A DNA stretch of 64,000 nt, from assembly GCF_041499725.1 (NCBI RefSeq), contig NZ_JBGQKW010000002.1, positions 37,643-101,642 of the forward strand, given 5' to 3'. Below the pieces are notes generated by a model. The model did no database searches and had not been told where the DNA came from. It saw nothing but the letters and a program-made list of their open reading frames with translations. This DNA comes from Sulfuricaulis sp. (GTDB taxonomy: Bacteria > Pseudomonadota > Gammaproteobacteria > Acidiferrobacterales > Sulfurifustaceae). The position numbers were made by a program, and so were the translations under genes. This document shows, in pieces, positions 1-64,000 of the stretch (position 1 is its first letter; the number at the start of each line of letters is the position of its first letter).

Positions 1-9230: not shown

Positions 9231-10727
9231 ATGAAGAACGCTAAATTTTTCCACGGATCTTCGTTCTGGGTCGGAGCCCTGGCAATCCTGGGTCTTTTCT
9301 TGCTCGCACTGCCAAGCAGCGACGTGTTTGCAGCGCCCGCAACACGCAACGTAAGTGCTGACCATATCAAGACCGGATTCCCGCTGACCGGGGCACATGT
9401 CACGCTTCCTTGCGAGACTTGTCACGTTCAGGGCACTTTCAAAGGTACGCCCAAGAAATGCGAAACCTGCCATACCCAGGGCAGCCGCATTCAGACCGCC
9501 ACCTTCAAGCCTAATAACCACATCGCGACCACTCAGGCATGCGATCAATGCCACAGATCCACCACGTCATGGAACGTGGTGATGTTCAGTCACGTCGGCG
9601 TCATTCCTCATCAGTGCGCGCAATGCCATAACGGCACCGTCATCATGGGAAAACCGGCGAACCACGCGCCAACCACCGCACCTTGTGACACTTGCCATCG
9701 CACCACCACATGGATGAGCGTGGGCTTTAACCATGTCGCCGTAACGCCAGGCAGCTGCGCCACCTGTCACGTCCCGGGCGGCTCCGGCACGGCCAAGCCG
9801 TCTAACCACATGCCGACGACCCTCTCGTGCGATGCCTGTCATAACACGAGCACGTACATGACCTCGACCTTCACGCACTCAACCACGCAAGGTGTTCTAC
9901 CCGGTCAATGCAGCACCTGCCACAATGGTTCATACACCCAGTGGAACGCGCTCGGCAAAATACCGAACCACGTCGCCACCACGGCATCGTGCGATACCTG
10001 CCACACGGGTTACGTGACGTTCGCGAGCGCCGCCGGCTCCACGTTCAACCACACCGGCGTGGCCCCGGGTAGTTGCGCCACCTGTCACGTCCAGGGAGGC
10101 TCCGGCATGGCCAAGCCGACCAACCACATCCCGACGACCGTCAACGCGTGCGATGCCTGCCACAACACGAGCACATTCGCGACCTCAACATTCGCGCATT
10201 CCACCACGCAAGGCGTCCTGCCCGGGCAATGCGCGACTTCTGGATGTCACAGCGGGTCTTACACAGCGTGGAATGCCCTTGGCAAACCGTCGGGGCATAT
10301 CGCCACCACAGCCTCGTGCGACTCCTGCCACGCGGGTTTCACGACATTCGCCAATGGAGTGTTTAATCACACCGGCATAGCCCCGGGCACCTGCGCCACC
10401 TGCCACGTCCAGGGTGGATCGGGATTGGCCGCGCCGATCAATCACATCCCTTACCAGTCTCAGTTGGTTAACGGCGCCAGCATGAGCTGCGATGCCTGCC
10501 ACACAAGCACGACCAGTTTTACGGCTGAGAGGATGAATCACAACAATAGCCTGGGTAATGGCGCGGGCTGGTGCAAAAGCTGCCATCAGAGTGGTACGAG
10601 CTTCCTCGGCAATATGCAGCGGATGTCGTTGACCCATCAAAAGAGTACCGGGGTCACAGACTGCTCCCAGTCCGGCTGCCACCGGCCTTTGGGTAACACG
10701 GGTAGCGCCTACACGAAATGGAACTGA
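9231..10727 (+). CDS. Secreted multiheme c-type cytochrome, 15 CxxCH + 2 CX4CH
   Basis: ATG 9231 with GAGGA RBS; signal peptide (...DVFA/A); Thr/Ser/Gly/Asn-rich repeats with FNH/FxH distal His motifs. Confidence 0.92.
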   Translation: MKNAKFFHGSSFWVGALAILGLFLLALPSSDVFAAPATRNVSADHIKTGFPLTGAHVTLPCETCHVQGTFKGTPKKCETCHTQGSRIQTATFKPNNHIATTQACDQCHRSTTSWNVVMFSHVGVIPHQCAQCHNGTVIMGKPANHAPTTAPCDTCHRTTTWMSVGFNHVAVTPGSCATCHVPGGSGTAKPSNHMPTTLSCDACHNTSTYMTSTFTHSTTQGVLPGQCSTCHNGSYTQWNALGKIPNHVATTASCDTCHTGYVTFASAAGSTFNHTGVAPGSCATCHVQGGSGMAKPTNHIPTTVNACDACHNTSTFATSTFAHSTTQGVLPGQCATSGCHSGSYTAWNALGKPSGHIATTASCDSCHAGFTTFANGVFNHTGIAPGTCATCHVQGGSGLAAPINHIPYQSQLVNGASMSCDACHTSTTSFTAERMNHNNSLGNGAGWCKSCHQSGTSFLGNMQRMSLTHQKSTGVTDCSQSGCHRPLGNTGSAYTKWN

Positions 10728-10781
10728 ACTGGACCGGGTTTAGACGTGTCACTACATGCCTATACTAAAAGGAATTTAATC

Positions 10782-11282
10782 ATGAAGAATCCGCTACTCG
10801 GGGTCGCCCTGCTGTTCATGGCATTTACCAGCTTGGGTATCGCACGCGCCCAAGACAACACCATCCTGGATGACGTGGATACCTCGGTAGAATCCGAGTG
10901 GGCGCGGATTAGTATCCATTTTTCTTTGCCGGTGAACTACGTACGCCATTCTCCGCAAGAGCGCGGACAGTTACTGCAGATATTTTTTACCATTGCCTTC
11001 CTGGAAGCACAAAACATCAGCCTGCGGGAAGAAGTCCGGAATGTGCCCGCCACGCCCGTCATGCCCGCCACCACTATCACATACCAGCCGCCCCTGTCTC
11101 TCAATTTTCAGCGTGAGCCGTCATCGCTCCTGGTGCGTTTCGATCGTGTTGTCAATTACGATGTCCGGCCGGGAGATGACCATCGCAGTATCGTGATTTA
11201 TTTACCCATTGCGCCAAGGGATACCAAACCGGCCAATACGGCCAAGGACAAACCGGTGGGAAAGGACAGTCCGGCTAAATAA
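10782..11282 (+). CDS. Small secreted protein of unknown function (AMIN-like beta domain suspected)
   Basis: AGGA RBS, signal peptide ending A-R-A, alternating beta-strand pattern; between cytochrome and porin. Confidence 0.7.
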   Translation: MKNPLLGVALLFMAFTSLGIARAQDNTILDDVDTSVESEWARISIHFSLPVNYVRHSPQERGQLLQIFFTIAFLEAQNISLREEVRNVPATPVMPATTITYQPPLSLNFQREPSSLLVRFDRVVNYDVRPGDDHRSIVIYLPIAPRDTKPANTAKDKPVGKDSPAK

Positions 11283-11315
11283 CAAGCACCTCGTCTTCTT
11301 CCATTACTTTCAATT

Positions 11316-13916
11316 TTGAGAATAACCATCATGTGGGCTGTTACCCTCGTTGTGCTTGTTTTTTTGTTGGTACATTTTTCACTCGCAACCCCCGCTCAGG
11401 CTCAATCCGATGAAAAGATCAGCCCTGATATCGAAACTGACGCAAGAACCGAAAAACATTTCGTGGTGACACTGCGCAGCAGCTTCACGCCGATTTCGGA
11501 CAAACAGGCCAAGCGCGACTTCCCGGACAGCCCGGTTTATCTAATTCAGAGCAAGGCGTTTGATAAGACTGTCTATCTCGTGCGCGCGGGTTTTTTCGAA
11601 AACTATGTCGATGCCACGGCGTTTCGCGAGCGCGCGCTATCCAAATATCCCGCGGCACAGGTCTCCGAAATCACGCGCAACGAATATCTCACCATCCAAC
11701 GCACATTACCGGCCCCGAAACCGGGCGCACCGACAATAATGGCTAAAAAGATCGGGCCCAAACTGACGCCCTTGGCGCCACCCGCGCCCATCCCTGTACC
11801 GGTACCCTCGGCACCCGCCCCTGTGCCAGCACCACCGGCCAGCGCGGGTGTATTCTCGCCCAAGGCTCTTTACGCCATTTTGCTTGAGGAAAGCAGTCAA
11901 GCCGCTCCGGCGGCGCGCGCGCCGCTGCCGGCATCGCTAAAAAACTACCGTCTGTACACCACCCAAACACGCGACAAGAACAAAATCTTTTACCAGTTAA
12001 AACTCGGGTTCTTTGAAAATGAGCAAGACGTCTATGCCGCACGCAAGCAGCTGAAAGATATCTATCCAAACACGAAAGTGATCCATACCGCCTTGAACGA
12101 ACAGAAAGACTCGGTACGCACCGCCTTAAGCACGCCCACCGTGTTGCCGTCAGTCGTAGCGCCGGTACCGAAAGTGTCACCGGGCGCTGTCGCAAAAGTG
12201 CCAGTGCCGGCCCCGATCCTGCCTGCCGCTGTCCCGGAAATCACGCCGAGCGCTACGGCAACACCCGCAAGCTCCTACGATCGTGATGCCCTCGTGTTGC
12301 TGGACAAAGGCCGTGCGGCACTCGCGCGCGGCGATAACAATGTCGCCATTGCCACGCTCGATCAATTGCTACGACTGCCGCCGAATCGCTATTCCCAGGA
12401 CGCGCAGGAACTGATCGGCCTCGCCCGCCAGCGTGCCGGGGAAACCCTGGCGGCACGCAAGGAATACGAGCTTTATCTTCACCTTTACCCGACAGGAGAA
12501 GGCTCGGACCGCGTGCGCCAGCGTATCGCCACGCTCGATGCCACGATTACGACAACACCTTCTGCCGCGCTCAAAGCCGTCAAGCCGCGTATGGAAGCGC
12601 AATCCACCATCGTTGGAAATCTGTCGCAGTATTACTACCACGGCGCCAGCAAACTGGACAGCACGACGCTGACCCCCACCGCCAACACACAAAATCAGGC
12701 CAGCCTGACACAGACCGACCAAAGCTCGCTCGTGACCAGTCTCAACTTTTTGCACCGTTACCGCAGCGAGGATTACGACAACCGTCTGGTGATACGCGAC
12801 ACCTTCACCAAGAACTTCCTGCAGGGCCAGGAGGATACCAATCGTCCCAGCGCCATTTACTACGAGCTCAAGGACCGCAAGCTCGACTATTCGGCACGCG
12901 TCGGCCGCCAACCCGGCGGTTCCAGCGGCGTGCTCGGGCGCTTTGACGGGATACTTGCCGGCTATAACTTCTCGCCCAAATGGCGGGTCAACGTCGTGGG
13001 CGGTATACCAACCGATATCTCATACGACTCGCATTTGCACTTCCTCGGCACAGGAATCGACATCGGCCCGTTTGCCGAGCACTGGGGCGGCGGCTTGTAC
13101 ACGATCGAACAGAAGGTGGACGACGTCACGGACCGTCATGCCGTGGGCAGCGAAATCCGCTATTTCAGCCAGGTATTCACCCTGTACGGGCTGTTCGACT
13201 ATGACACGGAATTCAAGACCTCGAACATTGCCATGGTGCAAAGCAACTGGACCGCGACCAGCGGTACGTCTGTACACGCCTTGTTCGACAGGCGCAAAAC
13301 ACCGTCGTTGTCGCTCACCAATGCTTTGCAAGGAGAATCCGACACGTCGATCAAATCGCAGCTCCAGACAAAAACCTATGAGCAGCTCAAACAACAGGCG
13401 CTCAACCTGACATCCACGACGGATCTGCACAGCGTGGGAATCTCACAACCATTGAGTACGCGCTGGCAGGCGGGATTCGACGTACAGTCGGCGCACACCT
13501 CGAGCACCGCGGGCTCCGTGAATCAGCCGGCCCAGCCGGATACCGGCACCATCTACACGTATACCGGAAATCTCATCGGTACCGGCATCTTCACGCAGCG
13601 CGATGTTAATGTGTTCAGCATCAGCCACATCGTTGGCCCGACATTCGACGGTAATTCGTATTCCTTGACCAACCGCCTGCTCTGGGGTCCAAGCTGGAGC
13701 CTCGACACCACCCTGAGCTGGTACTCCCAACACGATTCGAGCACCAATACCGATGTGGATCGCTTCTCACCTTCGTTGAAGCCGAGTTACAAGTGGAAGC
13801 AGAACATCACCCTGGAGGCAGAATTTGGCGAGGAACATACGACTAACAAGGGTACGACGACCGAAGACACAAACCGGCGTCGGTACTGGTCGCTGGGTTA
13901 CCGTTGGGACTTCTGA
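11316..13916 (+). CDS. Outer-membrane beta-barrel porin with N-terminal SPOR-like domains, Pro-rich linkers and TPR
   Basis: Signal peptide; two YLVRAGFFEN/YQLKLGFFEN SPOR-like repeats; TPR-like AQELIGLARQRAG..YELYLHLYP; amphipathic strands; C-terminal LGYRWDF BamA signal. Confidence 0.8.
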   Translation: MRITIMWAVTLVVLVFLLVHFSLATPAQAQSDEKISPDIETDARTEKHFVVTLRSSFTPISDKQAKRDFPDSPVYLIQSKAFDKTVYLVRAGFFENYVDATAFRERALSKYPAAQVSEITRNEYLTIQRTLPAPKPGAPTIMAKKIGPKLTPLAPPAPIPVPVPSAPAPVPAPPASAGVFSPKALYAILLEESSQAAPAARAPLPASLKNYRLYTTQTRDKNKIFYQLKLGFFENEQDVYAARKQLKDIYPNTKVIHTALNEQKDSVRTALSTPTVLPSVVAPVPKVSPGAVAKVPVPAPILPAAVPEITPSATATPASSYDRDALVLLDKGRAALARGDNNVAIATLDQLLRLPPNRYSQDAQELIGLARQRAGETLAARKEYELYLHLYPTGEGSDRVRQRIATLDATITTTPSAALKAVKPRMEAQSTIVGNLSQYYYHGASKLDSTTLTPTANTQNQASLTQTDQSSLVTSLNFLHRYRSEDYDNRLVIRDTFTKNFLQGQEDTNRPSAIYYELKDRKLDYSARVGRQPGGSSGVLGRFDGILAGYNFSPKWRVNVVGGIPTDISYDSHLHFLGTGIDIGPFAEHWGGGLYTIEQKVDDVTDRHAVGSEIRYFSQVFTLYGLFDYDTEFKTSNIAMVQSNWTATSGTSVHALFDRRKTPSLSLTNALQGESDTSIKSQLQTKTYEQLKQQALNLTSTTDLHSVGISQPLSTRWQAGFDVQSAHTSSTAGSVNQPAQPDTGTIYTYTGNLIGTGIFTQRDVNVFSISHIVGPTFDGNSYSLTNRLLWGPSWSLDTTLSWYSQHDSSTNTDVDRFSPSLKPSYKWKQNITLEAEFGEEHTTNKGTTTEDTNRRRYWSLGYRWDF

Positions 13917-13926
13917 GGGAACGCGG

Positions 13927-14577
13927 CTAACGGACGTTGCGCTGATACTGCCGGTACAAGGTCAGGACGCGCGGGACGTACTGCAGCGTCTCGCGATAGG
14001 GAGGAATGCGGTTGCCGTACTGGACGATGGCGTCCTCGCCGGCATTATAGGCGGCCAGTGTCAGCGACAGGTCGTTGTTGAATTTCCGCATCAGGTCATG
14101 CAGGTACTTCGCCCCACCCTGGATATTCTCCGCCGGATCGTAGAGATTGCGCACCCCGTAACGTCGGGCGGTTTCGGGCATGAGCTGCATGAGGCCCACG
14201 GCGCCCTTGCGCGAAACGGCGTGCGGATCGAAACCGGATTCCGTCGCGATCATCGCCTGCAGCAGCGCCTGATCGAGACTGTGTTCGCGCGCCGCCTTTT
14301 CCACCAGCAGCGCATACCGATCAGAAGCGATGGGATACCCAGAGGAAGTTTTTACTGGCTTGTAAGCCGACACCCTGTACGGAGCGCGCGTCATTCCTGC
14401 GTAGCGCGGGTCGGAGGGCACGTTGGTGAAGTGGGTGACGCCGCTGATGTCCGTGAAGGTATAAACCGTCGCCCGCGCCGGTTCGGCCATCAGGACCGCG
14501 AAGCTGGCCACGATAATTGTCAAGGCGCCATGAAGCCGCATGGTTATTTTTGTGGGGTTTCCAGATTTCTTGCGCAC
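13927..14577 (-). CDS. Slt-family lytic transglycosylase with N-terminal DUF4124-like domain
   Basis: ATESGFDPHAVSRKGAVGLMQLMP and LAAYNAGE motifs; signal peptide. Confidence 0.9.
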   Translation of the reverse strand: MRKKSGNPTKITMRLHGALTIIVASFAVLMAEPARATVYTFTDISGVTHFTNVPSDPRYAGMTRAPYRVSAYKPVKTSSGYPIASDRYALLVEKAAREHSLDQALLQAMIATESGFDPHAVSRKGAVGLMQLMPETARRYGVRNLYDPAENIQGGAKYLHDLMRKFNNDLSLTLAAYNAGEDAIVQYGNRIPPYRETLQYVPRVLTLYRQYQRNVR

Positions 14578-14648
14578 GCTCGTAGTTTAACCCGCCACCG
14601 ACTGTCAAGCCAAACGCGCAATGGCGGCCAGCCTGTTTCCGGCGGGCT

Positions 14649-15530
14649 TTATGTTTTTCCCATTTTTTCGCGGGTCTTGCTGACAATACGGCGCAGATGC
14701 TCCGCCTCTTTGCTGTCCGCCGGCAGGGCTTTCAGCAACTGCTCCCATAATCCGAGCGCCTGCTGGTAATCGCCCTTCTGAAAAGCGGCCAAGCCGAGAA
14801 ACCACATGGCATCCTGGTTCTGCGGGTCAAGTTTCAAGAGCTTGCTGAAAAGAGAAAATACCGGCCCACCGGTATTCTGTGGGTCCATGTTGTAGAGGAA
14901 TGAGGCGTATTCCGCCACCACTTCCGGGTTATCGGGCATGAGCTTGTAAGCACGTGCGTAGGCGGCCTCCGCCGCCTCCTGACGACCCATCACCCCGTAG
15001 GCGCGCCCCAGCCGCAACCAGCCGGCGGCATCGTCCGGCTGCTCTTGCAGGCGCTTTTCCAGGCGCGCGACCATCTCCAGTGCCATCGGGGGCACGGAGG
15101 CATTGGCGGGTATTTCAGGATTGAAGAGATACGCCAGGGTGTTGCGCTGCCCCAGAGCGTAAAGACCGGCGGAGGTCAGGGGCAGCACCACGCCGAGGGC
15201 AACCAAGCCGATGGCCCAGCCGCGGCGCGATTCACGCTTGGCCTTCTTTGTTTTCTTCCCGGCACTGCCCAGCGTTTCAAGTTCACGCAGGGTCCGGGCG
15301 AGTTCGGCTTCGAGGCGGCGGCGCTCGTCATTCACCACGTCGGCGTCTATGTTGCGGTCGCCCTCTTCGATATCGAGTTCGTTGAGCTGCACGAGCAGGC
15401 GCTCACGCAACTGCTGCAATTGATCGCGGTGCTCGCCGTTGTCCTGCATGGCCGGCCGCGCCAGCGGACGCGCCACGTACCACACCGTGGCGATCACGAT
15501 CAGCACCGCGATGGCGGCGAACCAGATCAA
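14649..15530 (-). CDS. ccmI: Cytochrome c biogenesis protein CcmI/CycH (TPR)
   Basis: Two TM segments, LEKRLQEQPDDAAGWLRLGRAY TPRs; follows ccmH. Confidence 0.9.
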   Translation of the reverse strand: MIWFAAIAVLIVIATVWYVARPLARPAMQDNGEHRDQLQQLRERLLVQLNELDIEEGDRNIDADVVNDERRRLEAELARTLRELETLGSAGKKTKKAKRESRRGWAIGLVALGVVLPLTSAGLYALGQRNTLAYLFNPEIPANASVPPMALEMVARLEKRLQEQPDDAAGWLRLGRAYGVMGRQEAAEAAYARAYKLMPDNPEVVAEYASFLYNMDPQNTGGPVFSLFSKLLKLDPQNQDAMWFLGLAAFQKGDYQQALGLWEQLLKALPADSKEAEHLRRIVSKTREKMGKT

Positions 15531-15976
15531 GTGTTGCTCAGCTTACGCGCGCTGCGCACGCGCTCGGCGTCTTCCTTGGAAAGCGGCGGCGTCGGCGGCA
15601 TGGAGGGACGCAGCCGGCGGCGCAGGAAAACGAACCCGGACGCGCCCACGACGACGATCAGCGTCAGCGGTCCGGCCCACACGATGGCACCCGATCCGCG
15701 CTTGGGCGGGCTCATCAATACATAATCACCATAACGGTCGACAAAATATTTGACGATCTCGTCGCGCGATTTACCGGCCTGAACCTGCTCGCGGATGATG
15801 GCGCGCATGTCACGCGCCAGATCGGCGTTGGATTCCGACACCGGCTGGTTCTGGCACACGGTGCAGCGCAGATCCTTGGCGATGTCGAGCACCTGCCGCT
15901 CCAAGGGGTCTTCCGTCACTTGCGTGGCGAACACCGGCAAGGAAACGAGGAGAAATAGAAAGATCAGACACCGCAT
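15527..15976 (-). CDS. ccmH: Cytochrome c biogenesis protein CcmH/CycL
   Basis: LRCTVCQNQ motif, RYGDYVLMSPP. Confidence 0.93.
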   Translation of the reverse strand: MRCLIFLFLLVSLPVFATQVTEDPLERQVLDIAKDLRCTVCQNQPVSESNADLARDMRAIIREQVQAGKSRDEIVKYFVDRYGDYVLMSPPKRGSGAIVWAGPLTLIVVVGASGFVFLRRRLRPSMPPTPPLSKEDAERVRSARKLSNT

Positions 15977-15982
15977 CAGGGA

Positions 15983-17980
<1,998 letters not shown>

Positions 17981-18388
17981 TTAAAATAAAGTCCTTGGGG
18001 AATGTCGCCGCGGGAAAACACACACAAAGCAGGAGGCGTTCCCTCATCCATCAACGGGTCACAAGATTAACCTATCGCGGTGCATACGTATAGAGTTGGA
18101 AAACGCGGCCGTTACTGTTTATCCCGTGCCCGGATAAACGTGCCGGATTCGACGATAACCACAAAACTACTCACAGATTTTGTGCATAAGTTTGTGTGTA
18201 ATCACCGGCCGGACGACTGAAAGCGGCCTGACCGCAGAACCGCCGTTAGATTGAACATTTTTTAAACATGCACCGGCGTTTTGCCAGACAACGGCTGGCC
18301 GGATTCACGCGCCACGCGTCATGGGATCAAATCGCGCTTGCATCCCGGCACGATTTCTGTTCAAAAGATTTTTTCAGCCACCAAGAAA

Positions 18389-18832
18389 ATGCCCGACACC
18401 GCTATGCCACTTCCATTGTCACCGCCCGGGCTGCTGCGCCGTCTCGGCGCCATGGCCTACGACAGCCTGCTGTTGTTCGCCCTATTAATGATGCTGAGTT
18501 ACCCCTACGTGTGGCTGACCGGCGGCGCCAAACCCGGCCTGCTCGTCAAAACCCTCTACCAGTTTTATCTGCTCGCCATCTGTTTTCTGTTCTACGGCGG
18601 CTTCTGGGTCCGCGGCGGGCAGACGCTCGGCATGCGCACCTGGCGCATCAGACTGGTGCGCCAAGACGGCGGGCCGATCACCTGGACGATTGCACTCAAG
18701 CGTTTCGCCTCCGCCCTGCTCTCCTTGCTTTGTCTCGGTCTGGGATTTCTGTGGGTGCTCTACGATAGCGACAAACGCGCGTGGCATGATCGGCTGTCGG
18801 GAACAAAATTAACGCCGTTGCCAAAAAAATAA
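18389..18832 (+). CDS. RDD family membrane protein
   Basis: RRLGAMAYD, GQTLGMRTWRI, WHDRLSGT motifs. Confidence 0.88.
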   Translation: MPDTAMPLPLSPPGLLRRLGAMAYDSLLLFALLMMLSYPYVWLTGGAKPGLLVKTLYQFYLLAICFLFYGGFWVRGGQTLGMRTWRIRLVRQDGGPITWTIALKRFASALLSLLCLGLGFLWVLYDSDKRAWHDRLSGTKLTPLPKK

Positions 18833-18860
18833 AAATTAATCTCCAAACCTTTTTCCTGCC

Positions 18861-18886
18861 GCTACATCAGCATTTGCTGATGTAGC
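18861..18886. terminator. Perfect 12-bp hairpin after RDD (probable terminator)
   Basis: GCTACATCAGCA-TT-TGCTGATGTAGC followed by TTTATT. Confidence 0.5.
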
Positions 18887-19077
18887 TTTATTCCTCTCTG
18901 TTATTTGACAAGTATCAAGGATACTGCTGAAATAAATATTCAGAACAATTAACGCGGATATAAAAAGAAGGCATCAGTAAGCAATAACAAAACCAACCAG
19001 CACTTTCGTTCCTCGCTTAAGAGATTCTAAAAAAGCGGCGACACCACCGCAGCGGGGAGCGGGCAGGAGGAAGAAAA

Positions 19078-22000
19078 ATGTTCTTCATGGGACATCTATC
19101 GGCCTTTTCACCCTCAACACCACGGAAATTATTGCGCCCGATATCACGCGGCCTATATATCCTACTGTTGTCCGGCCTGTTGATTCCGTCCACCACTTTG
19201 GCTGACCCGCCACACTTGCCTAATGAATACTTCAACACCTCTGACGCGGCAAAAGCCGCGTGTGTGGCTAAACTGCCCTGGTATCAAGCGAACTACGGTT
19301 GGCCGAATGGATATAGTTGCGTGTGGACCCACGAGGGAAACTTCGCTGCGAAGTGGGCTGTATGGGATGACATTTTGAATGGTCCCACTCTGACTGCCTT
19401 ATTTAAGGCTATCTATCCGATAAGGCAATGTCCGCCTACTCAGAATTATGTTGCCCCTGGCGTCTGTACCATCCCACCGCCGAATAAAATCAATGCCTGC
19501 TCCGGCGATGCGATGAAGGGCAATCCCTGCAATGCGGCTACAGGCAACAAATTCCAAAGCGAGGTCGATCTGACGAGCGTTGATGGCGGTATTCCGATTA
19601 TCCGCTACTACAACAGCCAGCTTATGGTCGACGTCGGGTTTGGCGTCGGTTGGACCTCCTCGATATTGGGTAAGCGTCTTTACATCAACCCCACCACCGT
19701 ACAGGTAATGCGTGCAGACGGGCGCGGGGAGTCTTTCGTCTGCAACGGCGGTGCTTGCCAAGGCGATGCGGATACCCAGATCGCACTCACTCAGGATGCT
19801 AACGGCTACACCCTCACGATGGATAAGGACGGGGCGGTTGAGCGTTACGACACCGCCGGCAAGCTTGTCACCGAGACCGACCGCACCGGCAGAACCACAA
19901 GCTACAGTTACGACTACAGTTACGATACGTCTGGCCGGCTCGCCACCGTCACCGGCCCGTTTGGCCACCGCCTGACCTTGAGCTATGACGCAAACAACCA
20001 CATTTACCAAATTAATGGTGGTGCTCAATTCCCCCGCTATACGTACGATGCCAACAACAATCTAACGCGCGTCACTTACTACCCCGGCATGGGAACGATC
20101 TATCACTACGAGAATACTTCCTTTCCCCAGAATCTCACCGGCATTTCGTACTTCTACGCATCGATCACCTTCCGCTATGCCACCTACGCCTACGACGCAT
20201 TGGGCAAGGCGGTTTCGACGGAACATGCCTCTGGCGCGGAGCGGACCGCCTTCAGCTATGACTCGCCGAGCCAAACTACAGTCACCGACGCTGCCAATAC
20301 GCAAGAAGTCATGACTTTTGCCTCCAATCTTGGGGCAAAGGCACTCGTCTCAAAGGTGAATCAGAGTGACGGCAAGAGCGCGGTGCAGACCTTCGACGCC
20401 AATAACAACTTAACTTGCAAAAAGGACGAAGAAGGCAAGGTCACGACGTATACGTATAGCAGTACAAACCAAAAGCTCTCGATGACCGAAGGATTGGCGG
20501 GAACGTGTGATGCGCCCACGACGACGAGCGCGACCCGCACCACAACGTATAGTTATTTGTCCCCTACCCTCGATCTGCCCACGGTAATCCAGAGCCCGAG
20601 CGTCTACAGCGGACAAAACAAGACCACCACGATAACTTACGGCGATGCCGCGCATCCCACGCTTCCGACAATGATTATGCAGAGCGGCTTTACACCCAGC
20701 GCCACACCGGTCTCACGCAGCGTGGGGCTTACCTATAACAGCACTGGTCAAATCACATCGATCGATGGGCCACGCACGGATGTCAATGATGTCACGACCC
20801 TGGCCTACTACGACTGCGCCACGGCGGGAGCCTGCGGGCAGTTGCGCAGCATCACCAACGCTTTGGGACAGGTGACTACCTTCGACAGTTACGATGCGTA
20901 CGGCAAGCTATTGCAGATGACCGACGCCAACGGGTTACGTACCAGCTACGTTTACAGTCTTGCATACGACTATCTGGCCCGGGTAACTCAGATTACCCAA
21001 ACACCGCCGACAGGCAGCACGCGAACCACCCAATATCGATATCACCAGGCAGGCGGTGATCTGTTAACGGTATACTTCCCCGACGGCCGCACGCTCAGCT
21101 ACACATACAATGCCGCCCGCCAGCTCACGCGAGTGACCGATAACTTCAACAATTACGTTGCCTACAGCTATGATATTAAGGGCAACCGCATCAGCGAATA
21201 CACTTACAACTCCTCGAACGTCCTGACGCGCCAGATCGATCTCGCGTACGACATCAGAAACCACCTCTCATCGATTAACGCGGCGGGCTCGCTCACGCAG
21301 CAGATAAACGATGCCGTGGGCAACCTTACTCAACAAACCGATCCGAACAACAATCCCCCGTCGACAAACAGCTTCGATGCGCTAAATCGACTCATACAGA
21401 CGCTCAACAGCCTGGGCGGTACCACCAGTTACGCCTACGACCCGAACGACCGGCTGCAACAAGTCGTCGCGCCAAACAACGCCACGACCCAGTACCAATA
21501 CGACGATCTCGGCAATCTCCTCCAGGAAATCTCCGCGGACCGCGGCACCACGGTTTATACGTACGATAACGCCGGCAACGTTACGACCGTCTCCGACGCG
21601 AGAAGCATCCCGATATCCTACACCTACGATGCGCTCAACCGGGTCACGAGCATCGACTACCCCGGGACCACGGAAGATGTTACCTACACCTACGACAACT
21701 GCACCGCCGGCATCGGCCGGCTGTGCCAGGTCGCGGATGCCAGTGGCACCACGCAGTACAGCTACGATGCCTTTGGCAACGTCCTCACCCAGAGCAAGAC
21801 GGAGTTGGGCATCGTCTATACCACCAGCTACACCTACGATGCCTCAGACCGGATCAAGACGATCACTTACCCCGACAACCGCCTCGTGACCTATGCACGA
21901 AACGGCTTAGGGCAAATCACGTCTGTCAGCGCCACGGTGAGCGGCGTGGCCAAAACGCTCGCCAGCGCGCGGACCTACCGCGCGGATGGGTTACTGCTTA

Positions 22001-23223
22001 CCCAAAGCTACGGCAACGGGCTCAACGAGACCCGCACCTACGACCTGCAAGGCCGGCTTACGAATCAGTCCCTGGGAACCGCTGATACGCGGGTGTACGG
22101 TTATGACGCCAACGGCAACGTCACCAGCCGGCAGGGCCTCTTCCAGACGGGGAGTTACGGCTACGACGCGCTCGATCGGTTAATCCAAGACAGCATCACC
22201 TCGATTCCGGCGAGTACGGTAAACCTCGGCTACGACCCAAATGGGAATCGGACGAGCGATAGCAGTGGGAGCTATATCTACCTCAGCGCCTCGAACCGCC
22301 TGTCGCAATATCATGGCCAGACGATCACCCTGGACGCCGCGGGCAACACCGTGAGCGACGGGACGTACACCTACGCCTACAACAATGCCGGAGAGTTACA
22401 GTCTGTGAGCCAAGGCGCCGCCCTGGGGAGTTATGTTTACAACCACCTGCGCCAGCGTACTCGCAAGACCACCGCCTCGGGTACCACGGTCTACCACTAC
22501 GACATCCGCGGTAATCTGATCCTGGAGACAAGCTCGACCGGCACCTCGCAGGTTGCCTACATGTGGGCGGATACCCAACCGTTGGCGCAGATCACGAAGA
22601 GTGGCGGTACCGATACGCTGTCGTACTTGCATGCCGATCATGAAGGCACGCCGCGGCTGGCGACGAGCGCCACGAAGGCCGTGGTGTGGCGCTGGGAGGG
22701 AAATGCATTTGGGGATACCTCACCGACGGGGAGTGTGACGGTGAATCTGCGGTATGCGGGGATGTATGCGGATCAGGAGACTGGGTTGTACTATGTCTGG
22801 AATCGCTACTACGATCCTAAGACCGGTCGGTGGATCACTTCCGATCCCATCGGCTTAGCAGGCGGACTCAACACCTACGCGTATGTGGTGAATAATCCGT
22901 TAAGGTGGACGGATCCAGAGGGGACAGCAATCTGGGCGGTTCCGTTCGGTTGGAACTCGCCTAACGGTAACGTTAGACCAGGATTTAGCCTCCAAAAGCC
23001 GGGGTGTGATGTTGATGGTTCTGTCGGCTCTTGGATGAACAGAAAACCTTGCATTAGGAAGTGTTGTGATGAACATGATGATTGCTACAAAAAGTATGGG
23101 TGCAATGCATCCTCATGGAGAGGTAGACTCTATAGTTCATGCGATATCTGCAATATGAAAGTGATGTGGTGCATAATTACCGCTGATACGTCCGACAACG
23201 GGTGCAGCTGCACGAAGCAATAG
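19078..23223 (+). CDS. Rhs/YD-repeat polymorphic toxin with signal peptide, DUF6531-like domain and Cys-rich PLA2-like C-terminal tip
   Basis: GNPCNAATGNKFQ (DUF6531-like), many YxYD repeats, RYYDP..GRW...DPIGLAGGLNTYAYVVNNPLRWTDPEG core end; tip CCDEHDDCY. Confidence 0.92.
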   Translation: MFFMGHLSAFSPSTPRKLLRPISRGLYILLLSGLLIPSTTLADPPHLPNEYFNTSDAAKAACVAKLPWYQANYGWPNGYSCVWTHEGNFAAKWAVWDDILNGPTLTALFKAIYPIRQCPPTQNYVAPGVCTIPPPNKINACSGDAMKGNPCNAATGNKFQSEVDLTSVDGGIPIIRYYNSQLMVDVGFGVGWTSSILGKRLYINPTTVQVMRADGRGESFVCNGGACQGDADTQIALTQDANGYTLTMDKDGAVERYDTAGKLVTETDRTGRTTSYSYDYSYDTSGRLATVTGPFGHRLTLSYDANNHIYQINGGAQFPRYTYDANNNLTRVTYYPGMGTIYHYENTSFPQNLTGISYFYASITFRYATYAYDALGKAVSTEHASGAERTAFSYDSPSQTTVTDAANTQEVMTFASNLGAKALVSKVNQSDGKSAVQTFDANNNLTCKKDEEGKVTTYTYSSTNQKLSMTEGLAGTCDAPTTTSATRTTTYSYLSPTLDLPTVIQSPSVYSGQNKTTTITYGDAAHPTLPTMIMQSGFTPSATPVSRSVGLTYNSTGQITSIDGPRTDVNDVTTLAYYDCATAGACGQLRSITNALGQVTTFDSYDAYGKLLQMTDANGLRTSYVYSLAYDYLARVTQITQTPPTGSTRTTQYRYHQAGGDLLTVYFPDGRTLSYTYNAARQLTRVTDNFNNYVAYSYDIKGNRISEYTYNSSNVLTRQIDLAYDIRNHLSSINAAGSLTQQINDAVGNLTQQTDPNNNPPSTNSFDALNRLIQTLNSLGGTTSYAYDPNDRLQQVVAPNNATTQYQYDDLGNLLQEISADRGTTVYTYDNAGNVTTVSDARSIPISYTYDALNRVTSIDYPGTTEDVTYTYDNCTAGIGRLCQVADASGTTQYSYDAFGNVLTQSKTELGIVYTTSYTYDASDRIKTITYPDNRLVTYARNGLGQITSVSATVSGVAKTLASARTYRADGLLLTQSYGNGLNETRTYDLQGRLTNQSLGTADTRVYGYDANGNVTSRQGLFQTGSYGYDALDRLIQDSITSIPASTVNLGYDPNGNRTSDSSGSYIYLSASNRLSQYHGQTITLDAAGNTVSDGTYTYAYNNAGELQSVSQGAALGSYVYNHLRQRTRKTTASGTTVYHYDIRGNLILETSSTGTSQVAYMWADTQPLAQITKSGGTDTLSYLHADHEGTPRLATSATKAVVWRWEGNAFGDTSPTGSVTVNLRYAGMYADQETGLYYVWNRYYDPKTGRWITSDPIGLAGGLNTYAYVVNNPLRWTDPEGTAIWAVPFGWNSPNGNVRPGFSLQKPGCDVDGSVGSWMNRKPCIRKCCDEHDDCYKKYGCNASSWRGRLYSSCDICNMKVMWCIITADTSDNGCSCTKQ

Positions 23224-23249
23224 ACATATCGATCAAGGGGCACGTTTTG

Positions 23250-23510
23250 ATGAAACGTAAATCTTGGCTTTGGTGGGTCACCACTGTTGGCGCGATCGCA
23301 ACTGTCTCAGGTTACTTAGGACTTTTGATCGTTGAACAGGTATATCCTGAAAGTAATCTACTCGGTGGCTGGGCCCTGATATTAGGGCCGATTTTTTGGA
23401 CAGGTCTGCTTTTGCTGATCGTTGCTGCTGTTGGTGGGACCATCAGTTTCGTTCGGTCAACGCGTAGTGGTGAGGGCCCTAAGTCCGATGACGGTTGGGG
23501 AAGAAAATAG
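23250..23510 (+). CDS. Small two-TM protein, putative Rhs immunity protein
   Basis: 26 bp after the Rhs stop, AAGGGG RBS, two hydrophobic helices, lower GC like the toxin tip. Confidence 0.6.
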   Translation: MKRKSWLWWVTTVGAIATVSGYLGLLIVEQVYPESNLLGGWALILGPIFWTGLLLLIVAAVGGTISFVRSTRSGEGPKSDDGWGRK

Positions 23511-23610
23511 AAAGGGGTATTAAAGTATTAAAAGGGGCCAGGCTGAGGCATCCCCGTTTCCACGGACACCCCATCCGGGGTAGTTCAGACTGAGGTACAG
23601 ATAAAATCTG

Positions 23611-24690
23611 TCACAACCCCCGCGACGCGCGGTACAGCAGGACCAGCGCCAGCGTAAAAAACATCCCGATGGGCAACAGCGCCCCGGCCACCGGCGTGAG
23701 CGCGTACAGCACGCCAAAATAGCCGAGGCTCTGGTCGACGATGATGAACACCAGCCCCAGCATGATGCCGATGAACACGCGACTGCTCATGCCGCCGCTG
23801 CGGATCTGGCGGAAGACAAAAGGCGTGGCCAGCAGCATCATGACCAGGGTGGCGAACGGCATGAAGATTTTCTGCCAGAAGACCAGCCGGAAGTTGCGCG
23901 TGTCCTGGTTGTTCTGCTGCAAATGTTCGATGTAGTAGTGCAACTGCTGGATCGAGAGGCTGTCGGGCTGCACCGCGAATACCGACACCACCTCGGGGGT
24001 GAGTTCCGAGCGCCACTCCTCCTTCGCCGCGCGGCGCGTCTGCACCGCCTCCTTGCCGACGATAATGCTCTCGCTCACGTCCTCGAGCCGCCACTTGTCG
24101 CCGTCATGCGTAGCGCGGCGCGCCGAGGTTTGCCGGCGCAGGTGGGCATGCGTGTCGAAATCGTAAATATTCATCCGCAGGAGGCTAAGATCGGGCAGCA
24201 CCTCGCCGATATTCACGAACAACGCGCCGCTGCGCAGCCAGATGCCGGAACTCTTCTGCTGTAGCGCCTTCGCCAACGCCTTGGCACGCCCGGTCTGCGC
24301 GAGATTCTCGGAAGCCGGCACGACGTATTCGCCGACGAGCAGGATGACCACCGCGAATAGAAATCCAACCTTCATGGTGGCGCCGACGATGCGCGCCACC
24401 GACACCCCGGCCGCGCGCATGGCGGTCAGTTCGGAATTGAGCGCCAGCGTGGACAGACCCATCATCGTGCCGATCAGGGCGGCGATGGGTGAGAGCTGAT
24501 AGACCTGTTGCGGCTGTTTCAGAATCACGTACTTGACCAGTGCCAGCGCCCCAAAACTGGCCTTGCCGTAATCCTTCAGGCCTTCAATCAGAATGAAGAA
24601 AACCGCCATCGCCACCAGCACGTTGAGCACCAGCAAGGTGCTGTAAAGCACGTGGCGCGCGATCAGCCGGTCGAGGAGTGTCAGCATCAT
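23611..24690 (-). CDS. lptG: LPS export permease LptG
   Basis: MMLTLLDRLIAR start overlapping lptF stop; SELTAMRAAGVS motif. Confidence 0.93.
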   Translation of the reverse strand: MMLTLLDRLIARHVLYSTLLVLNVLVAMAVFFILIEGLKDYGKASFGALALVKYVILKQPQQVYQLSPIAALIGTMMGLSTLALNSELTAMRAAGVSVARIVGATMKVGFLFAVVILLVGEYVVPASENLAQTGRAKALAKALQQKSSGIWLRSGALFVNIGEVLPDLSLLRMNIYDFDTHAHLRRQTSARRATHDGDKWRLEDVSESIIVGKEAVQTRRAAKEEWRSELTPEVVSVFAVQPDSLSIQQLHYYIEHLQQNNQDTRNFRLVFWQKIFMPFATLVMMLLATPFVFRQIRSGGMSSRVFIGIMLGLVFIIVDQSLGYFGVLYALTPVAGALLPIGMFFTLALVLLYRASRGL

Positions 24691-25805
24691 CGGCGTCCGA
24701 CCCTGGCGGGCAGGGAGATCAGCGGCCGGTCGTGCGCGCGCTGCCGCAGGAAATAGAGAGCCACCAGCGCCATGCCGCCGTGCACCCACCACAATCCCGC
24801 CGCCCGCGGCACGCGTTCGTTCTGCAACATGGTCTCGGCGATGCCGAGCAGGTTTGAGTAGACAAAATAGACCACGATGGCGACAAACAGATTGGACATC
24901 CGGCCGCGGCGCACGTCGGTATAGGCCAGCACCACCGCGTATAGGGCCAGCACGAACAACGCGATCGTTTTGCCGAGTCGCCAATGAAGTTCGGCGTTAA
25001 ATAACCGGCCCTCGTCACGAAACCTTGCCGATACATACTGTCGCAACAGCTCGTGCGTGGGCAGCCCCGCCGTCGGCACCGGTGCCTCGCCGAACTTCTT
25101 CGGCTCGATGCGCAGGTTATAAACGTTGTATTCCAGAATACGGTACCCGGCCTCGCCGGGCTCGCCTTCGTAGAGCGTCCCGTCATGCAGGGCGATAAAT
25201 TTGTCGCCGGTCTTCGAGTCGGTATAGGGATGTCCCGATTTGGCCACCAGCACGCCCTGCTTGCCCTCCTCCAGGCTGCTGACGAAAATTCCCTGCAGGT
25301 TTCCGTTCTCTTCAATCTTTTCGGCGTAAACGATTCGCCCCGTCCCCTGCGCCTCGGTAAACACGCCGGGGGAGATCGCCCCCAGCTCGGAGCGGTGGCT
25401 ACTCTCACTTTTGACATTCTCGATCTGCCGGGTTGCGAGCGGCGTGAAATAAAACGCTCCCACCAGCGTCAAGGCGCCGAAGATCAGTCCCAGCATCATC
25501 ACCGGGCGCATGAAATGCATCAGCCCCACCCCGCAGGCGGCCAGCACCGTCATCTCGCTGTCGCGGTACCAGCGCGAGAGCGTCAGGAGGATGCCCAGGT
25601 AAAACGCCAGCGGCAGCAATACATCTAGTTTCGCGAGCGTCTGAAAACCGAGCAGAATGAATACCACTGCCTCGGACTGATCTCCGCGCACCGCGCGCCC
25701 GAGCAGCAATGTCATGCTCATCAGCACCATGACCACCAGCAACACCAAGCCAATCGCCAGGGAGGTCATGGCGGCTTCCCGGTAAAACGCGCGATTAATG
25801 ATCAA
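24687..25805 (-). CDS. lptF: LPS export permease LptF
   Basis: RWYRDSEMTVLAACG, ELHWRL motifs; divergent from pepA. Confidence 0.93.
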   Translation of the reverse strand: MIINRAFYREAAMTSLAIGLVLLVVMVLMSMTLLLGRAVRGDQSEAVVFILLGFQTLAKLDVLLPLAFYLGILLTLSRWYRDSEMTVLAACGVGLMHFMRPVMMLGLIFGALTLVGAFYFTPLATRQIENVKSESSHRSELGAISPGVFTEAQGTGRIVYAEKIEENGNLQGIFVSSLEEGKQGVLVAKSGHPYTDSKTGDKFIALHDGTLYEGEPGEAGYRILEYNVYNLRIEPKKFGEAPVPTAGLPTHELLRQYVSARFRDEGRLFNAELHWRLGKTIALFVLALYAVVLAYTDVRRGRMSNLFVAIVVYFVYSNLLGIAETMLQNERVPRAAGLWWVHGGMALVALYFLRQRAHDRPLISLPARVGRR

Positions 25806-26020
25806 GGCGGGACCGCCATGAGATGCTTTGACAAGGGACGCGCAAACATTGGAAAATGCCGCTCAGCAACCGGACTGGAGGGCAAGCAATCGAAAACGCC
25901 ATTTTTTTCCGTACAGTCATCCCTAAGGACTTGATTGCAAAACGGAACCGTAACCCGAAGTCGACAAAAATATACCACATCTTCCGCCGCTGGAGCGGGA
26001 AATAAATTCAGGGAATCGGC

Positions 26021-27532
26021 ATGGAATTCATCGTCAAAAGCGGCACACCCGAAAAACAGCGCAGTGGTTGCATCGTGGCCGGCGTGTTCGAATCGCGCAA
26101 ACTATCCACCGTGGCTCACCAGATCGACGAAGTCTCCGGCGGCGCCATCAGCAGTATCCTGCGTCGCGGCGATCTCGAAGGCAAGCCGGGGCAAACCCTG
26201 CTGCTGCACAATATCCCGAACCTCCCCAGCGAGCGCGTGCTGCTCGTGGGCTGCGGCAAGGAAAAGGAATTCAACGAGAATCGTTATCGCGATACCACCG
26301 CCAAGGCCGTGTCGGTTCTCAAGGACACCGGCGCCAGCGAGGCGACTTCCTATCTCACCGAACTCGATGTCAAAGGCCGCGACATTTCCTGGAAAGTCCG
26401 CCAGGCGGTTGAAGTCATGGAAGCGGCTTTATACCGATTCGATCAACTCAAAAGCAAACCGAACAACAGCCGGCGCGCGTTGCGCCGCGTGGTGCTGGCG
26501 GTGCCGAAACGCAGTGATCTCGGTCCCGGCGAACAGGCGATCCGGGAAGGCCGGGCGATCGCGGAAGGCATGAAACTCGCGCGCGATCTCGGCAACCTCC
26601 CCGGCAACCTCTGCACGCCCGCTTACCTCGCCGAACAGGCGACCGAGATCGGCAAGCAATACGGACTCAAGATCACCGTGCTGGAAAAGGACGACATGCA
26701 AAAGCTCGGCATGGGCGCGCTGCTGTCGGTCGCGCGCGGCAGCCGACAGCCGCCGAAGCTGATCGTGCTCGAATACCTCGGCGGCAAGGAAGGCGAACCG
26801 CCCGTGGCGCTGGTCGGCAAGGGACTGACCTTCGACGCCGGCGGCATTTCGATCAAGCCCGCGGCCAACATGGATGAAATGAAGTACGACATGTGCGGTG
26901 GCGCCTCCGTGCTCGGCGCGTTGAAAGCCGCGGCCGAACTGAAACTGCCGCTCAATATCGTCGGCATCATTCCCAGTTCGGAAAATCTTCCGGATGGCGA
27001 CGCCAACAAGCCCGGCGACATCGTCACCAGCATGTCCGGCCAGACGGTGGAAGTGCTGAACACCGACGCCGAGGGCCGGTTGATCCTGTCCGACGCGCTC
27101 ACCTACGCCGAACGCTACAAGCCGGCCGTGGTGATCGACATCGCCACCCTCACGGGCGCTTGCGTGATCGCGCTGGGCGCCCATGCCAGCGGACTGCTCG
27201 CCAACAACGACCAGCTGGCGCGCGAGATTCTCGGCGCCGGAAAATACACCCACGACCGCGCCTGGCAACTGCCGCTGTGGGACGATTACCAGAAGCAGCT
27301 CGACAGTAATTTCGCCGACATGGCCAATATCGGCGGGCGCGAGGCCGGCACCATCACCGCCGCGTGCTTTCTCGCGCGCTACGCGAAAAACTTCAAATGG
27401 GCGCACCTCGACATCGCCGGCACGGCCTGGAAAACCGGCAAGGAAAAGGGCGCGACCGGCCGGCCGGTGCCGCTGCTGGTGCAATTTCTCATCAACCGCG
27501 CCCGTCACGACGGGGCGGAAGCGGCGGCATGA
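26021..27532 (+). CDS. pepA: Leucyl aminopeptidase PepA
   Basis: [26 protein letters not shown]17 motifs. Confidence 0.97.
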
Positions 27533-27975
27533 CGCGCGTTGACTTCTACCTGCTCGACCGCGCCACCGAAGGCGGCAAAGACGCCGCTGTCTGCAAGCTT
27601 GCCCACAAGGCCTTCCGTCTCGGCCACCGCATCTATATCCTGACCCACGACCATGAAGGCGCGCAACGTCTCGACCGGCTGCTCTGGACCTTCAGCGCCG
27701 GCAGCTTCATTCCGCACGGGCTCGGCGCGCGGCAGGCCGACGTCGACCTGCCGGTTCTCATCGGCCGGGATGAGCCGCCGGCGGCGCATGAAGACGTGCT
27801 GATCCAGCTCTTGCCGCAGGTGCCGGAGTTTTTCAGCCGGTTTCAACGCGTGGCGGAAGTGGTGGATGGCAGCGATGACGAAAAGACGCTCGCGCGCGAG
27901 CGCTTCCGTTTCTACCGCGACCGCGGTTACGCGCTGCAGACACACAAGCTTGAACTGGAATCGGCCGGAGCCTGA
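27529..27975 (+). CDS. holC: DNA polymerase III chi subunit
   Basis: [36 protein letters not shown]. Confidence 0.93.
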
Positions 27976-27978
27976 CCC

Positions 27979-29559
27979 ATGACCACCCAGGATCCGAAAT
28001 ACAAGCACAAGCCTTCGGAGAAACACACGCTCGAAGAAGTGCTGAAATCCCTTCAGGACCTGATCCGCAACGACCTGCTGGATAACAACCGGGCGGCCGT
28101 GGAAAAATCCGGCTCGGCACCGATCCCCAGCGAAGAAAAACCGCCGCGTGAACACACTCCCCCCGTGCGCGAAGATTTTGCGCCGGTAAATCCCGCCGCA
28201 GGTCCGGTCAATCTCGATGCGGTCATGCGTTCCCTGAAAGACCTCGTCAGCAACGAACTCAATGTCGGCGGCGAACCCGCGGCGGCTGAAGAATCGCCGC
28301 CTGCGCGAACCGAAGACCATGAGACGAGTGAAAACCCAGCGGATGAATTTGTGCCGCTGGACGAGGAGCTGACCTTCGAGGAGTCGATGGAAATCGTTCC
28401 GCCTCCACGCACCGCACCGACCATGCCGGAGATTCCCGGGGAAATTTCCGCCGAGATGCTCAGTGAACCTGAAGCGGAAGCCGCACCCTCACCTCCAGCG
28501 CCGGTACCGGAAGCCGAAGCAAATATCGCTCCGGGCACGCAACATCAGCTTCTGCTCGAGGAAACGCCGCCAGCGGCGACCGAACCTGAACCGTCGACAC
28601 CGGATCTCGCGCCAAACCTGGAACTTGAGCCGGAGACGGATGGCATCGCGCCGGAAATGACGCAGGAAACCGCGGTGCAGGACTTTCCGGATGACTCCGG
28701 CGATGCGCTGCCTACCATCGACGTGGAAGAAACCTTTGACGAGAACGCCTATTTTGAGGCCGCGGCAAAGCAGACAGAAGCTTCCTCGACCGATACACAG
28801 GAAACTCAGGAGATCATTTTATCTGCGCTCGACGCATCTCTGGAGCCGGAAACTGCACTGCCCGCGAACAGCGAAGCACAGGTACCCGCGGAAAATACCG
28901 CTCCCACATCGGAATCGGCTTCCGGCAAACCTGAAATCAAACTGGAAATCGCCGATGAACCGGCCACGGAAAATTTACTGAATATTCCTTCAGTGGACTT
29001 CGATGTCGTCGAATTTGAGTTGCCGCGTGAAGAACCACCGCCACCGCCTTCCCTGACGATCGAGGCACCCGCGCCGGCCGATGAATCATCGCCGATTACG
29101 ACCGATGAAACTTTGGCACAGGAAATAACGCTTGATCCCGGACCCTTGGAAATACTGTCGCCGTCTGAGGAAATAAAGCCTGGTGCCACGCCCAAAGTGG
29201 AAAAAATCCCGGACACCGCTACAACGCCTCCCGCCACGGGTGAAACGCATGCAACGGCAACGGTCACGGAACCCGCCACACCGGAGACAACGGAATCCAT
29301 CGATCTCGACGATATTCCGGTGCTGCGCGAGGTGGTCGCACCGCCCGCCGGCAGCGCACTGGCCGGCGGACCGGTATCACCGAGCACGGAACCGCCGTTA
29401 CCCGCGCCGGACCGCGCCCGCGATATCGTGGTCCGTGCCGTGGCCAAGCTCAATGTCGAGATGCGCAAGTCGGGCGGGACCGGTCTAGATACCAAGACCA
29501 TCCTCCGGTTGCAGCAGTTGATACGCCGGGAGTTGGAAAAAGACGGAGAAAAAAGTTAA
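27979..29559 (+). CDS. Acidic Pro/Glu-rich disordered protein with terminal helices (PopZ/DUF2486-like)
   Basis: 526-aa ORF; helices TLEEVLKSLQDLIRND and LDAVMRSLKDLVSNE, long E/P/A/T-rich linker, DDIPVLREVV, C-terminal helices. Confidence 0.7.
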   Translation: MTTQDPKYKHKPSEKHTLEEVLKSLQDLIRNDLLDNNRAAVEKSGSAPIPSEEKPPREHTPPVREDFAPVNPAAGPVNLDAVMRSLKDLVSNELNVGGEPAAAEESPPARTEDHETSENPADEFVPLDEELTFEESMEIVPPPRTAPTMPEIPGEISAEMLSEPEAEAAPSPPAPVPEAEANIAPGTQHQLLLEETPPAATEPEPSTPDLAPNLELEPETDGIAPEMTQETAVQDFPDDSGDALPTIDVEETFDENAYFEAAAKQTEASSTDTQETQEIILSALDASLEPETALPANSEAQVPAENTAPTSESASGKPEIKLEIADEPATENLLNIPSVDFDVVEFELPREEPPPPPSLTIEAPAPADESSPITTDETLAQEITLDPGPLEILSPSEEIKPGATPKVEKIPDTATTPPATGETHATATVTEPATPETTESIDLDDIPVLREVVAPPAGSALAGGPVSPSTEPPLPAPDRARDIVVRAVAKLNVEMRKSGGTGLDTKTILRLQQLIRRELEKDGEKS

Positions 29560-29612
29560 AAGTGAAATATGGCGCATAAGCCATTAGAATCTCGCCCGTT
29601 TTAACACTCACT

Positions 29613-62753: not shown

Positions 62754-64000
62754 GCTGGCCTCCGTGATCTGTACAAATCGCGGAAAGTCCGGCCCGCCGG
62801 CGCGGGCATGTCACGCCCGTTCGTCCAGCCGGTCACGCCTGGAAGATAACGATACCGTTTCGCGCTGCCTGAAAACACCCGTAACAAACGTGCGACCAGC
62901 CGGGTGCCCAGGGCATAAACCGCCGGGCGTTGCGCCATCCACGACCACAATCGGAGCGCAGCGCGCTCCTGCCATGGTCGCAGCCGCTGTTCCACTTGCC
63001 GGGTGCGCAGGTGTCGCAGCAGGTCGGGGAGCGGAATTTTTACCGGACACACCACCGCGCATTCGCCGCAGAACGTCGAGGCATTCGGCAGATCGAGCGC
63101 GTTCTCGAGGCCCACGAAGGATGGTGTCAGCACCGAGCCCATCGGGCCCGGATACACCCAGCCGTAGGCATGGCCACCGATGTTCTGATACACCGGGCAG
63201 TGGTTCATGCACGCGCCACAGCGGATACAGCGCAGCATCGGTTGCAGTTCGGTGCCGAGCAATTTACTGCGGCCGTTATCGAGCAAAATAATATGAAAGT
63301 GCTCCGGCCCGTCCGATTCACCCTTTTCCTTGGTGCCAGTCAGGACCGAGACGTAATTCGTGATGGACTGGCCGGTGGCGGAACGCGGCAACAGCCGCAA
63401 CAGCGTGGCCACGTCCTCGAGCGTCGGCACCACCTTCTCGATGCCGGTGATGGCCACGTGCACGCGCGGGAGCGTGGTGGCAAGCCGGCCGTTGCCCTCG
63501 TTGGTGACGATCAGGACCGAGCCAGTCTCGGCGATAATAAAATTCGCGCCGGAAATCCCGAGATCGGCAGACAGGAATCCCGGACGCAACACCTCGCGCG
63601 CCTCGCGGCACAGCTCGGCGATCTGCGTGGTGCGTGGGCGGTGGTGCATTTCCTCGAACAGATCGGCAATCTCTTCCTTGCTCTTGTGCACCACCGGCGC
63701 CACGATGTGCGACGGCGGTTCGTGAGCCAGTTGCAGAATGTATTCGCCGAGATCGGTCTCAAGCACGTCCAGACCCTGGCTTTCGAGTGCATCGTTGAGA
63801 CCGCACTCCTCCGAAACCATGGACTTCGATTTCACAATTCTGTTCAGGCCATGCTGGTGTGCGATCTCAGTCACGATGCGGTTCACCTCGTCGCCGGTCT
63901 CGGCCCAATGCACCACCGCTCCGCGCGCGGTCGCTTCCTGCTCGAAGCGCAGCAGGTAACGGTCGAGGTTGCAGATGACCTTGTCGCGGATGTCCGTGGC
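62750..64000 (-). CDS. lutB: Lactate utilisation protein B (LutB/YkgF), 5' end beyond the window
   Basis: KSKSM, ETDLGE, NEGNG, CIRCGACMNHCP and CGECAVVCP Fe-S motifs; frame open to the edge. Confidence 0.92.
   Translation of the reverse strand, partial: ATDIRDKVICNLDRYLLRFEQEATARGAVVHWAETGDEVNRIVTEIAHQHGLNRIVKSKSMVSEECGLNDALESQGLDVLETDLGEYILQLAHEPPSHIVAPVVHKSKEEIADLFEEMHHRPRTTQIAELCREAREVLRPGFLSADLGISGANFIIAETGSVLIVTNEGNGRLATTLPRVHVAITGIEKVVPTLEDVATLLRLLPRSATGQSITNYVSVLTGTKEKGESDGPEHFHIILLDNGRSKLLGTELQPMLRCIRCGACMNHCPVYQNIGGHAYGWVYPGPMGSVLTPSFVGLENALDLPNASTFCGECAVVCPVKIPLPDLLRHLRTRQVEQRLRPWQERAALRLWSWMAQRPAVYALGTRLVARLLRVFSGSAKRYRYLPGVTGWTNGRDMPAPAGRTFRDLYRSRRPA

What the first reader, a model, noticed from the sequence alone, without database searches (positions are those of the whole stretch)
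9231..10727. Secreted multiheme cytochrome with two CX4CH sites and nearly uncharged Thr/Ser repeats
Seen: 15 CxxCH plus CATSGCH and CSQSGCH. CATSGCH sits where CSTCH sits in the sister repeat (STTQGVLPGQ-C..CH), which supports it being a real heme site. The body is a repeated four-heme unit rich in T/S/G/N/A with few charges, unlike the Lys-rich 24-heme partner. Its first module (DHIKTGFPLTGAH..CETCH..FKGTPKKCETCH) copies the partner's repeat unit. Inference: an extracellular rod or filament whose N-terminal module continues the heme chain through the porin, possibly glycosylated or polymerising.
Basis: partly seen in the sequence, partly recalled or inferred. Interest (0 to 1): 0.66.

Follow-up and report, generated by a model that had tools for sequence, protein, structure and literature searches.

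The report
PCC3 outer 17-haem cytochrome wire
This gene encodes the threonine/serine-rich, 17-haem outer cytochrome of a "PCC3" porin-cytochrome electron conduit, a gene cluster described from genomes in 2017 but never tested at the bench, here in a sulfur-oxidising Sulfuricaulis bacterium; it is an ordinary member of that family.

Summary
ORF 9231-10727 (+) encodes a 498-aa protein with a Sec signal peptide, 15 CxxCH and 2 CX4CH motifs. All 34 Cys lie in those motifs. Only 7% of residues are charged and 50% are T/S/G/A/N. It has three 4-haem units and an N-terminal module like the repeat of the 24-haem Lys-rich neighbour.

It is not a new kind of protein. It is the "extracellular" multihaem cytochrome of a PCC3 cluster (He et al. 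2017; Hoover et al. 2023). The cluster holds an inner-membrane protein with two WX3HX13H motifs and SGXXG, a 24-haem periplasmic cytochrome, this cytochrome and a large outer-membrane protein. The family's T/S/A/G richness, repeats, variable haem number and predicted linear shape are already published.

What this analysis adds:
- The last haem site is non-canonical in 118 of 121 close homologues (CX4CH in 109), within a conserved terminal cap, C-S-x-S-G-C-H-[RK]-P-L-G...Y..W.
- The internal CX4CH recurs at one repeat position.
- Conserved distal His match the 17 motifs one to one.
- Congeners carry 13, 17, 21 or 25 haems.
- The cluster sits inside the genome's only ccm operon.

Polymerisation and glycosylation have no support here. 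Localisation and function remain untested. Verdict: new member of a known kind, interest 0.3.

The parts
9231..10727 (+). Gene for the 498-aa, 17-haem T/S/G/A/N-rich cytochrome (the PCC3 'extracellular' MHC)
9231..9332 (+). Sec signal peptide (aa 1-34, predicted cleavage VFA|AP; no lipobox)
   Evidence: read from the sequence
9360..9554 (+). N-terminal c7-type trihaem module (haems 1-3, aa 44-108), homologous to the partner's repeat unit
   Evidence: (Cytochrom_CIII hit at 55-112)
9699..10004 (+). Four-haem unit 1 (haems 6-9)
10005..10331 (+). Four-haem unit 2 (haems 10-13), which contains the internal CX4CH
10230..10250 (+). Internal CX4CH site CATSGCH (haem 12), in the place of CSTCH of unit 1
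   Evidence: C334, C339 and H340 conserved in at least 90% of sequences
10332..10682 (+). Four-haem unit 3 (haems 14-17), diverged into the terminal cap
10503..10724 (+). Family-conserved C-terminal cap: haem 16, terminal CX4CH haem 17 (CSQSGCH, nt 10662-10682) and the RPLG..G..Y..W tail
7408..9207 (+). 24-haem Lys-rich periplasmic PCC3 cytochrome (8 c7-type trihaem units); the start codon is uncertain (7384 or 7408)
6557..7387 (+). PCC3 inner-membrane protein with WX3HX13H at aa 100 and 282 and SGIIG at aa 141 (numbering of the 6464 ORF); putative di-haem b
10782..11282 (+). Small secreted protein that matches the N-terminal domain (aa 30-136) of the fused Rhodoferax PCC3 outer-membrane protein
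11331..13916 (+). PCC3 outer-membrane protein: SPOR-like and TPR periplasmic part, then a C-terminal barrel ending ...YRWDF
4918..6219 (-). Divergent 2x[4Fe-4S]/FAD pyridine-nucleotide-disulfide-type oxidoreductase that recurs beside PCC3 clusters
1171..4336 (+). ccmA, ccmB, ccmC, (ccmD), ccmE and ccmG: one half of the genome's only System I haem-attachment set
14649..17980 (-). ccmI, ccmH and ccmF: the other half of the only ccm set

Best explanation
The ORF is the outer ('extracellular') multihaem c-type cytochrome of a PCC3-type porin-cytochrome conduit in a Sulfuricaulis genome. Shown: the motifs, the family membership, the synteny and the conservation pattern. Inferred, step by step: (1) The apoprotein is exported by Sec. 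(2) The cell's single System I Ccm machinery, whose genes flank the cluster, attaches 17 haems, two of them at CX4CH sites. (3) Each haem is bis-His ligated, using the one conserved His that lies 7-12 residues upstream of every motif. (4) The chain is modular: a c7-type trihaem adaptor (haems 1-3), haems 4-5, three 4-haem units that are each a doubled dihaem unit, and a cap whose last haem has the non-canonical CX4CH spacing. (5) At 27 residues per haem the protein can only be a thin haem wire, roughly 15 nm long by analogy with MtrA and GSU1996. (6) The 24-haem partner spans the periplasm and the barrel of the 862-aa outer-membrane protein. This protein extends the chain on the cell surface, and the di-haem-b-like membrane protein links the chain to the quinone pool. 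(7) Length is set genetically by the number of 4-haem units, not by polymerisation. (8) The direction is probably electron uptake from Fe(II), minerals or other solid donors in this lithoautotroph, but that is unknown.
For: - Motifs and composition.
- Pfam class III/c7 hits above cut-off: Cytochrome_C7 81.1 bits, c3_2 47.9, CIII 44.5.
- The cluster matches the PCC3 definition of He et al. 2017. The inner-membrane protein has two WX3HX13H motifs and SGXXG. The periplasmic cytochrome has 24 haems. [quoted passage not shown]
- The whole cluster is homologous to one in Rhodoferax mekongensis: outer-membrane protein 31% identity over 696 columns (E 8e-100), inner-membrane protein 36%.
- 2608 word-indexed homologues and 3155 clusters at 50% identity.
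- The terminal haem is CX4CH in 109 of 121 homologues and CX3CH in 9 more. Invariant positions are C478, S479, C483, H484, P486, L487, G488, G491, Y494 and W497.
- Non-canonical spacing occurs in 68% of last motifs against 3.2% of internal motifs.
- The internal CX4CH always reads C-x-x-[SA]-G-C-H, and 29 of 39 cases fall in the same unit class.
- C334, C339, H340 and H323 are conserved in at least 90% of sequences.
- There are 18 non-motif His for 17 motifs. The extra one, H127, is clade-specific.
- Cytochrome c3 carries two CXXXXCH motifs (PMC10454114), and CX4CH is a listed haem motif (PMC11492766).
- The genome has a single ccm set, flanking the cluster.
- Congeners carry 13, 17, 21 and 25 haems while the partner appears not to vary (24 haems where its gene is complete).
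- AlphaFold2 with a 106-sequence alignment gave pLDDT 70 and only short helices at the haem motifs, as in multihaem wires.
- Hoover 2023 found PCC3 models 'long and mostly linear'.
- GspL is present, so a type II secretion route exists.
Against: - No PCC3 protein has been localised or assayed. The label 'extracellular' rests on PSORTb, CELLO and LocTree predictions.
- The protein has no lipobox, unlike MtrC and OmcA, so how it would reach and stay on the surface is unexplained.
- The S. lithotrophicus homologue Slit_1448 was never detected in proteomes. The 48-, 86- and 191-residue tryptic fragments predicted for this protein would explain that.
- Foldseek found no PDB relative, and I could not measure the shape of the model.
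- Haem occupancy of the CX4CH sites is inferred, not measured.
- I could not fetch Slit_1448 or the L. cholodnii reference, so homology to the named type examples is indirect.
Confidence: 0.75

Rival explanations
1. The cytochrome stays in the periplasm. It would act there as an electron store (capacitor) or as a second periplasmic wire, and the outer-membrane protein would serve another role.
For: It has only an SPase-I type signal and no lipobox. The extracellular label in the literature is purely predicted. The outer-membrane protein carries large periplasmic SPOR-like and TPR parts.
Against: The cluster already encodes a 24-haem periplasm-spanning cytochrome. The low-charge T/S/G/N composition contrasts sharply with that partner. 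The strict four-gene synteny with a large barrel holds across beta- and gammaproteobacteria. GspL is present.
Confidence: 0.15
2. Monomers join head to tail, with the conserved N-terminal c7 module docking on the conserved C-terminal CX4CH cap, to form an extracellular filament like OmcS, OmcE or OmcZ. The filament may be O-glycosylated on its Thr/Ser.
For: Both termini are more conserved than the middle: 0.61 and 0.68 against 0.47-0.49. That fits either a 'dock plus tip' design or a head-to-tail contact. Thr+Ser make up 25% of the mature protein.
Against: Length is varied within the gene, from 13 to about 133 haem motifs, which makes polymerisation unnecessary. Conserved distal His match the haems one to one, which leaves none for inter-subunit ligation. 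No sequence or fold match to OmcS, OmcE or OmcZ was found. No glycosylation gene or site was examined.
Confidence: 0.07
3. One or both CX4CH sites are degenerate and bind no haem, so the protein carries 15 or 16 haems.
For: CX4CH is rare among internal motifs in the family (81 of 3511), and occupancy was not measured.
Against: Cys, Cys and His are kept at both sites in at least 90% of homologues. The terminal site is nearly invariant. Each site has its own conserved upstream His. The motif form C-x-x-[SA]-G-C-H is stereotyped. Cytochrome c3 binds haem at two CXXXXCH sites.
Confidence: 0.05

Closest known systems
PCC3 'extracellular' multihaem cytochrome (He, Barco, Emerson & Roden 2017, PMC5566968; Hoover et al. 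2023, PMC10734462), for example Slit_1448 of Sideroxydans lithotrophicus ES-1
   Same: The gene neighbourhood is the same: inner-membrane protein with two WX3HX13H motifs and SGXXG, a 21-27-haem periplasmic cytochrome, and a large outer-membrane protein. The T/S/A/G-rich, low-complexity repeats each carry haem sites. There are about 26-30 residues per haem. Haem number varies (10-35 in Gallionellaceae; a 15/17-haem cluster is listed). CX4CH motifs are counted as haem sites in those papers.
   Different: The host is a Sulfuricaulis (Acidiferrobacterales-type sulfur oxidiser), which does not occur in the main text or held supplementary files of He et al. 2017. The cluster lies inside the only ccm operon. 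The N-terminal domain of the outer-membrane protein is a separate gene. The points on the terminal CX4CH cap, the mostly odd haem counts (most often 4n+1) and the His:haem stoichiometry come from this analysis and do not appear in the passages of those papers that I read.
MtrC/OmcA outer-membrane decahaem cytochromes of the MtrCAB complex (Shewanella)
   Same: The proposed role is the same: the outer cytochrome of a porin-cytochrome conduit. A weak profile match exists to MtrC pentahaem domain II (E 1.7e-6; PF22113 34.4 bits).
   Different: There is no lipoprotein signal, no beta-barrel domains I/III and no staggered-cross haem layout detectable. The haem count is 17 and variable, and the composition is different. 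It is not a family member.
c7/c3 (class III) multihaem repeats, such as the dodecahaem GSU1996 'nanowire' of Geobacter built from c7-type domains, and tetrahaem cytochrome c3
   Same: It gives Pfam Cytochrome_C7, c3_2 and CIII hits above cut-off. It has bis-His-type motif spacing, a modular repeat design and a similar residue-to-haem ratio. CX4CH sites occur as in c3.
   Different: After the first trihaem module the repeat is a dihaem/tetrahaem unit, not a trihaem one. The protein is almost uncharged, and it belongs to a porin cluster. phmmer found no PDB relative.
OmcS/OmcE/OmcZ polymerised cytochrome filaments
   Same: They share the proposed function of long-range extracellular haem wires.
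   Different: Those are polymers of small 4-8-haem subunits. Here the length is encoded in a single chain. No sequence or fold similarity was found.

Membership tests
PCC3 porin-cytochrome cluster (He et al. 2017) | [quoted passage not shown] | tested here: met
   The order is IMP 6557-7387, 24-haem MHC 7408-9207, 17-haem MHC 9231-10727, (small ORF), OMP 11331-13916, all on the + strand. The same order occurs in L011, L012 and L014.
PCC3 porin-cytochrome cluster (He et al. 2017) | IMP of about 300 aa with two WX3HX13H motifs and an SGXXG motif | tested here: met
   WFRVH..x13..H at aa 100, WHILH..x13..H at aa 282 and SGIIG at aa 141. It is 36% identical to the Rhodoferax cluster IMP and 81% identical to S. 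limicola SCL_0893.
PCC3 porin-cytochrome cluster (He et al. 2017) | IMP has five transmembrane helices | tested here: inconclusive
   A crude Kyte-Doolittle scan found 4 clear segments. The His-bearing helix around aa 100-118 fell below the threshold.
PCC3 porin-cytochrome cluster (He et al. 2017) | Extracellular MHC rich in T/S/A/G, with internal repeats that each carry a haem site and a low residue-to-haem ratio | tested here: met
   T+S+G+A+N = 50%, 498/17 = 29 aa per haem, three 4-haem units.
PCC3 porin-cytochrome cluster (He et al. 2017) | Periplasmic MHC with about 21-27 haems built of repeats | tested here: met
   24 CxxCH in 8 trihaem units. L. cholodnii also has 24 haems in 8 repeats.
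PCC3 porin-cytochrome cluster (He et al. 2017) | Sequence homology to the named type examples (Slit_1446-1449; L. cholodnii SP-6) | not tested
   The reference sequences could not be fetched. Homology was shown only to clusters of the same layout in Rhodoferax, Piscinibacter-labelled and other proteobacterial records.
PCC3 porin-cytochrome cluster (He et al. 2017) | Surface location of the T/S-rich MHC and electron transfer across the outer membrane | not testable with these tools
   This is only predicted in the literature.
MtrC/OmcA family | Lipoprotein signal peptide with a lipobox Cys | tested here: not met
   The N-terminal 60 residues contain no Cys, and all 34 Cys lie in haem motifs.
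MtrC/OmcA family | Four-domain layout with two pentahaem domains and two beta-barrel domains | tested here: not met
   There is only a marginal PF22113 hit (34.4 bits, no stretch passing on its own). The model has no strand-rich regions. Foldseek found no hit.
Class III (c3/c7) multihaem cytochrome superfamily | Profile match above the curated cut-off, with bis-His haem motif spacing | tested here: met
   PF14522 81.1 bits (cut-off 24.8), PF14537 47.9 (25), PF02085 44.5 (22.9). One conserved His accompanies each motif.
OmcS/OmcE-type polymerising nanowire cytochromes | Homology to the filament subunits, and a spare ligand for inter-subunit haem coordination | tested here: not met
   No PDB sequence or profile hit to them. 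No Foldseek hit. No conserved surplus His.

The most novel reading that the evidence does not exclude
The two conserved ends may be a matched pair. The N-terminal c7-type module of one molecule would dock on the C-terminal cap of the next, or of the periplasmic partner. That cap carries the CX4CH haem and is nearly invariant across the family. The conduit could then extend beyond one chain as a head-to-tail haem filament, with the odd-spaced terminal haem as the specialised junction or the electron entry site. This would be a second, unrelated route to cytochrome nanowires, combined with genetically tunable subunit length (13 to more than 100 haems).
Probability: 0.1. Interest if true: 0.7.

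Novelty: new member of a known kind. Interest (0 to 1): 0.3.

Why it matters
PCC3 is one of the most widespread predicted extracellular electron conduits in Proteobacteria: this analysis found more than 3000 sequence clusters, some with over 100 haem motifs. Nine years after its description it still has no biochemical, structural or genetic test. This copy adds three things. It shows the system in Sulfuricaulis sulfur oxidisers, including the cultured S. limicola, whose IMP SCL_0893 is 81% identical, which gives a tractable host. It is a short 17-haem member, suitable for expression and structure work. It also yields concrete family rules to test: an odd-spaced terminal haem cap, one distal His per haem, length steps of four haems, and linkage to ccm/CcmI and an Fe-S flavoprotein. 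As a discovery in itself it is incremental.

Tried and rejected
1. AlphaFold2 with a 36-sequence alignment gave pLDDT 50.7, which is unusable. With 106 sequences it reached pLDDT 70 and pTM 0.38. The tool returns no coordinates, so rod versus globule could not be measured.
3. phmmer against PDB sequences found nothing. The profile search gave only weak MtrC and MtrA matches.
4. I looked for 'Rosetta-stone' fusions of a Lys-rich c7 part followed by a T/S-rich part, to learn which end abuts the partner. The candidates P0234, P0282 and P0180 turned out to be plain trihaem-repeat proteins of mixed composition, not fusions.
5. The genome-contig scan returned only 4 loci, none of them named usefully. 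The organism was identified instead from CcmF cluster members named Sulfuricaulis and from SCL_0893.
7. The idea that the flanking Ccm is an extra set dedicated to this cluster was rejected. It is the only ccm set in a 99.98%-complete genome.
8. Assembly collapse of the repeats was considered. It is unlikely, because the units are only 65-83% identical at the DNA level and an independent JGI assembly (P0014, 96% identity) shows the same 17-motif pattern.
9. The supplementary tables of He et al. that list PCC3 hosts are held only as images.
Full report
**Observation**

The ORF at 9231-10727 (+) translates to 498 residues. It carries 15 CxxCH, no CX3CH and two CX4CH motifs. The CX4CH motifs are CATSGCH at aa 334-340 (nt 10230-10250) and CSQSGCH at aa 478-484 (nt 10662-10682). 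All 34 cysteines lie in these 17 motifs.

ATG 9231 follows a GAGGAA Shine-Dalgarno sequence. Residues 1-34 form a Sec-type signal ending VFA|AP, with no lipobox.

The mature protein is 50% T/S/G/A/N and only 7% D/E/K/R, with pI 8.4. The upstream neighbour has 24 CxxCH in eight trihaem units and 14.4% Lys.

When the sequence is cut at each haem motif, haems 6-9, 10-13 and 14-17 line up as three copies of one four-haem unit. The DNA period is 318 nt at 65-83% identity. Haem 12 (CATSGCH) sits exactly where haem 8 (CSTCH) sits, after the same STTQGVLPGQ context.

The first module, DHIKTGFPLTGAH..CETCH..FKGTPKKCETCH, matches the partner's repeat.

**What it is**

Pfam places the protein in the class III / c7 cytochrome superfamily: PF14522 81.1 bits, PF14537 47.9 bits and PF02085 44.5 bits, all above their cut-offs.

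The surrounding genes are, in order:
- a roughly 276-300-aa membrane protein (6557-7387);
- the 24-haem cytochrome;
- this cytochrome;
- a 166-aa secreted protein (10782-11282);
- an 862-aa outer-membrane protein with SPOR-like and TPR parts and a barrel ending ...YRWDF.

This is the "PCC3" cluster defined by He et al. 2017 (PMC5566968). [quoted passage not shown] The membrane protein here has WFRVH-x13-H at aa 100, WHILH-x13-H at aa 282 and SGIIG at aa 141.

He et al. already reported several features of the extracellular MHCs:
- they are rich in Thr, Ser, Ala and Gly;
- they are built of repeats that each hold a haem site;
- they have very low residue-to-haem ratios;
- CX3CH and CX4CH motifs were counted as haem sites.

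Hoover et al. 2023 (PMC10734462) found 10-35 haems in the extracellular subunit, including a 15/17-haem cluster, and 21-27 haems in the periplasmic subunit of Gallionellaceae. Their AlphaFold models were "long and mostly linear".

As of 2025-2026 PCC3 is still described as predicted and functionally unverified. The ES-1 extracellular subunit, Slit_1448, was never seen in proteomes.

**Organism and distribution**

CcmF from the window clusters at 90% identity or more with proteins named Sulfuricaulis sp.. The membrane protein is 81% identical to SCL_0893 of Sulfuricaulis limicola. The genome is 2.84 Mb and 99.98% complete.

Sixteen of 41 related genomes have a homologue. Among congeners the outer cytochrome has 13, 17, 21 or 25 haems. 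The partner has 24 haems where its gene is complete (L011, L012) and at least 21 in loci cut off by a locus end.

The family is very large. There are 2608 word-indexed hits and 3155 clusters at 50% identity, some up to 3949 aa long and one with 133 haem motifs.

The whole cluster is homologous to one in Rhodoferax mekongensis. The outer-membrane proteins are 31% identical (E 8e-100) and the membrane proteins 36% identical. The small ORF matches residues 30-136 of the fused Rhodoferax outer-membrane protein (E 3e-6).

**New details on the two CX4CH sites**

- *Terminal site.* In 109 of 121 close homologues the last haem motif is CX4CH, and in 9 more it is CX3CH. The remaining three look truncated. 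The tail C-S-x-S-G-C-H-[RK]-P-L-G-x2-G-x2-Y-x2-W is close to invariant.
- *Enrichment at the last position.* Across diverse T/S-rich representatives, non-canonical spacing occurs in 68% of last motifs and 3.2% of internal ones.
- *Internal site.* The internal CX4CH is sporadic but stereotyped. It always reads C-x-x-[SA]-G-C-H, and 29 of 39 cases fall in the "…PG-x-C" class of unit. C334, C339, H340 and the upstream H323 are conserved in at least 90% of sequences, whichever spacing is used.
- *His stoichiometry.* Every motif has one His 7-12 residues upstream. The mature protein has 18 non-motif His for 17 motifs. The extra one, H127, replaces the Gly of the usual PGxC and is clade-specific.
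- *Precedent.* Tetrahaem cytochrome c3 has two CXXXXCH haem sites (PMC10454114), and CX4CH is a listed haem-binding motif (PMC11492766).

Together these points make 17 bis-His haems the most likely reading. They leave no conserved spare ligand for OmcS-style inter-subunit coordination.

**Architecture**

Haem counts in the family are mostly odd, and most often 4n+1 (13, 17, 21, 25, 29). The four-haem unit is itself a doubled dihaem unit: [F-x-H…PG-x-C-x-x-CH] plus [P-x-N-H-I-x-T-T-x-x-C-D-x-CH].

Haems 1-3 form one c7-type trihaem module of the kind that is repeated in the partner and in related giant cytochromes.

Conservation is highest in the C-terminal cap (0.68) and the N-terminal module (0.61), and lowest in the repeated middle (0.47-0.49). 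Both ends therefore have specific roles, and the middle acts as a spacer of adjustable length. Which end faces the porin is open. A search for informative gene fusions found none.

**Structure**

AlphaFold2 gave pLDDT 50.7 with 36 sequences and 70.0 (pTM 0.38) with 106 sequences. The model has only short helices at the haem motifs.

Foldseek found no PDB match at E <= 10. Sequence searches of the PDB gave only weak profile hits to MtrC domain II and MtrA. The shape could not be measured here.

**Context**

The cluster lies between ccmABC(D)EG (1171-4336, +) and slt-ccmI-ccmH-ccmF (13927-17980, -). This is the genome's only ccm set, so it is not a dedicated extra copy.

Other PCC3 loci are also next to maturation genes. 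One is adjacent to ccmABCDEFGH (Rhodoferax). Two carry a CcmI/CycH-like TPR gene and the same Fer4/Pyr_redox flavoprotein. The main text of He et al. 2017 contains none of the words ccm, maturation, biogenesis, TPR, FAD or pyridine nucleotide.

The genome also encodes an MtoA/MtrA-type decahaem cytochrome (TIGR03508, 284.9 bits) and GspL.

**Mechanism**

Shown: the motifs, family membership, synteny and conservation.

Inferred:
- Sec export, then Ccm-dependent attachment of 17 haems;
- a thin monomeric haem wire with about 27 residues per haem;
- a position at the outer face of the barrel, continuing the chain of the 24-haem partner;
- connection to the quinone pool through the di-haem-b-like membrane protein.

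The direction of electron flow and the physiological substrate are unknown.

**Rivals**
- A purely periplasmic location (0.15).
- Head-to-tail polymerisation and/or glycosylation (0.07).
- One or two empty CX4CH sites (0.05).

**Verdict**

This is a correct and careful reading of a protein that belongs to an already described, though still untested, family. It is a new member of a known kind, with interest 0.3.

Noticed in passing
window 1171-4336 (+) and 13927-17980 (-); L012 12923-18457; L014 15399-17918; L015 4366-8953: PCC3 clusters are repeatedly linked to cytochrome-maturation genes. Here the cluster splits the genome's only ccm set into two convergent halves. In Rhodoferax it abuts ccmABCDEFGH. 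In two other lineages a CcmI/CycH-like TPR gene sits inside the cluster. The main text of He et al. 2017 contains none of these words.
   Followed up: partly
window 4918-6219 (-); L011 3693-5000; L014 16626-17918; L015 4366-5670: A roughly 430-aa 2x[4Fe-4S] + FAD/NAD(P) pyridine-nucleotide-disulfide-type oxidoreductase accompanies PCC3 in four of the five contexts examined, including the window. It may be a fifth, undescribed component.
   Followed up: partly
window 10782-11282 (+): The small secreted ORF between the cytochrome and the outer-membrane protein matches residues 30-136 of the fused Rhodoferax PCC3 outer-membrane protein (E 3e-6). In Sulfuricaulis that N-terminal domain is therefore a separate gene. 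A 160-aa counterpart is present in L011.
   Followed up: partly
window 11331-13916 (+): The SPOR-like and TPR periplasmic region of the outer-membrane protein is conserved in the Rhodoferax PCC3 protein (the alignment starts at aa 186). It is a family feature, not a local oddity. A lytic transglycosylase gene (13927-14577, -) ends 10 bp after the stop codon of the outer-membrane protein gene.
   Followed up: partly
proteins P0141, P0145, P0158: Relatives of this cytochrome reach 3274-3949 aa with 124-133 haem motifs in a single predicted chain. That is above the 85 haems quoted as the maximum by He et al. 2017.
   Followed up: no
G000 contigs C66:482-1567 and C83:2069-4099: The same genome encodes an MtoA/MtrA-type decahaem cytochrome (TIGR03508, 284.9 bits) and a 9-haem cytochrome fused to a multi-helix membrane domain (MtoC/CbcL-like in layout). 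This sulfur oxidiser therefore carries two candidate extracellular electron-transfer routes.
   Followed up: partly
window 10503-10724 (aa 435 and 462): Two Met residues in the terminal cap, M435 and M462, are conserved in at least 90% of sequences, while Met is otherwise unconserved. One of the last two haems might be His/Met ligated, which would give it a higher potential.
   Followed up: no
window 19078-23223 (+): A 1381-aa Rhs-repeat protein (RHS_repeat, DUF6531) lies downstream of the ccm genes. It is unrelated to this finding.
   Followed up: no

Follow-up and report, generated by a model that had tools for sequence, protein, structure and literature searches.

Several extracellular electron conduits, including MtrCAB, MtoAB, and PioAB, share a common logic in which a multihaem cytochrome is threaded through an outer-membrane barrel. 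MtrB, the barrel of the first of these, has 26 strands and is not known to carry any periplasmic domain. A further porin-cytochrome c gene cluster, PCC3, was described by He, Barco, Emerson & Chan in 2017 (PMC5566968) and treated again by Hoover et al. in 2023 (PMC10734462). In these papers, PCC3 comprises four genes, encoding an inner-membrane protein (IMP), a periplasmic cytochrome with 21–27 haems, a Thr/Ser-rich outer cytochrome, and a barrel (PMC5566968, PMC10734462), the IMP being defined by a length of about 300 aa, an SGXXG motif, and two WX3HX13H motifs (PMC5566968). PCC3 is widespread and a candidate machine for iron oxidation and extracellular electron transfer. In the published accounts its porin figures as a plain barrel, and a keyword search of PCC3 papers returned nothing on SPOR-like arms, TPRs, the beta-sandwich protein that we call hyp178, peptidoglycan, or transglycosylase. 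A literature search found no paper joining "SPOR domain", multihaem, and porin.

The window analyzed here, a 64,000-nucleotide stretch of Sulfuricaulis sp. DNA, carries a gene cluster of this type. Its genes, and the segments of its porin, are as follows:

6464..7387, + strand: PCC3 inner-membrane protein (IMP), recognized by motifs in the translation; start probably ATG 6479 or 6557
7306..9207, + strand: 24-haem multihaem cytochrome c of the PCC3 periplasmic type (24 CXXCH; Pfam Cytochrome_C7 and c3_2; syntenic in most loci)
9135..10727, + strand: Thr/Ser-rich multihaem cytochrome c of the PCC3 extracellular type (15 CXXCH and two CX4CH)
10782..11282, + strand: hyp178, an exported all-beta protein with a nine-strand sandwich (AlphaFold2 pLDDT >90; jackhmmer)
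11331..13916, + strand: PCC3 porin gene (ORF 11316–13916, opening at TTG 11316; ATG 11331 is the probable start)
11331..11402, + strand: Sec signal peptide of the porin, MWAVTLVVLVFLLVHFSLATPAQA (sequence reading; helix 2–22 in the AlphaFold2 model)
11451..11705, + strand: SPOR-like repeat 1, residues 46–130 (Pfam SPOR; AlphaFold2 fold; Foldseek)
11706..11864, + strand: Pro-rich disordered linker 1 (pLDDT <50 over residues 132–178; 30% Pro)
11865..12110, + strand: SPOR-like repeat 2, residues 184–265 (Pfam SPOR; AlphaFold2; hhalign against repeat 1)
12111..12275, + strand: Pro/Val/Ala-rich disordered linker 2 (pLDDT <50 over residues 275–315; 22% Pro)
12276..12548, + strand: TPR module of five helices, residues 322–411 (Pfam TPR_9/TPR_16 below cut-off; AlphaFold2 helices)
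12600..13913, + strand: outer-membrane beta-barrel of about 22 strands, residues 429–866 (AlphaFold2 DSSP)

The IMP translation contained two WX3HX13H motifs (WFRVH-13-H and WHILH-13-H) together with SGIIG, and the IMP gene was conserved in PCC3 loci. We compared 80 such loci, including those of Gallionella, Ideonella, and Thiobacillus. The two multihaem cytochromes lie directly upstream of the barrel, in the same order in most of these loci, and tblastn aligned the porin with Gallionella and Ideonella loci of the same synteny at 33–41% identity over the TPR and barrel, showing that the porin core is homologous. Judged from the encoded proteins, the cluster in the window is PCC3 under the definition given by He et al. 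in 2017, with the published gene set and order; it differs from the four-gene set of the published accounts in having hyp178 as a fifth, separate gene and two SPOR-like repeats in the porin. No curated NCBIfam model matched the porin, hyp178, or the IMP. The PCC3 porin had no detectable sequence relation to the MtrCAB, MtoAB, and PioAB systems, and a Foldseek search with the full-length porin model returned generic outer-membrane barrels only, with MtrB, BcsC, and PgaA absent from the best 50. A TPR followed by a barrel is also the architecture of polysaccharide export barrels of the BcsC/PgaA/AlgE type, and AlgE appeared at Foldseek rank 41. It is nevertheless extremely improbable that the PCC3 barrel is such an exporter merely lying beside cytochromes, with its generic barrel matches of low TM score, no glycosyltransferase neighbors, and a strictly kept place beside the two multihaem cytochromes and the b-haem IMP at practically every sufficiently flanked locus.

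The porin ORF (+ strand) encodes 866 aa, and its probable ATG start reads MWAVTL, matching the start of homologues. The AlphaFold2 model had a mean pLDDT of 81, rising to about 90 inside domains. A preliminary description of this DNA had placed two SPOR-like repeats, Pro-rich linkers, and a TPR before the barrel, and all of these were recovered from sequence, Pfam, and AlphaFold2. In Pfam, SPOR (PF05036) matched the porin as a whole protein above the cut-off of 21 (24.2 bits, E 4.3e-5), and the TPR matches (TPR_9, 29–34 bits; TPR_16, 22–27 bits) both stayed below their cut-offs. The module folds as five paired helices in the AlphaFold2 model, as TPR repeats do, and TPR matches occurred in 23 of 24 diverse porin homologues; it is constant across the porin family, with many invariant residues, and shows a sub-threshold resemblance to BamD/YfiO. 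The barrel has a conserved helical insert at residues 663–699 and the C-terminal motif GYRWDF, and the porin C-terminus gave weak Pfam matches to LamB/OMP_b-brl.

Next, we examined the identity of the two repeats. Scored singly, they reached 15.8 and 18 bits against Pfam SPOR, below the cut-off, and in a genome-wide scan they scored 15 and 17.5 bits versus 55–66 bits for the canonical SPOR proteins that this genome encodes. The SPOR model was matched in 14 of 24 diverse porin homologues (E<=0.01; best E 3e-7). By hhalign the two repeats proved mutually homologous (probability 99.2%, E 1e-19), and a merged two-repeat family profile searched against the PDB gave the DamX SPOR domain as its top match (E 5.3e-4), a relation that single-repeat profiles were too weak to establish against PDB sequences (DamX E 0.09). 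AlphaFold2 predicted beta-alpha-beta-beta-alpha-beta folds, the topology of SPOR domains with their antiparallel sheet of four strands, at residues 48–119 and 186–257 (pLDDT about 90), with strands 48–56, 74–81, 84–94, and 115–119 and helices 63–68 and 97–107 in repeat 1, and strands 186–193, 212–220, 223–233, and 254–257 and helix 236–246 in repeat 2. Foldseek matched the repeats to the RlpA SPOR domain (6i05/6i09; probability 1.0, TM 0.64–0.65, rmsd 3.0 A over 74 columns), to CwlC (1x60; TM 0.68, probability 1.0), and also to the SPOR domains of DamX and DedD. The repeats thus have the fold of the SPOR domains of FtsN, DamX, DedD, RlpA, and CwlC, with RlpA and CwlC the best domain-sized fold matches and DamX the best PDB sequence match; sequence similarity to canonical SPOR domains spans beta3-alpha2-beta4. 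RlpA resembles the porin further in that it combines attachment to the outer membrane with possession of a SPOR domain.

SPOR domains recognize denuded glycans and the products of lytic transglycosylases; their most conserved contact residue is a glycan-contact Gln (RlpA Q270/FtsN Q251), and a further conserved Arg of the glycan site lies in beta3 (RlpA R309/FtsN R285) (PMC6895207). Alignment to DamX revealed that neither porin repeat keeps this Gln/Arg pair: at the Gln position repeat 1 has Thr52 and repeat 2 has Leu189, at the R309 position they have Leu88 and Gln227, respectively, and only the equivalent of RlpA R311 is retained, as Arg90 and Lys229. With the hallmark Gln and this Arg replaced, the repeats are classed as SPOR-like rather than canonical SPOR: real but divergent domains, putatively wall-binding. 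Unlike canonical SPOR domains, moreover, they stand in tandem and form part of a barrel protein, to which Pro-rich tethers join them. The change of the hallmark Gln to Thr or Leu leaves peptidoglycan binding by the repeats plausible, short of proven.

The replaced residues also suit a possible, if rather unlikely, reading in which the repeats have lost glycan binding and serve as protein–protein modules, for example as docking sites or chaperones for the 24-haem cytochrome or hyp178, or as helpers of the BamD-like TPR in assembling the barrel. Throughout the family, both repeats have other residues in place of the hallmark Gln and one Arg, and the first repeat is restricted to loci in which hyp178 is a separate gene, as if it assumed the N-terminal position of hyp178. 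DamX, however, also has no such Arg yet binds glycan, and the repeats fit true SPOR domains in their general fold and in the latter half of the domain. Long Pro-rich tethers are better suited to reaching a remote layer than to docking a partner that stays at the barrel, and the variable copy number of the arm suggests that it lies outside the core conduit. The wall-anchored conduit of the preliminary description was upheld in its parts and weakened at its binding site: since the porin carries a TPR, Pro-rich linkers, and domains that resemble SPOR, a conduit tethered to the wall is a reasonable hypothesis, and the Thr and Leu at the hallmark position speak against it.

To describe the spread of the arm, SPOR-like copies were counted in 68 complete PCC3 porins; two copies were present in 12, one in 22, and none in 34. 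Half of PCC3 porins lack the arm, which therefore cannot be essential to the conduit and is an accessory part. In a tree of the porin core, the SPOR-bearing clades were deepest, the SPOR-less Gallionella and Ideonella clades were nested within them, and the iron oxidizers studied so far fell in repeat-less clades. This topology tentatively suggests that SPOR-like modules are ancestral in PCC3 porins, with later loss from the Gallionella and Ideonella lineages; the word ancestral is tentative because the root was set at the midpoint.

The beta-sandwich protein has a broader distribution. Searches with jackhmmer found hyp178 fused to the porin N-terminus in 38 of the 68 porins and encoded by a separate gene in 23, and its family comprised 1180 representative clusters in the protein library, with zero matches in Pfam, NCBIfam, or PDB sequences. 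Whether fused or separate, hyp178 is a conserved, nearly universal, and previously undescribed part of PCC3. Its assignment as an AMIN domain (PF11741) was tried and rejected: none of 57 members had a Pfam match, hhalign gave a probability of 5% against an AMIN profile made with sequences of this genus, and PDB sequences were negative. The fold weakly resembled the B2 domain of PilQ (Foldseek probability 0.94, TM 0.46) and, also weakly, small heat-shock proteins. PilQ, a secretin with N-terminal AMIN domains, and the OmpA/Pal anchors illustrate how periplasmic modules tether or position a protein on peptidoglycan; PilQ is like the PCC3 porin an outer-membrane channel with periplasmic modules on flexible linkers, but its barrel belongs to another family, and hyp178 has no AMIN sequence or profile homology.

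In the arrangement that we propose, the conduit would consist of the b-haem inner-membrane protein, the 24-haem cytochrome, the 17-site cytochrome, hyp178, and the porin, with the short TPR and the barrel of about 22 strands, both constant throughout these porins, and hyp178 most likely holding and assembling the cytochrome wire. In this lineage, two divergent SPOR-like domains would precede the TPR on flexible Pro-rich tethers of 40–50 residues, an arm that most likely ties the conduit non-covalently to peptidoglycan, comparable to OmpA/Pal, the SPOR domain of RlpA, and the AMIN domains of PilQ. The porin family has a conserved periplasmic superstructure of beta-sandwich and TPR, extended in many lineages by a long-tethered SPOR-like arm, and these findings bear on how a conduit of >40 haems is positioned across the wall. 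A stronger version is doubtful, namely that the wall-tethering arm, a divergent subfamily of SPOR-like domains whose glycan site is of Thr/Leu type, and the beta-sandwich, a new module, are ancestral to PCC3, and that the conduit is mechanically coupled to the wall, perhaps with spatial patterning on denuded glycan at septa or poles. If it were true, PCC3 would be the first extracellular electron transfer machine with a built-in wall anchor, and the iron oxidizers studied so far would be lineages that lost it.

On the other side of the porin stop lies a lytic transglycosylase gene, slt, which follows a run of cytochrome c maturation (ccm) genes:

13927..14577, – strand: Slt, an exported DUF4124 and family-1 lytic transglycosylase protein (Pfam, motifs; probable ATG start 14541)
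14017–14304, – strand: SLT domain of Slt (PF01464; Pfam 106.7 bits, E 6.7e-31; cut-off 21.3)
14383–14499, – strand: DUF4124 domain of Slt (Pfam, 28 bits)
14649–15530, – strand: ccmI (Pfam TPR_CcmH_CycH)
15527–15976, – strand: ccmH (Pfam CcmH)
15983–17980, – strand: ccmF (Pfam CcmF_C and Cytochrom_C_asm)

As the preliminary description had noted, and as coordinates and Pfam confirm, the Slt-family gene ends the ccmFHI run, and its stop lies 10 bp from that of the porin. The stops are convergent, and slt is the last gene of the ccmF-ccmH-ccmI operon (14649..17980, – strand), on the same strand; a consensus scan of the ccmI-slt interval found no minus-strand terminator-like site and no sigma-70-like promoter. 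The catalytic motifs of family 1 are intact (ATES at 111, GLMQL at 128, and AYNAG at 176), and weak NCBIfam matches pointed to a flagellar-assembly lytic transglycosylase and IagB. From this adjacency it had been proposed that a dedicated Slt makes a special opening in the wall through which the long periplasmic cytochrome passes, with the SPOR domains holding the conduit there, perhaps at septa or poles. An exported enzyme with intact motifs, ending 10 bp from the porin and next to it in nine related loci, is what such a model calls for, as is the recognition of lytic transglycosylase products and denuded glycans by SPOR domains.

Comparison across lineages makes that proposal very unlikely. 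An SLT gene was found in nine of the 80 PCC3 loci, all nine from close Sulfuricaulis-type relatives; the other 71 had none within 10 kb of the porin, and clustering of the downstream ORFs of PCC3 loci revealed no other wall enzyme as a conserved neighbor. The most conserved PCC3 neighbors were instead ccm genes, ccmI being present in 30 loci. Within the genus, slt always stands behind ccmH-ccmI, directly after ccmI in 16 genomes. It is kept without the porin in five genomes (G017, which is 99% complete, G015, G010, G020, and G012) and beside a mere porin remnant in two (G018 and G002), and in G011 PCC3 and ccmFHI are present with slt located elsewhere. Sulfuricaulis limicola (G014) shares the porin-slt arrangement of the window. 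It also lies on the strand opposite to the porin, in another operon. A link of Slt with PCC3, and with it the purpose-made hole, is not supported: slt follows ccmH-ccmI even where PCC3 has been lost. Machine-dedicated lytic transglycosylases such as VirB1, EtgA/IagB, and FlgJ are encoded in the operons of their machines and co-occur with them; they share the family-1 SLT catalytic domain with the slt product, but slt sits in a ccm operon, is confined to one genus, and persists without PCC3, and neither the 80 PCC3 loci nor the genus genomes display the cross-lineage linkage of a PCC3-dedicated enzyme. Mtr/Mto-type conduits are not known to require a dedicated lytic transglycosylase, which likewise counts against the model. 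A dedicated enzyme was a tempting but wrong inference, and we have removed it from the PCC3 model. The gene appears instead to be an addition to the ccmFHI run, a paralogue, confined to this genus, of a housekeeping DUF4124-SLT enzyme, and not a component of PCC3. Since slt stands beside PCC3 in about 10 genus genomes, there may be a secondary, lineage-specific functional link between them. For the locus as a whole, we lean towards a PCC3 barrel with an accessory, putatively wall-tethering SPOR-like arm, and an slt that is a gene of the ccm locus.

The proximity of slt and porin is explained by one further feature:

4327..13887, no strand assigned: cassette of about 9.6 kb, comprising a small ORF, an Fe-S/FAD oxidoreductase, and the PCC3 genes; absent from the relative G017

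PCC3 forms a cassette situated between two convergent ccm halves, from where it has been lost repeatedly. This placement brings the porin and slt stops within 10 bp of each other; their adjacency is therefore positional only, and slt belongs to the ccm locus. Comparison by blastn of the corresponding G017 locus (L142) with the window aligned ccmFHI-slt to 18202–13888 and ccmG..A to 4326–1032. In G017 only 18 bp separate the two ccm blocks, and the locus is collinear with the window except for 4327–13887.

Judged from its predicted proteins, the gene cluster in the window is a PCC3 porin-cytochrome cluster, because its inner-membrane protein (IMP), read in translation, contains the SGXXG motif and both WX3HX13H motifs by which He et al. 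2017 (PMC5566968) define the PCC3 inner-membrane protein. The cluster and the adjoining genes are arranged as follows:

6464-7387, + strand: b-haem-type IMP with SGXXG and two WX3HX13H motifs
7306-9207, + strand: cytochrome with 24 CXXCH motifs
9135-10727, + strand: Thr/Ser-rich cytochrome with 15 CXXCH and 2 CX4CH motifs
10746-11282, + strand: hyp178, an exported protein of 166-178 aa without a family match
11316-13916, + strand: porin ORF of 866 aa, analyzed with Pfam and AlphaFold2
13927-14577, - strand: Slt, 216 aa, DUF4124 and SLT domains
region up to about 18 kb, - strand: ccmF, ccmH and ccmI

The nearest named relatives are Sulfuricaulis, the porin having 81% identity to porins of Sulfuricaulis MAGs and 65% to S. 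limicola SCL_0889. The preliminary description had placed two SPOR-like repeats, Pro-rich linkers and a TPR ahead of the barrel, an order that the domain analyses bore out. Pfam SPOR matched the whole porin at 24.2 bits (cut-off 21), TPR_9 and TPR_16 were sub-threshold, and barrel matches were weak. Scored one by one, the repeats reached only 15-18 bits each, and canonical SPOR proteins from the same genome 55-66 bits. The two repeats are clearly homologous to each other by sequence profile (hhalign, 99.2%, E 1e-19), and a merged profile, built from both repeats of 33 family members and searched against the whole PDB, gave the DamX SPOR domain as its top match (E 5.3e-4), covering the full domain. 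An AlphaFold2 model of the porin, based on 106 homologues (mean pLDDT 81.4), contained the following parts:

residues 48-119 and 186-257: SPOR-like domains (SPOR1 and SPOR2), beta-alpha-beta-beta-alpha-beta, pLDDT about 90
residues 132-178 and 275-315: disordered Pro-rich linkers, 30% and 22% Pro by composition
residues 322-411: TPR, five helices
residues 429-865: barrel, 23 DSSP strand segments
residues 663-699 (window 13302-13412): conserved helical insert in the barrel

A Foldseek search with a second AlphaFold2 model, covering N-terminal parts of the porin, returned domain-sized matches to the SPOR domains of RlpA (probability 1.0, TM 0.64-0.65, rmsd 3.0 A over 74 columns) and CwlC (TM 0.68), with DamX and DedD also matched, confirming the repeats as divergent SPOR-like domains. 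PDB 6ozd_A, the solved structure of a 'putative exported protein' of 538 aa, matched the repeat profile weakly at two places, in its beta3-alpha2 part (GFYATQAAA), and may be another tandem SPOR-like protein. The modeled barrel most likely has 22 strands; the helical insert splits it between strands 13 and 14, carries the motif TNALxGExDTSIxxxLQTxTxEQLKQQA with an invariant Ala695, and could be a plug, latch or cytochrome contact.

In the RlpA-glycan structure, key contacts are made by the "highly conserved" Gln270 (FtsN Q251) and Arg309 (FtsN R285) (PMC6895207). Unlike RlpA and FtsN, the porin repeats, aligned with DamX, have Thr52 (repeat 1) and Leu189 (repeat 2) in the Gln column, where the family consensus is Thr ('AVTL'/'AITL'), and Leu88 and Gln227 in the R309 column; the sole position kept is the R311 equivalent, which is Arg90 in repeat 1, where it is invariant, and Lys229 in repeat 2. 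The correspondence of DamX positions to FtsN and RlpA numbering is in part an assumption. Because the Gln and R309 columns are replaced and this mapping is partly assumed, we class the repeats as SPOR-like and give their predicted binding to the cell wall a roughly even chance.

We retrieved 80 PCC3 loci from genomes, 68 with a complete porin N-terminus. Among these 68, HMMs of the two repeats detected two SPOR-like copies in 12 porins (Acidiferrobacterales), one in 22 (several Burkholderiales, Thiobacillus and gammaproteobacterial clades) and none in 34 (Gallionella/Nitrosomonadales and Ideonella/Sphaerotilaceae). In a midpoint-rooted tree of the TPR-plus-barrel core, obtained by a quick search, the deepest branches are SPOR-bearing clades with the SPOR-less clades nested inside them, and at least five copy-number changes are required. 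This topology fits an old SPOR-like module that the model iron oxidisers would have lost and Acidiferrobacterales would have duplicated. Such a history may explain why the arm (the SPOR-like repeats and linkers) goes unmentioned in three PCC3 papers, as a keyword search showed; the labels 'SPOR domain-containing' and 'TPR repeat protein' are already given to relatives by automated annotation. The PCC3 kind of conduit is already known, with a putative function, and the SPOR-armed porin is a new architecture. In some close relatives (loci L004 and L008; G005:C20:17005-19604) an interruption of the porin frame between the two SPOR-like repeats leaves separate ORF fragments, with an in-frame TGA in G005, which could be assembly error or arm decay.

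The hyp178 sequence had no match in Pfam, NCBIfam or PDB. For the 68 porins, jackhmmer placed its domain at the N-terminal end of the porin itself in 38 and in a separate upstream gene in 23. The fused form occurs in Gallionella, Ideonella and Thiobacillus; in Acidiferrobacterales hyp178 is a separate exported protein, as it is in the window, and SPOR1 was found solely alongside the separate form. The AlphaFold2 model of hyp178 is a confident 9-strand beta-sandwich, a module that is conserved in PCC3 and carries no annotation. Its fold weakly resembles those of PilQ B2 and small heat-shock proteins (Foldseek), but sequence-level comparison gave no support for homology to the AMIN domain. Across the whole protein library, the hyp178 HMM matched 1180 representative clusters; the proteins bearing it have a bimodal length distribution (around 140-280 and 700-930 aa), and one of 2358 aa (P0142) contains 15 tandem copies. 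A betaproteobacterial contig (L032) encodes two PCC3-type porins (5276-7573 and 9596-11713), about 2 kb apart, each with a fused hyp178 domain.

The slt gene was described as ending 10 bp from the porin stop, and this arrangement was confirmed (porin stop 13914-13916, slt stop 13927-13929), with ccmF-ccmH-ccmI on the same strand as slt. Synteny of Slt with PCC3 clusters did not extend beyond close Sulfuricaulis-type relatives, which account for all 9 of the 80 loci with an SLT gene (phmmer with Slt, all ORFs). In other relatives, what lies between porin and ccmI is a hydrolase-like gene (L003), an ABC ATPase (L051), a small lipoprotein (L010, L011) or nothing (L042). Clustering of downstream ORFs from the 80 loci gave ccm genes as the conserved neighbors (ccmI in 30, ccmH and ccmF in 26), with no wall enzymes among them; in the Ideonella group (L045-L068), these include ccmA/B/C/E, and a complete ccmABCEFHI set lies downstream of the porin in the same orientation. 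Across distant lineages, the best-conserved neighbors of PCC3 are ccm system I genes (also L010, L011, L042 and L080).

Within the genus, slt tracks ccmH-ccmI, which the window-type gene (54-100% identity) follows in 16 genomes. It occurs without a PCC3 porin in five genomes (G017, 99% complete, G015, G010, G020 and G012) and beside a C-terminal porin remnant alone in G018 and G002; in G011 (100% complete), PCC3 adjoins ccmFHI and slt is on a different contig. The collinearity of G017 (L142) with the window is broken solely by the absence of 4327-13887, so that ccmF-H-I-slt directly abuts ccmG-E-C-B-A. This gene order argues that PCC3, with an Fe-S/FAD oxidoreductase, is a cassette about 9.6 kb long that separates two convergent ccm halves (ccmABCDEG and ccmFHI-slt), with slt part of the ccm frame. 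The clean absence in G017, together with porin leftovers comprising the last 66-106 codons in G018 (L078/L085) and G002 (L090), points to repeated cassette loss within the genus. The adjacency of slt and porin is positional. Given the rarity of SLT among the loci, the persistence of slt without PCC3 and the G017 collinearity, the idea of a purpose-made hole cut by Slt finds no support; of the wall-anchored conduit originally envisaged, the SPOR-like domains are real and the porin arm is a plausible, putative wall anchor.

Genomes of the genus have two DUF4124-SLT paralogues, and PCC3-bearing genomes outside it have the distant paralogue alone, far from the cluster (>375 kb in G024). The ccm-linked slt of the window looks like a duplicate, specific to the genus, of an order-wide DUF4124-SLT paralogue. 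This second paralogue (G000:C22:26596-27168, outside the window) is 38% identical and conserved across the order.

Follow-up and report, generated by a model that had tools for sequence, protein, structure and literature searches.

A Rhs polymorphic toxin with a disulfide-rich tip bearing a secretory phospholipase A2-like helix and a co-inherited candidate membrane immunity gene

Within the window, the 64,000-nucleotide stretch of Sulfuricaulis sp. DNA analysed here, an rhs gene and the small gene that follows it are best explained as a two-gene polymorphic-toxin module inserted amid housekeeping genes. The C-terminal tip of the Rhs protein is one member of a toxin family that recurs at protein C-termini and was previously without annotation, and the tip is inherited together with the downstream gene independently of the Rhs shell. 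As a whole explanation we favour, on balance, a Sec-exported Rhs protein with a phospholipase A2 (PLA2)-like tip and a membrane immunity protein. Judged from its sequence, the tip probably has PLA2 activity, and its assignment to the secretory PLA2s (sPLA2s) is plausible but weak.

Locus layout and the Rhs carrier

The features of the module, with the basis of each in brackets, are as follows.
18861..18886, + strand: terminator-like hairpin 3' of the upstream RDD-family gene (consensus scan)
19062..19068, + strand: ribosome-binding site GGAGGAA of the long form of rhs, inside GCAGGAGGAAGAAAAATG (sequence reading)
19078..23223, + strand: rhs gene, 1381-aa Rhs/YD-repeat polymorphic toxin precursor (Pfam and TIGRFAM-type matches)
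19078..19203, + strand: predicted Sec signal peptide, aa 1-42 (sequence reading, heuristic)
19204..19518, + strand: N-terminal 105-aa Cys-containing domain (~59% identical in the G002 orthologue)
19519..19737, + strand: DUF6531, N-terminal plug region of the Rhs shell, aa 148-220 (Pfam PF20148, E=5.6e-12)
19738..22704, + strand: RHS/YD-repeat shell, or cocoon (22 RHS_repeat and 13 YD_repeat_2x stretches)
22705..22923, + strand: Rhs-associated core, aa 1210-1282, last residues PLRWTDPEG (TIGR03696)
22924..23220, + strand: disulfide-rich 99-aa toxin tip with an sPLA2-like active-site helix (homologues, AF2, Foldseek)
23062..23088, + strand: CCDEHDDCY, putative catalytic His-Asp helix, tip C47, C48, H51, D52, C54 and Y55 (conservation, hhalign)
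23140..23172, + strand: CDICNMKVMWC, partner helix, tip C73, C76, N77 and C83 (conservation, hhalign)
23250..23510, + strand: candidate immunity gene, product of 86 aa with two TM helices in the inner membrane (co-inheritance with the tip)

The rhs ORF, the DPEG motif, the 99-aa tip with 11 Cys and the 86-aa two-TM ORF all lie where the first-pass annotation had placed them, and its identification of a Rhs polymorphic toxin is confirmed by the matches to DUF6531, Pfam RHS_repeat (E=3.9e-62, 22 stretches) and TIGR03696 Rhs_assc_core (E=5.6e-26). The module lies between the RDD-family gene and lptG/lptF, and the hairpin at 18861..18886 sets off the rhs-immunity pair as its own unit. The public gene call (P0004, 1236 aa) starts at Met146 of this product, so that the signal peptide is lost; we favour the long form because it has a good AGGAGG ribosome-binding site and its N-terminus is kept, at 59% identity, in the orthologue of the same-genus genome G002.

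The predicted signal peptide, a heuristic call, comprises a basic n-region, the hydrophobic stretch LYILLLSGLLIP and a TLA/DP cleavage site. It is kept in the G002 orthologue (MYFMRHLS...LLLSGLLIPSITLADPPHLP), and signal peptides also open other Rhs proteins of the same genus. The 105-aa domain behind it has no match in Pfam and is possibly a targeting or binding module. The core ends with DPEG at 22912-22923, where the boundary reads DPEGT compared with the canonical DPxGL; we read it as both the site of autoproteolysis and the joint at which recombination exchanges tips. The 1381-aa protein would be exported via Sec by its N-terminal signal peptide, with no T6SS firing; the YD-repeat shell would enclose the 99-aa C-terminal tip, and a cut at the DPEG boundary would free it. 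The first-pass comparison with the lipases Tle1-5, which implies a T6SS, did not hold: the source genome, which is 99.98% complete, lacks the T6SS marker TssC, and so do the 18 further genomes of the genus (19 in all).

The tip family, tip swapping and the downstream partners

The tip family comprises 271 clusters at 50% identity (E<=1e-3). Curated models of Pfam and NCBIfam match none of them, and the ten public members sampled carry no other name than "RHS repeat protein". In 137 of the 152 stretches that were scored, no more than 25 aa separate the domain from the C-terminus, and a Rhs core usually precedes it. The 11 Cys of the tip occupy tip positions 28, 43, 47, 48, 54, 60, 73, 76, 83, 93 and 95, and eight Cys are essentially invariant among 120 aligned members. 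His51, Tyr or Phe at position 55, C76 and C83 are each found in 120/120 of these members and Asp52 in 118/120, while position 77 holds Asn in 117 members and Asp in the other 3. Six-frame translation of the source genome yields 5.68 million residues and just one match to the pattern CC..HD.C[YF]; this single occurrence, together with the invariance over 120 aligned homologues, indicates that the CCxxHDxCY motif is not a product of chance. The AF2 model of the tip (pLDDT 84) is all-alpha with two long helices, and the tip is hydrophilic, without an amphipathic or glycine-zipper segment. The family would share a small all-helical core with four to five disulfide cross-links, in which one helix would bear the sPLA2 active-site pattern CCxxHDxCY and the partner helix the pattern C-N......C. 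A literature search found no published activity for any member.

The tip is polymorphic and swappable, as had been proposed: the shell of G002 keeps 76% identity as far as residue 1287 and then continues into an unrelated tip with a different immunity gene, and the shell matches to G002, G025 and G003 end at residues 1287-1288. Between the window and locus L004, identity rises at the core/tip boundary from 50% in the shell to 84% in the tip, and it reaches 90% in the immunity gene. The pairing is repeated in L022/L023, whose immunity gene is 76% identical; across the co-inheriting loci, the tips share 75-84% and the immunity genes 76-90% identity, but the shells only ~50%. An orphan immunity homologue (70% identity) stands in the L020/L021 contig, which has no toxin. 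Co-inheritance with the tip plus an orphan copy is the pattern expected of a cognate immunity gene, and the earlier call of a membrane immunity gene is supported. The GC content is 47.1% in the tip and ranges over 47-49% across tip and immunity gene, compared with 59.5% in the genome.

These observations also bear on the target. A lipase directed against eukaryotic grazers or hosts, with the downstream gene merely guarding the producer during periplasmic passage of the Rhs protein, would suit the eukaryotic type of the active-site motif, the predicted Sec export, which could release the protein into the medium, and a genome with no contact-dependent injection system. However, a toxin-free orphan immunity gene is sensible only as defence against a neighbour's toxin, and the orphan CT/immunity arrays that adjoin related Rhs genes are a signature of bacterial conflict. 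We consider such a target improbable, and the grazers named in the first-pass annotation give way to inter-bacterial conflict.

The 86-aa ORF (MKRK...) is encoded 27 nt downstream of rhs, and its product matches no Pfam family. Its hydrophobic spans lie at approximately residues 11-29 and 41-64 (hydropathy scan, 90%-identical homologue), and basic residues at either terminus predict that both termini face inwards (N-in/C-in) and that a short loop, EQVYPESNLLGG, reaches into the periplasm. The protein would sit in the inner membrane of the producer and from there most likely inhibit the tip at the surface of the membrane, a mode of immunity that we infer. Downstream of the tip, 16 of the examined family loci had a readable region: a lipoprotein gene comes next in seven of them, a gene for a small multi-TM protein in nine, and a gene for a cytoplasmic partner in none (0/16). 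Such partners point to action in the cell envelope. Since CxxC and CCxxH patterns are able to chelate Zn and nucleases are common among Rhs tips, a zinc-binding Cys/His tip acting in the target cytoplasm could be envisaged, e.g., a small nuclease or nucleic-acid-binding toxin. We regard this as highly improbable, because the examined partners are all membrane proteins or lipoproteins, the carrier is predicted to be Sec-exported in a genome with no injection system, disulfides suit a helical core of 70 residues that has eight invariant Cys, and no nuclease family was matched in Pfam/NCBIfam-type searches.

The sPLA2 assignment

The source tip matched nothing in Pfam even at E<=10. Among 52 tip-family members, sub-threshold matches were obtained to PF00068 in 8 and to PF06951 in 7, with a best score of 22.4 bits against a cut-off of 34; the PF06951 alignments span the Cys28 loop to the second helix. 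PF09056 matched 0/52, even at E<=10. Sequence and profile searches of the PDB with the tip reached sPLA2s at E 6-10 only. A Foldseek search of 350,542 PDB chains with the AF2 tip model gave sPLA2s as 17 of its 18 matches, all of them weak (E 1.5-9, TM 0.33-0.41, rmsd 5-12 Å), and the 1kp4, 1lwb and 4aup chains were found in neither the Foldseek nor the profile PDB searches. The fold comparison that had been suggested thus leans to sPLA2 in its neighbours, but with every match at E>1.

We compared the tip family with four non-venom sPLA2s by hhalign, using column shuffles as the control. The comparison gave a probability of 79.6% and a score of 34.3, compared with 10.8 +/- 2.3 for the shuffles, and set CCDEHDDCY on CCQTHDNCY of pancreatic sPLA2. 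Without the catalytic helix the score dropped to 14.3, inside the shuffle range; hence, the measurable sPLA2 similarity is that of one 15-residue helix. The partner helix, whose alignment is not significant alone, has C76-N77...C83 spaced as sPLA2 C98-D99...C105, with Asn at the Asp99-aligned position in 117/120 members. The canonical YGCYCGxGG Ca2+ loop is missing from the tip. The eukaryote-style PLA2 warhead of the first-pass annotation is therefore retained in part: the CCxxHDxCY helix and the lean of Foldseek and hhalign to sPLA2 argue for it, whereas the sub-threshold scores, the one-helix signal and the change of Asp99 to Asn argue against it.

A disulfide-stabilised envelope toxin other than a phospholipase, such as a membrane-perturbing/ionophore-like peptide or an enzyme that hydrolyses some other envelope substrate, would account for the restriction of the similarity to one helix, for Pfam, PDB and Foldseek scores short of significance and for Asn at the Asp99 equivalent; the CCxxHDxCY helix would then be a convergence on sPLA2, or a structural or metal-binding site. 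Pore-forming/ionophore toxins (colicin, T6SS pore-formers) are more typical partners of small multi-TM immunity proteins than lipases are, and the family's small multi-TM partners resemble immunity to membrane-depolarising toxins. However, the hydrophilic tip has no segment of the amphipathic or glycine-zipper kind, the invariant His, Asp, Tyr and Asn/Asp are in the geometry to be expected for an sPLA2 catalytic network, the Foldseek neighbours are sPLA2s, and about half of the family has soluble periplasmic lipoproteins as partners, a kind of protein also found among the Tli proteins of Tle lipases, such as Tli3 (PMC9860674). We consider a non-phospholipase toxin rather unlikely. For the favoured PLA2-like tip, we infer the lipase chemistry, Ca2+ dependence and site of action as follows: once in the periplasm of a diderm target bacterium, the tip would fold and oxidise, and there it would attack membrane phospholipids as a His/Asp phospholipase that depends on Ca2+.

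Comparison with known systems

A PLA2-fold Rhs tip is not unprecedented, because Zhang, de Souza, Anantharaman, Iyer & Aravind predicted in 2012 a Tox-PLA2 of the prokaryotic 1kp4 (group XIV) type with RHS repeats and signal-peptide secretion (PMC3482391). In both cases a predicted PLA2-fold domain forms the C-terminus of RHS-repeat proteins; the Tox-PLA2 carrier was labelled 'T2SS' (signal-peptide) secretion, and the rhs product likewise has a predicted signal peptide. Tox-PLA2/PF09056 and the tip also share an Asp-x(1-2)-Cys-[ST] element before the catalytic His helix. In contrast, the tip has CCxxHDxCY followed by CN.SSW instead of the CxRHDFGYxN of PF09056/group XIV, and its family has 8-11 Cys instead of 4. 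An immunity family was not given for Tox-PLA2 by Zhang et al. (PMC3482391), whereas two partner classes are found here.

Compared with the eukaryotic sPLA2s (PF00068 groups I/II/V/X; PF06951 group XII), the tip has an identical active-site helix spacing, C-C-x-x-H-D-x-C-Y, and a second helix C-[N/D] with a Cys seven residues on, as in C98-D99...C105; both are small, all-helical, disulfide-rich and extracytoplasmic. The differences are that the tip has Asn for Asp99 and lacks the calcium loop, the N-terminal interfacial helix and the beta-wing, that its domain has ~70 residues instead of ~120, and that it is fused to a Rhs shell and partnered by an immunity gene. The Tle1-5/Tli systems resemble the proposed module as antibacterial lipases acting from the periplasm with envelope-located immunity, the lipoprotein partner occurring in about half of the tip family, but they are free-standing T6SS effectors, whereas the tip is part of a Rhs protein in a genome without T6SS and, on sequence reading, has no GxSxG or HxKxxxxD motif. 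Bacillus subtilis WapA is likewise built as a YD-repeat carrier with a signal peptide, ends in a polymorphic toxin, has its immunity gene next to it and is T6SS-independent; its tips are tRNases. The WapA host is monoderm, whereas the source here is diderm, since LptF/LptG are present, so that the proposed delivery route after Sec export would include an extra outer-membrane crossing step. The weapon is of a known type, a Rhs toxin with a predicted PLA2 tip, and the module would be a variant with a eukaryote-sPLA2-like helix and a co-inherited two-TM gene.

The rhs gene, its carrier protein and the predicted route of secretion

The rhs open reading frame encodes a protein that both Pfam and NCBIfam place among the Rhs/YD proteins. 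The first-pass annotation had described an Rhs ORF with a DPEG motif, a Cys-rich tip and a two-TM ORF behind it, and this description proved accurate in its coordinates. The features are as follows.

19078-23223, + strand: rhs ORF, 1381 aa
aa 148-220 of the Rhs protein: DUF6531 (Pfam)
aa 1210-1282 of the Rhs protein: Rhs-associated core (TIGR03696, 90.8 bits vs a cut-off of 32.5)
22912-22923, + strand: DPEG of the core-end boundary PLRWTDPEG-T, with Thr in place of the usual Leu
22924-23220, + strand: tip, the 99 residues after DPEG, with 11 Cys
23062-23088, + strand: CCDEHDDCY, putative active-site helix of the tip
23140-23172, + strand: CDICNMKVMWC, in the tip
23250-23510, + strand: candidate immunity ORF, 86 aa, two hydrophobic spans, 27 nt past the rhs stop

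The RHS/YD repeats are extensive, with 22 stretches matched by PF05593 (RHS_repeat, E=3.9e-62) and 13 by TIGR01643. The ATG at 19078 is preceded by an AGGAGG ribosome-binding site and begins a predicted Sec signal peptide, with a basic n-region, LYILLLSGLLIP and cleavage between TLA and DP. The public gene call, 1236 aa starting at Met146, is without this signal peptide and the N-terminal domain (window 19078-19515). Because of the ribosome-binding site, and because the N-terminus (MYFMRHLS...LLLSGLLIPSITLADPPHLP) is conserved in the orthologue of G002, another genome of the genus, with 59% identity over aa 1-147 and 76% over residues 1-1287, the 1381-aa long form is the better gene call. Signal peptides also start other Rhs proteins of the genus. 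Between the signal peptide and DUF6531 lies a Cys-containing domain of 105 aa (window 19204-19518), 59% conserved in G002 and without a Pfam match, which may be a targeting or binding module. A word-indexed homologue search limited to Rhs-sized proteins returned the window Rhs itself only.

We considered whether the window Rhs is a T6SS effector and rejected this reading, since neither its own 99.98%-complete genome nor any of the 18 others of the genus has TssC, the T6SS sheath protein (PF05943); Pfam found no PAAR domain in the window Rhs. Rhs relatives are encoded by 13 of these 18 genomes, many of them with signal peptides and with orphan Rhs C-termini in arrays. The lack of TssC, together with the signal-peptide Rhs proteins, points to Sec-dependent, T6SS-independent Rhs toxins in this genus. 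A genus with many signal-peptide Rhs proteins and orphan tip arrays, and with no T6SS, is a place to test the delivery of Sec-exported Rhs proteins in diderms.

The tip family and its likeness to secreted phospholipases A2

Searched exhaustively by phmmer with the tip, 1.84 billion representative proteins yielded 271 proteins at E<=1e-3, of which 36 reach E<=1e-10. The top match, P0005, was spurious, a protein with a 23-fold Cys-containing repeat, and was left out. The domain lies 25 residues or fewer from the C-terminus in 137 of the 152 scored stretches, usually preceded by a DPxG Rhs boundary, and the longest members are Rhs proteins of 1286-1818 aa, three of them with signal-peptide-like N-termini. 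The only public name in ten sampled clusters is 'RHS repeat(-associated) protein', and no Pfam or NCBIfam model matches the window tip, even at E<=10. The family is sporadic: of 401 genomes sampled throughout the class, 3 carry it, and a motif pattern scan of GTDB genomes found it at 2 loci only; named examples include a Binatia MAG, a Nitrospirae MAG and Nitrospira defluvii.

The consensus of the family reads NGN..PGF..QD..C[TS].PG..G..N..PC...CC..HD.CY....CN.SSW(5-25)C..CN.....C, and the window tip belongs to a sub-type with Q-K-P-G-C-D in place of Q-D-x-x-C-[TS]. The conservation of single positions was counted in the 120-sequence family alignment.

Conservation of tip positions among 120 family sequences (tip numbering)
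H51, C48, C76, C83: 120/120
C28, C47, C54, C60, C73: 119/120
D52: 118/120
Q24: 117/120
Y55: 111 Tyr and 9 Phe
N77: 117 Asn and 3 Asp

In the whole genome, whose six-frame translation comprises 5.68 million residues, the strict motif CC..HD.C[YF] has a single occurrence; the tip motif is therefore no chance match. A divergent branch of the family (EPGCDG...CCD.HD.CYAK.GCN) was seen at three loci (L013 469-1677, L014 2224-3393 and L017 1-978), where each tip is joined to a non-Rhs N-terminal region of about 320 aa without a Pfam match and is followed by a 3-4-TM protein; the tip domain is therefore also found on a second, non-Rhs type of carrier.

The active-site helix gives the tip its likeness to secreted phospholipase A2 (sPLA2). 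The spacing of C47-C48-x-x-H51-D52-x-C54-Y55 is exactly that of C44-C45-x-x-H48-D49-x-C51-Y52 in group I/II sPLA2. The PROSITE PA2_HIS pattern of the sPLA2 active site, C-C-x-x-H-D-x-C, is matched by CCDEHDDC (23062-23085) and is conserved throughout the tip family. In the second long helix, C76-N77 is followed seven residues on by C83, like C98-D99 and C105 of sPLA2; the position of sPLA2 Asp99 is thus mostly Asn in the family, which has C-x-x-C-N vs the C-x-C-D of sPLA2.

Profile searches gave sub-threshold signals. When 52 members were scanned singly, eight matched Phospholip_A2_1 (PF00068; best E=0.002, below threshold) and another seven matched PLA2G12 (PF06951; best E=1.3e-4, 22.4 bits vs a gathering cut-off of 34), the latter alignments spanning the Cys28 loop through the second helix. 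The window tip itself matched neither model at E<=10, and none of the 52 members matched the prokaryotic PLA2 model PF09056 at E<=10. A phmmer search of PDB sequences with the tip gave no PLA2 match, and the tip profile reached sPLA2 in the PDB at E 6-10 only.

Folding the tip from its single sequence gave an unusable model (pLDDT 49). The AlphaFold2 model built with the family alignment (pLDDT 84, pTM 0.75) is all-helical, with helices at residues 33-40, 42-58, 62-66 and 72-86. The first-pass annotation had taken the tip for a phospholipase A2, to be checked by structural comparison, and the comparison supports this weakly: 17 of the 18 Foldseek matches among 350,542 PDB chains were group I sPLA2 from pancreas or cobra, but all were weak, with E 1.5-9, TMq 0.33-0.41 and rmsd 5-12 A. 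The viral structures of BFVD, searched in the same way, yielded no useful match, parvovirus VP1 appearing at E=6.8.

We also aligned the 120-sequence tip profile by hhalign with four non-venom sPLA2s, namely the bovine, porcine and human pancreatic enzymes and human group IIA. The probability was 79.6% and the score 34.3 over 71 aligned columns, and 60 column-shuffled controls averaged 10.8 +/- 2.3 and reached 17.9 at most. The alignment superposed the CC..HD.CY helices, as well as tip C76-N77...C83 on sPLA2 C98-D99...C105, and put the Cys28 loop (Q-D-x-x-C-[ST]-x-P-G-x-x-G in the family, Q-K-P-G-C-D-V-D-G-S-V-G in the window) on YGCYCGLGG, the glycine-rich Ca2+-binding loop of sPLA2, with low confidence. 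Once the catalytic helix (tip 44-58) was removed from the profile, the score fell to 14.3, no better than the shuffles; the measurable similarity to sPLA2 is therefore that of one helix, and the rest is merely compatible. Also against the sPLA2 reading, the tip has no canonical YGCYCGxGG loop, no N-terminal interfacial helix and no beta-wing, and Asn takes the place of Asp99. All sPLA2 signals of the tip are below the usual line of significance and the similarity is confined to one helix, and therefore we did not file the tip in PF00068 or PF06951. Nevertheless, we regard it as fairly probable that the tip works like sPLA2, with Ca2+-dependent sn-2 acyl hydrolase activity as the prediction.

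Partner genes and the variable locus next to lptG

The tip and the small membrane protein behind it are co-inherited in three independent contexts, with one further orphan copy of the membrane protein. On the metagenome contig L004, the identity is 84% for the tip and 90% (77/86 residues) for the protein behind it, with the Rhs shell just 50% identical over 408 aa. On contigs L022 and L023, the tip is ~75% identical (by eye), the shell is of a different variant, and P0156, encoded behind the tip, has 76% identity. The orphan copy is P0158, a homologue with 70% identity encoded in toxin-free surroundings (L020 7001-7264 and L021 1957-2220), near which tblastn found no tip; its gene is a putative orphan immunity gene. 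The island around P0158 carries HEPN-like, ABM, DUF4145 and IS110 transposase genes, with a Tn7 TnsA-like gene close by. On L023, downstream of the related tip-immunity pair, we also observed a classic orphan module (881-1852), whose parts are the end of an Rhs core (YYDPKLGRYLTSDPIGL...DPFGL), an unrelated ~140-aa tip and a gene that putatively encodes a membrane immunity protein.

The basic ends of the candidate immunity protein predict an N-in/C-in topology, in which the 12-residue periplasmic loop EQVYPESNLLGG is conserved in homologues. The GC content is 47.1% in the tip and 49.4% in the immunity gene, 56.7% in the shell and 59.5% in the genome.

Two types of partner follow the tips of the family. 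The first, which follows QDxxC[TS] tips, is a lipoprotein of 144-156 aa with the signature C..RYGF.ES.F.L..ESRLP.WF, in which C is the lipobox Cys (L002 589-1023, L003 771-, L008 1020-, L010 616-, L011 887-, L012 4277- and L028 about 5300-5798). No Pfam model exists for this conserved lipoprotein family, which may be a new family of immunity proteins or PLA2 inhibitors. The second is a small 2-4-TM protein (L004-L007, L009, L013-L017, L022 and L031), and a membrane protein comes next in all loci seen with the -PGCD- sub-type of tip. Every partner seen is envelope-located, which argues that the toxin acts in the periplasm or at the membrane rather than as a cytoplasmic nuclease.

The rhs gene lies between housekeeping genes: ccmF and an RDD-family gene upstream, the latter followed by a terminator-like hairpin, and convergent lptG and lptF and then pepA downstream. 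Comparison of window 18833-23610 with the corresponding loci of three genomes of the genus, L033 (G014), L034 (G006) and L035 (G002), indicates that the RDD-lptG interval is a variable hot spot, with Rhs genes in three genomes carrying three different tips. In G002 the 76%-identical shell is joined to an unrelated Gly-rich tip of ~160 aa, followed by a 4-TM partner and an orphan CT; the tip therefore varies between otherwise orthologous shells, the two proteins being unrelated past residue 1287. The lptG-flanked locus of G006 encodes an Rhs with a third tip, and in the complete genome G014 the interval encodes no Rhs but a thioredoxin-like protein and a PEP-CTERM protein of 640 aa. G018, of the same genus, encodes a diverged Rhs (50% identical) with a QDxxCT-type family tip and then the lipoprotein partner.

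A 58-aa ORF (MESGLHDHGARYYGPKTGRYISSDPIGLAGGLNTSLYARTNPVPF...) ~2.7 kb before the window (G000:C2:34836-34994, - strand; locus L019 1462-1638) is what is left of a decayed Rhs core end and lacks a recognisable tip or immunity gene. The Rhs-core fragment of 66 aa upstream of the window was rejected as a second module, as it is a decayed remnant.

Proposed mode of action and known systems

The mode of action we propose builds on established features: a signal-peptide Rhs shell, a swappable tip of a conserved family, co-inheritance of tip and immunity gene, and the lack of a T6SS. The tip would be released at the DPEG boundary and fold in the periplasm of the target with formation of four to five disulfides, for which the DsbA of the target would probably be needed; DsbA of the target is needed by some T6SS effectors, as reported (PMC5792426). 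Hydrolysis of phospholipids would depend on His51 and Asp52, the His being supported by Tyr55 and Asn77, and the immunity protein would block the tip at the surface of the inner membrane.

Tentatively, and with the balance somewhat against it, the tip family could be an unrecognised bacterial branch of the CCxxHDxCY sPLA2 superfamily (group I/II/XII-type), in which Asn stands in for Asp99 in the catalytic network and the calcium loop is a QD..C[ST] hybrid. It would serve as an interbacterial weapon of Sec-exported, T6SS-independent diderm Rhs proteins and be neutralised by two unrelated new immunity families, the two-TM protein and the lipoprotein. If so, the eukaryote-type sPLA2 fold would gain a root or sister group among bacterial polymorphic toxins, and there would be a tractable case of Rhs delivery without a known injection machine. 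If the tip is an active phospholipase, it would be a bacterial relative of the animal and plant sPLA2 active site, bearing on the origin of eukaryotic sPLA2s and venom PLA2s, and its partners, the two-TM membrane protein and the lipoprotein, would be two new immunity or PLA2-inhibitor families. If it is no lipase, there would still be a new toxin-immunity family, well defined though ordinary.

Our literature search, confined to papers outside subscription journals, found none that describes an Rhs toxin with a tip of the CCxxHDxCY type, or the immunity genes of such a tip. Two candidate relatives were rejected: TtaP/DUF1353, which is related to group XIV and free of Cys (PMC11525133), and the Lipocone/Min-Wnt superfamily, whose five-helix domains are not disulfide-rich (PMC12419801). 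Like Tox-PLA2, the other bacterial PLA2s in the papers checked, such as TtaP (PMC11525133), are of a group XIV-like type.

Compared with the characterised antibacterial lipases Tle1-5, the tip points to another chemistry, having neither the GxSxG of Tle1-4 nor the dual HxKxxxxD of Tle5. An active tip would be a new class of antibacterial lipase with ~70 core residues, distinct from Tle1-5 as well as from Tox-PLA2. The latter has been listed for RHS and filamentous toxins secreted by a signal peptide, without an immunity family (Zhang et al. 2012, PMC3482391), and is of the 1kp4/group XIV type, with the motifs DxC[ST] and CxxHxxxYxN. In contrast, the window tip reads H-D-D-C-Y-K-K-Y-G-C-N and not H-D-F-G-Y-R-N, and is thus set apart from Tox-PLA2 by the published motif.

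Follow-up and report, generated by a model that had tools for sequence, protein, structure and literature searches.

Among bacterial condensate scaffolds, PopZ is the one studied best, and the locus described here raises the question of whether a protein of the same kind is encoded in a gammaproteobacterium. In the 64,000 nucleotides of Sulfuricaulis sp. that were analysed (the window), an open reading frame on the + strand (27979-29559) immediately precedes valS and encodes an acidic protein of 526 aa, labelled X in the following. From the sequence alone, it had been read as a candidate PopZ-like scaffold, an analogous or divergent polar hub. We examine here whether X is a real gene, to which family it belongs, and whether its likeness to PopZ is best explained by a scaffold function, by common ancestry, by convergence or by a link to its other neighbour, holC.

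A conserved acidic gene between holC and valS

X lies in an operon of the order pepA, holC, X and valS, with lptF and lptG divergent upstream of the operon and a gene for an FKBP-type isomerase downstream:

26021..27532, + strand: pepA, leucyl aminopeptidase, gene 1 of the operon (Pfam Peptidase_M17, E=4e-128)
27529..27975, + strand: holC, DNA polymerase III chi subunit, 148 aa (PF04364, E=1e-43; ATG at 27529; AlphaFold2 pLDDT 83-98)
27979..29559, + strand: X (open reading frame, conservation, composition and AlphaFold2 model)
29613..32531, + strand: valS, valyl-tRNA synthetase (Pfam tRNA-synt_1, E=2e-153)

The pepA stop and the holC start overlap in the sequence ATGA. Only 3 nt separate the holC stop from the ATG of X (TGA-CCC-ATG), in one reading frame, with a GGAG 9 nt 5' of this ATG, and X is, judging from the sequence, translationally coupled to holC. 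The start codon is supported by the conservation of the protein from residue 1 onward in 107 homologues. At the other end, valS begins 53 nt past the X stop, with a weak sigma-70-like site at 29562-29590 between the two genes. We also observed that stop-codon readthrough from holC into X would yield a chi-X fusion of 676 residues (window 27529-29559), and that in another genome (locus L068) holC and its small neighbour likewise lie in one frame. The sole Rfam/ARAGORN match in the 64-kb window was a tRNA-Arg (CCT) at 1050-1125.

Pfam and NCBIfam searches with the whole of X and with its termini gave zero matches, as did sequence and profile searches of the PDB. A word-indexed protein search recovered 172 homologues, all labelled 'hypothetical', from Sulfuricaulis, 'Muproteobacteria' and allied metagenomes. 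Across the 107 full-length homologues, two N-terminal modules (N1 and N2), the C-terminal 50 residues and six motifs (PLDEELT, PGEI, GTQ, LPTIxVEExFD, SVDF and LDDIPVLxEVVAPPAG) were invariant or nearly so, while the linker was free to vary in both sequence and length. The hydrophobic 'stickers' singled out earlier, LPTIDV, IPSVDF and IPVLREVV, fall on these conserved positions (LPTIDVEE at residues 244-251, IPSVDF at 336-341, IPVLREVV at 446-453). When residues 1-97 of X were searched exhaustively against 1.84 billion representatives, the N-terminal module was found in 90 clusters, starting within the first 35 residues in every match, in proteins of 52 to 1,088 aa. Distant members of the X type, whose matched N-terminal stretch is about 40-60% identical, retained N1, N2, DDIPVL and the C-terminal hairpin. 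Three contigs carrying such genes were inspected, and in both of those with a recognisable upstream gene the X-type gene was directly 3' of holC, with a 2-nt spacer in one and a 4-nt overlap in the other.

Many overlapping spurious open reading frames surround X on both strands, as would be expected if X were no genuine gene and only a chance open frame within GC-rich DNA. The probability of this is negligible: a chance frame accounts neither for 172 homologues with invariant termini and a variable linker, nor for the conserved operon position, nor for the annotation of relatives as proteins by NCBI in cultured strains, and we consider it refuted by the conservation pattern. The gene is real, and its product is a highly acidic protein, largely disordered, whose terminal helices are conserved.

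The E/P/A/T-rich character reported earlier for the 526-aa frame was borne out by measurement (E 14.4%, P 14.1%, A 11.4%, T 8.9%). With a pI of 4.09 and a net charge of -75, X is, by acidic fraction as well as by proline fraction, the top-ranking protein of its proteome (first of 1,822 proteins of >=200 aa). The structure was modelled with AlphaFold2 on the family alignment of 107 homologues, pLDDT being given as means over blocks of 10 residues. The modules are as follows:

27991..28104, + strand: N1 module, residues 5-42, with the invariant DPKYKHKPSEKHTLEEVLKSLQDLIRNDL and a helix at 18-42 (invariant columns; block-mean pLDDT up to 90)
28168..28269, + strand: N2 module, residues 64-97, REDFAP...GPVNLDAVMRSLKDLVSNELNVG, with a helix at 79-92, duplicate of N1 (alignment, AlphaFold2, window scan)
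28270..29298, + strand: acidic Pro-rich disordered region, residues 98-440, net charge -72, 24% D+E, 16% P (composition, AlphaFold2)
28351..28383, + strand: short motif VPLDEELTFEE, residues 125-135 (P126 L127 D128 E129 E130 L131 T132 in >=90% of homologues)
28429..28461, + strand: short motif EIPGEIS, residues 151-161 (P153 G154 I156 nearly invariant)
28705..28758, + strand: ALPTIDVEETFDENAYFE, residues 243-260, copy 1 of a hydrophobic-Pro-x-hydrophobic-acidic motif type (I247 V249 E250 E251 invariant)
28741-28836, + strand: weak helix, residues 255-286, after the ALPTIDVEETFDENAYFE motif (block-mean pLDDT 52-72)
28984..29019, + strand: IPSVDFDVVEFE, residues 336-347, copy 2 of the same motif type (V339 D340 F341 nearly invariant)
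29296..29355, + strand: family signature SIDLDDIPVLREVVAPPAGS, residues 440-459, common to the small holC-valS proteins described below (alignments; hhalign P=2.2e-6)
29398..29556, + strand: C-terminal helical hairpin, residues 474-526, helices 477-497 and 505-525, net charge +4 (block-mean pLDDT 85-87; near-invariant columns)

In the model, confident helices were predicted at residues 18-42 and 79-92 (block means reaching 90), a further, short one at the IPVL motif, and a confident hairpin at 477-497 and 505-525 (block means 85-87), in agreement with the helical C-terminus that had been noted; we regard this hairpin as a candidate self-association domain. The pLDDT was below 50 at 319 of the 526 residues, which is consistent with disorder; about 287 of these lie among the 343 residues of the linker (98-440). 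The pair of similar N-terminal amphipathic helices described earlier, HTLEEVLKSLQDLIRND and VNLDAVMRSLKDLVSNE, also held up: they are identical at 7 of 17 residues (BLOSUM62 score 39), and not one of the 829,958 other 17-residue windows of the proteome matched the first helix as well as the second did, so that the pair is a true internal duplication.

An unnamed family in Gammaproteobacteria

The region upstream of the valS start (3.5 kb) was inspected in 119 gammaproteobacterial genomes, mostly from separate families. We found holC upstream of valS in 89 of them; the two genes abutted with no gene between in 33 of these 89, and a small acidic ORF stood between them in at least 32. The two genes are directly adjacent in E. 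coli K-12 as well. The small ORFs encode 74-230 aa, apart from two that have expanded independently to 308 and 531 aa. They have in common D-[IVL]-P-[VT]-L-x-[ED]-[VI]-[VI]-x-P-G as a signature, then a linker, and lastly amphipathic C-terminal helices, the end of which is often LPx[IL][IV]. In about eleven of the small proteins there is an N-terminal LxxALxSLxxLL-type helix; many members have no N-helix. No Pfam domains and no names were found for them, and the cultured examples WP_147275180.1 (Thioalbus denitrificans) and WP_126454014.1 (Sulfuriflexus mobilis) are both annotated as hypothetical proteins.

X fits the slot of this family, being placed between holC and valS and codirectional with them, and carries its signature (DDIPVLREVVAPP, residues 444-456, nearly invariant in the 107 homologues), the only motif of the DIPVL type in the proteome of its host. 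When the small family was aligned with the X family by hhalign, the match covered the IPVL motif and the C-terminus, with P=2.2e-6 (probability 89%). The shared slot, the signature and this alignment thus identify X, on sequence grounds, as an enlarged, three-module form of a widespread and unannotated gammaproteobacterial family of acidic disordered holC-valS proteins.

The two independent expansions occur in two other gammaproteobacterial families, at loci L043 (1169-2095; 308 aa) and L044 (1815-3410; 531 aa), and contain repeated motifs, DIPELTPVS twice in the former and IPVLSEAV with IPILDQP in the latter. In the genome G140, where holC was undetected anywhere, a 180-aa ORF 5' of valS (locus L085, 2903-3445) ends in ...NRVAELLPKLLKEHL, resembling the C-terminus of the family. 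A scan of named genomes with the back-translated DIPVLxEVVxPG motif returned 15 loci, mostly from uncultured Gammaproteobacteria, and none from model organisms. Our literature search found no published study of the holC-valS family, and nothing relevant on PA3833.

A comparison with DUF2486 (PF10667; Pfam cut-off 22 bits), an uncharacterised proteobacterial family, had also been proposed. This pointer was apt: PF10667 was the most recurrent Pfam match among the small relatives, weakly matching 4 of 38 (best E 0.0025), but it gave no match on X. The match that was inspected (L072) covered model positions 7-35 only, on a DIPVLxDVVxPG motif. Since no bona fide DUF2486 protein was found for comparison in the 551 genomes sampled (sets of 151 and 401), the link to DUF2486 rests on this short motif.

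Resemblance to PopZ and its possible causes

PopZ, the pole-organizing protein Z of Alphaproteobacteria, corresponds to DUF2497 (PF10691, gathering score 27 bits; PDB 6XRY). Its gene has been noted next to valS in Caulobacter and Agrobacterium (PMC5686542), and we found valS just downstream of popZ on the same strand at 21 of 30 alphaproteobacterial PopZ loci, in agreement with the common adjacency asserted in the sequence-only reading. X, directly before valS, codirectional with it and 53 nt away, occupies this popZ slot. PopZ consists of an N-helix, an acidic Pro-rich disordered region and C-terminal helices (PMC9512792), and this three-part layout and composition are matched by X in the AlphaFold2 model and in the residue counts.

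The sequence comparisons gave weaker signals. PF10691 had no match to X at E up to 10, with the whole protein or with the termini alone. In profile-profile comparisons, N1 and N2 aligned to the first helix of PopZ (H1) with P=0.011 and P=0.029, respectively, and the C-terminal hairpin to PopZ H2-H3 with P=0.0021 (probability 13%); over all, P ranged from 0.002 to 0.03, with probabilities below 15%, and the weak matches were colinear. The resemblance of the N-helix to PopZ H1 is thus a mixed result: N1 is identical to the H1 consensus (MEEILASIRRII type) at 6 of 17 positions, and only 3 of the 829,958 other proteome windows match that consensus as well, but the hhalign P values are modest. A profile of gammaproteobacterial N-helices aligned to H1 with P=0.006. 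One small subfamily matched the PopZ C-terminus, ...LRDHLDERLPELVAEAL... to ...LKEWLDANLPAVVESLV..., with P=3.4e-4, and when its profile was compared with 2,773 proteins (2,745 of the proteome and 28 PopZ), PopZ sequences filled 24 of the 36 highest ranks, with an unchanged register throughout. The hhalign probability against PopZ was below 40% in all comparisons, those of small subfamilies included. In a reverse control, in which the PopZ profile was compared with X and 900 random proteins of its own proteome, X ranked 17th of 901 by hhalign and near the bottom by HMMER.

A six-frame search of the host genome with PF10691 returned only PheA (E 0.59; contig C29:19208-20308, locus L001 883-1986), which we take, from its translated sequence, to be the chorismate mutase/prephenate dehydratase. 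It is the best match in that genome to both DUF2497 and the PopZ profile, through CREWLDANLPGVER, a sequence that by chance reproduces the PopZ C-terminal motif, and was rejected as a PopZ relative; short-helix matches at this level thus occur by chance. A weak gammaproteobacterial DUF2497 match in the genome G513 was rejected as well, being FtsY. Partial PF10691 matches (positions about 30-74, E 1e-4 to 1e-7) were also seen in G185, G227, G215, G330 and other genomes, from several families of the same phylum, in ORFs of up to 994 aa. These long ORFs are unlike the typical PopZ of 150-330 aa, and they may carry the PopZ C-terminal module in other architectures.

Given the weak sequence statistics, it is chiefly the position of the gene and the architecture that speak for homology, and we consider common ancestry of X and PopZ plausible but unproven, with the balance close to even or slightly below. 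Our best guess on function, held at somewhat less than even odds, is that X is a PopZ-like, self-associating multivalent scaffold. The positively charged hairpin (474-526) would oligomerise, the acidic Pro-rich region of ~340 residues would serve as a repulsive spacer displaying multivalent short motifs (LPTIDVEE, IPSVDF, DDIPVLREVV and PLDEELT), and the duplicated N-terminal amphipathic helix would recruit client proteins; we infer in the same way the self-assembly, client binding and localisation of X. The invariance of termini and motifs beside a diverging linker was counted as constraint and speaks for this scaffold. The coupling to holC, absent in alphaproteobacteria, speaks against it, as it hints at a partner other than those of PopZ. 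If the holC-valS family is related to PopZ or works alike, condensate or polar organisation by such scaffolds would occur much more widely than is currently supposed.

A less probable explanation, which nevertheless deserves serious attention, is that X belongs to an independent disordered family that came to resemble PopZ by convergence and has a function apart from polar organisation, perhaps that of an acidic spacer, a chaperone-like factor or a regulator tied to the expression of valS or pepA. Amphipathic helices joined by an acidic linker are easily evolved, the PopZ statistics fall within the noise range of the reverse control, and the motif in PheA illustrates how a PopZ-like match may arise by chance. 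The DIPVL motif of the family has no clear counterpart in PopZ, the N-terminal helix is absent from many members, and no Pfam link was found. Convergence leaves unexplained, however, why the sole protein with the layout and composition of PopZ occupies the popZ slot before valS, and why its weak PopZ matches are colinear at both termini, with a register that is constant over all PopZ sequences.

The conservation of the holC coupling also suggests a possible link of another kind, to the replisome. The C-terminal tip of SSB is the ligand of chi and of other SSB-interacting proteins, and the pockets that receive it in chi-SSB complexes use its free C-terminal carboxylate. The X family could accordingly be a partner of chi (HolC) or of the SSB interaction network that tethers or regulates chi, its acidic D-D-I-P-V-L mimicking the SSB tip DDDIPF; this is the main rival to the scaffold function, although we consider it rather unlikely. 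Besides the 3-nt spacing of holC and X and the short spacer or overlap in distant relatives, holC directly precedes all 32 family genes found upstream of valS, and none was present at the 30 valS loci without holC; where holC and valS are separated, a family gene stays by holC in 2 of 17 genomes (G552 and G012). The SSB of the host ends in EFDDDIPF, and X holds the only DDIPVL-type motif of its proteome. The motif is nonetheless internal in X and has no free C-terminal carboxylate, the 33 genomes with holC abutting valS have no family gene, and popZ is not adjacent to holC in alphaproteobacteria. Because holC and X share a frame, the natural readthrough fusion was chosen for modelling with AlphaFold2, aligned with HolC homologues only. 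The HolC part folded confidently, and the model, which affords no view of contacts, gave no sign of docking at the motif; confidence did not rise there (block-mean pLDDT 39-44), which counts weakly against an interaction since the X part had no alignment. The psi subunit (PF03603) was present in none of the 33 genomes that carry a family gene and in 2 of the 33 in which holC abuts valS, an uninformative comparison.

The two links may also be combined in a more speculative proposal, to which we attach little credence: PopZ would be one branch of a pan-proteobacterial superfamily of valS-linked scaffolds, in which the gammaproteobacterial branch is co-translated with chi, its repeated acidic I-P-V-L motifs mimic the SSB tail, and a self-assembling acidic hub gathers chi or SSB-binding enzymes. 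If this were true, condensate-type organisation would be tied to DNA replication.

X beside the SSB tip, its small relatives and PopZ

In both the SSB tip (DDDIPF) and the motif of X, I-P and a hydrophobic residue come after a run of acidic residues, and the X gene directly follows holC, which encodes the protein that binds the SSB tip; the tip is C-terminal in SSB, whereas the motif of X is internal.

With the small holC-valS proteins, X shares the operon slot, the DIPVLxEVVxPG signature and the C-terminal amphipathic helices that follow it, and an N-terminal helix like that of X is present in some small members. X is much larger (526 aa against 74-230 aa), with a far longer linker and, unlike the small members, a second N-helix and extra conserved motifs. 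Its hairpin, VRAVAKLNVEMRK...ILRLQQLIRQELEK, is distinct and does not carry the terminal LPxLV motif of many of them.

PopZ is confined to alphaproteobacteria according to the literature (PMC9512792), whereas the host of X is a gammaproteobacterium, and popZ is not beside holC in alphaproteobacteria, whereas the X gene is coupled to it. The N-helix is duplicated in X, unlike in PopZ, and the linker of about 340 aa is ~3.5x longer than that of Caulobacter PopZ (about 90) and contains conserved motifs, including the family signature DDIPVLxEVVxPP, also unlike in PopZ. At the C-terminus, X has two helices and no WLDxNLPxxVE, in contrast to the three-helix oligomerisation domain of PopZ, which bears this motif. 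The reading of X as PopZ-like thus stands for the slot, the layout and the composition, but the PF10691 match, the WLDxNLPxxVE motif and the third C-terminal helix are absent. What the two proteins have in common is a gene immediately 5' of valS on the same strand, an N-terminal amphipathic helix, apparently of the type (S/T)-(M/L)-E-E-(I/V)-L-x-S-(I/L)-x-x-(I/L)-I-x-x-D, an acidic Pro-rich disordered middle (21% D+E and 14% P in X, 16-35% D+E and 5-22% P in PopZ), a helical C-terminus and a pI of about 4. With its 340-residue linker, doubled putative client helix and three repeated motifs, X would offer a natural extreme for the effects of linker length and valency on assembly.
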